Made by a program: the position numbers and the translations under genes | Notes under the pieces: generated by a model | What the model was told of the DNA's origin: nothing | Databases searched by the model: none | What the model saw: the letters and a program-made list of their open reading frames with translations, nothing else | Shown: in pieces, positions 1 to 64,000 of the stretch | How positions within the stretch are numbered: the stretch's first letter is position 1 | Layout: each line of letters begins with the position of its first letter | DNA from: Amoeboaphelidium protococcarum X5 | Lineage: Eukaryota; Fungi; Aphelidiomycota | DNA length: 64,000 bases | NCBI GenBank assembly: GCA_023515725.1 | Contig: JALDTO010000208.1 | Span: forward strand, 840,534-904,533 | Reading direction: 5' to 3'

Positions 1-79
1 CGAAGCTTCAGCCAAAGCGATGTTTAAAGCACAAGGAGAAGATTGAAAACCACGAATACACGGCAAAGTACGATTAAAG

Positions 80-655
80 ATGACAACGGGTGAGAGGGAA
101 GAATCAAAGGGCGGATTATCACACGCTGAATAGGAAGCACTGTTAAATTATACGTGGAAGCAGACTTTGAAAGAGGTGGATCTGTGCTTTCCTCTTGGAT
201 CCGCAATTTAGCTCAAGGGTCGCGACTTTAGTATTGACATCAAGAAAAAGAGTCTGAGAGTTGCATTGAAAGATGGAAGTCGCGTCTTAGCAGAAGGATA
301 ACTGTATGGAAAGATTTTAATTGATGATTCCACTTGGACATTGATGAATACCGCATCTGGTCAAGTGTTAGATATTCATTTGGAGAAGGCGACCAGTGCG
401 TCAATGAAATGGTGGCCACACGTGCTTACGCATGAACCTCAACTTGACACCTCCAAAATAGAGCCAGAAAATAGTAAACTAAGTGATCTGAATGGTGAGA
501 CGCGTGCTGTAGTTGAGAAAATGATGGTTGAGCAGAGAGCCAAAGCGGTCGGTCAGTCTGCGGTTGATGATAGTGAGCGCAAGAAGATGGAGATGCTTGA
601 GAAATTCAAAGCTCAGCATCCCGAGATGGATTTCTCCAATGCTAAATTCAGCTGA
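80..655 (+). CDS. NUDC: Nuclear movement protein NudC (CS/p23 domain + NudC C-terminus)
   Basis: With TAR=Gln, one frame runs from ATG 80 to TGA 653-655: YTWKQTLKEVD...DDSTWTL...IDTSKIEPENSKLSDLNGETRAVVEKMM-like...FKAQHPEMDFSNAKFS. Confidence 0.93.
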
Positions 656-719
656 ATTGTAATAATATCATTTAATACTTTGTAATAGCAGTAAAAATAA
701 TATATTCGTTTTGTATTTA

Positions 720-1115
720 TCATTGCATAGCAGTCTCCTTCTAAACTCTAGAGTGATAAGCTTTGGACACTATATTCCACGCGTCCATGTATCTGTCCAT
801 GCACTTGGCAAGACAAGTTTACTCAGAGCTATCCAGCTTGGTACCAGGCTTGGTGACGCATTTCTTGAAGCATTTATCATTCATAGTCTACATAAATATA
901 AGACGCAGTTCATAGCGCGAACGAGGAGTAAAATTAAAATATCATAATGAGATTGGACAACTTACATTCAAAAGCTCCTGGGCATTCAACACGGCCATCT
1001 CGGCGCGTACTTGGTCCATAATTTAATCTTTCTACTACAGTACTTACGCGCCATTTAGTCCACCCATTGAAGAGTCGATATCGGGCGAAGAGCTGGCTGT
1101 CGATGAAAAGTCCAT
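720..1115 (-). CDS. TIM13: Mitochondrial small Tim chaperone Tim13 (one intron, ~888-965)
   Basis: [63 protein letters not shown]; twin CX3C motif; GTAAG donor; TGA at 720-722. Confidence 0.9.
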
Positions 1116-1314
1116 CCTTGGTTACTGTACTTTTTGGCGTTTAGCAAAATGCTGAATGATTAAAATGATCAAAAGAGGGAAAATGTCCAATTTTCAAGAG
1201 ACCGACCTGACCTCTCAAGGTAAGTTATAAACATCAACCAAAAAAAAAGATTGAAGCTAATTAAAATACTTTGATTTACAACAGATATTAAATTCAATTA
1301 TATGTACCTGAATA

Positions 1315-2844
1315 TCAGCATTGGAATTTAGATACACCGACTATGGTCCAACACTAAGAATCAGACAAGGAGTCGACATCGGCTCTAACACGAGAAGATG
1401 GACACAAGGCAGTGAGTGGCAGAGATACTGACTAATCTTGATCAGCCCGGCTAGTACCTAGATATTTAATAGCGTGCCCATTTTATGATACTTCAACGAC
1501 TTACAGTGCCACCCGATGCATTTAGCTCACGTAACAATCAGTCTGCTGCGAGTCCAAAATCACTTGATTGTCCTTTCCCAGTCTGACGATCCTGCAAACA
1601 ACATCCATATTCATTGCATCCGTCTCCACAGGACTGAGGACAACATGTGTATTGTAAGCGATCGGTGTGCCAGCAGGTGCGTAAACTCTCGAACCATCAC
1701 GGCAAGTAAGCAGGGAACGAACAATCATGGGGGTCCAGTCTTGAGAGTCAGCAGTTAAGTGTCGTCGATGCTATAACTGATTCTATGGCAATGTCTACCC
1801 AACATTTATATAACGCGTTCGCACATTTTAACAATTGATACGGTTAAAAAATGCTACATTATCACCACATAGAATGGCACCCACAGGTGCTTTGATACCG
1901 GGCCGACCCAATGAAGCAGTCTGACCATGCTGTTTAGATTTGGTAACTTTCTTGGAAGGCTTTGATATAAGCTAGATGTTGCACGATAAAGCTTCATATA
2001 TCTCGCCATCAACATTTGCACTAAGTTTTAGATTAACATGACCAACTTTAAGGTTATCATGACCAGATTGCGACGACCGCTGGGTAACAGTGGACGGAAC
2101 ATGGAGAGACTTGAATGAACACGTTGCCATACCATTGGCAGGCAAACTTATCTTACTCAACTGATCAGCTGCCGCAATCTCTAGGCTATTGATACTCAAA
2201 CCCAATCTGAGAACACCATGAACGTTCTTACCAAATCTTGACTGGTCAGATACGACTATTTTTGGTGGAGGACACATAAAACGCTTCTCTTGTCCATAAG
2301 ATTTCTAGACAACAACCGCGTGCCAACATTCAAAACGATAATGATAATCTCTTGGAGTATAATCTCCAGACAAAGAGGAGATTGAATCTTGTATTGAAGC
2401 AGGTAGAGCAACAGGATACGGCATCTAAACAGCGCACAGTCTAGGAGACGGAGTTGGTGCAATCTATGGAGGCGAAGCATAACCGGATCTTCTATCACAA
2501 TCCGAAACAACTGAAGATGCATCAGACGATGTATATTCATCATGTGGAGTTTCTGTGTAGAGCAGATTCTAAATCGCTAATCGGTTGCTATGAAACTGGG
2601 GACGATCCTTTGATAAGCAATCTTTGCCAGATAATGGAGATCCTTAAGCGTTATCAGCAGCTTCAATAGCCATCAGAAGAACATCAAGACCAGTCTGCTA
2701 TTATTGATGCGGCACAGGAGCGGTGTTCACACAGATACGTTTCGTAATAACTGACTCGCTATGATCACCAGAGTCGAGACACCGCTTCAACAAGCCAGAT
2801 TAAGCGAGCGGTAGTGACACTTAGGCAGAAGCAGGTGCAATCAT
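1315..2844 (-). CDS. CSL (CBF1/RBPJ/Su(H)/Lag-1) family transcription factor, LAG1 DNA-binding + beta-trefoil domains
   Basis: Single ~509-aa frame with CSL signatures VVQKSYGQEKRFMCPPP, IQLISKPSKK and VAFFNRINCQNVRTRYI; low-complexity N-terminus as in fungal CSL proteins. Start codon inferred. Confidence 0.88.
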
Positions 2845-2939
2845 TATTTATATACGGAAAGACTGAGTATTATTATATCCCACAATAGCTGATGGATAGA
2901 ATAAAGAAGTGAGTGAACAAGTAATGACGATAAAGAGCC

Positions 2940-3339
2940 AGTGGGAAATATTTGAGGCAAGCCGTGTGAAAGATCGATTGTGATTTTCAACAATCGTGTG
3001 GAGTCAACTCCGCCTGCGTGATTTTCCGTTTCGTCGGTTCCCACGATTGTAATGGCAGCGCTGGCAAACAAAGGCACCTTGATGAAGCTTATAAGACATT
3101 CACTCCCGTATATTAATTTGACATTCAAATATGGAAGATGATAGTGACTAAATAAAAGGTTAGTGTTGAAGCCCGTATAAATAGACAGACATGAAGCTTG
3201 ATTTTTACGATGCATCAAGGTTAGTGTGAGAATCATTGTTGGCGTGGGAACAGCTGATGCTCATCGATCGATGGGATGGCGTGTGAAAACTTTCCTCGTC
3301 ATCACATCATCAAATTTTCACACGGTGATTTTTCACACG
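2940..3339. promoter_or_regulatory. Cluster of CSL-type binding sites (GTG[G/A/T]GAA) upstream of the CSL gene
   Basis: AGTGGGAA 2940, CGTGTGAA 2963, TTCCCACG 3038, TGTGAGAA 3225, CGTGGGAA 3243, CGTGTGAA 3280, TTCACACG 3317, TTCACACG 3332. Confidence 0.75.
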
Positions 3340-3444
3340 CATAATTACTATCACCGTCTACACAACACACAACGATCATCAAAGAAGCTACTAAATCAAC
3401 TATAATCATAAGAAGCAAGAAACATTCATTGTGATCAAAGAGAT

Positions 3445-4509
3445 TCAAATTTACATTGTAAGATGCTAAGGTACTGACTTGGAGTCATCATCGACTAAGT
3501 ACTTGGCAATGATCTCCTCCGAGAGCCATTGCTATCCAATTTACATGTGACCGCCATCTTTGGTGAGTAAAATCAGGCGATCGCTCTCATCCAACTGTTT
3601 CAGACCAATCCAATCATCCTAATACAATTCAGATTCGCGTAATGACACTAAGCGCTTACCACTATCACTCCATTGTCCAAACCAGGCAGTTTCTTTAGGA
3701 ATAGCCATGGTGTCATTGCTGAACATCACCAATACCAACTTGTTTAACTTGAGCATATTGTTCTTGTAAGCTTCATTCTTGTCGGCTTTTTCATTATTGA
3801 TGTCTGGCAAAAATATGTTGGACCATAAGTAAGAATCCAACTACTAAATATCACGATAGTATTAGGCCTGAATCACGCGGGATTGAACTTGAGGCAAGTA
3901 TACACCCCTCTTGATTGCCATCCTAGCCAAGCTACACCACCAAGAGCTTTAGACAACATCGTTAGAATCTTCTCCTATCAGTGTCTCTTGTATCTCATCA
4001 CAATTAGGCATAGCAGATTATCCGCCGTGCTGAGAGCCAAAAGTGATCAAATTATAAACTTGAACAGAGTTGCAACGCTCAATGTATGCCCTCAAAGCCT
4101 ATCCACCTTGTGAGAATCCGAGAGCATTAACACCTGACGCTTTTAACAAATCCAAATCAGCCTACGATACTGGTTTCATGGTGCGCAAATTAATCACATT
4201 GACGCCTGAACTCGATTTACCATTCATAACATAACACAATCCCTGTACCTGGTCATTCAGATTGCCAAAGAAGGAAGCCTTTTAATCGGAATCTGCACTC
4301 CCATCACCGATTTGCACAGAGTAAACATTAACATCTGGTAACTGATCCCATATCTATTTGGCCACACTTACCATTGATCTTTCGTTACAACAGCTGTCGC
4401 CCATACCATGCCACAGCAACACTGGTTTTCCCTGTTATGACGCGTTAATTACACTCTAAGACAGAGCTATAATAGTCAATATAACAATTTTTACAGACAC
4501 CATAGCCAT
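3445..4509 (-). CDS. PPT1: Palmitoyl-protein thioesterase 1 (secreted/lysosomal)
   Basis: Signal peptide, then PVLLWHGMGDSCCN, FLPDINNE, YKNNMLKLNKLVLVMFSNDTMAIPKETAWFG, LYQDDWIGLKQLD; TGA at 3445-3447. Confidence 0.92.
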
Positions 4510-4789
4510 TTATTAGTAGAATTTTGGTCAATTCTAAACAGAAAGAATTAGTACAAAAGACTAAATTTTTAGAAATATTTAAAGCACCTCCTTAACTGAA
4601 ATAGATGTGTGTGATTGGAGCACAATTTAGTCACCTTTGGTAAAGCCATAATAACACGCTCGGAACTTCAGCTACCTACCACAAGATTTTCGTTTCAGGA
4701 ACTGTCAAAATTCCGCAAAATATCTTTATAGAGAGAAGCAAGGATTATAGTGTAAATATCAAGTATGTCTTTGTATCTGACTCTTTTAA

Positions 4790-7525
4790 AACAAATAAAA
4801 CGCTTGTTTTCTTTTGCACCGGTAGTGTTTTGCACCTTGCACCCGGAGAAACGCACCGAACTCGCTTTGTTACAATCTCGACCGTCTCGCATGTCTGGCA
4901 GGAAGCGTTCTAGAGCAGTGTAGAGTGACTCGTAGCCATCTGGAGGGGGTATCACCACCTCCAACAGTAGTACTGGCATCCCAGCCGTTGATGAGTGTGC
5001 TGGTGTTGGCAGTAGTGTCGGCGTATCCGCCTCCTCAAGTTCTGGTCTGGCTGGGTGCGAGGCTGAAACAAGTGTTGTTAGCATGAATCAAACTGCTGAT
5101 ATCACTTCACAAAGTTCTGCTCAAGTCAGTGCTGCTTTCAATAGGTAGCTGGAGAATGAAGATGAAGATGACGACGACGATTACGACTCTGATGATGGTC
5201 TGGATGATGAGCAGTTGGCGAAGAAGGTGAAGAGACGCAAGAAGTCGGAGAACAGCCATGTGTATCGCATTGAAGCGGCGTACAAGTATAAGCTGGATGA
5301 AGGCATTGGAGAGACGTTGAAGCTGCTGAGGTTGACTCGATCCGACGTATCTGTGCCACTCACTGGCGGTAGGCCTTTGGCTGTGAATAGTATGTAAGCC
5401 TACTAGAAGCATTACAGAGGATTGCGGTACTTTTTTGCGCTAATTGGTGACTACAGCTCGAGTTTAATGCTGCTTCCTAACCCCCCGCAGTACACACCGT
5501 CAATGAACGCCAAGAGCATCATTTTGTTTATCAAGTTCAAGCGTAATGAGAAGGGTTCTTTGCTAAAAGACGAGAATGGCAACGCTGTGAAATGTGTCTA
5601 TGGGCACGATATCAAGTGCTAGGGTGGTTGGAATATGCCACAGAATGTTGACCAGTTGTTATCGGCTGTCTCTGTGCTGCATGATAGTCGTAATTAGAGG
5701 GGGGAGTACAGAGATATCTGCGAAGAGTGCATCCAACGTTCTGAGCGTGGTGATAGATCTGGCTGTCGGTTCCATCCGATGGCTCCTCGTATTTGGCTGG
5801 GTGGAGATCCAAAGAATTCTTCCCTCATGACTAACATGTAGAGATTGAACTCCCGCGATGGATGCAGCTACGTGTCCGAAGGCAGCTAGCCGCTCACACC
5901 TTGGGAATTACTACGTCTCCGCGAGTATTTCATCTCGAAAAATGATGCGAAGTCATTCATGATGTGGACGATGATTATCGTTAGTATCAAGCTATTTCTG
6001 CGCAATGATGAAGTCACCGATTTGAAAATTCATGATCCTAGGCTGGAAAATTGTCTCAACAAGGATCTTGCGACCTTTCAAAGTGATGGCAGTATATCTT
6101 CCCTTGCTTTCTACATTAAAGGCAAGTCTGATCGTGTTAGAGTGTGCTTGACTCTTTGGACGGATTATGATGTGCCCGAATTGTGCCCGGTTCGTGCGCT
6201 TTTGACGTGGATTTTTATTTCTGGGATTAGAACTGGATTCTTGTTCCCTCAAGAGAGTACACTGGATGCTGTGAAGCAAGTTGGGCATGCGGCGTACAAC
6301 ATCTCTTACGTATCTTATCATAGGCAGTATCAGAAAGCTTGTAAGATTGCTACCGGCAATCCCGATGGTAAATTTGGTACGCACACTAGTAGGAAGACTG
6401 GCTATTTGCTTGCTGTTTGGGGAATGGGATCAGAGATTGACATCACTAAGAGTGCGCGACACGCTTCGTCCGCTAATGCCGCATTGTATAAGAAGGATGC
6501 TAGCTATTTGCTAGAATTAGCGAAGACTAGACGTTTGGACGTGTCTTCCGTGGTAAGCAAATTCAGATCAGCCTACTGTGAGTAGCTATAGATGGCTCGC
6601 AGTCTGAATGCTGCCCATTCTAGAGGCAATTTTTGTCTGCAGCAGGTGAGTCAAGAGATTGTTCGTAGCTTATGTGGATTATCTGATGTTGATGCAGTTG
6701 GTGGACCTAGAGTGATTTACGATGCACTTCTCCAGTTGCAGAAGAAAGAGACTGTGCTGCAGCTTATTGAGGCAAAGTTGAAAGAAATTGCACCTAATGC
6801 CACTCCGGAGGAGATTAATGAGCTGCGTAGGATGCTTGAGCTTTATGCGAATGGATTGATTGCTGCCACTCAATCAGCTAAGTTGAAGTAGCCAAAATCT
6901 ACTCTGACTTCTCAATAATCTTCTTCCAGATAGTTACGTGAACAAGCTGCGGTTCACTCTGATGATGAACTCTATGAATCCGATGAAGAAGACACTGACG
7001 TAGCTGATGTTGTACCTGCCATCACAGCTGTTCAGTAGGATGAAGTTGTGAATGATATGCCTGGGAGAGAGAAAGTGAGAAAAGCGAAGACTGCCATGGC
7101 GAAGTTGGAGGCCATTCTTGCAGTGGATGATCCTGGCTCAACCGTCGGGTTATCAGCTGGCGCCAAATCATTCTACGTGAAGCAATACTGCCCGATCATG
7201 AAATGTCTGAGAAAGCACTTTGGCGGTGATTTGGATAAGTTCATCGCACATTGGGGGAACTTCAAACCAACTAGCTTCAAGACAAACAATTGCTCTGGTA
7301 CCATGGATGAGTGTAGTATTTGAACAAGACAGATAATATGGAGACTGAGATTGAAAGTGGATTTAATACAAAAAGTTTAATGCAAAATCATTGAGGATTT
7401 GTTTGAAACAACTGACTTGTCTGTTTTCTGCGAGATCACCGTCGCGCGCTCGATCGCTCGCGCATTCTTCCAACGTCAACCTTAACGGTTTCCGTTTTTG
7501 CACTTTGCACTTTTAACAATAAGAG
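4790..7525 (+). mobile_element. Putative Crypton-like tyrosine-recombinase DNA transposon (ends approximate)
   Basis: A single YR gene is bracketed by near-identical direct repeats TTTTGCACCTTGCAC (4828-4842) and TTTTGCACTTTGCAC (7496-7510), with an extra TTTTGCAC at 4812. No RT, gag or DDE transposase. Confidence 0.65.
4891..7323 (+). CDS. Tyrosine recombinase (phage-integrase fold), 810 aa, intronless
   Basis: One frame from ATG 4891 to TGA with ~15 TAG/TAA read as Gln. Catalytic set: LFLR(6001)NDEV, KGKSD, CPVRAL, GTH(6382)TSRKTG, ARH(6460)ASSANAALY(6487). A CEEC..GCRFH putative Zn site lies upstream. Confidence 0.88.
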
Positions 7526-7974
7526 CATTATACCGTGATGTCATTTTGATTGTATGCCTTGAAGGATCGAATCCCTCAGCCATGGCAATATATCCGAAAC
7601 TGATAGGCTTGAGCATTATAATTTAATTAAAAATTGCCTACAAAGTAAAAAAGAATAAATTTGTGATGTCTTATCTATAATGACGTGATCAAGTTAAGGT
7701 AAGGGGGTGAGACTGACACGTGTGTACGCCATATCATATAAAAAATTTGAAGCATTCGAACTTTTAATTGCGATTTACTTTACTTATTAGCATTCCTCCA
7801 CAATTTAGTCCAAATAATGCTAGTTCTGCAATTAAGGATATCTTACATGTGCGGCAATTCCCAAACGTTAGTCCTTGAAACAATGAGCAATGATATACAT
7901 TTACGCTAATGTACGCTGGTCCTTTTATAATCATGTCAAGTTAAACTTCAAGCATACAACTTCTTGTACCTTAA

Positions 7975-9228
7975 TCATTCGCTCCCGGCAACTTATGCCA
8001 TCTCTTTTAAATAACGAACTATAAACTCATCACCGATAGACTGAGCAATCTTTGTGGATTATTCAGCAATTTTGATAGCCTTGGCAGGATGAGTGACGCG
8101 GTAGATCTGAGACAGAATCATTAGAGATAGTGCCTGCTCTTACTTGCATGAAGATTTTACGGATTACAGTAGACATTGCTTTGCTTTATGATACTATTCA
8201 TTAAAGTAAAATCTAGCACCATCTATCAATGGCAACGTATTAGTGTCATTTGTCATATCCTAATTGTCCACAGATAGAACTTGCATCTGGTGTTCAATAA
8301 AGGCTCTCAAATCTGCGCCTACCGCATGATCTGTCGACAAAATTTGAAATGCATTACCAGCTTCCTAAAATTTCGCGTTCGACTGCAGCCATAACGCTTC
8401 ACATAGCGTCACTATCTGTTACTCACATTCTGAGGAAATCAGATTCAAAGAGTCTTAAGCGTCAGCAAGTCTGCGCTGACGTAGTTACACTAAATAGATG
8501 GCAAGGACTAATCTGGATTTGATAGCTCTCATGGTAGACAGATCTTGTTGAGACTAGCATACACTTTCTTCCAATAGTTTCAATCCTTCAGCCCCAATCT
8601 CATCATTATTAAATGCAATACATGACATCAAAGATACTAAAGCGTTTAAAGCAGCTACAGACATGCAACTAAAGTTACCATTCAATAAGGTTCCATCGTA
8701 ATTAGCAATTAAGCTCTGCAATTCTTGCACAACAGGCTTGAACAATTTCACGTCATTCATCACTGATATACATTGTGGGATAAGTGAGTAGATCTTGTCT
8801 TCAATATCAAATGCATCTTTCATGTACTACTTGCATAGCGTGATGATTTACAAATCTTGCTTTGATTGGGCCTGTTTCAGAACTTCTTTACAATTCTGTT
8901 TCAGCAATTTCGTGTCGCCATTCTGATAGAATAGCTGCAGTTTGAATTTATTGACTTCCATTTGCAATGTATAAAAAGTTTCAGCAGACTATGCAGATTT
9001 CTTTATCAGCATTTCCAGTTTGCAGATATATTCTAAAACCATGGCTGATGGTTCAACAGCGTAATTGGATATCAACTCCAAGAATCTTAGATAAGCATTA
9101 ACATACGTAACGAGATTTTCATTTGCCACAGCATTATCAATGAATATTTTGTATAGATAGCATGCTTCAACGTGTTTACCATAATGTAAGCAAGATTCTG
9201 CCAACTGAATAAGGCTTTAATATTTCAT
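7975..9228 (-). CDS. TPR/helical-repeat protein, probable cohesin loader subunit MAU2/Scc4-like
   Basis: Long frame with TAR=Gln. The N-terminus (LIQLAESC) and C-terminus (FYFNEQYHKAKQCLLQSVK..QALSLMILSQIY..STKIAQSIGD) resemble MAU2. 5' end uncertain. Confidence 0.5.
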
Positions 9229-9489
9229 CCTTATGCGGTCTAAGAGCTAGTATCAAATTAGTGCATATAAGGAATGAATGAGTGATACGAAACAATTGTA
9301 AAGAAAGAACTTTTACAGGTGAAACAATTCTAATGATAATGCCTTGAGATGGAGAAACATGACGCGTTTAGATAAGCGAGATGGTTTCTGGTCGCGTTGA
9401 CTAAGCGTGAAACTTTCTCAATCAAATATCTCTCTCATTCAGAGTGAGCGATTATAGATCTAATCGCAATCCAAAAGATTTTAATAATT

Positions 9490-11082
9490 ATGGACAGTAA
9501 TTTGATAAGATTTGCTGTTGCTTTATTTGCATCTTATCCGCTCAGTCTTCTTTACATTTCTCTGTTTCCTTTGAGAGAGAAGCCATGTTCTGAGTAGCTA
9601 TAGCTGATCAAGAGTTTGTATTGTGGAGTGATCGGACTTTCTATGGGATACTATGTTTATGGTTGGCCTTGTGTATTCCACGTCTCGTTAGCAATGTTAT
9701 ACTCTTATATTCTTGGTTAATATTAGCATCGGCGAGTGCCTATTCTGATCTTTGGTCTCAGTATTCTACATTTATCTTACTGTCATCTGCGTCGTCAGAT
9801 CTTTAATCCTAACAATTCCATAGATCTCACTGGTCCTATGATGATTGTCACGATAAAAGTGTCTTCATTCGCGTGGAACGTCTTTGATGGCTGGAACAAA
9901 GAAGATAAATAAGCGGTGTAAGATGGTAGTCGGTACTCTATAGTTTAGTATCCATCTCTGGCAGAGTATTTTGGATTCATCTTCTTTTTTCCAACGTTCC
10001 TTTGTGGTCCGTCTATTGAGTTTAATGATTTTCTGATCAGCATAAAGGGATTGAGTGTGCCTGGTGTTTAGATGATTAAGACATAACATGTAGTGGTTCC
10101 CGCTATGATGCGACTGTTGTATGGAGTATTTTTCACTATATATCATCTGGTATTGAGTTAGCTTTTCCCTCCGTCTGTGTATCAATCCGCCGAGTTCTTG
10201 GCATTTAGTCTGAATCCTATAGTCTTAATTCAGCGTATATTTTTTATCTATATGTGTTTATAAGGATTTAAAGCCAAGTTTTATTGTGTATGGTTGATTA
10301 GCGAAGGTGCGTGTATAGCGATGGGATGTGGTGCTAAAGTTAGATCTGATAAGTCACTGTACTTTCGGTACTTGGATTCCAAAATCGGAGATGTAATCAT
10401 AGATTGGGGTGGATTAAGTAATGTGGCACCTCTAGCTATAGAGACTGCTACTAGCTTCCAATAGCTGACGCGTATGTGGAATGCGCGAACTCATCATTGG
10501 TTGAAACATTATGTTTACATTAGAATTATATAGGCGGCAAGTCCTAAAGCTGTGCCTATTGATTCAAAAGACGTGAAGGTTGGCGAGGATGGTATTGCTG
10601 TAGTGTCCAAATCAGTTTAGCAGAAGGTTAGTCATCGTGTACAATCCATGGCAACTTATGGAGTATTCGTGATTAGTGCGTTGTGGCATGGATTCTACTC
10701 TGGCTATTATTTGACTTTTGTCAGCGGCGCATTGTTGACCAGCGTTGAACGGAAGCTTCGAAAGCTTTACTTTCAGTTCCGTGAAGGTTTTGAACTTTAA
10801 GATGAACCTTCATAGTAAGGCAATGGTGGTGTCAAATAATAAGATAGCATGACTGCTGCCTTGAAATTACAATTTTACGATTAAATTTGGAATATTATGG
10901 GATGGATTGCATCGCAAATAATGCTGTCTTACTGCACCATACCCTTTATCACGTTGTACTTGCGCGAAAGTATGGCAAGTTGGCGCGCTGTGTTCTTCTT
11001 CGGCCACGTTGGAATAATTGTGTGTCGTCTACTGTCCGCCCTTCTCCTCAAACCAAAGAAAAGAAATATAAAAGAAGAATGA
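9490..11082 (+). CDS. MBOAT lysophospholipid acyltransferase (Ale1/LPCAT-like)
   Basis: Multi-pass hydrophobic protein; DLTGPMMIVTIK, FFFPTFLCGP, WNARTHHWLKHYVYIR, FVISALWHGFYSGYYLTF. Confidence 0.9.
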
Positions 11083-11227
11083 TTTTCAATTAATTAAATG
11101 TGAAATTTAAAATTGCTTTTGTAGTTTTTACTGAAATGGTTTTTAAGTTTCGACTATTTTCACTGTTACTCCAGTTCGCAATTGTTAGAAGCTCGCGCCA
11201 TGAACTTTTTGTGATCAAACAAAAGTG

Positions 11228-12058
11228 ATGAAAGAGAAAATGACAAAGATGGAAAACAAGCGAATTAAATGCAGGATACCACTGCGAGTAATTAGAAAAG
11301 ATTTAGTAAATATCCGAGATGACGATGAATCTAATATGTAAATAGATGGCGAAGTCCCTAAAAAGTAAGAGAAAGTGTACAATTACTTGATCCACTACCC
11401 ACTTGTCAATGCTAATCAAATGCCAAAATTGGGACGCGATATTGCGATAAAGCCTTAAAGTGGAATCTTGCAAATGACAGAGTCGATAGATTCAGAAAAT
11501 TATGATGGAGACATGGGATAGACGTATGGTCAGGCTGTGAATTATAGTCTGCAGTAATCATCGGATGCATAGCGGCCAATGATGAACAAGATTGACGCGT
11601 TGAAAGAGAATGAACTGTCAGGCATCAGCTTATATGGCGACCGATTGATGCAAGGTAGAAATAAGACTGGGTAATACGCTGTAGGTGTACTCAGGAATGG
11701 TGAATTGGAAGTGCATGTGTTGAATGCCGTGATATCCGCCAGACCAGATCTCTCTCACATTGATCTGCTCAAGACCGCCACGAAAGATCAGCAAAAGGAG
11801 ATGGCCACCAGTACTGATGAGTCCGATTATGAAGATAAGAAGGACCTGAAATCTGGATAGAAAAGCAATGAAGGCAATAATGGTAATAACACCAACTCCA
11901 AGAATGGTAAATCTCCCTCTGCTGTTGTAATAAAAAAAGCTGATGACGCAGCTGACCACAACTAGGCTCTGAGTTCACGTCTGCAGCACAAGCGAGCTGT
12001 AGAAGATGAAGAGTGGATATTCTGCCAGCGATAAATCGGCGATCCATCTCTATTATGA
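11228..12058 (+). CDS. RNA polymerase III subunit Rpc37/RPC5 (Sin-like N-terminal domain)
   Basis: YLIHYPL, QYAVGVLRNGELEVHVLNAVISARPDLSHID, acidic stretch, EDEEWI near the C-terminus. Confidence 0.7.
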
Positions 12059-12992
12059 TCGTTTAAAATCAGTGTCTTAACCCATTGACGCCCGGTCGGG
12101 TCTGAGAAGCCCAAACACGGAAAATCCACTAAAATTGATTGAAACTTTTGGAAGAGTTGCTATCTGATAATTAAATACTCTATGTAAAAAGACATGCTGG
12201 GTTTTAATTCGAAATTTGTTTTTTCATATCATTTCTGGTTGATGTTTTAGTACGCGATCAGTTCCATGCTAAAGCCAGTATGTCATTGAGTATATGCCAA
12301 TTATCTAGACATTTATTTTGGCTGTAGATATAATTCCATAGATAACTACTTTACCACATACACCTGGTATAAATCTGAGTGTGCATCTAGGCGTTCTTGC
12401 GCATGACAAAAACGGGATATATTACCACTTGTACTGCATGGAGTACGGAGAAACAATTGTAGATACAATTGCGATTTGAGTCAGCTATTTCTCAATCCCG
12501 GTGCTATCTGTACAATTTACATATGAGACACATTAATTTGGATTGTAATATCATATTAAATAGCGCAACATCGCGTTAATTATCAACAAATAGATGGGCC
12601 CAATTCCATATGGTATGTTAAGAGATAGACTCGGATCTGTAGATTAAACCCGCTTATTCATCTTATAAAGTCCTGAATTAGCCCAGTAATTTTTGTTTTC
12701 ACCTTCCATCACCTATAGAACGTACAAGAAATTTTTTTACTATTTTTTGGGACTCACAAAGTGTAATTTGTGTACTATATTGATCTGGGCTTCTAAGACC
12801 CAACTTTGATTTTTCGTGCATTTTGTTTTTCGTCGCTTTTTTCGTTTGCGGGCGTCAATGGGTTAATACAGGGAATAGATTTATACATCGATTGCTTTCC
12901 TTTATATAACCAGTATTAGAATGCGTCTTGGAGCCAAGGAAAGAGGTTTATGAAGCTATATTTTCACATGAAGTATGTTATAAATATCAAAA

Positions 12993-13703
12993 TCACGCAG
13001 GAAGTTCAAAACGCTTTCCTCTGAGCACCTTGGTGAAGTAGAGATAAAAGAAATCTGCATACAGAGCAGTTTATACCACTCCCGCAACCCATGATATCCA
13101 GTCAGAGTAATGATTCTCAGTGGACAATCTCCAAATCCAATTCAAAATATATAATCCTCTATACGCACCGAGGGCGAACAGGTAATGCGTTGTAATCGTC
13201 TCAGCCTCGCCAGTTCTGGTCAACAGGAATAATTGAGGCACCACGGACACAGACTCCAGGAAGATTGAGAATGTCCAGAGTATCTCGAGCGGCGACCAAT
13301 TATAATGGAATAGCAGGGCTAGCAGAGCTGAAGGAACTAGTAGGAACTCGATTCTAAAAGTATCATACTGAGGATCGTATGTTGCACGGTACTTTCTAGT
13401 CATGAGATATAGAATGTAAGAGCTGCTGGCAATAAATATCATTTTCATTAGAGTATTGTATAGCGAGATAAAATGCACAAATAGATCCAGATACCGAGTG
13501 GTATAGACAACCGTATACAGAATTTATGTCTTTAAACTTATACCTACACACTAATAAAGTGGTGTTATACACAGAGTACTTTATAAACGAAAGTTTGAAA
13601 TCTCAAGCTTACCGGCAACAGAGCGAGACTTTTGCATCTTTAGTATTAGAATGATTATCGACGCAAGATGGAGTAAGTCTCCAAATAATCTAAATATATT
13701 CAT
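12993..13703 (-). CDS. ERD2: ER lumen protein-retaining (HDEL/KDEL) receptor; intron 13544-13612
   Basis: MNIFRLFGDLLHLASI...LWTFSIFLESVSVVPQLF...GEAETITTHYLFALGAYRGLY...VQTALYADFFYLY. Confidence 0.97.
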
Positions 13704-14196
13704 AGTCAGTGTGTTTTAGTTCAAATGATTTTATCGAGTCCAATTTACAATGCTACTGGAAATGTTCAAGAAATAGAAACGTGCGCTGTAAAAGAAGGAA
13801 CAATTGTCGCGTCTCCATCTGAAAATGTTCCGTTTCGAAATGCCGAGATGATTGAACAAGGGATTGATGTTTAAGGATGAGATGATGATGATGATAATCC
13901 TGTGCTGCAATAATATTAGCTTGTTTAATTTAAATAATAGAATTACGCCTGCAGAAGAATACTTTTTATTGTGAGGATTTAAGAGATAAACAACTGAATA
14001 AATGTTTAAGGTTCAATTTTTAAATGCAAAGGCATCAAAATCAGAATCGATATTATCCATGACAACGGTGAGATTGGTAGATATGGAGAGAGAATTTTAA
14101 ACATGATTTAAGTCAGTTCACTCACTCATAATCTTTCAACATTATTCATTAATTACTGCAGTATTAGGTTCGAATAATTAAACTAATCTCGATATA

Positions 14197-16957
14197 ATGC
14201 GTACAATTGAACCGACGCAATCAGAGTTGAAGAGTTTCGAGGTAGGCATTGATAACCGTGTTAGATTCAATTTAACCATGATTCTTCCAAACTTGTGTGT
14301 AGATTGTCGAATCAAAGCTGAAACAGTCGGGGTTTCAAACCGAAATAACAAGCGATTCAGTAAAGGAGAACGTGGCTTAGTAAGCTGATGGTGGATGGTT
14401 CCCTGGGTATTTTGAGCGCTATTTTCATCATGGCATCTGCAAGAATCATGAAACATATGTTGGTCATGACAGCCGGCTTGGTTACATTGCTATTTCTTTC
14501 ATTTAGGACTAGTCGCTCGGACTTGATTTTTACCGTGTTATTGTCAGAACATCGTTGAGTTGCGAGGCTTTCGTAGTGGATGCTAGTTAAATGCAGATCA
14601 AGAAGAAGAAGAGTAGTTCCAGAGCGTAACATATTTTGTAGGCAAGTATTAGTCAGTTTATGGCTGAGTACTGTGCCAAGATTATATCGAATTGCGAAAT
14701 TGATAGTTCAAGAGATCAGCTGGAATTTACGAATGAAGTCGATGCTGGTGCCATCGCGGCGTCACTCAAACAAGTGAATTACTTGGCAATCGCTCCGTAC
14801 TTGCTCAATTATGAATCAAATGTTTACCCACAGCGCATTGAACTTGATGTTATCCCAGTGTTTGAAAATGAAGATCATGCCAACTCTGCAACCTACAGTC
14901 TGTTTAATGATCTGATGGGGAAACGCGTTCAATCTCAATACGAATCATTTGATAGTTTGATGTCATCCAGTTCCAAGTCGCTGTCCAATTCCAAAGCGTC
15001 CTCTGTAAATGAGCAGAAGCGTGCTAGAATCTTGGACGAAATATACAACAATGAGCTGAATTATCTGCAACGATTGAAGATCTTGGAGTTTGATTTCAAG
15101 CAGGGACTGATCAAAGCCGAAATCATGACTATGGCTGAAGTTAATGAGATTATGCCCAAGAAGCTGCCTCACTTTATTGCCTTCCATGAGAAGATGATAG
15201 AAGCTATCAAGACCGGAATTGAACAGAATAACATTGCTTCATAGCTTGAGCCTTTGATGAAAGATTTAGCCATGTATGAGGCGTATGGTAAGGATTAGAA
15301 GTAGGTAGCGAGAGCACTAACCAGGACTAGATTGGATAATCAGGCATTGAACTAGTTCTTAGCGTCAGTATCAAAGTAGAAGCACGTTGAGCGACGTGAC
15401 ATTGATGATATTATGATTGAACCTGTGCAAAAGATACCGCGTTACGCGTTGTTGTTTAAAGAATTGCTCCGGTACACAGATATGGCGTCGGAAGAGTATG
15501 GCAAGATTGAGAGTCTAATCAAGTAGTTTGATGAAGTGGCTAAAGCTATCAATAGAGCTGTTGCCGAGCAAGAGGGCATGTTATAGATTCATCAGTTACA
15601 ATAGTCAATCTAGAATTGCCCACCCGAGATTATCAGTGCCTCTAGGAAGATAATCGGAACTTTTGCAATCTCTGAGATTTGCTTTCAACAGCAGGATATT
15701 CCTATGGCTGGTATATTATACTTGATGAGCGACTCTATTCTTGTCACTCAAGTGTAGAAAGTAAAGAAAAGTGCAAAGGAAAGTGGCTCCAATGAGAGTT
15801 TTGTGGCCTTCTATGAATATAAGGATTGCATTATCACAAGCTTGGATCAAGAGCAGCATGCTGGCGGTATCAGAATTGAGGCGTTCATGGACAGGCAGCG
15901 GAGCAGGGTGAGTAAGAGTCCCGTGATTTAGTAAAAAGACAGTGCTGATAATTGGAGAAACGTGTAAAACTGCACCTTCTTTTGCAAACAATTTTAGGTT
16001 GTGGAAATCGAGAAATTCTTATCTGCGTACAGAGCCTAGCTGTAGCTTAAGTATCCAATATAGACTTTTAAGGATTGCGTAACTATGGTATGTCAAGGTG
16101 AGGACAATTACGAAATCGTTTCCCACATTGCAAAGACTGAAGGTAAAGCGATTAGTGCAGTAGCTCCAAAATCTTAAATTGCTTTAATTTACACTGACAA
16201 TGTGAGCCGTGTATCCAAGTCGCTTGCTTAAATTGCGGATCGATATGAGTATATTGGTGTGATAGAAGGCCATGCTGAAAAGTTTAGAATGCTTATCGGA
16301 TAGAAAGGACACAGATTTGAAGATGTCAGCGGTGCTAGTTGCCTATTTACTACTGAATTTTGGTGGAGTAACGTGGACGATTTTGCTTCTCTGCTTTAGA
16401 ACAATATTAAATTTCTGTACAACTCAAGTAAGCGTAACGATTTGGATAAGTTGAAGTGTGATGAAGCTGTGAGACAGAAGCGACTGCATCAATTGGTATG
16501 GCAGTTTGGGAAGTTGAAGAAATCCTTAGATCTTCCACCAGCTATGGACACTTATACGCTGACGCGGGCATTTAGTGTCTTGCGCACCAGAAGAGATTCG
16601 GTCAATACTGGAAACCAGTCCTCCGAAGGTACTTGGTCTCAGAATTAGAGCTTATAGGGATCTCATCAATCATGCAATCCGTACCTTGTTGACAAGTCTG
16701 ATTCGATGAGCATAAAAAGTGTTGCCATGTTCCCGCGTCTGTCCCTCACCAAAACCGTTAAACACCGCGTCACTGCTAGTAGAGAGTCTATTCTGTCTTT
16801 CATGCAGCCTAATCACAAGTCTGTGCCAGCATCAAGAAGATAGAGTCAGAGGAGTGATAAGTCTGATGAGAAGCCGAACATGTTCTCCTGCCCATCTTCA
16901 CCTATGAATGATGAAAGCACTGACAAGAACGCGATCCGCAAGTCTTGCGAAATTTGA
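14197..16957 (+). CDS. Dbl-family RhoGEF (DH-PH) with N-terminal degenerate RapGAP-like segment; intron 14242-14302; 5' end uncertain
   Basis: DH motifs KRARILDEIYNNELNYLQRL and DIDDIMIEPVQKIPRYALLFKELLRYT; PH-like LYLMSDSILVTQ; N-terminal HETYVGHDSRLGYIAISF..YRVIVRT. Confidence 0.8.
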
Positions 16958-17128
16958 ATTGTCCTGTTAAATGTCGTAAGCGATACTTGTGATGATTATA
17001 AAGATTATAGAAGAAATTGTTTTGATTAATTTTGACTTGCTTTATTTTTCTATTCCAGACTTTGACAGCCTTTGGACTGTATTTCGAGTGACTCGTGGTC
17101 TCTCATTGATTTCTCTTAGCAACGCAAA

Positions 17129-19009
17129 ATGGGCAAAAAAGCATCAGGTAGGATAAGAAAGAGATTCAATCCGATTAAACGCGTCAATCCGGATAAGGAT
17201 TCCACCAGCTAACTGAGTGACAATGCAAGTGATATTGTAAAGATTAGGAGTCACCTTCTGTCTGGCAGTGAGGCTGCGATTGGCGAGGCTTTGTCCAATC
17301 TGGTGACAGCTTGTGAGAATCACGAGAATGTCAAGCCTATAGTAAAGCATGGAGTTTTGAATTGGTTGATAGAAGCTGTATCATCATCTTAAATTGTGGA
17401 AGCAGTATCTATTAAGTGTCTCTAATCTTTACACGCTTTGGCCAGTCTTCCATAGGAGGCACCTATTAAGTAACTGCTGGATGCTGATATTCATTCTGTA
17501 TTGAATGGCATACTGCAATCATCGCACAATGATATATTATCGGAATATAGTGTGAAGATATTGGTAGAGCTATGCTATGCTGTAGAGAATTCTTACGCGT
17601 TGATAGATGAACGTACTTTACTGGAACTGATGTAGAGAACGTAGAATCAGATTATAATTGGTTCCATCTTGGAACTAGTAATGCTTAATTGCTAGACTAA
17701 ATAAGAGTACTCTGAGCTGGTGAACACCTCATTACACGATATGCGCAGTAAAGTTGATTAACAGTAACGCGTCCTACTTGAATGTTGTATAATTGAAAAC
17801 TTGTGCCACGCCGAGACTTATCCATCAAATGTTTAGTTATCAGTGGAATTCTTTCTCAACTTCTTACATGAGCAGTTTAGTGAAATGGAAAACGTGCATA
17901 GATTTAGTAATTTGTGCCCGGTATTTGAATATTTGGCTGATATATTTGAGTCTAATGAGGATGAAGAGCTGGACGAGGAAGAGGTTGTTGATGATATGGA
18001 AGACGATGATGTGATAAACTAGGATGAGGTTATGATTGATAATGTTGAAGATGCTGCGATTGTTAAGATTGTCGACGGGGGACTTGTCGATTACTTGCGC
18101 TCTTCATTAATTAGTTCTAAATCATTCTAGAGTGTGTTGAGTAGCCTTCCATCTCAAGAGGTGCTAGTGGATTTGAAGTCTTTATGTACGTTGACTAGTT
18201 TCATCTGCAGTTTACTCAGTGACGCGTAGAGCATCAAGTTGGATTGGAATATATTTCTGGAAACACTAAATAGTATTTCTTAAGTAGTTACCTCTGTATA
18301 GGAAGTTTAGAGGAGAGTTTTGGTACTGCTTTGTTGCTCTGAGGTATGTTCCGTGGTCAGCGCGTTATTGCTTTCTATTGGAGGTTCTACATCTAGCGAT
18401 TAAGTAACTAGTCAATTGCTGTTGGTGTTTGAGAGCTTATACTAATTGACTGTATCAGAAGATTTGAACAACTATAATACTAATCGCTCAATGAGTTAGA
18501 TTGTTTTGGCAATAAGAACTAATCTCATTTCACTGTTAGATGTAATTGTCTAGTCGCCATGTCTGAATGAATAGCAGTTGAAGTGTATCTCGTTATTTAT
18601 GGTCAACTGCATTGAATCATAGGTCGGCTCTGGTAATTCCACTCAACTGTCTCAATACTCTCCCACTGTTCTCAGTGAGGTAATCAACGCGTTCATAGAC
18701 TTGTACGGGCCTGATACGTATAACTAGTTTTATGCTGATAACATTTGCTTACACAAGAAGTTGAAAGCTCTCTCTGGAACGATTAAAGCTAGAGTGAAGG
18801 CTATAAATCCAAGATAGTCGAACGCGTCTAATTATCAGGAGTAGTTAAGCTGTCAGGTGGCGTAAGATTTATAATTGTCAGATATGGCTGTGATTGACTA
18901 TGTGGCTCAAGCAGTGGATGTTGATTACCGCAATGCTAGATTGAGATTGTCTGAGATGCACTAGAATTTGGTGAGATTTTTAAAGTACAAGGACTAGCAA
19001 TTGAAGTGA
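17129..19009 (+). CDS. ARM/HEAT repeat protein, Syo1/HEATR3-like symportin
   Basis: Basic N-terminus MGKKASGRIRKRFNP, acidic loop, C-terminal SEVINAFIDLYG...NLVRFLKYK. Confidence 0.7.
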
Positions 19010-19270
19010 GAAAAAACTTGAATTTAAAGAGATACTGAATCAATGCTATCAACAATATACTAATGACTTTGATGGTATATATAGCTTTGCACTTGACAAC
19101 TATGGTTTCTATAAAGAACGCCTTTTAATAGGAAGACTATTGGTTTGTTTCACTATTAAACGCGCTTGTTTCAAGAACTTTCAACTGCTACGAGAGACGT
19201 TGTTTAATGAACTTCGATCACGTCTACCCATCTACTTTAACTAGAGAAATTGACTCTCAATTAAACTGAA

Positions 19271-19924
19271 ATGTAGTATGAAAAGAGGCTATACAAGTAT
19301 CTTCAGCTTTAATAAAAGTAAAGTCATGAGTCGTGTGACTAAAACTGTGATATGTACTTTAGATAGTCAGCCAGCTCATCTCGATCGTTTGCATCTGGTT
19401 CCCAGGTGGCATCAACCAAATATACTTCGCCATCATGGTCTGACTTAACTGCTTCCAATTTGTAAAATGGTTAAACTGACTAGTAAGAAAAGTTAGAGAG
19501 TATCTGTGATTATACAACTGGTTCGTGTTAAACATCAATGCTGGACATTCTCGAAGAATTATTGGTTGATTACCAAAACGCTTGTACTTGGTTATCTCAA
19601 CGCGACAATAATGTCAAAGTAAAGTAAGTATGTTTAAACGAAGATATCTACACGCCAATAAGCTGTCGTACTCCTGAATTTTACAATTCAACAAGTAAAG
19701 GACGTCTTACTAGAAGTAATGGTGAGTAATAGCTGAAAGAACGAGGATATTCCTCTGAGGAAATTGATGAAACGTTGTACTTTACACCCCAATCTAATAG
19801 AACTGGAGCCGTTAACAATACCTTACAGCTTGCAGAAAGGATAAGATTAAGTAAAAATGAGCTCAAAAGTATTGATGAACAACTTGCCAATTTAAGTGCA
19901 AGGCTAAAATTACGCGATCTCTGA
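19271..19924 (+). CDS. Hypothetical protein (~217 aa, C-terminal coiled coil)
   Basis: Open frame under TAR=Gln ending in TGA; no recognised motif; start uncertain. Confidence 0.4.
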
Positions 19925-20184
19925 ATTAATAATCTATATACAGTTTTAATGAATGAACGGCTTGGTTATTACTCGTTTATAGTGCCAATTGTCGCGTCGG
20001 TTGCCGGCCAATAGAAAGACCGCGCGAATCGATCGTGTTCTTTCAAAGTGCCGCGTCCAATTGGCAGAACTTTTTTTCGTTATTGTCACTTGTGTACTCT
20101 TGAGAGATAGTTTGCTACTTTCATTTTATTTATTTCTCTCCTCATTTAAACTTGGATTGAAAACAATTAAATAGCGCTATTAGA

Positions 20185-22230
<2,046 letters not shown>

Positions 22231-22520
22231 TTTGCATTATCAAATCTCGGAGGTAATTTTACTGAACAAGCAAAATATACTAAAGTATCGCTATAATTAG
22301 TTATAAAGGTTTACTTGGACTTGCCTTATCATTGAGGTGCAGTATATAACCAACAATCTAACACTTAAAAACCAGAATTCCATAAAATATTAGTCATTCA
22401 GTGCGACACTGTTGTTTAAGAATCAACTCCATAGAGCGCAGCGCAGCTTAAAGAAGACCATCAGTAAAGGAAGAACTTCCAGAAAAAAATGAGGTTAATC
22501 AATTTATTAAATATTAAAAT

Positions 22521-23684
22521 TCAGAGCTTACTGTGACTTTCGAATAAATGCATCAGTTTCAAAATAAATTCCTTTTGAGGTTAATTGTAACCCTCACATA
22601 ATGGGATGTCAATACCAAGAATAATAGCAGTCGTGTCATATATCTCTTTCGCCCGAGCCTCATCTCTAAATTGATAGATAATTGAAGTGAATCCTTTAGT
22701 CAAGAGTTTCGCGTAATAGCTCGAGTTGAACTCTTACTGAGCCCACATTGACAAAATCTTGAGAAGATAGACGACTTCTTTAGGAACTGCGGATGTGACA
22801 TTCTGATCAAACTGAACCATTTTCTTTAAAACATCAGCCACCTTGTTAATATATTCATCACATTCTTAAGGAAATTGTTCAATGTCCAACGCGCGTATAC
22901 CAGGATCAATATTTATCAAATCAACAACCAGATTAAAGTTATTCTCATTTCCATCCAGATTACTTTCGTTGGCTCTGATCACGGTGTGCATATTACCAGG
23001 ATTACCTTGATTCTCCCAAATGAACGGAATCCGATCGCCATTGTTCAGCATCACATCGAGAGCTAGAATTTTCCCCAGTGACGTGATCATCTCATCGTAA
23101 TTTTTGATTGATAAATTTTTCAACTCTTGCACCCCACACCCGGGCACGTACTCCATTGCAAGAACATATAGATACTCACTCAAGCGCATAGTGACCATAT
23201 TCTTGTCCTACTTGGCTATACACGTAATCAAGTGATCAGTTGACTCATCAGCCGTTCTGAGTAAAACAAAGCGCGGCGTCGGCACTTGAAACAACAGGCT
23301 GATCAGCGACGCCGTGACCTCATCGTAAAGTGAATGAGCACCGGGTTTCAGCACAAAACTTCCACAATTCAGCTGTACAAAGAAAACTCCCACCGAGCCG
23401 GTCGCGCTTCTCTCCACGCCTTCAACGAAAACCGCCTTGGTCGCAGAAGATGGAGAGGATGAATCACCGTTATGTGGTAGCTCCTGATCAGATTGCTATT
23501 CACCTTCCACCATCTAATCATTGTTATCGACAGCGCGAACTTTACTGAAATCAAGCAGACTGCGCAGAGGATGCTGATTCTTGAAATCAAATTTAAATGA
23601 AGAATCTAAAGACGTTTTCCACTTGTATTACTTCTTCTCCGCCTTCTTCTTCTTCCCCGCATCCGTACCAAATTTAGATTGCAT
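22521..23684 (-). CDS. Actin-fragmin kinase-like atypical protein kinase
   Basis: ERSATGSVGVFFV..FVLK, LAMEYVPG and LGKILALDVMLNNGDRIPFIWENQGNPGN match the AFK catalytic-domain pattern. Confidence 0.75.
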
Positions 23685-24057
23685 CAGCTTGATATTTTCA
23701 CACACTGAAGGATGTTATAGCTGCGACCACCACACATCTTCATCATTATGTTTAATAATTTTATTTTATATATTCCACAATGTCTATCCAAGACTAGAAA
23801 TCATTTTACAAATTTTGAAGGATTCGTGATTATTAGTAAAACTTGGCAATTGATTGTGACAGCAAAAGAGAAGCAGGGACTAACGTCTTTTGGACAAGTT
23901 AAAAAGACAAAGAGATCGCGTGTGTGTTCGTTCAAACAGAGAACGGAGCTTTTGAAATCCTCACTTACTCTTACTGTCCGCTGTAAAGTTCAGACGTTTA
24001 CCGCGTTCCGTTCAACTTCGAATTATAGTACTGTACTTGAAAGCACTTTCAACTGAC

Positions 24058-25333
24058 ATGGAGGCCTTGATTAATTAACCTGTTGTTATTGACAATGTAA
24101 GTTCAATTCATTTAGTTCCTATTTCAATATCCATTTAATATGCATTTTAAATCACGTGTAGGGAAGTGGAGTGTTAAAATGTGGACTTGCTGGGGCTGAG
24201 CAGCCATCCCATGTCATACCGTCAATGTAAGAGTCTTTGTAGCACAAACAAGTTCATAAACTAGATTCCCAATATATGTGTTGATTTGAGGTGTATGTAG
24301 CATAGGAAGACCGAAACATACGCGAATTATGGCTGGATCTTTGAGTTAAGATGTTCTCATAGGAATGGATGCGTTAAATAATAGAGGACTCTGTCGCATC
24401 AATTATCCTCTTTAACATGGTATTACGGAGTCTTGGAGTGATCAGGAGCTATTATGGTCACACGCGTACCAGCAGATGGGAATTAACTGTGAAGATCATC
24501 CTCTGCTGATCACTGAGGCACCTCTGAACCCGCGACGAAATCGAGATTTAATGGCCCAGGTGCTGTTTGAGACATTTAATGTCCCGGCTCTGTACGTATC
24601 TCTCCAAGCTGTACTGGCACTGTATGCTTCAGGTAGAACTACAGGTGTCGTTCTGGATATAGGTGATGGAACTTCCCATTGTGTGCCCATATATGAAGGA
24701 TTCGCCATTCCTCAAGCTATTCATCGTGTAAATATAGCTGGTCGTGATGTCACTAATTATATGGCTCATCTGCTTCGTCGTGGTGATGCTTGTAAAGCAC
24801 TAGACTTCTGGACCAGTGCAGAGATGGATCTGTGTAGAACAATCAAAGAAAAGTGTTCTTATGTGGCGTCTTTCGGTCAACTTGGTCCTCAGTAGTCTCA
24901 TTTACATGACATTGACTATGAGGAGTATGTCTTGCCGGATGGTCAGGTTGTTAAAATTGGCAGTGAACGATACTTGGCACCTGAGATCTTGTTCAAGCCA
25001 GAGATTGTCGGCTCAGAGTGTGTTGGCGTACATGAGATGTTAGTGAACTCAATCAACAAGGTTGATCTGGATTTGAGGAGACTTTTATACGAGAATATTA
25101 TACTGTCTGGTGGTACAACATTGCTGAAAGGATTCGGAAGTAGACTACTAGCAGAGGTAAAGCAGGTGTCTATGCGCGATGTAAAAATCAAGATATTTGC
25201 TCCACCCGAGCGCAAGTACTCTACGTGGATTGGTGGCTCCATTTTAGCTTCTTTGAGCACTTTCAAGAAACTCTGGATAACTGCGGAGGAGTACGAGGAA
25301 GATCCGGAGGTCATCCATAAAAAGTTCATGTGA
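24058..25333 (+). CDS. ARP1: Actin-related protein Arp1/centractin (introns ~24097-24161, ~24227-24300)
   Basis: NQPVVIDN|[69 protein letters not shown]. Confidence 0.95.
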
Positions 25334-25428
25334 TTTCAAGTTTCAAGTAAGTGCATCTTAAAAAACTTTTTAGCTATATACTCACAATCATATTATATGA
25401 TAATCCATGTGCGCAATATAACCAACTC

Positions 25429-26499
25429 TCAATTTCCATTCTCAATCTCAGCGATAAGGTCAAGAATATCTTTACGCTGACCCTCCACGCGATAAACGCT
25501 TACATTTCTCTTGATAATATCAATGACACTACCCAACAGACGGTCAAAGGCTTTCCTGTCGAGAGTGGCACACTTCAAACGTCCATTCACAGCCTTTACA
25601 GTGGCTGCCCGCGGCTTATTGAATAGCAGAGCCAACTCACCAAAGTAGTCACCCTTCTTCAAATGTTTAACCTGGTTCTCTACTCCTTGATCATTCTTCT
25701 ATAGCACAACAGCCTCGCCACTCTCAATAATGTAGAAATTATCACCGGCATCTCCCTGCTTCATGACCATCTGCTCATCTTCAAAAGTGACACTCTCTAG
25801 AGCATCAGCAATCTTGAATCTCTCATAAGACTCCAGTCCTTTCAACAACTGGACTTCCTCAAGAAACTGTTCATACATACGACGCTTCTTGCTGGTGGAG
25901 TCCATCAGAATTCTTCTAAACGTCACTCTGTCTAGAGCCCACAGAACGCAATCACTTGATGCTTTCACCGTGGCCGCTCTATTGGCATTATACATCAGAG
26001 CCAATTCACCAAAAGAGCCACCTGCTGAATAGTCGGTCACTTTAGTAGGCTAATTGTTGTTCAAAGATGGACGCTGCACATACACATCCAATGTACCAGT
26101 CTCCACAATGTAAAAGTAATCTCCGACATCGCCCTGCTTTATAACTTCATCACCACTGTTAAATCTCTTCTCAGCCATGGCATCCACAACATCTTTATAC
26201 TGCTCTTCATCCAGATTTCTAAACAGAAAGTTGTTCATCACAGCAGCCTTGATGCGCTACTTCTGATCATCACTCTTCGGGATGACCACCTTCTCCGCAG
26301 GCACATTTCGGCCATTAAGAGCACTAGATGGAGCCATAGACTCTGCACTGACCGACACTCTGCGACCACCTCGGTATGCATTAGATGCAAATTGCGGGAT
26401 AGGTGAAGCAGAATCAACCTCATCGTCAGAGCTGTCACTACCATTTCCATTCGCCTTCTTAATCTAAGGTGGATAATTGCTCAAATCAGTAGCACTCAT
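25429..26499 (-). CDS. cAMP-dependent protein kinase regulatory subunit
   Basis: Inhibitor site RRVSVSAES; two cNMP-binding domains (SFGELALMYNANRAAT, YFGELALLFNKPRAAT). Confidence 0.95.
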
Positions 26500-27144
26500 A
26501 TTATTATAGTATATATTTAGTATTAAATTGTACCGCTGTTAAATAATTATGAAATTGATGATATCAAAGTGCTAGTGAATACCGCTGGAGTTGTTGTTGT
26601 TTGAACCAGAGAGGATCAACCAAGAAGAAACGATTGGAGAGAAAGTTGAAACGGTCGGGACATCGCGTGGTTAATTACAGTACTGTATGTGGAATTAGCT
26701 TGATCCGGGCTACCATTCCAATATATGCTTTTGATGTTTTATAGAGTGATTATTGCTAGATCAGTAATTTCATGATCCATTATGCCCGGGTAATCACTGG
26801 CCTAATTGTTGTTTTCTAGAGGCACTACTCGTTGATTTAATGTCAAGTTTGAGTCGTGGAATCATCCAATCATAGGGAACTTGAGCCAATACAAAAGCGC
26901 GCTGTGGTGGAGGATTGCACGCAACTAAATGAAGTATAACAAGTCACCAAGACGTATGGCATTGAAAAATCTGGTTATAGTTGATGATTCTGTTAACTAA
27001 AAAGCAAAATCACTAAAACATCGACTTTATTAATTTTATTACCGAATGTGCTATTTTGCAATTTACCGTATCTCATTCATTCTTAAATGTGCAATTATCA
27101 TAATTCATTTGTTTTTAAATTTGCATATACTTTCTGATAGACCA

Positions 27145-28164
27145 TCACATAGTTGGTAGGAAATCCAAAGTATCTGTAGATTACTCAGGCTCTACAAACT
27201 CGCCCAAATCGTGAGAAGATTGATGAGGAGTGGTGGTAGGTGAGGAGAGATACGCGTTCAGAATAATGTGATGTATAATGCGGTAAATCTTCATCAAATC
27301 TTCTCTTTCAAGGCCAGAGTCTGAACGATTCAAAACGAACAAGTCAGATTCATATAGTAAGCCATCATTGTCAATGTGAATAAACTTCCATAAAGTAGCA
27401 TTAGAGCAGATACCCCACACACGAGGGTTTACTTTGCTGGCGTCTTTTCTATTCTTGTAGATGGCAGCCGCTTCTGCTACACACTACTGCACAGATTCCT
27501 CAGGAAACTCCTTTCTAGCTTAATGAACTACAAGGTGACAATCCTGAGGTAACGATGCCAGGCTCTTAATGGGACCACCTCCTTTATGTCCAATGACATA
27601 ATCAACGTATCCCTGTAGAGACAGATTCAAATCATAATTGCGAGTCGCTACCTTCTAATCGCAAAACACATGAAGTCCTTAGAACTCTGAGCGCGAAACA
27701 ATGTCAGTCAGAAACAGATCGATCACAGTACGGCGCGCAGCCTCTGAGTTCTGCACAAATACACGACAATTTCTGTCCAGCATGGCAAAGAATTCATCAG
27801 ATGGCTCAACTTCTTCATTCAAATTTGCAGGTATCGTGAGCTTTCGATTCGCAGTATCAATTCCAGTTATCTCAACGATGTTATGGTACTAGGCACTGCT
27901 AAATGATACCACTTTAGGTTTTTTCTGACTGGTACTGAGCTAGAAATTCTGAAGCTGCCTAATTAAATCTTCTCTTTAAGCTATCAACTACGCCACATTG
28001 AGCTAAGATTTCAGCAAAAGTTCTGCAAAGTTTTTTAAGATGTCATCCGACATATTTCCCTGTTGCCCCTACAGCAGCATAACACCATATGAAGATGTTT
28101 AACTTTATGCCTCAGCAATATTGCGGTTAATCTGATTTAGTTAATATGTAATCGTATCTTCCAT
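27145..28164 (-). CDS. Hypothetical protein with fungal CRN/PD-(D/E)XK-like C-terminal domain
   Basis: NSEAARRTVIDLFL, LQGYVDYVIG, LVVHQARKE, QCVAEAAAI, VWGICSNATLWKFIHIDNDG. Confidence 0.55.
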
Positions 28165-28362
28165 TGGCACAGTAATTTTATTGATTAGCGTTACTATTGA
28201 AAGAGGCTAAAGATCGCGTCACTAGAAAAACACAAGCAAGCGCTTCATCCAATCCGGAAACGCGCTGGAATTGACAATGAAAGCTGAAAAAATAAACGCA
28301 ATCAATATAAATTAACCGTATTACAACATCATTAGTTTCATAAGATTTCAATAAAATGGAGC

Positions 28363-29643
28363 TCATACTAGCATCTGCATCAGACCAGTAATACCGACAG
28401 CGCCCAAAGCACCCATTGCGTACTTGTTAGCTCCAGTAGCACCTCCATCGGTTGCCTTTAACTCAAGCTGACCACCATAAGACTTGGAAGCCACACCGGT
28501 GCGGACAAACTTTACAGACAATGGCTTCATACACTTACCAGGAGCCTTTGTGGATCCATCGCCAACATTGGTGCTATTAGAACCAGAGGTGCCATTGGTG
28601 GTAGTATTGGTGGAGTTGCTCATGTCCTTCAAACCGCGCTTTACCAAATACGATCCATTGTTGACTGGAGCCTTAGTAGGGTGAACAGGAGCCTTTGATG
28701 TAGCAGTGGAGTTGATAGGATGAGTAACATTGCTGCCACCATAAGATCCATTCTTCACATCCTTATTACCATAATCACCTCCCTTATCACCATGAGAGTA
28801 TCCAGAGTCTTCTGAGCACTTGTCCATCATGGTACACAGCTCAGGCTGATCACCAGTGACAGCACCAACCATCTCTCCCTTACAGCCGTAATCAGAGTAG
28901 AAGGCGAGAGTGAACGCGTCAGTCTGAGTAGATGGGTTAGCAATTGGATCAGCACCAGGGAAGGCAACATTCTTCACACTGCTAACATGTACTCCACTGA
29001 GGCCACGACATTCGTCAAAGGTACCATCAACCCAGTGCTTGATTCCCTTGTAATCAGCCTCTTCAAACAACACGGCGGACCACTGCTTAGAAGCAGGCAC
29101 AGCAGGTGCAGAAGGCTTCTCAAACCAACAGTCAGAGGTTGGAGGAGCAGGAGCTACAGGGTGCTAAACCGGTGCAGGAGTATAGTTGCCAGCTGGTGGT
29201 TAAGGTACGTAAGGAGCTGGAGTTGATACATTAACAGCAGGAGCTGGATGTGTAGGAGCAGGTACATGAGGAGCTGGGGCAGGTTGTGCAGGAGCAGGAG
29301 CGATTGGACATGGGACACTAGTCGCATTCAAAGGTACAACGCGACACGAGCGATGCAAGTACTTATCACCAATGGTACCAGGCTTCTCGACAACATGCTT
29401 CTCACCAGCACAGCCAAAATCGTAGTAAAACTCCATCTTGTACTGGTTGTGATCAAACTCAGCCTTTTCATACTTCTTCTCACCCATGGAGAAGCAGCCG
29501 GTATAAGTGTTTGCGCTACTGTAATCCATGCGGATTTTACGCGGAGGATGAGAGTCAGTCTTCTTAGGGATCAGCGTGCAGTCTTCAGCATTAGCAAAGG
29601 CAGCGAGAGTAACGAGGGCAGATACGACAGATAAGTATTTCAT
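28363..29643 (-). CDS. Secreted Pro/Ala-rich, probably GPI-anchored surface protein with Cys-containing, crystallin-like modules
   Basis: Signal peptide MKYLSVVSALVTLAAFANA; PAP repeats; VLFEEADYKG..C..VSSVK; hydrophobic C-terminus. The two supplied ORFs join when TAR=Gln (426 aa). Confidence 0.75.
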
Positions 29644-30141
29644 TTTAATTTTCGTGTTAGATTAGATTAATTTCAAAAACCAGAGGTATTGATTATAAGA
29701 AAAGAAAAAGTAGAAAGACTCCATCCATCCAAAGACGTTAAACACAATCTTGATCGAAATGTGTACCAATCCCCCATCGGCTAATCAGCGTATAGTTAAA
29801 GTGCTACCAAAGTCGCGTGATTCCAGGATTTTGAAGGCTTCTGTTACACTTAATATCGGTGGTAGCCAATAAAAAAAGGCAGGCACGTTACACCAGCACA
29901 CCAGAATTTGACTTTGTACGAGGTCTTATGACGGCTGTTGGAGGAAGATAGCAAAATGCACCATGTAAATACCAAATCTTGGAGATAGGCCATAATCACC
30001 ATGAACATTGTGGTAATCTCGTGCAGCATTGCTGTCATAACGATTTGAAGAACCAAAAACAATTGCGGTGCAGCCAGATCATGTATGACGTTACATTCTC
30101 CAATAGTTACCGTATTTACAGCCACAATGAAATTTGTATAG

Positions 30142-30412
30142 GTAATTGCACTCGTCAGAGTGCGATTGCCGGAAAATTCCATTGTTGCGCCACCTTTTTC
30201 TGAAACAACAATGACACGAACGAAGTGAGTGTTGTTGTTGTCAATTATATTGCACGAACGAAGTGAGGGTAATTAGAACAATGTAATTTCACGAGCTTGT
30301 GAGGGATATTACATTCAGCAAATTAATACGAATGTGTGAGTATTAATTGAACTTAATGCGCAACAATGATTTTGATTTTCCGCTATCGCACATCTTCTGA
30401 CAGTGCAATTAC
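30142..30412. mobile_element. Non-coding MITE-like foldback element with ~50-bp imperfect TIRs and four internal hairpins
   Basis: 30142-30190 aligns to the reverse complement of 30358-30412 (GTAATTGCACT..GTCAGA..GTGCGAT..GGAAAAT..CATTGTTGCGC). Hairpins at 30206-30240, 30249-30273, 30280-30315 and 30321-30348. Confidence 0.75.
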
Positions 30413-31933
30413 GAGTTAATTGCAGACTCAATGGCGTGTAAAATGCACACGGAATTTTGAAGGGAATGGAAACATTGTTTTGAATTTAATTATGTCAACC
30501 TGTAAAGGATTATGTTAATAGTTCCCTAGATTGCATGCTTATCCATCGCCCTGAAGTTTGATTGACGCGACTTGTCTCCACTTTATTCATCATCTACCAT
30601 TACTTCCCTTTACTAAACACAGCAATGCAATATACATAGCTCGAATTTCTAAAATTATGTGCTAAGTAGAATAAATAACAAAAAGTCTCAACGTATTGAA
30701 GTATCTGGTGAAGGTACTCAGCGCTATAATGATTAGGTTTCTCTTGGCCATCATTCAGACGATTATGATTGAAATACTGCAACCGAATCTATCTGACAAA
30801 AGTCTCTATATACGTTAGATTTATCACATCGTTACTTTACCCAAATCTGTAAGTCGGAGACAGATAAAGAGCAGGTGTCTGTTGAGGACGCGTTTGCAAT
30901 CTCCAAAGCATTATGTGCATCGTATTATTACTTCATCATTATACAGCGATTTTCTAAAATCCTGCTGCTAGAGGGACGTAAACGAAATCAGAAATACAGT
31001 ATGTTGTGTCCTAGAATGTCTATGGAACTTCTGCTAACATTAACAGCACATTCACGTCACATTATACTTTATACAGCAATTTTATATTAAGGGGATGAAT
31101 AACATCATGAAACAAGGCGCGTACATTTCAAAGAGGAATGAATAACTAAATCCTTGGACTAATCCTGATCTGTAAATCTTAGATGTCTAGTTTATAAATG
31201 TCTTCGAACTGGCTCTTCTTTTTACTCATATTGTTATAAAATGCTTCATGAAGAAAGAAGAGTTAAAGAGTATCTTCAACATCAAGTTCGTTTCAGATTA
31301 GAGATGTCGTTTCAGAGTCAACTATCCGTTTCAGAAAAGAGTGGAATTCACGAAAAATTCTCGTGCATTTTACACGCGAGAATGCAATTATAATATGAAG
31401 TTACCGGAGTTACTTTGCAAACACTTTCTTACACTGATGTTGCGTGAGAGCACTTAAGCTGATGTTGCTCCATAAATTAAAGAAGTAAACCCCTTATTGC
31501 TCACGTAAATAATATTCTATTGAAGATTAGTTTGACTCTGTCAATACCGATGTTTCAGCTTGATCACTCAATTCACTCAGCTAGATTCTAACTCCAATCC
31601 AGGCGGGACGTAAATCGGCGGATACAGTGGCTCTACTTGAAATTTTTCTGCATAAATCTTTATCAACTAAAATCTCAACTTTAATACTTCTTTAAGTCGC
31701 GTGTATGCATCATTGACATTCTCTAATGTTAAACGCACAATAGAATTTGCCCAATAATCACTATTGTTCATAGTTTACCAGTCATTCGCTCCGCGTGTCG
31801 GTCGATTCTTCATCATCAGTCTCAAACGAAAATCTTGTAAAGTGCGCGCCAATAAAGTCGCTTCGTCGCTTCTTCCCTTTGATAGAGTGAAAAAAGACAA
31901 GATCTTATAAACGAACCACAATAATATCACGAA

Positions 31934-32509
31934 ATGATTAGGAATTTAACACGAACGCGCTAATTAGTGACGAGAGTAAGAGTTGGCGTTAGATTTGCAT
32001 CTCAGGCTTCTGCTACAGCACAGAAAGTACCCGTGACTGAAGACGCTCTGAAGCCGGCATCACTTGAGAGTCCTCCATCAGAACGCGTTCAGGATATTGC
32101 ATCATAGATTACGCGTCTTTCACTCCTGGAGACTAGTCAGTTGGTCGCAGTGCTCAAATCATAATTGGGAATCACTGATGCAATGATGGCTGTCCCTGCG
32201 GCTGGATCAGCGAATGTGTAATAACAAGCTGGTGCTGCAGCCTCAGGCGGTGATGCTGATTAGAAGGCTGCCTAACCAGAAGCTCCAAAGAAGACTAAAT
32301 TCTCGCTGAAATTGGTCAAGATTGATGCTGCGCAAAAGGCCAAAGTCATCAGGGAGATTAAGAATTTGATTCCGAATATCAATCTGGTGGAGGCCAAGAA
32401 GTTTGTCGAGTCGGCACCTAAAGTTGTACGTGAAAATATTAGCAAAGAAGATTGCGATAAGATCAAGGCCGCCTTGGAAGCTGTTGGTGCCACTGTTGAG
32501 GTTGAGTGA
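31934..32509 (+). CDS. MRPL12: Mitochondrial ribosomal protein bL12m (L7/L12)
   Basis: Presequence, LSLLETSQLV, KAKVIREIKNLIPNINLVEAKKFVESAPKVV. Confidence 0.93.
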
Positions 32510-32742
32510 TTTAGAACTACTTGAGATAAAGACGGATACCATGATTCAATGATAACCATCTGATTTGATTAGAATTATCGCTTTTAATAGTGTCATTGAA
32601 ATTTCCACATTATCGATTACTATTACTGTACGTCCACCGAAAAAGCAAGTCTCTTTAAAGAAAGTTCATTCATATCATATACCCAAACCAAATCACTATA
32701 TACTCCACCCAATTATAAAGTGATAGACACAAAGTCAATCAA

Positions 32743-33488
32743 TCAATCATCACCTTGAGCATTCCAATCCTTCTTAATCTAAAAGATCCAGTCCCATTCC
32801 AAATGCACATTGCCATCGTCATCGATAAACTTGCTCTTGACATTGTAAGTACCTCTAGCCAGCATACCAGAAGGTGCCTGCTCAGTCTAAAACTTCTTCT
32901 CATACGGCTGTGGATTAGGTGCATATGAGCCAATCATCTCCTCAGCCTTGTCCACACGGATACCTTTTCTCTTCACCACATGCAGATACTTGAGGCCGGA
33001 GATGACATCATTCTGCACTCGAAACTTGACCTTAATACGGTACTCAATTCCCTCCTTGATGATAATAGGCTGGCTCTTGCTCTTTTCAATAGCATCTACA
33101 TTAATAAGTATTAATAGTACATACATGAGTAATCATTACAAAACTGAAATGTCTTACCTGGAGTGGACAAATCCAGGACAACATCAGGTCTTCCCTCAGT
33201 CTCCATAGCCAATGCCTGGACAACAACTCTTCTTGGATCATCCGTCTTTGCTACATACTTGAATCAAATATTTAAGAGATAATAACCGAGGTTATAGAAT
33301 ACAAAAAATCAAGAGATAAACTTACCGGTTTGAGCATTCTTCAATAGAGACTCCTTCCACTTGTTAAGAGACTCATCATTCTGGTCCAAGTTCTTCAACT
33401 CCTCTACAGTCTTCTTGGCAGGAGCCTTGTAGCCCTCAGTCTGAGTAGGGGCCAAATCGTCCTCAACTTTCGGATTGTTATCAGCCAT
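32743..33488 (-). CDS. RDI1: Rho GDP-dissociation inhibitor (two introns)
   Basis: [68 protein letters not shown]. Confidence 0.95.
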
Positions 33489-34119
33489 ACTATTATTACT
33501 AGATTTAATTTTTGACTTGTAGTTACTACTAGTGACTAATGGAGAGAAGGACAAAACTAACAATCAAAAACAATTTTGAAGCAAAGTCTTACCGTTTTAA
33601 AGCGGGCGACTGAAGTCAGACGAGTGGCCGTCTCACTTTCTGACTGAAGATGTTCTCTTCTTCTTTATGAGGAATTGTGTGAAACAGAATAACGACGCAC
33701 ACCGGATACAGTAAAAAAGATTTTACGGGCGTAGGCCTTATCATGTAGCGAGAAATCGGGCGGCGGTCGCATTTTAAGCCTTATTATTGATCTTTATAGT
33801 CAAGTAATTATTTCTGTTTACTACTGCTTGTAAAGTTTTATGAAACGTTTTTAAAGTAAGATTTCACTTTAAATTACAGCACGTGCATTGATATCCTGAA
33901 TCTAAGATTCGTATATCAATGATATCACCACCCGAATGTAATTGAATGTCGATCTCCCCGGTCCCTGTTGCTTTCTCAAATCTCTCGTTCGCTCTTTCTC
34001 TCGTTCTCTGAGCTTTTCGTTCTGTCCCTCCTCCCATTCCTTTCTTGCCCAAGTGCTCCTCTTTTTTATAAAATACGCGATATTTATCAACTGTATATTT
34101 AGAGACAGTATTTTACTAT

Positions 34120-36248
34120 ATGGCGAATAGGAAATTACAAGGTATTTTATCATTGCCTTCTAATGAATATGATTATAATGTATATACTGTGTAGTTGAGA
34201 TTGATCGAGTGTTCAAAAAGATCAGTGAAGGTGTGGAGCTATTTGAGGATACGATGGAGAAGCTCCATGCTGCCACCTCATCTTCTTAGAAGGAGAAATT
34301 TGAAGGAGAGTTGAAGAAGGAAATTAAGAAATTGCAGCGATTGAGAGATCAAGTCAAGACATGGCTCACCTCGGGTGATATTAAGGACAAGAGGGCCTTG
34401 CTTGAGAACAGGAAGCTTATAGAGGTGTAGATGGAGAAGTTTAAAGTGACGGAAAGGGAGATGAAAACCAAATAGTATTCCAAAGAGGGTCTTTCGGCTA
34501 AAGAGAAATTGGATCCACATGAGGTTGCCAAGATGGATATGTCTAACTGGATTACGGCTTCTATTGATAAGTTGAACACCTAGATTGATGCCTTTGAGGC
34601 TGAGTAAGAGGCTATTTATGCTGGGAAAGGGAAGAAGATGTCAAAGGCTGACAGTGAGAGGCTCAAAGAAGTTGATGGTCACATTTAGGCTCACAAATTC
34701 CATATTGGCAAGTTGGAGACTATTCTGCGTCTATTCGAGAATGAGAATCTCTCCCTTGAAGATATTGAAGGTGTAAAGGACAGTGTGGATTATTATGTCG
34801 AATCTAATCAAGATCCCGATTTTATGGATGATGACGAAATTTATGATCATTTGAATCTGTTGGAGGATGAAGTATACGGTGTGTTGGAGGAACATAATGT
34901 CGGTGGAGGATCTTCGCAGTCTGTGAATTAGTCTCGCGATTCTTTAACTCAGGATAATGATGAACAGTCGGCACAGGTGGAGGAGTAGAGCAAGTCATCT
35001 AATACCTAATCAGGTGGTAAGAAGAAGGACGATGATAGTGGTGTGGTTGGCAAGGCGTCAACGTAGAAAGCTTAGAAGAATGTCAGTGCGACTACTACCT
35101 CAACAAAGAGTGGTAAAAGTTCTGCCAAGACTTCATTGTCTAACCAAGCTGCTCCAGCTGCCGCATCTTTGGTCAGTTCTGGTGTACCGGCACCAAGTGG
35201 TAACAAAGCCCCACCTGCTGTTGTATCTGTAGTTAAGAAATACTCCAATGTTGCCAACGACAAGAAATCTGTACCTGCTTCAGTTATTCCATCCACTAGT
35301 GCTGATTCTTAGAAAAGTTCATCTTTACCTGGTGCATAATCCGTGTCAACTTATTAAAATTAAGAGGAGGTCAAGACTGGTCCGTCAGTGTAATCTAATG
35401 TTCCACCTGCACCTATTTCATTTTCTCATATTGTTGCATCTGCACTGTCAAAACAGGAAGATACTGCTACGTAGACATAGTCATAGTAGCAATAATATCC
35501 GGGTAAATCTATGTAATAAGAAGTTTCTAAAGGGAATGATGACAGACAATTGGATTAATTTTAATAGTCTCCATCTGCTGCGGTGTAAAAGAATTAGGAT
35601 GTTCATTCCAGAGCAAAGGTTTTCCATTCGTAATAGTTTCCGGCTGAGTTTAGAGATCTTGCCTAGTCAACGGAAATGTCTTGGCTCAAAACTTATGGAC
35701 GTGGAGATGAGGTGCTCAAGAATTAGAGTCTTCTTCTGGAGTTATAGTACAGTCTTGACAGATGCCCAGAGTTGGTGGAAGAAGCTTGTGGAGTGGACGA
35801 TCCATTCTCTGGTGTATCTCTGGAGTAGACCATATCGATACCGGCTGTAAATGCCGCAGATTACGAAGAGGTGCTTAGTGCATTTCCATCGGATTGTATT
35901 CTACCTCAAGATTTACCAACGCTGTATGAGAAGGTGGAATTGGATACCTTGTTCTTTATATTCTATCACATGCAAGGAAGTACGCAGTAGTATTTAGCCG
36001 CTAAAGAGTTGAAGAAGTAATCTTGGCGATTTCACAAGAAGTATTTCACCTGGTTCCAGAGACATGAAGAGCCGCGTGCTATTACAGATGAATATGAGCA
36101 GGGCAGTTATATCTACTTTGATTATGAGGGATCGTGGTGTTAGCGGAAGAAGTTGGATTTCACTTTCGAATACAGATACTTGGAGGATGATGGTCAGATG
36201 TCGTCGTCTGCTTTACAATAACAATAGTAGTCACTTTCAGCTATGTGA
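34120..36248 (+). CDS. NOT3: CCR4-NOT subunit Not3/Not5 (CNOT3); intron ~34142-34194
   Basis: MANRKLQ|[27 protein letters not shown]; C-terminal NOT box [37 protein letters not shown]. Confidence 0.96.
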
Positions 36249-37554
36249 AACATGTTATGGATATGGTATAAACTTTAGATTATGTCTACAGTATGTGCGT
36301 GCGTGTGTCTGTGTATTAATTGGTATTTTAAATAGACTGAAATTGAATATCAACATGGCCAGTGATTATTTTTCTGCATTACACTCTTGAGCCTGCCGCA
36401 CTCATGTACATCGTTCATAAATCCATGAGCAGTGTCAGTCTATTAGTTTTTTATCCAGCGGATTGCAGAACTATTCATCGAAATAACTTTGATTTTCGCA
36501 TGTATCTTTACGCGTCTCAGTCCCATGAGAGCCACCGCAGATACTGTTAATTAGGCCTAGATTTCCTCTTTGACAAAGTGCATGGCACCGTGGGGCCATG
36601 CTTGAGCTTTGGATTTATCCAAAGTACATTTATTTGTCGTAAAAAGCTGCATAAAGAGTGAAACTAGTTTTAATTTAAATGGGGCAGCATATACAACTGC
36701 AAGAGTGAATGATGTACTAAAGAGGTGTAGAAATGTGAAATCTGGCGTTGAACTTAAAACTGTAATAGCTGTGGGTGTATCGTATTGATAATTTCAACTT
36801 ATCGTATCCCAAACGCTTAAGTCGATGGAACGGGTGTCTTTACATTGCAATGTACTCTTCACAGCCAGAAAATTGTACCTTTACATCTAAATATTCAATC
36901 GATAGCGTCTGTTGTGAATCTATATTCAAAATTAATTTTCCGATACATGTCTATGATGTATGGTTATCTTGTGTTAAACATAAAGGCGAATCCGCCTTGA
37001 ATGATCAGCGAACGGAGTTTGATCCTGATTTGCATAAGCTCGTTATTCTAGCTTAAATTTAGCGGCTACTGTTTAGCGAAAGCTCTATACGCATTTCAAG
37101 CAGTCGTCGCTCTTCTCATTCATATACGAGTTGAAACTATTGTAAATATGCTTGGTTGTTATAACTCATATCCACTACTCTTTTTAACTTAATCTTAACA
37201 GCTACAATATATATTGCGTAAGTGCCAAGAGAAGTTGACTCTAGTTGAAGTGACATTCGGTGCCATAACGAGCCCTCAACTTATGCTGTATTCCGTTACT
37301 GGATTGATCAACTACGCCACATCAAATTGACAGGATCTGACACGCGAGGAAAAAGAACATTTTATGGGCCTCAGGGAAAGGTCCGCGATCTAACCTCGTG
37401 GTTTGTGTTAACAGACATCCTTAATTCTTCGTAGTACTTTGGATAAATCCAAAGAACAATCAGCCGAAACATCACGATTTCGCTTATACTGTGAAAAATC
37501 AATTTGGTAACCGCAATAAATAACAATTAATAAATTGATCTATATATTCCCATG

Positions 37555-38373
37555 TCAATTCTCCTTTTTAAACTCAATTTCAAATGCTGAACTCATTTCC
37601 TACGCGCGATTACGCTCAAACTCCCCTAGCAATTAACGCACGAAATGTATCTTATTTTTTGCTGCTTAGATTCTTGGAAACTAAATTTCACAAAACTTGG
37701 CAAATTCCATGCACTTTTTAGACGGATTTACATATGCACCAATGTTATCGCAAATATACAAATAGATGGGCGTGGACATTGGAACAATTTCGTCATACCA
37801 AGAGTCTTTGATTGCTCTCTCTTAAATCACATAAAAATAAGCCAAATTGATCACAACCCGTCGGCTCAGCAAAAGCTAGATAAAACGCTTCAAGACATCA
37901 TGTCCAAGTCTCTCAGTGAACTAATTTTCGAAATTCGTATAACCCATTAGAGCGTTAATGCCCGATGCATCACAATTGAAAGCAGGATTCGCAATAATGT
38001 TTTACATATAGATTGCAACGTCTCTATAATGTTTCTTTTCCATGACAGACACCAACGTTTGACATGATAATGGGAAAGGCACGAAAGATAACAAATCAGG
38101 CCACTGATGCTCATATACGTATCCCATAAACTCATTAAGTTGCACTGCGTCTGGCTCTCTGATATCATCAGCGTGATTTTAAAGCAAATACTTGACGGCT
38201 TTCTTGTTCTTCTCTGCAGCATAAAGCAGCAAAGACGAGAAGGGACTCATATTTTAGTGGAAATCGTAGGTGGCCGGTAGTTTTGAATATAAAAAACGGC
38301 CGAAGCAGTCGCCAAATAAGCAGCCAGAATGCACGACGGATACCAGAATTACTAGTGCTAATATCAATCTCAT
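37555..38373 (-). CDS. Secreted hypothetical protein (272 aa), possible degenerate ankyrin-like repeat
   Basis: Signal peptide MRLILALVILVSVVHSG; uninterrupted frame with TAR=Gln; LLLYAAEKNKKAVKYLLQNHAD. Confidence 0.6.
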
Positions 38374-38840
38374 GATGATCCAGTATCTTGCAGATTTAGA
38401 GGGAAAGATTGCAAACGGGGTGCGCAGATTCTGTTTTGTGATTTTGAGGGGTTTAAGGAGTTGTCGCGAGCAACAGAAGACTACTCGAGGAAGTTCAAGG
38501 TAGATCACCATGCTTGAGCATTAGTTATATCAAAATTTAAACTTTTACTGGGACGAATGGTAAAAGAATATCGATGGTGATTGCTTAGTTGTGTCGATGT
38601 CAAATTATGTGGTGATGAACAATCAGCGAGCGATCAACAAGGCCATGCTGCTACTGATTTGGTTGGGACCGGTAGATTTACAATGAATCTGGCTGTTGGT
38701 TCTCGTAGGAACCGACATTGATAAAAAAGAACGACCGATGTAAAATTTAAAGCGAGTCGCAGCATAACGTGAATTTCTTTAAACTACCTATCATGGTGGA
38801 AATATTAAATCGCATCCGGCTGGTCGATTTTTCAAAAACT

Positions 38841-41003
38841 TCAATCTTTTTTAGCACCTTGAGTGGCAGGACCATTGGAATTAGCCGTCACAGTACTGGC
38901 ATCAGCTGGAATATAAATTGAAGGATCAAGCAATTTCAGCACTTTACCCATAGCGATCGTCTTGCCTTCATCACGCAAAGTGAATCTGCCCAACTGTGGA
39001 TGATCTTCAAAGGTCTCCAAACATATTGGTAACAGCGCTTCCATCTTACACACCAGCACCTGACCATTCTTGACAAACATTGGCGGCTTCTTGGATTTTC
39101 GCTTCGTCTTTGGATCGACCAGGTACATAAACTGCCCAAGTATAACCTCCTAGACAGCAGTGTGCACATGCAACATGGATCGGAATCCAGGACACACGAT
39201 GCCCGTAACATCCAGTATGGTCAACTCAACCTCGAACCTGGTCATGGTCTTTACAGAAGCCCACGGCGAGCAGAGCACAAATCCAGGCTGGACTTCATCC
39301 TCATCTATACCTCTAATCTTAATCTTTGCATTATCTCCACTAACGACACCCTTCACCTCCTCTTCAGCTTCATTCTGAATGGTCAACACCTCACAAATCT
39401 TCTTCAGAGGCATTATGACAGCCTCCTTACCGATACGCACTCTACCAGACTCAACTTTGCCGGTGACAATCAAGTTACCCATATCCTTCCATCTCTCCGC
39501 GATAGGCATCATAAATGGCTGGTCATTCTTCCTCTCCACAGCAGCCATGCCATCCAACTGCTCTAGCAGAGATGGACCATCATACCAAGGACACACGTCC
39601 TTACCAGCACGATCCTTTAAGTTGGCACCAGTAAATCCACTAAGCGGAATAAACTTAACATCCTGAGACACATCATAACCAACTTGAGTCAAATATGGCG
39701 TCAATTTGTCAATACACTCCTAAAATCTCTCCTTGGACCAGTTGACTGTGCTATCATCCATCTTATTAATGGCCACAATGAGGTTCTTCAGACCGGCATT
39801 GCTGGCCAGTAGAGCGTGCTCTCTAGTCTGACCACCTTTCTCGAATCCAGTCTCAAATTCACCTTTTCTAGCAGAGATGACAAGAATACCAACATCAGCC
39901 TACGATGCCCCGGTGATCATGGAAGGCACATAGTTCTTGTGACCAGGTGCATCCAAAATAGTGTACCTTCTCTTGTCAGTCTCAAAGAAGGCACGTCCAG
40001 TCTCAATAGTAATACCTTTTGCACGTTCTTTGTCATCCAGATCCAGTGCCCAAGATAAGAACCACGACTCTCTATTCTGCTCCTTGGCCTCTTTCGCGTA
40101 CTTCTCCATAGTTCTCTTGTCAACCATACCAGTCTGCAGTAGAATGTGACCTCCCATTGTGGATTTACCAGCATCGACGTGTCCAATGAAAACAATGTTC
40201 ACATGCTCCTTACCACCGGTCTGATAGAAAGTCTCCTCATGAGCCAATTCCTCAGCAGTCAGTTCAGGCATCTTTGGCATAACAAGTTCAATTACTTCTG
40301 GCTCTGCCACCACCAACTCCTATGAACCATTGACAGCAGAAGTAGAATTGTTGGCGGAATTGCTTTTACTATCAGACGCGCCACTCTTACCATCCTACTT
40401 GGTATCAGCTTTGGCGGCGGCAGCAGAAGCAGCGGAGTCTTTCTTATCTGCAGATGTCGGAGCCTTTTTATCACCAGCCTTAGATTTGGATGTACTGCCA
40501 AGAGATAAGACAAATCGTTTACCAGATTTTAACTGAGCGGCATAGTTGGTAGTACCGCCGCTTGTAGGGGCAGCAGTTGTTGTTGTCGGAGCAGGCTTCT
40601 ATGAGTCAACAGAGCCAGCTGGCTATTACTACTGCTTTCCATACGAAGAAGAGTCAGAAGTCATTTAAAAGGCCTAGGATGGAGCCGCATAATCCTGTGC
40701 ACCGCCACCGTAACCATACTGATCCATACCGCCGCCGTAGCCGTAACCCGCACCAAAGTCTGCACCAGCACCTGCAGATGGAAAGAATGAAGGAGCACCA
40801 GCATTAGGCACAAAAGATGGAGCATCCAGATTAAATCCTTTACCGAAAAGAGACGCGCCAAAAGTAGAAGAACTCTATTACTACTGATTAGTAGCAGAAC
40901 CCTTTGACGATTTGTCATCATTGCCCACATTCATCTGACCAAACTTATCACTCATCTACTAAGTCGATTCTTTCTTATCTTACTACTAACCGGGTCCACT
41001 CAT
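38841..41003 (-). CDS. SUP35: Translation termination factor eRF3
   Basis: [35 protein letters not shown][TAG=Q][20 protein letters not shown]; low-complexity N-terminus with PAM2-like [10 protein letters not shown]. Confidence 0.97.
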
Positions 41004-41363
41004 ACTTTATTTAGCTCTTTAAATCTACTGTAATAAAGATAACTTGATGATATATAATCTCCACTTGTGCAATAAAAAGTACAAAGGGAAGAAAATGTGA
41101 AGAAAAATCGTAAAACGCGACTTGATCGGTTCAAGCAAAGAACGACGACGGCGACGGCGAAGAAGATCAGAGCCATAAGTGACTGTTCATTCGATTGTAT
41201 GAATCAAACCGCCGACCTGTGGTGGCCTGTACGGTAATCACTTAATAAATAATTGGACTGATTACATAACTAAAAGAAAAATCAATAAACAGACACAACA
41301 ACGTACTAGGTAAACTATATATTTAATAAAGCTTTCACCAGAACTGGCTCAACTCAACTCAAA

Positions 41364-41852
41364 TCATGCCTTGACCAAGTTGGCAGCGATGGATGGGTTG
41401 ATCTTCTTGCCGTTCTTATCGAAACGCACACGAGGTGGTGGAGTTCTAATCTTACGAGATTCACGGCTTCTAACGCGAACAATACGAGCGTGAATGGCAC
41501 AGCTGACACAGTACTCCAACTTGACGTACAACTTTGGCACGGCGTACTCTTAGTATGCAGATGCCTCGGTAATGTCTCTAACGGCAGCACTCTCAACCAT
41601 GTTCTTAATCAACACTTTCTTAATTGCCTTATCCTTTGGGACGCAACGTGCACAGTTGGCACAACGCGAGAAGGTGACATGTCCACGACCTTTCTTATTA
41701 CGACCACCACTACGTCTCTTTTTAGTCTACATATAAAATCTTTATTAAAATAATCATAATCTAGAATCTGTCCATTGAATTTAAATCCATCCATAATGTG
41801 CCTATAACGTCCACTATGGATAGATTTAAATTACGCGCATAAATCTTACCAT
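41364..41852 (-). CDS. RPS26: 40S ribosomal protein eS26 (intron directly after the ATG)
   Basis: M|[49 protein letters not shown]. Confidence 0.97.
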
Positions 41853-42204
41853 TGTGTGTTTACTATTATTATATTTTTTTACTTGGAAGTATCACTACAA
41901 TGTACAGCAAACTTTCCAACGTGGCGATTTAGCTTGAAAGAAAAATATGACGCGTCCATCAACCTAACCTTAAATCTCGGTGCAATTTCTGGCGAATCAT
42001 CATTCTTTCGCCCGATTTCGTAGTGTCCGAATCTTTTCTCTAGCGGTCGCAGTGACTCTTCGCGTGCGCACTCTCTTAGCGGTTGTTGTCGCTTCGCTGT
42101 TTTCTTTCCAGTTGTTGTTTCGATCAAGTCATTCGTTCCTTCCTCCACATTACGTTTTATTACACACCTGATTATTGACGAAGAGAATTCTGAATCGAAA
42201 AAGT

Positions 42205-42831
42205 ATGATTTCGATAGTGAGAACTTCATAGTTAAGAACTTTCGTTTTGAGTCAGCAGTTATTGGCATAGAGGAGGCTATTGAGTATGACTGCGGTGAAT
42301 AAATCATAGTCTGCTCCAGTAAAGTCACCTCGGCTCAAGGAAGAGAGTCCTATTGAGTCGGCTGCACACACGCTGCTGATGACTGAGGTTTTTCGTGGAA
42401 TGTGGCTGACCTTGGAGCACTTCTTCAAGCCTCCATATACTATATTCTATCCCTTTGAAAAGGGGCCGTTGAGCACTAGATTCAGAGGAGAGCATGCGTT
42501 GAGGCGCTATCCGACTGGCGAGGAACGTTGCATTGCCTGTAAGTTGTGTGAGGCTGTGTGTCCTGCTTAGGCCATCACTATTGAAGCTGAACCGCGGGCT
42601 GATGGCTCTAGAAGAACTACAAGATATGATATTGATATGACCAAGTGCATATATTGCGGCTTATGTCAGGAAGCGTGTCCCGTCGATGCCATCGTTGAGG
42701 GACCAAACTTTGAGTATAGCACTGAGACTAGGGAGGAGTTGTTGTATAACAAGGAGAAATTGCTGGCGAATGGTGACAAATGGGAGACTCAACTTGCCAG
42801 TTAATTACGCGCTGAACATCCATACCGTTGA
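42205..42831 (+). CDS. NDUFS8: Complex I Fe-S subunit NDUFS8/TYKY
   Basis: [15 protein letters not shown][TAG=Q][26 protein letters not shown]. Confidence 0.98.
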
Positions 42832-42942
42832 TTATTTGTGACTCTTTTAGATGACGAATGGAATTTTTAATTATCTTTGATTTTTATCGATTTCTTTCTT
42901 CCTTCCGGTCCGAAAACATTTAAACAAATCTTAGAGATTTAA

Positions 42943-43533
42943 ATGATGACAGAATTAACAGTGGGAGATCTTGTAGAAATTACAGATTCATTAAAGGTTT
43001 CTCATAAAGGGCATGTCTTTGCAGTGGGTAAATAAATTGGTATTGTGGCTTTGTAGCAGCCACCATCCACACCTCTATTACCACATCAAGAATCGCGCAA
43101 TAATTATATTTTACTGAATATGAACTCTGTGCGTAATGTCCAAGTGCTAGAAAATAAATCTAAAAGTTTCTAGGACGGATACTCTGATAATCGACTCGGC
43201 AATGTCAATAACGATAAAGTCACATAGAGAGAACGTAATGCGATTCGAAATAAAGAAATGGCCTTGTCTCGTGTAAACAAAGCAGTGTCTCTCGAAGTCT
43301 AGGCTGTTTTCGATGCTCTTACACGCACACTTCCTTGCTAGTGGTAGACGGATAGATAAAATAGTAACAATGGATAAGCGGTATAACTAATGATTGTGTT
43401 TGGTGGGCTAGTCGTGATCAGTCCACCGTACAAGGCTGATGATCAATGTGTACGCGGAGGTGATAGAAATGCTGTTGATAGAGTGAAGAAAGTTTTACGT
43501 TTCGAGAGACAACGTCTTAAATTGCCGGAATGA
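42943..43533 (+). CDS. LSM12: Lsm12-like protein (Lsm + anticodon-binding domain)
   Basis: VSLEVQAVFDALTRTLPCQW, VVISPPY, AVDRVKKVL. Confidence 0.8.
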
Positions 43534-43682
43534 TCGGAATGAGAAAATATCGTTTCTGAATGAATTTTGTTGTTCCTAAAATTGCCTTTTTTATTCGATA
43601 CTGAAACGTCTTCTTTCAAATTACCTTGTTTTACACTGTATTTAATTGAAATACTCAGTGTGTTCAGCATCTACTCAATATA

Positions 43683-44320
43683 ATGATACAGACATCCAAG
43701 AGCTAAAGTGATGTGATTATTGTTCGAAAGTCTCTTGATGGTGTTAAAGGATTGTCAGTCCTTGAAAAGGTAAGTCTAGAATTATTCCAAGCAGAAAATC
43801 ATATGTAATTACAATGATATCAAAGTGTAGATTCGACTGCGAAAATAATAAAAAGTGGAGTGCGTGGATAAAAGCAAACCAAAGATATCTCTGAGGGAAA
43901 AGGCTGTATTGAGTAGATTAACTTCATTTGTGGACTTGATATATTGGTAAGATATCACAGTAACTCTTATTCCATACTGATTATTATTGTTGAAACGGGA
44001 ATGTAGCATCGTGCATAAATAGGAGCGGCGATCGTTCTACATGAAAGAACTGTTACAAAAAGCGACAGACACATATCAGCAACCACTATCACTATGTAAT
44101 ATTCCTTTTTAGTCTGTAATGTAGAACAATTAACTTAATTTACTGTGTAGTTGAGGCTAAAGAATTGTTAGTTAAACTGGCTCAGATCGCGCCTCAGTGG
44201 ATTTCACTCGTTGAAACAGAATTTGGTCAAATGGTATCGATCAACAGCGTGACAACTACGCGGAAGGATGTCATGACACAAGTTCAGCTTCATGTCGATT
44301 CGAAATTATCTGGTGTCTGA
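43683..44320 (+). CDS. Cdt1 C-terminal winged-helix domain-only protein (153 aa; introns 43770-43830, 43947-44006, 44096-44150)
   Basis: The spliced frame is intact (462 nt): SVLEK|IRLRK..VLSRLTSFVDLIYC..EAKELLVKLAQIAPQWISL, resembling CDT1_C. Confidence 0.65.
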
Positions 44321-44642
44321 CTGAATATCTAAAGAGTGTTTATTGATTTGATTTAAAAGAGTGTATGTATTTATAAATATTTAAATTGCATTAATTAGCA
44401 TGCTTCATCTCTGATTCGAGCGCCACATCAAATTTTCATTACCAATCCAGTCGCCAAGTGTGATCAATCATCTATGTGATATTTATATATGCCACACCCT
44501 CTGGAATCAGTTATGAATTTTTCAAAATGCAATAATGTCGAGAATTGATTTTCTTTTCATCAATTAACATTTACATTCACTTTGAACAAAAGTTAACAGC
44601 AATTCTATACAGCAACTTTAACTCTAACGATAATATTCAAAC

Positions 44643-45416
44643 ATGCCTGAATCAGTAAAGACTCGTCAATCTGCGGTTGAAAATGGCAATAACTACAAGG
44701 CTTCTTCCAACTTCAAAGCTGGTGGTCGTCCAAAGTCCAACACAAACATCTCTTCCAGTGTCAATGCTGATCAAAGTGTCCATGATGCAGTGAAGGCTAT
44801 TCTGGATGCTGATGACAATGTCAGCTGGGCAATCTTCAAGCTGGAGAATGGTCAGGTGCAAACAAGACAGAAGGGTAATGGTGACTTGGATCAGTTGAAG
44901 GCTGGCCTGCGTGATGACGAAGTCAGTTATGGCTATCTGAGACAGCCAATTGGTAGTGACAGACGTAACAAGTACGTGTTCATCAAGTGGGTGGGTGAGA
45001 GTGTGAGACCAATCCAACGCGCGCGTGCTCTCGACGACTGCAAGAAGATTCAAGAGGTTGTGAAGACGTTTCACATTGAGCTGAGCGCGAACAAACCATC
45101 CGATCTGAACGAGAAGGCTCTGATTGAGAGATTGCAGAAGGCTGCCGGTGCCAACTATGACAAGGAGCAGAATGCTGCATCTGCTGCCATCGATCAGTCT
45201 GTCCACGAGTTTGGCAATTACAAGCGCTCTAGTAAGGAATTCTTCTAGCAGATGGAGAAGAGCGGTACCGTGAAGTCTATCGTCTATGAGACCAAGGCAC
45301 TGCCAAAGTCGACTCCTGTTGATCTTGGCAACCGCTCAATGACTGTCGGCGCCTCCTCTGCGCGTGCAAACACGGTCGACTTGAAGATTGTCAAGGAAGA
45401 CAATGTGGCCAACTGA
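44643..45416 (+). CDS. Coactosin/ADF-H domain actin-binding protein
   Basis: VSWAIFK, LRDDEVSYGYLR, RNKYVFIKWVGESV, LQKAAGANY. Confidence 0.88.
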
Positions 45417-45595
45417 AGATGCTTTTGCCAATATGTGTGCTGATGAGAAATGATGATGATAAAATGTTAGAATTAGTGTTACAAGCTTGAACTATTCTTT
45501 TTTTTCATTTTGTCGATTTCTTTTCAGCAACGCGTCGATTCAATCTTGATCCCCTTTTCATTTCCACCTTTAATACTGTAGTGATAGTGAACGAA

Positions 45596-46552
45596 ATGTC
45601 AACGTTCTCATAATTATTTAAGCAATCTTAATTTGTAAAGCTAATCGATAGGAGGCTAGTCGGAAGTCATATGAATCAAGTGGTGGTGACTAAAAACTAA
45701 CTTGACGCGTCTCTTGGTGATTATGGCCTCAAGTATGATGTACCTGATCAGTTACGAGGCAAGTCTATATATGTAAAAGATATTGATACGCTGTATGGAT
45801 TTGCGCGTTATGATGAAAATAAGGTGGATATTGATTAATGGAATTAAATATTTGAACAGATGAATGTGCGCGATAACGTGGATTCTATTGATGTATCCAA
45901 GAGTCTGGCTATGATGACGAAATCTGAGCTTTAGTAACTTTAACAACAGTTGAACACTATCGATCCGGAGATAAAGTAAAAGATAGTTGCTGAGAAGGAT
46001 CTAAAGCATAAAACAAAGTTATTGACAGAACATTTAGGTATAAACTTGGGCGCTGATTCTCAGAAGGCTAAGCATATCACTTTGGTTCCGAAAGACGCGT
46101 CCAATCTACCACGCGTGCAAGCTCGTGTACTAAATCCTCTTTATGGTGGATATGCTGTTGGTATTTACGGACTGGTTGGTTTCCTGCCTAACAGCGATCC
46201 ATATTTTATGATTAGACCGGATTTTGTTGCCAATGACCGATCAAAGCTGCATGAGATGTACATTTGTGAGGTGAAGATCAGTGAGTAAGGCAAAGTTAAT
46301 ACTACCGTTGCTTTGAATCCTGACGCGTTAAAGGTTGGATCTTCATCCGGTACGGCTAGAAAGGCAAAGGCAAAGGCTAAGAAGAGTGTTCTGGATTTTG
46401 ATTAAATATTGGCTGATTTAGATCAAGATGCTTCCAAGTTGAGTGTTAAGTCGGAGAGCAGTAAAAAGAGCGCCAAAGTTGTTATCGACTCTATCACTCA
46501 GTTCCTCGAAGATATAGAGTCTGATCAAAAGATAAAGACTGAAAAGAAATGA
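45596..46552 (+). CDS. Mitochondrial ribosomal protein bS1m (Mrp51-like)
   Basis: FSQLFKQSQFV, GDYGLKYDVP..IYVKDIDT, ARVLN..GYAVGIYGLVGFLP. Confidence 0.65.
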
Positions 46553-46593
46553 TTCTTGATTATACAATTTCAATTCCTATTAAATATATCATA

Positions 46594-48759
46594 TCACTTT
46601 ACTTTCTTCTCACTCTAAGAAGCTAATAACTGGCGAAGATAGTGCGAGCATACTTCAGTAATCTCAGACTCCATTGATGTTAAATCAGCCAGACTAAGAG
46701 CGGATCCTCTGACGGAATCATTTCCATTCACTTACAGCTGACCATCTTTTTCTTCAACTTGCAGGTGATCGAACTGGCTTTCATGATCGCTAATAATGCT
46801 CTTCAACAGCTTGCGACGCAACTATTATTCCTATTCTTAGGCTTGCAGAGTCGATAAGCTGGGAAAGAAGGAGAATGCGTTACTCATAATCAGCCAACTG
46901 ACCAAGAACAAGTGTTCAATCAAGAATAGCCAAAAGAATGTCTTTGAGCTGGCCACTGCATTAATATCAATACCAAATATCCTGGCTTCTGACATTTATC
47001 TAAACATGCAAATCCAGACAACGTTCAAAATGACGCTAAAGAATGTGAGCAACTTCAAGTTGAACAACCATGGACCAATAGAATCTGTACGTCTAGGTAC
47101 TGGGCGTTTGTGATTATACGCAATCTTTATCGCATCGCTTCTCACCTCCAACCAGTTATTGACGAAAGCGGCCAAGCTAGTAAAGCTCCAGACTGAGCCG
47201 AAAATAACAACGTACCCAAATTACATGATCATCTCGTTGTAGTCTTCATCTATATCATACGATGCTTTCTCCACCTATGCTAGAATTCTCTAACGATTAG
47301 ATTTAGAGTCTTTACTAAGAGGCTTCGAGCCAGATGAAGACAAATTATCATCACTTGACGATTTCCGTCTGGCCATAAAATGAGCTCCGGCTCTTTATAA
47401 AACGGGAAGCACCAGCTCGGTAAAAGCATTAATTACCTAGCCTGTCATGATAAACTCAAAGACTGCATTAGCAAATTTCTCAGTCTTTTGCACTTCTTCA
47501 GATACGGGAACATCCATAAGACTACCAAACATCTGAGCAATATATGGACCAAAAGGAATATACACCAAACCATTCAAAAGAGGGAACGCAAAATTGATTA
47601 CAAAATTAGAAATGAACATCTTTTGCACAAAGTACCAATGCTTGGACTCCAAATTCTAATGTTACTCAAACTGATTTAATAACTTGCACACAGCAGCATA
47701 CCACTGACTTATATACGGAACCGTGAGCGTATATATAATTATAGGTGAGTACTTGAGCCATTCCTACAGTGGACCTTTGTAATACTCAATCAGAAGCATA
47801 TCCAAAATGAACATTGTGCTCACGTATAAACTCAGCATTATTGCCATCACTACCATAACGGGGATGGTTGCACACTTTCGCGCATAATCGTACACAGCTG
47901 CGCAAGCGGGAGATAAGCGAGGTGAACCACCATCAATCTAATAGTCACAGTCATCGATAGAAGAAGTGCGCGATTAATAAAGATCATCCTTCATGTGCTA
48001 TGAAGAGTCAACCTTGGAACATCCCTTCACATTCCAGATGGTGACCAAATCATCTTACCGACGCTCCCAGTATAGAATAAACACCACGGCCCATAGACAC
48101 AGTGTAACTGAATACCAGATAGAGTACTGAGTATCTACAAAATAAGCTAATACACCGAGGACAGATGGAATGGCCAGGAAGAAGAAGTATGTCTGTAAAA
48201 AGTCAAAATAGAGAGCCAACTCTTCACCAAAATGCTCACGAGCCACTTTTAAATCATCAAAATTGAGGATCCACTTAGAAGACCAAGATTTAATCCATTT
48301 CTAATTAAATTCATCATCATGTAGTGGATATAGATCATGCTCTAAACGACCGTCATAATTCGTTAATTCACGCACCAGAATTTCATGAATCAGCCTATAT
48401 CTCTCACTTTTAGATAACGTCTTTAGAGCAGATAAAGATGCTTTATCAACAGGGTCAATGCTCAAATCTCCAACTCCCTTCATCCAATCGTCTATTCTAC
48501 TTTATTGATACTACTGAGACAGGGCGCCATCAGGACAGTGGATGAGCACTAGCAATTTACCATCACCTTCAGACGTAGCATTGGCAGACTCAATCTAAAA
48601 CTTGAGACCACAAACTATAAATTTCTATAACAACTCTGATAATAGCTTAATAAAGTCAGACTATTATTGCTTTTATTATTTATTATCAGATTTAGTACTT
48701 GTAGTATTTTAGACTTCCACGACATAGTCAACATATGATAGATCTTTACTAAGAAGCAT
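46594..48759 (-). CDS. Anoctamin/TMEM16 (Ist2-like) scramblase/channel
   Basis: LYPLHD, REHFGEELALYFDFL, YDIDEDYNEMIMQFGYV, NNWLEVRSDAIKI, RPVPRRTDSIGPW; start may be 48810. Confidence 0.93.
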
Positions 48760-49062
48760 TGGACTTTCAAAGAAATTGTCTTTTATAATCTGCAATTTAA
48801 TTTCATTCATATCAATCACTTTTAATCGTTAGAGTTTTGTTAAATAATTTTGGAATTAAATTACTACTAATGTGGATGACCATTCAACAAGGCCTTATTT
48901 AGAAGAAGGAACGAATCACCAAACTCTCACCGTTTCCGTATCATGTTCATAAACGCGCTGTGAATCCATAATGGCATATCTGTTAAAAGGTAGAGAAAAA
49001 CTAAAATGATAATGCTGCAAACTTTAATACATAAGAGAACGTGTCTAATGATGAGATTTAAT

Positions 49063-50240
49063 TCAATTTAATAATTTAGCGGGTGCTTCGTGTTCATGCT
49101 CGTACTCTATTTCAACGTATTGTCCTCTTCTACGCTTGCTAGGCTTGGACTGTTTAGGCGACTTTGCAGATTAACCAACTTGGACTTGATTTGAATCTAA
49201 AACTTCCTCTTCTTCTTCCACTTCATCTTCACCACTTTCATCTTCGTCTTATGAGCTGTAATATGACGCGTTAAAGTCAACTCCATCGTAATCTTCAAAA
49301 TCATAATCTTCGTCACCTTCACTCATATCGACCAATTCACGTTCCTGATCCAAGTGCTCCAGTTCATATTCATCCTCGTCCATATCTTCTTCATACTCGT
49401 ACTCTTCCTCCTCGCCACTCTCCAGCTGCTGCTGCTACTATTCCTTTTCAATCTACTCCATGGCGGCAGAAAACTGGTCCTTATCAACATTCAGAATATC
49501 CTTATACAGTTCACCGTACGTGCCATTCTTGAGTCTCTCCAACAGCTCCTTCTAAATGTTCTGGTCCAACTTGGCGGCCACTTCGGCCTTCATCTCTCTG
49601 CGCTCGTCTCTGCGCTCAGTTTTCCGCTTGATCGGCACAAGACGCGAGTTTCCTCTCACGGACAGTCGGCGCATCTTGATCAAGTACTGAGTGAGACGCG
49701 TCAATCTCTACTTACACCGGTGTATCATAAACTCTGGCCAATGTATCAACTCTTCATCAATCTACACACACACACATAGACATGTTGAATCATTATAATT
49801 CTATTTTAGAACGATAAATAGAGATTTAATATTACTTATTGTAGAGCTTGGGTGTAATTCTTTGACAACTGAATCTTCTCCCACATTTTAGCTGGCATGT
49901 GGGCGCGTTCAACCGTCTTCACGTACAGATAGAGGACACCCTTATCCTCTTTCACAGTCGCATATCTACTATTAGCAAGAGGACAGGACTTTCTATCACA
50001 TAGACCAGTTGCATTATATTCATTTTTACAGAATTTCTCTTTAGTTCTAGTTCTACACGAATAAGATGGTGCATTTGTATGATTAAATATCAATACGATT
50101 TATAGAATCGATCTTACGAGACTTTAAATGAGCAAAAGTAATCATTAATCACTCCCCAAATAACCTACAGAATCAGATATATAGATAAAGATAAAGAGAT
50201 ATTTCAAATGTAAATACACACTTACGTCGTCAGACTGCAT
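49063..50240 (-). CDS. MAK16: Ribosome biogenesis protein Mak16 (three introns)
   Basis: MQSDD|[39 protein letters not shown], acidic tail, YVEIEYE. Confidence 0.96.
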
Positions 50241-50332
50241 CTTTAAATTTACTTTGTGAGATTGTTATTATACGCAATCAGTAAAGATTTGCTTTATTTT
50301 CACCGCGATTAATAAAGTGAAGAGAGATCATC

Positions 50333-52051
50333 ATGAGCAGATTTGATTTGCTCCGAAGCTAATAGGCGTAGAAACTATTTGATGACGCGTATAAATCTGT
50401 TCGGAAATCTTAGAATTCAGGTATAAAATCAAGTAATGTTCAAGTTGTTGAAGTGCCGTCAGAATTTTCTATGGATCGATACGATCATTAGATGCCTCGG
50501 ATCTGTGTGATGGATGATGCGCAATAGAGTAAATCCTATTGTTTGATTGGGCTACGTGATGGGCCACCGCTTTATGTTTATGGCAAAGCAGAGATTATGA
50601 TTTTAAAGGGATCATGCTTGATACAAGGTGCTTTATTATCAGCAAGCGATTCTCGTTCCTATTGCGTGTACTCTCCATCTAGCCATTCCCTGCTGAGTAT
50701 ATTGCCGCGAAAGTCTTCATCATTGAAAGCATAGAGTGATATCCTAATGCCAGATGAGTTGAAAGACTGCGATGTGATCTTAATGGTAAAGTCTTTATCT
50801 AATGATGGTTTTGATAGTATGAATGGCTTTGCTAGACATCTAAATGTATTTCAATCTAATACGGAATTAGATTTGATTGTGGAGGGATTTTACGCGGTCA
50901 ATCCCATGTTTAACAGTAGCATGCTTTTATTATCGCCGCTCACTAGCACTCTTGATAAATTATTTAATAATGGAGAATCTTAGTCGTGGCTCTTGTGTGG
51001 GGAAAAGTCTGTAGGCAAGTCAACTATGACGCGTCATTTAGTGAATAGACTCTTGTAAGATTATGATAGCGTCTTCTACCTTGACTGCGATGTTGGATAA
51101 TCTGAATTTACTCCTCCTGGTTTGGTGTCGCTGATTAAAATCTCTGATTACATTTTAGGCCCTCCATTCACTCACTAAAGACCTGCGGATACTTACTCAG
51201 TCTATTATGGTCATTTGAGTCTTGATGCCGATCCAGTTTCATATTTCAACTCTGTTGCATAATGCTGGCAAAAGTATGGCTAAATCAATAATCGTAAAAT
51301 TCCTATTGTTATTAACACATGCGGTTGGATGACTGGCATCGGAGCTGATTTGTTGAATTAAATAATCTATCTTACACAAGTTAGGAACGTTATAGAACTC
51401 GTTCCATAGATTTGTCCATCCAAGTTGAACTTGACTGACAGGTGTACCCGGTGGTGGTCTGAGAGTGTTCCCTAAAAGGCATGCGTTAATTTGAAGCTTT
51501 GCCATTTCGTTGTAGAATCAGGATCTCCTTTGCCGTATAATTCTGGTCAATAATAGTTTAGTGCACAAGATCATCGAATGCTTGCTTTTACATCTCATTT
51601 CTTCCTTGATACCAAGTAAGTTTATAACTAATGTCTTTGGAATTTTACCCCGCTTTGGTAAAGGGCCTGTTACTGGGTGGGCGCTGAAGATGTGATAATT
51701 GAAATTGATGGTGGCAAAGATTTGTCGATAAGTGAGAAATTGGCAGTTATTAACGCGTAAATCGTTGCATTAGAGAGTTAAGTATAATAAAAGAGGGAAT
51801 TCATTGGATATGGTGTTGTAAGATCTATATCGGAGGACTAACATGGCGGATTTTATATTGTAACTCTTATTGACTAGAGTCGAGTATAGAAGACTACTCA
51901 CATACGGAAGAGTTCTATTGAACTGCCGCCATACTTTTACTTCCATGGCCTGTCTGAAGCTACGTCAATTCCTTACTGCGAGCTGAATAAGCCTAATGAG
52001 AACCTCGTCACCTCTGGAATTAGGCGGAACCGTCATAACATCTTGCGATGA
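50333..52051 (+). CDS. GRC3: Polynucleotide 5'-hydroxyl kinase Nol9/Grc3
   Basis: Walker A CGEKSVGKSTMTRHLVNRLL, YLDCDVGQSEFTPPG, PIVINTCGWMTGIG. Confidence 0.9.
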
Positions 52052-52212
52052 CATGATGGTTTGAATGATTTTGTTCTAATAGAAAGATTATTTGCATTTA
52101 AGTTGATATACAGTAAATGAAACATGAAGTCTTTTTAGTTAAATGAATGCTAAATCACATTCGCATATTCAGTTGCAGCAACATACAATAAACTGTATCG
52201 CATTTAACATCT

Positions 52213-52959
52213 TCATTCTTATTCACAAGGTGCAGTAATAGAGATCGAGTCAAAGTATGCGTTAAATGGCGCCTTTTCAAAGTCGACAGTTCCAGCCCAT
52301 CCACTCGTCTAAGTGCCGTCCCAGAGCCCCATCTGGATGTACATTGACCTGGTGGGGAAGCTTGTGGCGTCACGAGCAAACAACTCCCGGCGCACTTTGC
52401 CATTGACCAGCCATTCAATCTTTTCTCTATTCCATTTAATGCCCAATTTTACAGGCTACTTCGATTAGTCATAACTATTCGCGCCAGTGTCATCGTCGCT
52501 ATTCCAATGCCATCTGGCATGACTCGTCTCAAGCACAGATTCCACAGCGTATGTAGTCTAAACACCGTACGAATTCCTTCCTACCATCTCAAAATCAACC
52601 TCATCACCACTATGCTTCTCGCTCCTCAATATGAAGGATGTGACTACACCGCTTTGGCCGCTCATGCGCAGATTCAGCTCGACAAACACATCGTCGTATT
52701 TCCTTTTAGACGACACTAAAGAACTCTAGCCCTGAGTCAATTCCAACACTAGCTGATCATTTACGACTTTCACATTACCATCATCGACATCAAATAGATC
52801 AGAGTTACCATCAGTGAACTTTTCCATCACAGTGCAATACTTAATTGTAGCGTTATTGGAAGTATGCGCGACTGACGCATCCTTGCCGCCATTGTTAGTA
52901 CTCAGTGAAAGACTGCCTGCAGATAACAGCAACAAAGTAATCAAAATTTTGCAGAGCAT
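52213..52959 (-). CDS. Secreted glycoside hydrolase family 16
   Basis: Signal peptide; GVVTSFILRSEKHSGDEVDFEMVG (ExDxE catalytic motif); IEWLVNGKVRR; MYIQMGLWDG. Confidence 0.88.
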
Positions 52960-54884
52960 GCTTATTATTATGTTAAAATAGAATGGTTGAAATATAATAC
53001 AGATGCAAATATAATCTTTCGACTAATGGAAACCTGGAATTGGTGCTGTTGCAAACAAGGATTGATTGATTGTGTAAGGGGGGTCTTCTGATCAGATCAA
53101 GGCTGGTGACTAAAACAATGACTTACCCTCGACTCGCGATGACAATGCGGTCCGTAAATTAAAACATATTCGGAGCTGAATAATACACGTCATTCTTTCA
53201 TGATAAACTAATTAACAAAAGAAAGGACTGCATTGAAGTTCAGTATATATAAATGCAATTATGCATGTACTGTTTCATATCATTGCCGCTCGATAGTACT
53301 AAAAAGCCACAGATCTTTAAAGCTTTTAATGAGAAGCTACCGGCCTCGAAACGGGATTACGAAAACTGAAGTTTGTTAGATTTTAATTTAAAATTGACCT
53401 GAGGCGATAGATATTACCCGCAGACAACTCCATTTGCTTTAATTAATCAGATACATATGAATCTAAGAATGTTAATCTAAATAGACGTTTTCCCAACTGT
53501 AAGCAGTATAAAAAATATTGATTCGTCAGTCAACGCTCTTGAAACACTCTCATCTAGGAAAACAGGTCTCCACATTGAGAATGCCGATGACCCCGCGCTT
53601 GATCCCGGCTGTGTGACCTTTAAGGTTAATTTTGCACTTTTTCATTTGATCAGCGATTGAAATTACAACTTATCCCTTTCACTGATATGCCATCTTCATT
53701 TCTGTAATTATTATGTTTAATCGCACTTGGCTTTGTCCGTGTCACTTGCGATTTCTATTGACGCGATTGATGACATTGTGTAAACGGACTAGAGTTTATG
53801 ATATTCTGTGATCAGAAAATGCACTACTCTGACGCGTCATGTCAGTCATATCATGGCTCTATGTATACATATCTATGCAGCGCGTGTGAAATGTCCTATT
53901 CTCACTATCATTGTGTTGAATGACAATTCACTTGTACGCGCTTTATTAGCTTCGGTTATGGTAAGTTGATATTTATACAATGGCGGAGATGTGCGTGCTA
54001 GTATTGCTGTAGTAACTGGCTATCATACTGTACAGTCTATGAAGATTAAAAACAAAAGTTGGAATTACCGACTGATTATAATTGATGTTAAATTGCACTC
54101 CTGAGACTTTTACTGCTCTATTACTGCAGTTGTTCTAGAGCTAATCTCCACCATCTCTGTAATATATAGATTCTAATTATGGTTATTTGTAGATGTTGTA
54201 TCAAACTCCGTATCTTGGTTCCATTGTGATGGATATTGATGGTGTTATATATGGTTGCAAAGTGATGTGATTGCACTGGGCACTGAAGTCATTTTGTTGA
54301 TAAAAAGCTTAACAATTACTCTGATTGCTACCTATTAACATTGACGTATCCATCAGCATTGTGAATTATCTGTTCTAATCACATCTGCTCTGTGAACCTA
54401 TTGAGCAGATCTGACTTATTGCAGGTTGATGGTGGGTAGAAAGAGACCGATGATGAAGTTTATAGATGACGAGTCCTACTCCGTCTTTGGAGGATGACGA
54501 ATTAAACTATTTGGCAAAACTTCTGAGATCTCGTATTGTATTCTCTGATAGTATGGTTGCTCGATAGCATCTACTATCAGAGTCATTCTCTAAATGAGGT
54601 AGGTAGAAGCATTGAAGTGGGTTGGAGTATGGAGAGTAGCGTAACGCGATAGGCAATTGAAATGATGTTATTAACGACGGTCTACTGAAAGCGATTACAT
54701 GTTGAAACTGCCAGCAGCTCACAATCTGGCATTCACTGATCATTTGCTAACGCGTTACTTCTCTCTCACGCACACTCTTACTCATATTATATGGAACGGG
54801 CAGATTATTATAACATTTGTGATTTGTAGATTACTATAATTGTAATATCTCAAGCTAATAAATGTTATGATTCTATTTGATCAC

Positions 54885-55997
54885 TCACCTTATTTTCATA
54901 GCGCCTTTCACTAGTCTCAAATTTTGCGAAATCGACTTGTCACATTCATTGCAAATCTCTTCTGAATTGAGGCGACGCCCTGGCGTAAAGGCCATATTCT
55001 GCACAGATTATCTCATACGATTTATCATTGAACGTTCCTATTGCAATCGTTCGATACCATTCTTGTGTGACTACCTAGCTTCTTCTAGCATTGTATGAGA
55101 ATCCTTCAGCAACTTTTATGCTTCATCAATCCGAGATACAATGCGCGCTCTCTCGTACAGGCAAACAGCCATCTGATTCTACGCATGTGCTAACATACAA
55201 AACAGGGCGGAAGTCTAATCTTGAGACATTTGAGTACTGATTAGCTGAGACATTCCTGAATATGTCATTATTGCCTCATCGTACTTCTACTACTGCATCT
55301 ACAGATGGCCCAGTCTTTCTATACACGTGCTTAAGCTTTCTGTCAATTCACTCAGTTTAATCTGTCGACTTTATACAATGCGCATAATTTGAGACAACCG
55401 CCCATTGATCATCTTCTCTCCCTTATCATGCAAGTGCCTCGATTCATATAAATCATTCTATTTCAGAGTCACCTCAATCAACTATTCAATTAATTGAAGA
55501 TCTTTCTAATCTGAAGTCCTCTGCCTAGAGTCGGCAATTTATTCATACAATATGCTGGATGCTTCAGTGTACAACTATTCAGCATCAATTTCATTATCAT
55601 TACTGTCAGAACTCTAGATCTCAAGCAACTATGACGTTTCAGCCGCCTCAATAAGCAATCCAACGTACGCAGTCGATTGTCTTAATAAAAATTTAGACTT
55701 AGCAAACAATCTTGAAAGAGAGAATGAAGATAATTATGCATTACGCTAATCCTAAGCAAGCTTGCGCGCCAAATCCACGGTATATTTCATCGAATCGGTC
55801 CATTGTTATTTCATATCATCATTGTTATGCAACGATGGATCTGCCATGATTTTGTGCTTTAAATACAGCGAGTACTTTAAATGATCGTACAGTTGCGGTG
55901 GGTACTCTGACCGGTACTTGCGCATGTAGTCGCTTCTATATCCAACATATACTGCTGCAACAGAGACGGCTGCAATACCAATTTTTTTAGCGCTCAT
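54885..55997 (-). CDS. Membrane-anchored TPR-like protein (possibly Mgr3/TTC19-like, mitochondrial)
   Basis: N-terminal TM IGIAAVSVAAVYVGY; TPR-like IERLGHLQMQQQKYDEAI; C-terminal CNEC; 370-aa frame. Confidence 0.5.
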
Positions 55998-56121
55998 AAT
56001 ACAGTACGCGATAAAAATGACGACAATGAATTGTTCGATGAGAAAAAGATATTGATCGCGAAAGATGACAGCTTTCAGCTTTTTATAACGCCGATATTTA
56101 CCACTGTTAGAAAAAAGGACA

Positions 56122-56859
56122 TCATTCATCTTGCATAATCAGTTTGACATCATTGTCGTCGCAAAGCTTCTACACCTTTAACGCAATGGACGATTAAACA
56201 CATAAATAGACGAGATATCGCTGCGTCTTCCTTTACCATATCTCTTCAGCCACATTGCACTTTAAGATGAAAGATTCGATTTTTTTCAAGTCACTCTTCT
56301 TCATATACGTCTTACACTCCATCAAAATCAAACGATCGGAGCTAAACACGTTCATATCAAACAAGTCTTGATTTTTGTGAATTCGCCTATGAGGATCTAC
56401 GTGAATATAATTTAGCTTGAGACCAACTGACGGAATTCCCTACGGTTCCAGCATCTGTCTGAGCCATTATTTGCTAGATTTTTGAAAGTTTCCACCAAGC
56501 TGAGATGAAATATTGGCATTGAGATTCTTCACAACATCGAGATCTTTTCGGATCTAACGCGTCTCCTGTTTCATCTCATCAAACTTTTGATCATGAATTG
56601 CCAGCGTTTTATCCACGGCTGCAAATTTACTATCAAGGTACTAAATGAGTGACTTTTACGACTCAATAAATTCAGCTCGAGTAACAAAGTCTTAATTTCC
56701 ATCGGATGAATGTTTTGCAAGAGCAGAGACTAGACGCGTTATTTTGATAAATTAGACGTGAACAGGACCATTACACACGGTAGGCAGACAGATAGGAATT
56801 ACCTGAGGAAGACGTTAGGCACGAAGAAACTATAAATTAATGTGAGACAGGCGCAGCAT
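56122..56859 (-). CDS. Coiled-coil + PD-(D/E)XK nuclease-like protein (prokaryotic DUF3782-like architecture)
   Basis: 245-aa frame: FVTRAEF heptads, LGGNFQ, FDMNVFSSDRLILMECKT, IESFILKCNVAEEIW, CDDNDVKLI. Confidence 0.55.
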
Positions 56860-57220
56860 GAATTGATCTTATTGTTGATGATAATGATGATGTTGTTGAT
56901 TGAGAAATGAAAAGCGAAAACTGCTTTTACAGCATTTAAGGAGATCAATTTCCGTTTCACTTCGTCGGCCGGCTCTTCCAAGGTAACACCGTGATCAAGC
57001 GCGTGCACAACCAACCAACCAGTGTCCATTTTAAAGTTGAATTAGTGATGAAAGAAGAGCATAAATTTTAATTTGACTTGGAAGTGTTCATTATCTTCAA
57101 AACTCCATCTGTTTTACATAACAGCCTCAAATGATTAACCAATGCCGATTTGCCTAAAAGCTATTCCGTTTTCTATTTCCACCTTTTTCATATCAGCAAA
57201 ACATTTATATATATGCAAAA

Positions 57221-57988
57221 ATGAGCTCATAGTAAGTGGCTGTAATCGATTTTGATAGTCAATTGTAGCCGAGAAAATAATAAATTGTTGATGCTGATGG
57301 ATTTCAATTGGTTGGCAGTAAAGCAAGAAATATGCGCACTCAATCAAGTAGTGGAAGTGAGATAATAGAGGGTGTGATACATGAGGAAGAATTGAAAGTT
57401 GATCATATCTAAAGGCAGATCGCTGAGAATAATGATCTGATATAGAACAACTAGCTATTTCGAGATCTAATACATCAATTGTAGTAAATAACGCGTTAGA
57501 GGCGCGTCAATGTATTATGTCTTGGACTGGGATCATTACATACAAAGGCGTCCAAGTGTTAATTGAGTCTTTTAAACATCATTTGTTAGAGACTTGATAA
57601 TATTAGTAGCAAATCTGCCTTTGATCCTCACAGCGCCAGTTTGGAATATCTATCTGAACAGTGTAGCTTTACATCATTATAGAATCAAATGGGCTCATAC
57701 GCGTTAGATAGCTGTGAAGATTAGTTTACCATTTGCTTTATGCCTCATTGTCCTCTCTAGCTGTATGATAACTTTATAAAAGTCAACTCTAAAAGTTCCA
57801 ACTTCTGCATCATTGGAAATAATCTAAAAGAATATCACTACAGATCTCATGATCTTTAATCTAAGGCTAAGCATGTCTATGACTGGACTCTGAATTAGAA
57901 ATACTCGGTTCAATGGAAGTACGCATAGCAGCGAGATGGAATCCTCAATGAAGCATTCAGTGACTTGTGTCTATAATTGTTCAATTGA
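57221..57988 (+). CDS. SRR1-domain protein (SRRD/Ber1-like)
   Basis: VLCLGLGS, AFDP, TICFMPHCPLQLYDNF, IIGNNL, EAFSDL. Confidence 0.85.
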
Positions 57989-58403
57989 AGTCTCCATAAT
58001 GTTCTCTCACTGTACAGTATACTATACCTTTTATCTCAGTTTGCTTGAATTCTTCTCTGATAGGAACCATTGACTGGCATATTCCTGTCCTAACGACAGA
58101 CATCAAGCAAAGTGAATTTCATTTTATATTTATAGACAGACTATCACGGTATATAAGTCGACGATATTTTCAGTAAATTAAAGTTTACGATAGCAACGCC
58201 CATTTTTAGCCATTGAGCACAACAGTAACACACAACATAACAACAACAAACAATAGGCTATTCTTCTCTCAATCTCTCTTCAACCAAAAACCAGCCATAG
58301 TCTGTCAAATATAGCAGTTACTTTGTTTAATTAATAATTCACTCCTATATCCTTATTTCATTATCAGTACATACAAAGTAGACTAAATTGTTTTTGAGTA
58401 ATA

Positions 58404-60611
58404 ATGACTTCTGCGTAAAATTAGACGGCATCGTATGGATCGTCGCTGTGGGACAATGTGAATCTGATCGAATAACACTCTCAGGATGGACTGGACTTTA
58501 TGAACAAGTTGCAGGATTTTATGAAGAAGCGAGCTGTGATTGAGTCTGAGTATGCAAAGGCAATCTCAAAGTTGGTTGAGACATCCAAGGACAGTCTCGT
58601 CATTCCAACGAGCATCCCGATGACTTCTGCACCAACCACCACCGGCGACAATAGTAAAAAGGTGAAGAAGCAAGAGTCCAAGATCAATGCTGTCTACGCC
58701 GCCTCCAATGATACCACCATCCCGACTCTGCTCAAGTCTTGGGCTACGATTATGGAGTAGACTGAGCAGACGTCCAAGGTTCATCAGGCCGCTGCCAACT
58801 ACATTGAGAATGATCTGATTAACGCTCTGAAAAATCAGGTTAAGAATTTCGATAATGATCGCAAGAGCAAGCTGAATGAAGTGAAGAACTTGCGCGCTGA
58901 ATTTGGTAAAGTTATGGATTCTCTAGGCAAGACCAAGAAGAACTATGAGACTGCATGCAAAGTGGCTGATGATGCCAGGATTGCCATGGAGAAGGCATCT
59001 AGAAGTATGACGGTGACCAAAGCTCAGGAAGATAGATTGCGCGATGAGGCGAGCAGTAAGGCGAAGAAGGCGGAGGAAGCCGATGAAGAGTTTTAGAAGG
59101 TGCTCGCTATCACCAACTCTAAGCAGAGCCAGTTTTATGAAAAGGATCTCCCTAAAGTGTTGGATGGAATGCAATCTATTGATGAGGCGGGTATTGATTT
59201 CTTAAAGGACATGGAGTCAAAGTATGTGAGCTACCTGGTTGGCACTCAGCTACCTGATCTTACTAAATCGTATAACAAAATGACCGAGTCTGTTAACGCG
59301 GTTGATAAGAGCGCCGACTCTGAGATATTCATCAATAAGAACAAGTCTAATGCTCCCCTTCCTGAAAAGATTCCGTATGAGAACATTTGGGAGAAGTTGA
59401 ATGGTTAGAAGAAGAAGAATGAAGATGATATGTTGTTGGAGAGCATGTCCCCGGAGAAGGCGTACAAGAAAGCCCAGGCCAAGGTGAAGGAGTTGCAGAA
59501 GGAACTTGATCAGGCTGAGAGCAAGCGGTCCGGTATTGAAGTGTTGGCGGAGGCTTATTTGACCACTCCTCAGTTGGCTGATAGCAAGACGCTGATGGAT
59601 ATCAACAATTAGTTGGAAGATATTGAGACCAAGATTGACACGTTTAGATTGAAAAAGTACAAGTATGAGTGTTTCTTGGCTACTGCAGAAGCTAAAGATT
59701 TACCAGCAATTCCAGCGTTATATGCAGATGGTAAGGCTGGTCCATAGGCTACTCATTTGAAGAATCAGATTCTAGGATCATCCAAGGGTGCTTTGGCAGC
59801 TGGCTCTAGTGCTTAGAGTTCTTCAAGTTTGTTCAGCAATAGCGGTGGTATGGGTAGTAGTACGGCTTCGATGACTGTTAAGGGAGTGCCTGAAAAGGGT
59901 CCAAGCAGTGCCAAGCTGGAAACTGTCAAAGAGATCCCGGCATAATAAGCTAGTGCCAATAGCTCAACTGCTGCCAAAAAGAATGACCCTAAAGATAATT
60001 AGAGTGGAGCACCTGCGCCTCAATCTAATGTCGATGCTAAGAAGGCAGGCGCGGCGGTTGATGCTAAAGCTGTGAATGCTGCAGATGCTAAGAAACTTGC
60101 TGAGTAGCAGAAGAAGAATGATGCCAAGTCTGCTGCAGATCAAAAGAAAGCTGAAGCAAAGGCTGCCGAATAGAAGAAGGTTGATGCCAAGGCTGCAGAA
60201 GCTAAAGCCGCTGAACAGAAGAAGGCTGATGCTAAGGCTGCGGAAGCTGCTGCAAAGTAGCAGTCAACAGCAAAGAGCGATCCGAAGACTGCTAAAGATA
60301 GTGCTAAAAATTTGGCTCAAGCAGCGGCTGCTACTAAATCATAGAAAGATCTCAAGACTGCCCCTTCCGCCGCTGCTGCTGCTGCAGAATAGAAATCTCA
60401 GCCAGCAGCTGCGGCTCAGACTAAAGCTAGCGAAGGAGTGAAATACAAGACGCTCTTTGACTTTGAGGGTGATGCCGCGAATGAGGAACTTCCATTTAAA
60501 GCCGGAGAGATTTTGACAGTGCTGGAGCAGGATGATAGTGGATGGTGGAGTGCTAGGAACGGTGCAGGCAAAGAAGGCTTCATTCCTCATAATTATGTCG
60601 AGAAGGTCTGA
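58404..60611 (+). CDS. F-BAR + HR1-like + SH3 protein (CIP4/Toca/Bzz1-like)
   Basis: YGSSLWD, FMKKRAVIESEYAKAISKL, FYEKDLPKVLD; Ala/Lys-rich linker; SH3 LFDFEG..ELPFKAGE..DSGWW..GFIPHNYV. Confidence 0.9.
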
Positions 60612-60783
60612 GTTTGTCTAGATCATGATGATGATGATAGTGATGTACTACTTGATTGTTATAGTGTTTCGGAGTAAATGGCGATATAAATAACTCTTGA
60701 ACTTTTTCTTTTAACTTGAAGTTTCGCGTACTTTAGTAGATCATCTCACTTTAAACATTGCTTTCAACCTTTTTAAATCTGAA

Positions 60784-61243
60784 ATGAACAGTAATAGTCG
60801 ATCGCGATTTAACAATTAAGAGGAAGATGACAATTATTTACTAGGTGACTTTGACAGCGACGGTGCTGACTAAGATGACAAGGAGAATTCAACTGTTAAA
60901 GACCAATTTTCGATGGCGATGGAGATTGAACCAAAGTAACCGCACTAATCAACCGCTGCGAATGGAAACGTACTGATCGAAAGTCTTTAAAAATAGGTAG
61001 TGACTCAGCCTCAGCGTTCTTTTTCAGTATAAACGCCGCTCATATGTGTAGGTTGAAGAATTGTAAAGGCAGAATATAGTCCTGGTGAAGAACGTGTCTC
61101 AGTTATACCGAACGGCGTAAAAAGAGCTCTCTTACAAGAATCAAGTGATCAAAGAATTGCGCGATCAACTTGCGACCTAACAATCATATTAATCAGGTCG
61201 GTCATCTTAGTAATAGTAATAGTATTAGAATAGGAAAAGATGA
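60784..61243 (+). CDS. Small coiled-coil protein resembling the FLASH/CASP8AP2 N-terminal domain (intron 60997-61051)
   Basis: Spliced 134-aa frame containing VLVKNVSQLYRTAQKELSYKNQVIKELRDQL. Confidence 0.55.
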
Positions 61244-61300
61244 ATTCTATATGACTGCAATATTCTTGTAAAATAAAATGCGATAATCATTGGAACAAAA

Positions 61301-62992
61301 TCACAGTTAACCTTTAATGTCCACTTTCATGTACTTTTGCATGGCCTGATTGAACTGTGCTTAAACTTGCTTTGCATCCAGCGCATTAGTATCAGCTTCA
61401 GGCTCAATTCCAAATTAATTCAAAAATTGTATAAGGTCATCACGCGAATCAAATCCAAGTAATTCTGTGAGCCATTAGATATCCAGAGAAGGTCTTATAG
61501 CCTTGCTAGTTACAGCCATGCACCGGACACGTTCCCGTTCCACGATTCCTTTCATCAAAAATCGGCCCAGATTAGGACACGACGCGTACAGTTTAAAGAG
61601 GTGGCAGAAATCACCCAAAGCCAGGCAACTTCGAACACTCAGAGCATGTGTGACTTCCTCACTACTCACAAATGATTATGAACAAGTCTCGAGATTTTAA
61701 AGAAACTGATTAACAGCTCCCTTATTCTGTGTAAGTAGGAAATACAGCAGTCTGTACGCGGCAAACTCTTCCCTGTGACCATAATCGTCAATCAGCCGAT
61801 ACATTACATTAAGCTAACTCTAGCACTAATTGAATTCACCCAAATCATTGACTTGCAATGCAATACGAGCGTGAGTTTCATATACCTGAATGGTAAACTC
61901 TTCGCGAATCATCTGCACAGTCATATCTTGCCGAATACTTTTCAGCTGATCATTAACCCAGAGATACGCTTCTTTCAATTCATCCTCAGTCTTATCACCA
62001 TTCAAACTCCACTTCCATCTATTCTTAATCTTGAGCAAGGCACGAATAAGAATTTTCTTTGGTCGAACAGTAGAAGGATCTGGTGCTTAAGTTAATCGAA
62101 GATACTACTTTTCTAGACTCTGATTAGTGCCCACAATTCTACAATTTATATTGTCATGATGAGCTTCTCCATGCACGTCAATTGAGAAAGAGAGAGGACT
62201 CAATGTACGGGGCGTGTTATTACCAGTATTCATACCATTTCCACTATCTGCAATGAATCGATTCCGCCTCTATTATAATTTCTATGGAGAGTTAAACTCA
62301 GACTCTGCAGTGTGATCAATATGCTTGAATTGCTTAATCTTCTTCTATTATTATTACTATTATTATTGCTGTTATTGATCATTACCATTCAATTGAGTTG
62401 GAGACGTCTATTTTCTCTTCTAAGACGCAATACGAGGCGGTTCCTATGAAAGTGATGAATGTGCTACTGCGGCCTTATTACCGCCAACATGTTATGGGAC
62501 AGACGTTGCAATCTATTACGCAGCCTGGGAACTACTGCCGTTCCTTCGTGGCTAGGACGAGCTCTATGAAGCTTATTAGGATTAAAGCTAACTAGTCTAT
62601 GGAGACTCTCTAACAAACTATATTGGACTTTAAGCAGTTACTACTGATTCTGATTAAGATTTTAATTATTATGCAGCTTTATCTTGATGCTTCCGCTTTC
62701 TATTCACACCATTGGCGTAAATTCCCAAAGATATATCCGTAGCCTGTTGCAGTAAATCTTCAATCTACTCATTCTAATAACTGTTCCAATCTAAAGTCCA
62801 CAACTATCGACTCTTTTTTACATCATTAATGATCTCACTTATACTCTGTGTGATGGTGTCTCTCAGCGGAGATCCCTTTGGAATTCGTTTAAATATTCTC
62901 TGGACCCATTTATATAAATCTGGAGGCCACTTCTTCTCCTATTATTACTACTATTACTACTATTATTAAACCTACTGCTAACCACTAGACAT
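61301..62992 (-). CDS. THP3: SAC3/GANP-family protein Thp3/LENG8
   Basis: [60 protein letters not shown]-terminal VDIKGQL. Confidence 0.9.
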
Positions 62993-63314
62993 ATTCAAAT
63001 ACAAAATTGCTATTAACTTATATGCTTAAATAGAACAACAGAGAGCTGTCCCGTACTGTATATAATGCGTCTCTATCTCAACACAACTGGCCGGTAAGTG
63101 AATTTTAGAGAAAAAGTTGAGAAGAATTTCGCGTTTTAAGAAATTCGTCATTAAGTTGCACGTGTCAACTAAAACTACAGTAAACAAGTAAGAAATAAAA
63201 CACACAAAGAAGCCTATAATACCCTTATTATAATATCTCTTTATTGTTCCTATAATTCTTTTCATTTCGTATTTTACTTCATTAAATTTACCTCAACTCA
63301 GAACGTATTTCAAC

Positions 63315-64000
63315 TCAGTGACCAATGATCAAAGCCAAAAGAGCCATGCGAACATACAAGCCATACTTCATCTATCTGAAGTAGGCAGCGCGAGAGTCAA
63401 AGTCAACTTCAGGATCAATTTCATTGACTCTTGGCAGTGGATGCATCAAGATCATGTGAGCCTTGGCCTTCTGCATAGTGGTATTGGTAATAGTGAACGC
63501 ATTCTTTACGCGTTCATACTCCTTCGCATCAGTGAACCGTTCCTTCTACACACGAGTCACGTAAATGACATCGGAGCGTGTAATCAGATCATCACTCAAC
63601 TCCTGGAACTGCTACTACTACAGGCCGGCCTTGGATAGTTCTTTCACCAGATCTTGCGGCATCTCAAGGCCAGGCGGTGCGACATAATTCACCTTGACGT
63701 CGTACAGAGCGAGAATCTTCACCAAACTGTGCACAGTTCTGCCATTCTTCAAATCACCAACCACGGTAATGTTGAGTCCATTGACAGTTCCCAGCTCCTC
63801 TCTGATAGTGTACACATCCAGGAATGCCTGAGTAGGATGTTCACCAATACCATCGCCAGCATTAATCACAGGCACTTTCGAGACCTTGGCAGCCTATTGA
63901 CACGATCCAATTTCAGGATGACGCAGAGCAACAGCATCGGCATAACATGCCACAGTTCTCACAGTGTCCTCCAATGATTCCCCCTTCTGAACGGATGAAC
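63315..64000 (-). CDS. URA2: Aspartate carbamoyltransferase domain, probably the C-terminus of CAD/Ura2 (partial, runs off the window)
   Basis: [59 protein letters not shown]. Confidence 0.93.

Follow-up and report, generated by a model that had tools for sequence, protein, structure and literature searches.

CSL is mainly known for its place at the nuclear end of the Notch pathway, and its role before Notch existed is a standing question. A locus of Amoeboaphelidium protococcarum X5, an alga-parasitic, fungus-related protist, bears on this question, offering for a deep-branching fungal relative a hypothesis that is unusually cleanly defined by sequence. Here, a dense cluster of CSL-type sites lies directly upstream of a gene encoding a CSL protein, and we asked whether the cluster could serve CSL proteins to regulate a CSL gene. 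The locus is part of a stretch of 64,000 nucleotides, referred to below as the window, to which coordinates given without a further label refer. A first-pass annotation of the window had read the cluster as a Notch-independent autoregulatory loop.

Results

The CSL-A gene and its surroundings

In the standard code, TAA and TAG codons interrupt 1300-2850 on the minus strand. When both are read as glutamine, a code reported for Amoeboaphelidium protococcarum (PMC5304391), the frame is open from an ATG at 2847 to a TGA at 1315-1317, and yields a coding sequence of 510 codons followed by the TGA stop, without introns (1315-2847, minus strand). We call this gene CSL-A. TAA or TAG make up 19 of its 37 Gln codons, and one in-frame TAG occupies the very position that is Gln in all CSL proteins (VVV-TAG-KSYGQEKRFMCPPP). 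The ATG at 2847 is supported as the start by an in-frame TGA upstream, at approximately 3004-3006, with no in-frame ATG in between, by a 13-nt indel just upstream of the ATG that separates the two genomic copies of CSL-A, and by the intronless RNA contigs described below.

The upstream neighbour is a palmitoyl-protein thioesterase gene (3445-4527, minus strand, stop codon at 3445-3447). Because it is transcribed from the same strand and its 3′ end faces the CSL-A promoter, the intergenic region is the 5′ flank of CSL-A only. Beyond the CSL-A stop, the next gene begins approximately 200 nt further on.

The CSL-A and CSL-B proteins

The first-pass annotation had called this gene a CSL gene, an assignment borne out by the Pfam LAG1-DNAbind profile (PF09271), which scored 33.1 bits on a stop-free piece and 44.9 bits over profile positions 2-150 when two TAG codons were read through, and by the conserved CSL blocks QKSYGxEKRFxCPPP, LISKPSKK, FNRxxxQxxxTRY and WTIV. 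The RHR-N piece aligns to the Su(H), LAG-1 and RBPJ chains. A profile search located four CSL loci in the genome, namely CSL-A on contig C207, a diverged copy of CSL-A on C146, and a paralogue, CSL-B, on C98 and C249.

CSL-A comprises an RHR-N domain and a diverged beta-trefoil domain (BTD), and ends right after a betaC4-like strand. The Pfam BTD profile (PF09270) matched neither the pieces of CSL-A nor any other place in the genome, and an 82-aa piece of the trefoil found no match in the PDB sequence search or the Atlas. The trefoil was aligned transitively through CSL-B: FFNRINCQNVRTRY of CSL-A aligns to ALFNRVKNQNISTR of CSL-B, which in turn aligns to ALFNRLRSQTVSTR of LAG-1. The CSL-B piece behind the second step, 91 aa long, aligns to LAG-1 (E = 5e-5) and RBPJ across ISKPSKK...ALFNRVKNQNISTR (ALFNRxxxQxxSTR). 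CSL-A and CSL-B themselves align in the QKSYGxEKRFxCPPP, LISKPSKK, FFNRINCQNVRTRY and WTIV blocks.

We drew the roles of the contact residues from published work (PMC4176381, PMC3598750, PMC1973085). The Gln equivalent to LAG-1 Q401 and mouse Q222, encoded by TAA in CSL-A, is kept in both CSL-A and CSL-B; this Gln forms a hydrogen bond with the base that faces site position 1, with a preference for C over T there (PMC4176381). The Arg four residues before it, kept in the FNR block of both proteins, should correspond to mouse R218, Cbf11 R318 and Cbf12 R644, as placed by numbering relative to Q222. Mutation of this Arg abolishes DNA binding (PMC3598750).

CSL-A has no C-terminal Rel-like domain (RHR-C / TIG_SUH), as the TGA at 1315-1317 directly follows CWTIVGVSKFQC and leaves no sequence for it. 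CSL-B continues for approximately 290 further residues, with a weak TIG_SUH hint at its C-terminus (E = 0.11); RHR-C is often undetectable in fungal CSLs (PMC1973085). Since CSL proteins bind DNA with RHR-N and BTD, not with RHR-C (PMC1973085), the truncation need not prevent DNA binding by CSL-A. Given the diverged BTD and the missing C-terminal Rel domain, such binding is not assured either. With the 110-aa RHR-N piece as a query, a JGI metagenome scan and a word-based protein search confirmed no orthologue in other species, full-length relatives falling outside the length range of the search because in-frame TAA/TAG codons split the protein into pieces of at most 110 aa.

Eight CSL-type sites upstream of CSL-A

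A pattern search of the window with the CSL response element consensus YGTGDGAA (core GTG[G/A]GAA) returned seven exact matches between 2963 and 3339, joined at 2940 by an eighth site, AGTGGGAA, which has A at position 1. The eight sites in both orientations within 400 bp that had been claimed from the sequence are thus present (2940-3339). Site 1, AGTGGGAA (2940-2947, plus strand), has the core GTGGGAA and a first base other than Y. It is the nearest to the CSL-A ATG, at a measured distance of 93 nt, close to the approximately 100 bp first given. It is followed by site 2, CGTGTGAA (2963-2970, plus strand), and site 3, CGTGGGAA (3038-3045, minus strand). After a longer interval come site 4, TGTGAGAA (3225-3232, plus strand), site 5, CGTGGGAA (3243-3250, plus strand), and site 6, CGTGTGAA (3280-3287, plus strand). 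The latter stands head-to-head with site 7, CGTGTGAA (3317-3324, minus strand), which is directly repeated as site 8, CGTGTGAA (3332-3339, minus strand), 15 nt away from start to start. The first base is C, the one preferred by the Gln equivalent to mouse Q222, in six of the eight sites, and CGTGTGAA accounts for four of them, as the first-pass annotation had counted.

Several other readings of the cluster were considered. A Su(H) paired site (SPS) architecture was rejected, as the only head-to-head pair of the cluster (3280, plus strand, and 3317, minus strand) has a 29-nt spacer, and heat-shock or MSE-like motifs were dropped on inspection. The flanks of 20 conserved sites of this genome contain no extended common motif, merely a mild preference for A after GAA, as in the canonical site. 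The word GTGATTTTC occurs in two exact copies within a 148-nt conserved block described below; as a possible second motif, it was not enriched in the window at one mismatch.

Position of the sites relative to transcripts

To place the sites relative to transcribed sequence, we aligned contigs from four public runs to 1300-3500, namely the DNA runs X8 and X5, an RNA-Seq metatranscriptome (X13) and a run of unrecorded kind (X6). The contigs of both DNA runs span the whole stretch. The X6 contig covers 1361-3173 without joints, leaves a hole at 3174-3414, and resumes at 3415 as a contig of the thioesterase gene. X13 covers the CSL-A gene up to 2900 and resumes at 3429. We read X6 as RNA-derived; if so, CSL-A is intronless and has a leader of approximately 325 nt.

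The probable transcribed leader (2848-3173, minus strand), reached by X6 up to 3173 and by X13 up to 2900, contains two short upstream ORFs. Its 5′ end is approximate, because the kind of X6 is unrecorded and the contig ends exactly at an indel between the genomic copies. The gap in the RNA-like contigs (3174-3414, approximately 240 bp) separates the thioesterase transcript, at its 3′ end, from the 5′ end of that of CSL-A, and is likely the core and proximal promoter of CSL-A. It holds sites 4-8, which lie 52-166 nt upstream of the transcript-contig end, site 4 being the closest at approximately 52 nt. The placement of the sites in the promoter by the first-pass annotation therefore agrees with the contigs for sites 4-8 and has to be amended for sites 1-3, which are probably in the leader. 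One of the two upstream ATGs of the leader is missing from the C146 copy.

Uniqueness of the cluster in the genome

The remainder of the 64-kb window contains nine scattered YGTGDGAA matches, giving 16 in total against 13.8 expected from shuffles. Over the whole genome we counted 3671 matches in 23.65 Mb, or one per 6.4 kb, close to the one per 5 kb first assumed. The motif as such is not enriched genome-wide, as the reversed control gave 3861 matches. At this background, one would expect ~3e-7 clusters of seven sites within 400 bp in the whole genome. Sites are thus clustered at a CSL gene itself beyond chance, as would be expected of an autoregulatory loop such as those known for cbf12 and Su(H).

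We then surveyed clustering throughout the genome as two CGTGDGAA sites 0-30 nt apart, a definition confined to CGTG-type sites. Direct pairs were found at 19 places (reversed control, 0), head-to-head pairs at six (control, 1) and tail-to-tail pairs at none (control, 0). Pairs 31-60 nt apart were in no excess over the control except at the CSL-A locus. More than one close pair was found only at CSL-A and its C146 copy, with three pairs each, and the CSL-A cluster is the densest CGTGDGAA chain of the genome. A similar density of the motif in unrelated intergenic DNA, named by the first-pass annotation as an observation that would speak against it, was looked for in this survey, and CGTGDGAA pairs form chains solely at CSL-A and the C146 copy. 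An origin of the cluster from a repeat or transposon was rejected, as the 611-bp intergenic stretch matches nothing but itself and the C146 copy.

Conservation between genomic copies

The C146 copy of CSL-A was found through its protein domain, not through the motif, and the comparison with it is therefore free of ascertainment bias. The two copies differ at 15% of third codon positions, and intergenic 50-nt bins outside the site-bearing blocks are 66-90% identical. All eight sites are present in the C146 copy. Sites 1-3 are identical there and lie, together with both copies of GTGATTTTC, in a 148-nt block that is 100% identical in the two copies (2914-3061), the longest such run in 4.8 kb. 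Sites 4-6 fall in a second conserved block (3224-3311), which consists of runs of 46 and 37 nt split by a 5-nt indel. Sites 7 and 8 are retained in spite of altered flanks and an altered spacer, site 8 even though the adjoining T run has a 1-nt deletion in the C146 copy. This copy has also gained a ninth site through a tandem duplication of approximately 100 bp.

We pooled five loci to compare sites with the spacers between them. Site columns had changed in 0 of 96 cases and spacer columns in 14 of 116 (P = 1.6e-4), a contrast that, outside CSL-A, presupposes at the four remaining loci that both copies matched the pattern. Without that condition, the result is that each of the five single-copy pair loci turned up in both copies. 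The conserved blocks (148 nt; 46 and 37 nt) are far wider than the motifs, and block-level conservation alone is for this reason no proof of selection on the motifs, a point on which the contrast of sites with spacers does bear; part of the block conservation may stem from leader or upstream-ORF function, general promoter constraint or a short gene-conversion tract. Taken together, the sites of the cluster look functional and evolutionarily constrained.

Other paired-site loci and site preference

The close CGTGDGAA pairs reduce to approximately seven independent sequence families, two of which are the CSL genes themselves. Of the internal evidence, this ties the motif most strongly to the factor. 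At CSL-B, both copies carry a conserved pair, CGTGGGAAtgagCGTGAGAA, approximately 75 nt upstream of the ATG, in a conserved block next to a large indel. Another pair lies in the divergent promoter between the genes for a sestrin (PA26) and a RhoGEF, and a further one upstream of a mitochondrial-type FAD glycerol-3-phosphate dehydrogenase with EF hands. Upstream of a C1-tetrahydrofolate synthase (C1-THF synthase), the pair is head-to-head with a 16-nt spacer (L008:3713-3744). Finally, two Ty3/gypsy-like retrotransposon families carry a pair 55-98 nt into their LTRs of 241 and 266 bp.

Position 5 is T in half of the cluster sites. The first-pass annotation had suggested a shifted specificity from the frequency of CGTGTGAA, which is not needed to account for it: a crystal structure shows mouse CSL on CGTGTGAA (PDB 3IAG), at position 5 the protein accepts every base with nanomolar affinity (PMC4176381), and the Drosophila site definition YGTGDGAA includes CGTGTGAA (PMC3390367). 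T at this position is under-represented in animal CSL matrices (PMC4176381). Among the 20 conserved sites, position 5 is G in nine, T in eight and A in three, and there may be a mild difference in preference at this position, T being about as common as G.

Discussion

Interpretation of the cluster

We favour, with moderate confidence, the reading that the 400-bp stretch is a CSL-bound homotypic cis-regulatory module that would give auto- and/or cross-regulation of CSL-A. A unique, constrained cluster at a CSL gene, together with conserved sites at CSL-B, makes this the most economical reading. Five sites (4-8) in the untranscribed gap and three in the leader would form the module, to be bound by the CSL proteins of the same genome, that is, CSL-A itself and/or the longer CSL-B. 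The result would be a Notch-free auto- and cross-regulatory circuit, and our guess is that the sign of regulation is positive and that the module acts as a cooperative switch. We lean towards activation because Cbf11 and Cbf12 of fission yeast activate from multimerised sites and because paired sites of this kind also occur in the LTRs. What LTRs borrow is usually activator sites. Binding by CSL, the paralogue that binds and the sign of regulation are all steps that we infer.

Functional sites could also be read by a single paralogue or by another protein altogether. It is quite unlikely that only CSL-B reads the module, in which case CSL-A would be a downstream target under cross-regulation or in a feed-forward arrangement, not autoregulated, and maybe a poor DNA binder or a competitor without an effector domain. 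In keeping with such a division, the DNA-binding blocks of CSL-B are near-canonical and align to LAG-1 and RBPJ, its C-terminus gives the weak TIG_SUH hint, profile searches do not recognise the BTD of CSL-A and the protein stops right after betaC4; moreover, the two S. pombe paralogues act against each other and bind with different strength (PMC3598750, PMC3516552). CSL-A nevertheless keeps QKSYGxEKRFxCPPP, LISKPSKK and the DNA-contacting Arg and Gln of the FNR block, DNA is bound by RHR-N and BTD, not by RHR-C (PMC1973085), and CSL-B has sites of its own, so both loops may coexist. We also consider it unlikely that the motif is a true promoter element of this organism read by a factor unrelated to CSL, in which case it would resemble the CSL consensus and occur at both CSL genes by coincidence. 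The position-5 degeneracy (G, T or A), not encountered elsewhere as the sole variable position, and the preference for C at position 1 coincide with the known CSL site, both CSL genes are among the approximately seven pair families in 23.6 Mb, and the flanks contain no longer composite motif. On the other side, one 8-mer can serve several unrelated factors, the sestrin/RhoGEF, glycerol-3-phosphate dehydrogenase and C1-THF synthase genes do not obviously reproduce the lipid regulon of S. pombe Cbf11, and the repeated word GTGATTTTC in the conserved block hints at further factors.

Very improbable, in our view, is an absence of any regulatory role, with the cluster built by small local duplications and conserved through recent gene conversion or constraints on the leader and its upstream ORFs. 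Sites 7 and 8 do form a 15-nt tandem repeat, the ninth site of the C146 copy did arise from the duplication of approximately 100 bp, the conserved blocks extend far beyond the motifs, and the leader has two upstream ORFs. Duplication, however, accounts for no more than two or three of the eight; the remaining sites have unrelated flanks and occur in both orientations, and the spacers have diverged where the sites have not. Conservation of the paired motif extends to four further promoters, and one of the two upstream ATGs has been lost in the second copy.

A wider proposal, which we regard as rather doubtful, would extend the favoured auto- and cross-regulatory module to an ancestral Notch-independent CSL circuit common to aphelids, fission yeast and animals. 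In the aphelid, this circuit would be centred on a truncated CSL of RHR-N and BTD, switched on cooperatively through eight sites and competing or cooperating with the full-length paralogue, and two LTR families would have captured paired sites to ride the switch.

Comparison with known systems

The closest precedent for a CSL-regulated CSL gene is fission yeast. S. pombe Cbf12 binds its own promoter in ChIP-chip and autoactivates, native Cbf12-GFP rising more than three-fold on ectopic expression (PMC3516552), and Cbf11 as well as Cbf12 can switch on a reporter driven by three CSL elements (PMC3598750). The aphelid locus resembles cbf12 in that a CSL gene of a Notch-less holomycotan is apparently under CSL control, in the aphelid as judged from sequence. 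It also resembles cbf12, a class F2 fungal CSL, in that the genome has two CSL paralogues, of which one is short and the other is long and carries insertions (PMC1973085). In the aphelid, however, the dense cluster is at the short, truncated paralogue, not at the long one, and no array of consensus sites like it is described in the S. pombe work, which notes for the Cbf12 target gsf2 only 6-of-7 matches within 900 bp. As a claim about Notch-independent CSL autoregulation in a unicellular holomycotan, the first-pass annotation was overstated, such regulation having already been published for Cbf12 (PMC3516552); what stands is the unique constrained cluster at the CSL gene. New here are a predicted aphelid instance, the unusual density of sites and a truncated paralogue as the putative node.

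A search for the Notch LNR domain found no match in the aphelid genome and was silent in the control genomes too, so that the absence of Notch is taken chiefly from what is published on fungi, which are reported to be without the other components of the Notch pathway (PMC3598750). In Drosophila, the Su(H) Autoregulatory Socket Enhancer (ASE/ASE5) contains five high-affinity YGTGDGAA sites (PMC3390367). Like the aphelid cluster, it is a homotypic cluster of CSL sites located at a gene for CSL, the sites fitting the same definition and pointing in both directions. The ASE differs in lying downstream of Su(H), in being started by Notch and in needing Vvl and box A/B inputs, whereas the aphelid cluster is promoter-proximal.

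CSL self-regulation without Notch is already documented in fission yeast, and the locus does not overturn current understanding. If CSL binding holds true, it would be a second independent case of CSL self-regulation in the fungal lineage and would provide a small candidate regulon to set against the targets of S. pombe Cbf11 and Cbf12. As clustered CSL sites are few genome-wide, they point to direct candidate targets, with CSL-A the strongest, followed by CSL-B, a few metabolic and growth-control promoters and the two LTRs. In S. pombe, promoters of lipid-metabolism genes that Cbf11 binds contain a motif resembling the canonical CSL element (PMC4569565), and the aphelid candidates likewise place this element at metabolic genes, including the mitochondrial glycerol-3-phosphate dehydrogenase. 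The aphelid set differs in being small, defined only by paired sites and without clear overlap with the Cbf11 lipid genes.

In animals, the SPS of Notch targets consists of head-to-head sites 15-17 nt apart (PMC8494340). Sites 6 and 7 of the cluster share the head-to-head orientation and differ in their 29-nt spacer. With no known Notch partner to exploit it, the C1-THF synthase promoter of the aphelid has an SPS-like spacer of 16 nt.

C-terminal ends of the two CSL paralogues

The minus-strand CSL-A gene terminates at a TGA codon (1315-1317) directly after a βC4-like strand, CWTIVGVSKFQC (1315-1360), and a small Tim-like (CX3C) gene, located in the 700-1200 region, starts approximately 200 nt downstream. 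The stop of the diverged second copy on contig C146 is found at the identical place. From the position of the stop codon and the proximity of the Tim-like gene, it follows that CSL-A lacks the C-terminal Rel domain and is a predicted two-domain CSL.

The longer paralogue, CSL-B, is present in two copies of ~917 amino acids (L011:1192-3942 and L012:1465-4218). It has a long N-terminal extension and an RHR-N with large insertions, and its DNA-binding blocks are near-canonical. Beyond βC4, CSL-B continues for ~290 residues, where we found a weak hint of TIG_SUH. In overall build, CSL-B is similar to long fungal CSLs of class F2.

The predicted DNA-contact glutamine of the CSL-A β-trefoil domain, the counterpart of LAG-1 Q401, is encoded by TAA (1828-1830). 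At the equivalent position of CSL-B, one copy carries a reassigned stop codon, while the other carries CAA/CAG (L012:2719-2721 versus L011), which neatly confirms, from within the genome, the decoding of TAA and TAG as glutamine.

Leader and promoter of CSL-A

If the leader extends to 3173, it contains two minus-strand upstream open reading frames within 2987-3124, of 45 codons (ATG at 3124) and 31 codons (ATG at 3099). The ATG at 3124 is absent from the C146 copy. The motif GTGATTTTC occurs twice inside the perfectly conserved leader block (2980-2988 and 3018-3026), and its variant GTGATTTTT occurs once at 3325-3333, overlapping site 8. GTGATTTTC, which showed no enrichment within the window with one mismatch allowed, may represent a candidate site for a second factor.

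The promoter of the C146 copy contains a ~100-bp tandem duplication that adds a ninth site, CGTGTGAA (L001:2950-3100, corresponding to C146:332590-332770), indicating that the number of CSL-type sites is still evolving through small duplications.

Paired sites elsewhere in the genome

Upstream of C1-tetrahydrofolate synthase, we identified a head-to-head pair with a 16-nt spacer, identical in both genomic copies (L008:3713-3744, corresponding to C98:13212-13243, and C244:373346-373377). Its geometry matches that of animal Su(H) paired sites, here in an aphelid with no known Notch partner.

CGTGDGAA pairs also lie 55-98 nt into the short LTRs of two Ty3/gypsy-like retrotransposon families, in both cases antisense to the element. 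The LTRs of the first measure 241 bp each and are 99.6% identical (L009:3713-3953 and 8640-8880), while those of the second measure 266 bp each and are 100% identical (L010:2316-2581 and 7122-7387; C207:2316-7387). Genome-wide, the pair was found at six and five places, respectively, counts in which some places are the two LTRs of one and the same element.

Follow-up and report, generated by a model that had tools for sequence, protein, structure and literature searches.

The question raised by this locus is whether an open reading frame (ORF) interrupted by TAG and TAA codons under the standard genetic code is the intact gene of a mobile element and, if so, to which class of element it belongs. 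The original prediction, made within the window (the whole 64,000-nucleotide stretch of DNA that was analysed), had proposed an autonomous and possibly active tyrosine recombinase (YR) transposon. Based on our analyses, the unit around the ORF is very probably one copy of an autonomous Crypton-type DNA transposon whose only gene encodes a tyrosine recombinase. The element is recently active and probably also currently active, and it is a member of a known, little-studied transposon class. The coordinates of its features are collected in Table 1.

Table 1. Features of the element and of its junctions (positions in the window)
Feature	Position	Strand	Remarks
Left junction, attL	4763-4776	+	Half-site GTAT at 4763-4766 (consensus RTAW), 4 variable bases, TT-GTAT
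Mobile unit	4772-7529	+	2758 bp; delimited by copies (BLAST of window positions 1-12000 against 20 copies)
TTGCAC, three direct copies	4814, 4830, 4837	+	Within 4814-4842
Single ORF	4891-7323	+	810 sense codons; 13 TAG and 2 TAA in frame, read as Gln; terminal TGA
Acidic run, then basic KKVKRRKK	5158-5211, then 5221-5244	+	Poorly conserved N-terminus
CxxC-x11-CxxH module	5719-5775	+	Putative zinc knuckle; between N-terminal helical domain and catalytic domain
Tyrosine recombinase catalytic domain	5890-6582	+	aa 334-564; without stop codons
Catalytic R371	6001-6003	+	
Catalytic K412	6124-6126	+	
Catalytic H498-x-x-R501	6382-6393	+	H498 at 6382-6384, R501 at 6391-6393
Catalytic H524	6460-6462	+	
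Catalytic Y533	6487-6489	+	
C-terminal domain	7039-7320	+	Conserved; C-x3-H...C...C at 7186-7314; separate block, aa 720-808, in homologue alignment
Probable polyadenylation site of element transcript	7384-7387	+	61-64 nt past stop codon
TTGCAC, two direct copies	7498, 7505	+	Within 7496-7510
Right junction, attR	7523-7533	+	Element end GAGCA-TT (through 7529), target ATAC at 7530-7533 (consensus NTAY)

Long TGA-bounded frames rich in TAR codons are present throughout the window, and TAR codons are therefore sense codons here. When the ORF is aligned with 33 standard-code homologues, 13.6% of the residues at its 15 TAR columns are Gln, compared with a background of 4.0%, and Gln is the most frequent residue at three of these columns (244, 269 and 567). 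TAG was found at columns with a Gln that is conserved in homologues, and TAR accounts for 15 of the 39 Gln codons of the ORF, in agreement with the proposal that the element resides in a host that reads TAR as Gln. Translated with table 6, the ORF is collinear with its homologues over aa 140-808 (E = 1e-136), which supports the absence of introns. The predicted frame with about 15 in-frame TAR codons was confirmed.

The R-K-HxxR-H-Y catalytic set, the acidic and basic N-terminus, the CxxC...CxxH module and the C-terminal domain that had been described for the protein were all located. Throughout the family, little or no variation was found in the catalytic residues or in either Cys/His module. 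Among 62 homologues, C210, C213 and C226 of the CxxC-x11-CxxH module are invariant and H229 is kept in at least 90%, and C694, F706 and C724 of the C-terminal domain are nearly invariant. The basic KKVKRRKK stretch looks like a nuclear localisation signal, and the C-terminal Cys/His domain is presumed to bind DNA or zinc. No Pfam, NCBIfam or ESM Atlas match was obtained with the C-terminal piece of the ORF, and an ESM Atlas feature search with this piece returned only sub-0.9 matches to unnamed bacterial clusters.

For fold comparisons the recombinase was searched as separate stop-free pieces, and its overall architecture was modelled on a standard-code homologue (P0003). The AlphaFold model of the catalytic piece has a pLDDT of 97.4 and a Cre-like fold. 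In the comparison with Cre that had been suggested as a check, VIA-align gave a Z of 17.4 over 185 residues at 3.3 A for this model, followed by XerA (16.6), XerH (15.9) and lambda Int (15.5); the Foldseek E value was 1e-5. The DUF3504 domain of QRICH1 reached a Z of only 7.7. The full-length homologue model, in which the first 52 residues are disordered, matches both Cre domains with a target-normalised TM-score of 0.64-0.69. Sequence and profile searches of the PDB with the recombinase gave no match. From the N- to the C-terminus, the predicted layout would begin with a disordered N-terminus that has acidic and basic runs, followed by a core-binding-like helical domain, a zinc knuckle of the CCCH type, the Cre-like catalytic domain with its R-K-HxxR-H-Y set, a helical extension, an acidic linker and the C-terminal Cys/His domain.

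The catalytic domain is common to approximately 700 cluster representatives, and the zinc module and C-terminal domain are also present in dozens of full-length representatives. Hosts of the full-length relatives include chytrids, Rozella, Aphanomyces, Plasmodiophora and a diatom; most of the named relatives are from chytrids, and relatives are also present in oomycetes (Aphanomyces stellatus, A. astaci, A. euteiches) and a diatom (Epithemia). A word-indexed protein search with the family profile gained little. In the A. stellatus copies, only the 5' boundary is visible, and it is TA-rich (...ATGTATTC). No family was assigned by Pfam or NCBIfam to any of the stop-free pieces or homologues. The only recurring match was NDC10_II, a Crypton-derived YR-like domain, which appeared below threshold in 7 of 62 family members. 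As judged from the sequences of the homologues, the architecture of the recombinase is not peculiar to this gene and follows the layout usual in a large family without Pfam coverage. To speak of a poorly described family was fair, and to call the architecture unusual was an overstatement.

The limits of the mobile unit could be set to the base. The final T of the left flank is base 4771 and the first base of the element is 4772; compared with the empty site described below, insertion adds 2757 bp, with TT at both junctions. The ORF occupies 2433 of the 2758 bp, which leaves no room for a reverse transcriptase or RNase H and bears out the earlier exclusion of a DIRS element. No terminal inverted repeats were found in the mobile unit. 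In the left flanks of 19 copies, T and A are present in 19/19 at -8 and -7, with R at -9, and T in 18/19 at -1. On the right, all 19 have T and A at +2 and +3 and Y at +4, and a twentieth copy with an aberrant 5' end also has an NTAY right flank. The insertion sites are thus RTAW-N4-TT-NTAY, resembling the TTGTAT end of the element itself, and the ends are base-exact. This copy lies approximately 245 bp upstream of a palmitoyl-protein thioesterase gene.

Three other descriptions of the junctions were considered and rejected. There is no flank duplication beyond TT, as a true target-site duplication would have. Coupling sequences carried by the element, as in Tn916, do not apply, since the 4 variable bases to the left of TT are already in the empty site. 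Nor do the junctions mix element and target bases, as would be expected of a symmetric RTA-N8-TAY site with an 8-bp overlap. Inside the termini, a 15-nt subterminal direct repeat pairs 4828-4842 with 7496-7510, and TTGCAC is present in five same-orientation copies in 140 terminal bp where 0.044 are expected (Poisson P about 1e-9). These subterminal TTGCAC repeats are probably candidate accessory binding sites for the recombinase.

The copy count that had been called for showed 25 intact 5' ends and 26 intact 3' ends in the 23.6-Mb assembly, with 25-26 distinct chromosomal junctions per end. The catalytic piece is present with 100% identity at 21 or more loci. The full copies (n = 19) are each exactly 2758 bp and vary at a single site, window position 4947, where the difference is synonymous; the ORF is intact in all 19. 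The flanks of the copies are unique and mutually unrelated. Ten contig ends terminate 40-75 bp inside the element termini, which indicates that these repeats are hard to assemble, and if a consensus was used to fill repeats during assembly, the copies may appear more alike than they are. The unitigs of the source run do not depend on the assembly; in them a single sequence predominates, at approximately 50x flank depth, and it departs from the window by one difference only. For at least two insertions the left and right flanks of the pair are on different contigs. Either the assembly or the genome is therefore rearranged at the copies, of which the discordant flanks are a warning, and the pairing of left and right flanks cannot be trusted for individual copies. 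The left flank in the window has an 89-91% identical homeologue on another contig, diverging 27 bp before the junction, and the homeologue of the right flank is on a third contig.

Comparison between strains, also proposed at the outset, revealed an empty site, ACGCAA-TT-ATACC with one TT only, in contigs of three other samples from three studies (sequence ACGCAATTATACC). Between strains the element differs by 0.1-0.4% and the single-copy flanks mostly by approximately 2-4%. The ratio of element to flank unitig depth, which is not copy number, is approximately 50x in the source run compared with approximately 1.5x and 3x in two other samples. Contigs of X5, X6 and X8 join the left flank of another copy directly to 7527 onward. 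A contig of X6, a run not recorded as RNA, covers 6811-7387 and then continues into 18 untemplated A residues; the element is probably transcribed. A joint in run X5 that skips from 5180 to 6979 was treated as noise, since it rests on only 22 letters in acidic low-complexity sequence. No circle junction was found in contigs of four runs, a weak negative as contigs drop rare forms. Taken with the near-identical copies (at least 25) and their base-exact ends, the empty site and the poly(A)-tailed contig uphold the original view of the element as autonomous and possibly active.

Cryptons are described as YR elements that have no terminal inverted repeats and carry 4-6-bp flanking near-repeats derived from target microhomology (PMC3212892, PMC13465315). 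The element fits the Crypton class as this literature defines it: it encodes the R-H-R-Y set in a YR, with K412 and H524 also present and no reverse transcriptase, and it is multi-copy and dispersed, with no terminal inverted repeats and with near-repeats TTGTAT / TTNTAY. From its sequence features, it is not CryptonF and looks CryptonS-like, the latter group being compared by its published description only. Its organisation resembles that published for CryptonS, with one YR ORF, a length of approximately 3 kb, no GCR1_C, no terminal inverted repeats, 5-6-bp terminal direct near-repeats (6 bp here) and, by description only, a C-terminal region conserved within the group (PMC3212892). CryptonS elements are from oomycetes and a diatom (PMC3212892), and the protein encoded here has relatives in both groups, which is suggestive only. 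They differ in that CryptonS ends are mostly TATGG or TTACTG, compared with TTGTAT / TTNTAY, and in that the host of the element is an aphelid with TAR as Gln, with chytrids providing most of the named relatives.

The GCR1_C DNA-binding domain that defines CryptonF is absent, whereas the element has CCCH and C-terminal Cys/His modules. PF12550 (GCR1_C) had no match in the C-terminal piece (E up to 1) or in 62 homologues, and a six-frame search of the genome with PF12550 found 12 loci, all of a different multi-copy family and none at copies of this element. Likewise, DUF3435 (PF11917) and DUF3504 (PF12012; CryptonA/I) gave no Pfam match in the ORF pieces or homologues; the exclusion of a GCR1-type Crypton and of a DUF3435 captain was thus sustained. 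There are also likenesses to CryptonF. The active CryptonF-1_cRei of Chlamydomonas has CACCG at its end and CAYCG as its target (PMC9977147), a near-identity of terminus and short target as in TTGTAT / TTNTAY here. Gene-proximal intergenic insertion and a gain in copy number despite conservative chemistry are further shared traits, and rearrangements at copies are a possible reading of the discordant flanks. CryptonF-1_RO of Rhizopus has the terminal repeat CAGTAT.

With Cre, XerA, XerH and lambda Int, the recombinase shares the catalytic fold (Z 15.5-17.4) and the complete R-K-HxxR-H-Y set, whereas sequence similarity is not detectable and it is approximately 480 residues longer, including the two Cys/His modules. 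The sites of the element also differ from theirs in having no clear inverted arms and an apparent T(T) crossover in place of a 6-8-bp overlap. Starship captains and DIRS/Ngaro elements likewise belong to mobile elements of eukaryotes that rely on a tyrosine recombinase. Compared with Starships, the element is small (2.76 kb), with one gene and no cargo, and compared with DIRS/Ngaro it has no reverse transcriptase, RNase H, methyltransferase, or split or inverted terminal repeats.

In the mechanism that we envisage, which is based on Goodwin's model for Cryptons, the element would be excised by its recombinase as a circle with the joint ...AAGAGCA-TT-GTATCTGAC..., and this joint would recombine with a chromosomal RTAW-NNNN-TT-NTAY site by crossover at the shared T(T). 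The expected product shows neither terminal inverted repeats nor a true target-site duplication; what remains is TT, with TTGTAT / TTNTAY as the flanking near-repeat. We infer the circular intermediate, the catalytic activity of this protein, the functions of the zinc modules and TTGCAC repeats, and the way in which copies are gained. One observation counts against this explanation: judging from the junctions, the crossover is limited to 1-2 bp. Tyrosine recombinases normally exchange strands 6-8 bp apart, and a 1-2-bp crossover is unusual. The gain in copy number is not explained by conservative recombination alone.

An unlikely alternative is that this is a real Crypton-type transposon that no longer moves, its copies reflecting one past burst or an assembler consensus pasted into repeat gaps. 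The ten contig ends inside the termini, the discordant flank pairs and the lack of a circle junction in contigs would all be in keeping with such an element. However, the unitigs of the source run give one dominant sequence independently of the assembly, all 19 ORFs are intact and a poly(A)-tailed contig exists; moreover, the apparent copy number is very different between strains, and the filled site is empty in three samples. Much less probable is a chiefly extrachromosomal circular plasmid that integrates occasionally, with a Flp-like recombinase and with episomes accounting for the depth. The yeast 2-micron circle is a plasmid of this kind, whose Flp recombinase acts on inverted repeats. 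An element-to-flank depth ratio of approximately 50 does exceed the roughly 25 assembled copies, and a recombinase of this fold could serve in plasmid maintenance as well as in transposition, but depth is not equal to copy number, the element has no Flp-type inverted repeats, and each end has 25-26 distinct chromosomal junctions. An abundant circle would also yield a unitig joining 7529 to 4772, and no contig does so in four runs. Least probable is a domesticated, recombinase-derived host gene, which would be single-copy, syntenic and maintained by selection on the host; its intact, conserved and probably transcribed ORF is what such a gene would have, yet at least 25 identical copies are dispersed among unrelated flanks, presence or absence varies between strains, and the full catalytic set is kept.

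Within the preferred reading of a Crypton-type transposon, a more specific proposal can be made only tentatively, and we consider it rather doubtful: that the element is a live member of a distinct Crypton lineage, one with no Pfam model, a 1-2-bp T(T) crossover, a burst in one strain and, through its TAR = Gln codons, confinement to hosts with this genetic code. This lineage would extend from aphelids to diatoms by way of chytrids, Rozella, oomycetes and plasmodiophorids, and would have the CCCH knuckle and C-terminal Cys/His module in its recombinase. The T(T) exchange might then be, for example, a single strand exchange resolved by replication, of which integron attC sites and CTX phage are examples. 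If true, this might account for the rise in copy number as well.

Few eukaryotic transposons are as little understood as Cryptons, of which the element is a rare, apparently live example. To our knowledge, no Crypton recombinase has been biochemically characterised. Crypton activity was first directly observed only in 2023, in Chlamydomonas (PMC9977147). Since a compact, intact and probably transcribed copy is available here with exact ends, a 14-bp target consensus and a natural empty site, a recombination assay in vitro or in a heterologous host can be designed directly. The 15 in-frame TAR codons would block expression of the element after transfer to standard-code hosts. Amoeboaphelidium protococcarum is a parasite of algae, and aphelids are the sister lineage of Fungi; the element clearly exemplifies, in this lineage, a transposon burst that is specific to one strain.

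Copies of the element were sought with a stop-free catalytic piece of 231 aa, which matched the window's own assembly (23.6 Mb, 346 contigs) with 100% identity in 21 or more places, and 10 kb were fetched around each of 20 copies. The block common to these 20 runs from 4772 to 7529, and 19 of them are exactly 2758 bp. The sole difference among the 19 full copies is a synonymous T/G at window position 4947, and the ORF is intact in all 19. In exact-pattern scans of the assembly, the 5' end was intact at 25 places and the 3' end at 26. Since ten of these intact ends lie 40-75 bp from a contig end, the assembler must have broken at some copies. A single-copy syntenic gene, the alternative considered with the original prediction, is contradicted by the copy number. 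Window 4772-7529 is a mobile unit rather than a lone gene.

Features of the element and its surroundings in the window
Feature	Position	Strand	Observation
Mobile unit	4772-7529	+	2758 bp
Recombinase ORF	4891-7323	+	810 sense codons, TGA at close
Acidic run then basic run	near N-terminus of ORF	+	present in sequence
CxxC-x11-CxxH	5719-5775	+	motif present
Catalytic piece	5890-6582		231 aa, stop-free
Catalytic residues	within 4891-7323	+	R371, K412, H498-x-x-R501, H524, Y533 present in sequence
C-terminal C-x3-H...C...C block	7186-7314	+	motif present
Subterminal direct repeat	4828-4842 / 7496-7510		15 nt, composed of TTGCAC motifs
Palmitoyl-protein thioesterase gene	3445-4527	-	Pfam E 1e-22 on one piece; in-frame TAR codons
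LAG1/CSL DNA-binding domain gene	1315-3003	-	beyond the thioesterase gene; E 1e-7; in-frame TAR codons

Several details of individual copies were also recorded. Contig ends within element termini are C68:43-74, C132:44-75, C235:43-74, C264:42-73, C138:40-69, C160:43-72, C177:41-70, C213:40-69, C157:74-103 and C203:2546-2575, and contig C203 (2575 bp) is element sequence throughout. The copy flanks are mutually unrelated except for one 107-bp match: the right flanks of loci L028 and L040 share ~107 bp at 92.5% identity, including the hairpin-like CCTCAAAGGTGAAGAGATATCACCTTTGAG, and the insertions in these homologous loci lie 5 bp apart, at TT-GTAT and TT-TTAT. The copy at L029 (G000:C192:411772-421664) lacks the normal first ~21 bp; its 5' end is A/T-rich and unlike that of the others (...CTATCTAATAAAAATTATTTACAAAATACA), with the join near element position 22. 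At L030:2883-3482 (G000:C200:278750-279349), the 600 bp left of the copy recur with 100% identity at two places, C158:102861-103460 and C97:14-613, and in part at others. They seem to belong to a further repeat family that adjoins the element and has a TGA-free frame of 3 kb or more.

The element has no terminal inverted repeats; five same-orientation TTGCAC motifs lie in its terminal 140 bp (0.044 expected). All left junctions read ...R-T-A-W-N-N-N-N-T followed by TGTATCTGAC..., and all right junctions read ...AAGAGCATT followed by N-T-A-Y.... In the flank logo, T and A are found in 19/19 copies on either side and T at -1 in 18/19. The 5' TTGTAT thus makes a 6-bp near-repeat with the TT-NTAY at the 3' end, of a type described for Cryptons (PMC3212892; PMC13465315).

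The suggested comparison of filled and empty sites was made using Logan contigs from four runs placed on window 3772-8529 (4758 letters). Contigs of runs X5 (a biofilm metagenome), X6 and X8, which come from three studies, none of them the probable source's, join the left flank of L036 (...GCATAAAATACGCA) directly to window 7527 onward (ATT-ATACCGTG...), giving an unoccupied site ...ACGCAA-TT-ATACC.... When this site is set against the L036 attL (ACGCAA-TT-GTATC...) and the window copy's attR (...GAGCA-TT-ATACC), the insertion accounts for an extra 2757 bp, and TT alone is duplicated. This is direct evidence for presence/absence polymorphism of the insertion, and it defines the target, RTAW-N4-TT-NTAY. 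The left flank of L032 and the right flank of L028 make a second pair that points the same way: with the homeologous L040 locus as guide, they fit a single site, GATA-TT-GTAT-TTTATCC. At least for these two insertions, the paired flanks lie on different contigs (L036 left on C98; L032 left on C233 and L028 right on C179). Such discordance could arise if copies had recombined with each other to give translocations; in Chlamydomonas, CryptonF-1_cRei brings about inversions and reciprocal translocations (PMC9977147). Misjoining of contigs by the assembler via identical 2.76-kb repeats is another possible source.

On the element side the junctions are invariant (GTAT at attL, GAGCA at attR), and the target sides always vary. 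With a classical 6-8-bp overlap containing mismatches, the partner's bases are expected in about half of lineages; they were found in 0 of 19-20 copies, so both strand exchanges appear limited to T(T). Alternatively, a single strand pair may be exchanged and the junction resolved by replication, or repair may be biased.

The ORF is a single frame on translation and, as first observed, is broken up under the standard code, in which its 13 TAG and 2 TAA would be interruptions. TAR codons are sense in the host genome, since long, TGA-bounded frames rich in TAA/TAG fill the 64-kb window. TAR=Gln is reportedly the code of the genus Amoeboaphelidium. When the table-6 translation was aligned with 33 standard-code homologues, Gln accounted for 13.6% of the residues in the 15 TAR columns (background 4.0%), and in columns 244, 269 and 567 it was the most frequent one. 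Of the 39 Gln codons in the ORF, 15 are TAR. This codon usage is the mark of an element that evolved in a TAR=Gln host, in line with the long residence proposed originally.

Every item of the predicted motif set was located. Pfam, NCBIfam and PDB sequence searches with the catalytic piece gave no match. Its structural model, built with 66 homologous segments in the alignment (pLDDT 97.4), has a Cre-like catalytic fold (Z 17.4, 185 residues, 3.3 Å), followed by XerA (Z 16.6), XerH (15.9) and lambda Int (15.5); scores were lower for Flp (10.0), Ndc10 (8.9) and the DUF3504 domain of QRICH1 (7.7). When 1.84 billion cluster representatives were scanned in full with HMMER, 700 relatives had E-values of 1e-3 or lower, the best of them with 44% identity, and full-length homologues align over aa 140-808 (E 1e-136). 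In 62 homologues C210, C213, C226, R305, K346 and R461 are invariant and H229, H436, R439, H462, Y473, C694 and C724 near-invariant (numbering of P0003, a standard-code, full-length homologue). The full-length P0003 model (pLDDT 86.9, pTM 0.73) matches Cre in both domains (target-normalised TM-score 0.64-0.69), with Ndc10 ranked seventeenth. Given this conservation and the agreement of full-length alignment and model, the architecture first called unusual is the norm of its family.

Relatives occur in chytrids (Zopfochytrium, Chytridium, Rhizoclosmatium, Blyttiomyces, Physocladia, Irineochytrium, Quaeritorhiza), Rozella, the oomycetes Aphanomyces stellatus, A. astaci and A. euteiches, Plasmodiophora and the diatom Epithemia; most of the remainder are metagenomic contigs of 2.3-2.9 kb, as expected of collapsed repeats. 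Three copies in A. stellatus (GCA_009835185.1; L049:3830-6754, L050 and L051) agree at 99.6-99.7% of positions across 2925 bp or more. Their common 5' boundary falls in TA-rich sequence (...TATATATATGTATTC), and the contigs that carry them all end at the same base; by sequence, this relative is also multi-copy and young. In the host, L022 (G000:C264:1093045-1096740) holds a paralogous recombinase ORF with 34-40% identity to ours. Its identity to the A. protococcarum hypothetical protein MP228_004128, whose cluster has 14 member sequences, is 96.9%, which places the genome in that species or one very near it, in keeping with the TAR=Gln code.

By definition the element is a Crypton: it encodes a YR but no RT, lacks terminal inverted repeats and has short near-repeats that match the target. 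GCR1_C (PF12550) had no match in the element or in any of 62 relatives, which rules out CryptonF; nor is the element a DUF3435 captain, a DUF3504-type Crypton or DIRS/Ngaro, in agreement with the first reading, which saw no RT and did not recognise a GCR1-type Crypton or a captain. Elsewhere in the genome, the GCR1_C model has 12 strong matches in a separate multi-copy family (86 bits, 10 identical matches, TAA codons inside; G000:C214:709815-710051, C136:376409-376645, C146:498156-498392 and 9 more, all outside the window), which looks like a genuine CryptonF-type element coexisting with ours. Compared by description, CryptonS likewise lacks GCR1_C, its C-terminal region is conserved and its terminal repeats are of 5-6 bp (PMC3212892), and our element has stramenopile relatives; the termini of our element, however, are not the same. 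It belongs to a known class, possibly to CryptonS, and is not a new kind of element.

The window copy is intergenic, ~245 bp upstream of the thioesterase gene; active Chlamydomonas Cryptons also prefer gene-proximal intergenic DNA (PMC9977147). Source-run unitig depth, which is not equivalent to copy number, is 3504 over the element and 62-74 over its flanks (~50-fold), with element/flank ratios of ~1.5 in X8 and ~3 in X5. In X5, X6 and X8 the divergence from the window is 0.1-0.4% for the element and mostly ~2-4% for single-copy flanks. No contig joining 7529 back to 4772 was present among the Logan contigs of the four runs. An X6 contig covers 6811-7387 and continues into 18 untemplated A, indicating a polyadenylation site 61-64 nt past the stop codon; X6 depth over single-copy flanks is very uneven (336 vs 22-60) and RNA-like, though X6 is not recorded as RNA. 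The near-identical intact copies, the insertion polymorphism and the poly(A)-tailed contig largely bear out the proposal of an autonomous, possibly active YR DNA transposon: the element is an autonomous Crypton-type YR transposon of an aphelid genome, recently and probably currently active.

Follow-up and report, generated by a model that had tools for sequence, protein, structure and literature searches.

What kind of sequence builds four evenly spaced hairpins that share a loop and differ in their stems? The question is raised by a non-coding segment in the genome of Amoeboaphelidium protococcarum X5 (GCA_023515725.1; 23.6 Mb, 346 contigs), in a 64,000-nt stretch of contig JALDTO010000208.1 (positions 840,534 to 904,533, forward strand) that is called here the window. 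An earlier note on this DNA had described a self-contained foldback MITE of about 270 bp at 30142-30412 and proposed that it is the non-autonomous partner of a tyrosine-recombinase element or, failing that, a structured non-coding RNA. The results below favour another assignment: the segment is most likely part of a non-autonomous rolling-circle element of the Helitron2/HINE type, one with an unusually long, hairpin-rich 5' module.

Genes were read with TGA as the sole stop codon. With the standard code, open reading frames are short and Hsp70, cofilin and EF-Tu-type domains show up piecewise. Much of the window has a homeolog on contig C264, about 91-92% identical. The segment sits between a gene at 29002-29784 (minus strand) and one at 31883-32506 (plus strand), the latter of which we take, judging its translation by eye, to be mitochondrial L7/L12.

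Four phased hairpins enclosed in a foldback

The array spans positions 30206-30348 of the plus strand and has a period of 37-38 nt. It comprises hairpins H1 (30206-30240, 12 of 12 stem positions paired), H2 (30249-30273, 6 of 7), H3 (30280-30315, 11 of 13) and H4 (30321-30348, 9 of 9). The four stems are unrelated to each other in sequence, whereas the loops are conserved, reading CGAACGAAGTGAG (twice), CGAGCTTGTGAG and CGAATGTGTGAG, with loop starts spaced 38, 37 and 37 nt apart. This arrangement, already described in the earlier note, was confirmed by direct reading and by repeat finding; Tandem Repeats Finder reported no repeats in the array because the stems differ between units. The inverted arms of about 50 bp hold up equally well: an inverted copy of the left end at 30358-30412 (plus strand) pairs with 30142-30190 through 45 long-range pairs and closes the foldback. 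So does the hairpin GGTAATTGCACTC/GAGTGCGATTGCC at 30141-30170 (plus strand), a palindromic subterminal inverted repeat of 13 pairs, 2 of them T.G, which lies 5 nt from the 5' end of the element defined below. A further small hairpin, GAGT-TAATTGCA-GACTC, at 30413-30429 (plus strand), contains a third TAATTGCA.

RNA folding of the module yielded -97.8 kcal/mol for the plus strand (z of -6.5 against shuffles) and -90.6 kcal/mol for the minus strand (z of -8.8), and DNA parameters yielded -58.8 versus -55.0 for the two strands. On the plus strand the stems contain 7 G.T and 0 A.C mismatches. By our own calculation, such a 7:0 division would arise with a two-sided probability near 0.016 if transitions hit either arm at random. 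The G.T pairs that had been described as strand-specific are thus indeed confined to the plus strand; however, both strands fold beyond chance and the plus strand does so only somewhat better, so that the strand preference is real but modest. To judge from the stems, the bias points to a fold that would form in the single-stranded state.

The hairpins occupy the left end of a 1,255-bp insertion

The limits of the inserted unit were set by empty sites. Three other samples, one from the same organism, one from a second organism and one a biofilm metagenome, each yielded a contig that matches the element's flanks at about 94-97% identity. In all three contigs 30135 is followed immediately by 31391, so that 1,255 bases are missing, and the two sides of the joint have no letter in common. 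The unit therefore runs exactly from 30136 to 31390 (plus strand; GTATAGG...GCAATTA), limits that also agree with the alignment of copies. The homeolog on C264 lacks the segment as well and reads ...CAAAATTT|TAATATGAAG...; the empty-site sequence is GAAATTT|TAATATG, with the insertion between two T's. No target-site duplication is present at the 30135/31391 joint in the three samples or against the C264 homeolog. Under the TGA-only code no credible open reading frame was found inside 30136-31390.

Homology among copies likewise extends from 30127-30136 to 31389-31396 and does not end at 30412. What had been reported as a foldback is the left 277 bp (30136-30412) of a longer element, and no stand-alone 277-bp copy exists in the assembly. 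The earlier note was right in seeing part of a non-autonomous mobile element; the self-contained MITE at 30142-30412 has to be given up.

The sequences at the two termini are GTATAGGTAATTGCAC (one end) and GAATGCAATTA (other end). The left flank, ATTT at 30132-30135 (plus strand), resembles the element's own 3' end, ATTA. Left flanks in four copies read ATTT, ATAT, ATTT and ATTT, and in one metagenome contig GTTA; the base to the right of the element is T or C across copies. The check for copies and empty sites that had been suggested thus returned several copies and precise empty sites. Since there is no fixed-length duplication, the DDE superfamilies are excluded, and with them a TIR MITE of a DDE transposon.

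The right end has its own set of repeats, all on the plus strand. Three direct CGTTTCAGA iterons, 19 nt apart, lie at 31289-31335 (other copies have two), and an inverted copy of this right-end iteron, CTTTTTCTGAAAC, stands at the left end (30193-30206); the single occurrence of TCTGAAAC in the window falls within it. A 3' subterminal inverted repeat, GAGTGGAATTCAC, at 31339-31351, is 39 nt from the 3' end. By direct reading it matches the reverse complement of the 5' repeat at 10 of 13 positions; we estimate that a match this good would turn up by chance in a 50-nt window with a probability of about 0.006. It is followed by a 7-bp palindrome, TCTCGTG-CATTTTACA-CGCGAGA (31359-31381), 9 nt from the 3' end, and by the terminal TGCAATTA (31383-31390), which repeats the 8-mer TAATTGCA of 30143-30150 perfectly in inverted form. 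The left end has its best inverted counterpart at 30358-30412, about 980 nt rather than 40 nt from the 3' end.

Both ends are conserved among copies with diverged interiors

Besides the window copy, full copies were found on contigs C214, C212 and C249, the last interrupted by a 5'-truncated LINE-like insert with a 15-17-bp duplication. Contig C264 carries a 5'-truncated copy with an intact 3' end, C146 a diverged left end (74% identical), and two further loci match only the first 19-45 nt of the element. A search of metagenome contigs did not recover the left-end 24-mer. A KDZ/Zisupton-like transposase (1,384 aa, Ulp1-like tail) located 2 kb from the C146 copy is a separate element, since the homeolog shows host sequence and another repeat in between. 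On a further contig, C157:21381-21432 holds two CGAACGTAGTGAG, 39 nt apart.

When the window copy was compared with those of C214, C212 and C249, identity between subfamilies was 97-100% over 30136-30208, 98-99% over the hairpin array (90% for C249, owing to an inverted loop), 97.5-100% over 30351-30430 and 97-100% over 31281-31390, as against 72-78% in the interior (30531-30900). Given this difference, the left module and the right end look like required cis sequences. The pattern is as expected if only the ends are needed, in which case the needed left end would measure about 295 bp and include the hairpins. Alternatively, the ends could owe their conservation to recent exchange of end modules between elements. 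If the Helitron2-type assignment set out below holds, the element is a compact natural example of what such an element has to retain for its mobility: conservation covers about 295 bp at the left, hairpin array included, and about 110 bp at the right, with the interior left to drift.

Individual copies decay freely, as judged from two of them. The C212 copy has a fifth unit, a hybrid of the H2 5' arm and the H1 3' arm that cannot pair; in the C249 copy loop 4 is inverted, from CGAATGTGTGAG to CTCACACATTCG. Strand switching inside a hairpin is known to invert loops in this way. The five copies showed no significant covariation, because four of them are near-identical: a single compensatory pair was observed and 117 of 500 shuffles equalled that.

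The distribution of one short repeat suggests another history. TAATTGCA or its complement occurs at 30143, 30404 (minus), 30417 and 31383 (minus), bounding two nested units, so that the element could be a composite of two older ones, the 277-bp foldback (30136-30412) and a unit at 30413-31390 bounded by TAATTGCAGACTC and GAGAATGCAATTA, which travel, or once travelled, jointly. Sequence depth in another strain is compatible with this, being about 10x that of the flank over 30144-30291 and near single copy over 30514-30809 (these are summed contig depths, not copy numbers), as are interior relatives without the left module (loci L014, L016 and L017) and the composites with multiple 5' ends described for Helitron2 (PMC5148889). 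However, the assembly has no foldback copy standing by itself and both parts leave as one piece at the empty sites, which makes a composite origin unlikely.

Layout and insertion signature resemble those of Helitron2/HINE elements

Helitron2, Helentron-HINE and DINE-1 elements insert without target modification, at TT or TTTT|T/C. They have asymmetric terminal inverted repeats, hairpins at both ends and often central tandem repeats; their palindromic subterminal repeats, 12-15 bp long, are set in by 2-4 nt at the 5' end and by 38-60 nt at the 3' end, where a palindrome of 5-10 bp stands 8-35 nt from the terminus (PMC5148889, PMC4067079). The 1,255-bp element shares with them insertion without duplication into a T-rich target (T|T or T|C), a palindrome near the 3' end, terminal hairpins on both sides, a block of tandem repeats in the place of the central ones (here the hairpin array), the lack of coding capacity, and 5'-truncated and chimeric copies; its palindromic subterminal repeats correspond in part. 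It differs in that its ends are GT...TA, that the 5' repeat is 5 nt rather than 2-4 nt from the end, that the 3' subterminal repeat matches at just 10 of 13 positions, that the strongest inverted copy of the left end is internal, giving rise to the 277-bp foldback, and that the central repeats are hairpins with a conserved cap. The layout reads 5' to 3' on the plus strand, which is also the strand that carries the G.T bias and that an enzyme of the rolling-circle type would displace; such a bias suits the single-stranded intermediate that has been put forward for Helitron2-type elements. We conclude that 30136-30412 is probably the 5' cis-acting module of a non-autonomous Helitron2/Helentron-HINE transposon of 1,255 bp.

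This membership rests on the layout and the insertion signature, not on a partner. An autonomous Rep-helicase element with matching ends was not found among the 346 contigs of the assembly, from which a partner could be missing. In the assembly the end 19-mers and 18-mers of the element are confined to non-coding copies, and none of the copies with these ends is longer than the element. Helitron_like_N and PIF1 loci occur elsewhere with other ends, and comparison of the element's ends with three Helitron loci returned chance 8-10-mers only. Contigs of public runs showed neither a circle junction of the element nor copies of it in head-to-tail tandem. A cluster of ATGCAATTAT on contig C314 falls in apparent coding sequence. 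A canonical Helitron (Helitron1) was rejected, as the element ends GT...TA and is flanked by T and T, versus TC...CTRR between A and T; the end sequences of the canonical Helitron on contig C179 are unrelated to those of the element.

The genome has a resident Helitron2 (C207:35815-43314), which shows up as an insertion when compared with its homeolog and lies inside a 1.19-kb repeat. It codes for DUF6570 and Helitron_like_N and for a helicase that has a Walker A motif. Its 5' end consists of TC followed by the palindrome CTTTGGATTTATCCAAAG; on its 3' side an inverted copy of this palindrome, about 35 nt from the end, precedes a second palindrome, GCATGGC...GCCATGC, and the terminus ACTTTGT. 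A non-autonomous copy lies in the window at 36573-37455 (minus strand). The flanks read ...TTGT|element|T or C. The 1,255-bp element resembles this Helitron2 in the order of its parts and in a left flank that mimics its own 3' end (TTGT| there, ATTW| here), a mimicry which, from HUH chemistry, would be expected if one nicking enzyme cut after one short word at both junctions. The two have unrelated end sequences, and the resident Helitron2 starts with TC.

From these features we infer how the element may move. A Rep-helicase of the HUH class, supplied in trans, would nick the plus strand behind ATTT on the left and, where the element ends, behind ATTA on the right, peel off this strand as single-stranded DNA and paste it between two T's of a T-rich target without duplication. 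On the displaced plus strand the terminal palindromes and the four central hairpins would fold, and the array would likely be either a module recognised by its structure or a signal for priming the second strand, in the manner of rolling-circle single-strand origins.

The tyrosine-recombinase element has different ends and junctions

The element to which the hairpins had been tied lies at 4771-7532 of the window. It is Crypton-like, has at least 21 identical copies, and its recombinase gene is one frame of 810 aa that includes 15 in-frame TAA/TAG codons under the TGA-only reading. TTGCAC occurs three times at its left end and twice at its right, always in one orientation, and neither end has hairpins. 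Among 19 copies, the left junction shows a constant (T)TGTATC with TA seven nt upstream, and the right junction GAGCA followed by TTNTA. In one homeolog comparison TTNTA proved to belong to the target, where it mimics the TTGTA start of the recombinase element. Only the right boundary could be fixed at an empty site, because the two flanks of the copy tested have homeologs on different contigs.

Were the hairpin element a non-autonomous partner of this recombinase, it would move through a circular intermediate, perhaps as folded single strands as in the case of integron integrases. Insertion without duplication fits conservative recombination, and the recombinase is abundant, with an intact frame of 810 aa in an element of at least 21 identical copies. 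Both elements begin (T)GTAT and end in GCA(A)TT.TA-like sequences, and a circle junction, AATTA|GTATA, would agree with the target, AATTT|TAATA, at 7 of 10 positions by direct reading. Neither of the two shows a target-site duplication, which for the recombinase element is known from flank comparison only. TTGCAC, too, occurs in the hairpin element, at 30146, 30250 and 30403 (minus). However, these three occurrences compare with 0.8 expected from the window background of 0.625 per kb, and two of them belong to one inverted repeat, so that the motif is near chance; moreover, it is inverted here and arrayed directly in the recombinase element. The latter also differs in its TTNTA target and its 810-aa frame, and has neither terminal hairpins nor inverted repeats. 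Its junction signature (TTGTA on the left, TTNTA on the right, TA 7 nt upstream) appears at none of the hairpin element's junctions. The recombinase copies are 100% identical versus 72-98% for the hairpin element, which implies that their periods of activity differ. No copy of the hairpin element in the assembly contains the recombinase gene. A partnership with the recombinase is thus quite improbable, and assignment to Helitron2/HINE corrects a tempting, unsupported tie to a very active element of the same genome.

Loops H1 and H2 resemble an exceptionally stable DNA mini-hairpin

The H1 and H2 loops read CGA-AC-GAA-GT-GAG, in which the central A-C-GAA-G-T amounts to two pairs (A-T and C-G) around GAA; written as a DNA mini-hairpin, this cap is d(CACGAACGAAGTGAGTG). 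Between CGA and GAG a C-G pair and tandem G.A/A.G pairs are possible. Tandem sheared G.A pairs in DNA are favoured by a 5'-YGAR-3' context. The two loops may thus be read as a C-GAA-G mini-hairpin seated on potential tandem sheared G.A pairs. H3 and H4, shorter by one base, do not match a GNA triloop; the old copy on C146 fits in part. Mini-hairpins of the d(GCGAAGC) family are exceptionally stable, resist SSB and are found at priming sites of single-stranded phage and plasmid DNA (PMC13037366). Resemblance to this family lies in the C-GAA-G, the flanking A-T pair and the position between CGA and GAG, whereas the mini-stem is A-C/G-T instead of G-C/G-C, and H3 and H4 misfit. Given the letters of the loop and the d(GCGAAGC) precedent, the array is read here as a structure that the plus strand would adopt as single-stranded DNA.

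The same features were weighed for an RNA. The hairpins might encode structured small RNAs (K-loop-like and bound by L7Ae-family proteins, or other processed tandem RNAs), the transposon being only their carrier. Stems compatible with G.U on one strand only, GA...GA beside the loops and the high conservation of the left module would all suit such RNAs. However, of the features of a K-turn or K-loop the hairpins have the GA...GA letters alone, and the conservation covers the whole left module, including terminal repeats needed for movement. In Rfam scans of the hairpin region and of the whole window, at gathering and at permissive thresholds, no family covered the hairpins, and a C-G-closed GNA triloop favours DNA over RNA (PMC13037366, PMC3201870). 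Arrays of the motif in prokaryotes (see below) lie in either orientation relative to flanking genes. We therefore regard the structured RNA that the earlier note had offered as its second choice as very unlikely, and retain the single-stranded-DNA reading in what follows.

The loop cap recurs in prokaryotic arrays

Metagenome contigs and prokaryotic genomes were scanned for two exact copies of ACGAACGAAGTGAG 18-30 nt apart. Matches were obtained in 30 metagenome contigs and at 25 loci in species-representative prokaryotic genomes; a rough estimate, and no more than an estimate, puts the number expected by chance at 0.3-3 arrays per 14-mer. According to record titles the hosts include Haloplanus, Halorubrum, Altarchaeum, Acidobacteriaceae, Paludibacter, Draconibacterium and other Bacteroidales, as well as Clostridia/Eubacteriales, Pirellulaceae (Planctomycetes), Hydrogenedentota, Saccharibacteria and Calditrichia. 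G+C content spans 27 to 66%. Nearly all arrays are intergenic, an open reading frame spanning the array in 1 of the 30 metagenome contigs. They are single-stranded in orientation, adopt either orientation with respect to neighbouring genes, and in several cases are close to tRNA genes.

In these arrays the 13-mer caps stems that are specific to a lineage, such as GGCGGCGCA...TGCGCCGGCC in haloarchaea, GGCTGGGGA...CCCCCAGC in Pirellulaceae and AAGAATAACA...TGTTATT in Clostridia. At 55 loci, pairing among the eight flanking positions amounts to 4.36 Watson-Crick pairs, versus 2.60 +/- 0.15 with permuted partners (maximum 3.02 in 200 trials). Within arrays the mini-stem covaries, AC..GT alternating with GC..GC, and the loops read GAA, ATA, GTA or AAA; the letters of these variants, like those of H1 and H2, suit a GNA triloop. 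A single genome of the Acidobacteriaceae contains 21 copies, dispersed over at least 13 loci, where the reversed control gave no match. Among 400 sampled Bacteroidota genomes, on the other hand, the single 15-mer occurs in 7 versus 8 for the reversed control, which indicates that the motif is sporadic, not general. Viral contigs yielded no loop array, nor did the reversed control. At 24 prokaryotic loci no Rfam family covered the arrays at gathering or permissive thresholds, no recurrent transposase stands beside the arrays, and the loop 14-mer string was not found in the literature searched. In capping hairpins whose stems vary by lineage and which form tandem intergenic arrays in bacteria and archaea, the motif is reminiscent of REP/BIME sequences. 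REPs, however, are defined by a GTAG head and a RAYT gene, neither of which was seen here.

This recurrence is most simply read as convergence on a fold of great stability, the alternative being a shared function or transfer. It is conceivable, if still doubtful, that CACGA-[AC-GAA-GT]-GAG is a self-contained single-stranded-DNA module which arose or spread repeatedly in the three domains and marks DNA that passes through a single-stranded state. If so, the cap would be a priming or recognition signal, or else a structure that drives its own tandem expansion. We consider this recurrence across domains, which could point to a general signal of single-stranded DNA, the part most worth following up. 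Among the neighbouring genes of the arrays only one syntenic locus, in Bacteroidales, recurs, in which a kinase gene, a gene for a 23S-rRNA-IVS four-helix protein, the array and a nucleotidyl transferase gene follow one another.

Changes in one copy of the hairpin element and occurrence of its cap elsewhere

The copy of the hairpin element on contig C249 of the genome assembly (G000) has undergone two changes. At window position ~30209 it carries an insert of ~700 bp (L013, G000:C249:844816-845500), containing a CCHC-knuckle-like reading frame and flanked by a duplication of 15-17 bp (CTTTTTCTGAAACA); the insert looks like a 5'-truncated non-LTR retrotransposon. The second change affects hairpin 4, the last of the four hairpins in the left module. 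At the equivalent of window positions 30330-30339 in the same copy (L013), the loop is inverted from CGAATGTGTGAG to CTCACACATTCG on an unaltered stem, a small inversion mediated by the hairpin.

The assembly also contains CGAACGTAGTGAG twice, 39 nt apart, at C157:21381-21432, and one more exact loop 13-mer at C249:591099-591111, none of them within a known copy of the element. Both sites may be further carriers of the hairpin cap, the conserved loop motif. Hairpins capped by CGAACGAAGTGAG (variants CGAGCGAAGCGAG and CGAGCATAGCGAG) also form intergenic tandem arrays with periods of 21-44 nt in prokaryotic metagenome and genome contigs (L056-L110), spread over many bacterial and archaeal phyla and interspersed with GCGAAGC and GCCGAAGGC mini-hairpins. 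At five Bacteroidales loci, the array comes after a gene for a 23S-rRNA-intervening-sequence (four-helix-bundle) protein.

Other mobile elements in the window and the genome

A tyrosine-recombinase element resembling Cryptons spans 2,762 bp at window positions 4771-7532 (+ strand). Its 810-aa recombinase ORF (4891-7323, +) is read with TGA as sole stop, with 15 TAA/TAG codons in frame. At least 21 copies are present at 100% identity, and many contigs terminate within the element. The left junction is an invariant (T)TGTATC, with a TA situated 7 nt upstream; at the right junction, GAGCA is followed by the target TTNTA.

Two kinds of Helitron were found. At window positions 36573-37455 (- strand) lies a non-autonomous member of a Helitron2 family whose 5' end is palindromic. 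Family members begin with TC and the palindrome CTTTGGATTTATCCAAAG, and end with an inverted copy of this palindrome, a second palindrome and ACTTTGT. An autonomous relative, a 7.5-kb Rep-helicase element (G000:C207:35815-43314; L052:2016-9515), is nested in a 1.19-kb repeat present in at least 15 copies. The canonical Helitron on C179 is single-copy and encodes a 1,490-aa protein with Rep and a PIF1-type helicase; its terminus (L047:3140-3183; G000:C179:641740-641783) is formed by a hairpin of G and C alone, CCGCGCGCGCACGCGCGCGCGG, and then CAGCCTTG|T. The final 42 nt of this Helitron recur, inverted, on C154, 216 bp downstream of a Fanzor zinc-ribbon match.

Matches to Cas12f1-like_TNB (TnpB/Fanzor) number 36 in the assembly (e.g., C154:219328-219489 and C212:696724-696873), and include a family of ~12 members lying 2.1-2.5 kb from a 415-bp repeat. 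One match sits 530 bp past the right end of the C212 hairpin-element copy, in convergent orientation; others occur near recombinase-element copies.

On C146, a 1,384-aa frame read in the same TGA-only code (L025:2604-6755; G000:C146:659603-663754, - strand) displays, on visual inspection, a CxC zinc cluster, a DGNFKL/KDZ-type transposase core and an Ulp1-like C-terminal protease motif; judged by eye from these motifs, the predicted protein would be Zisupton/KDZ-like. The 415-bp multi-copy repeat lies on one side of the frame, and on the other side, 7 kb further on, a Fanzor-type zinc-ribbon match.
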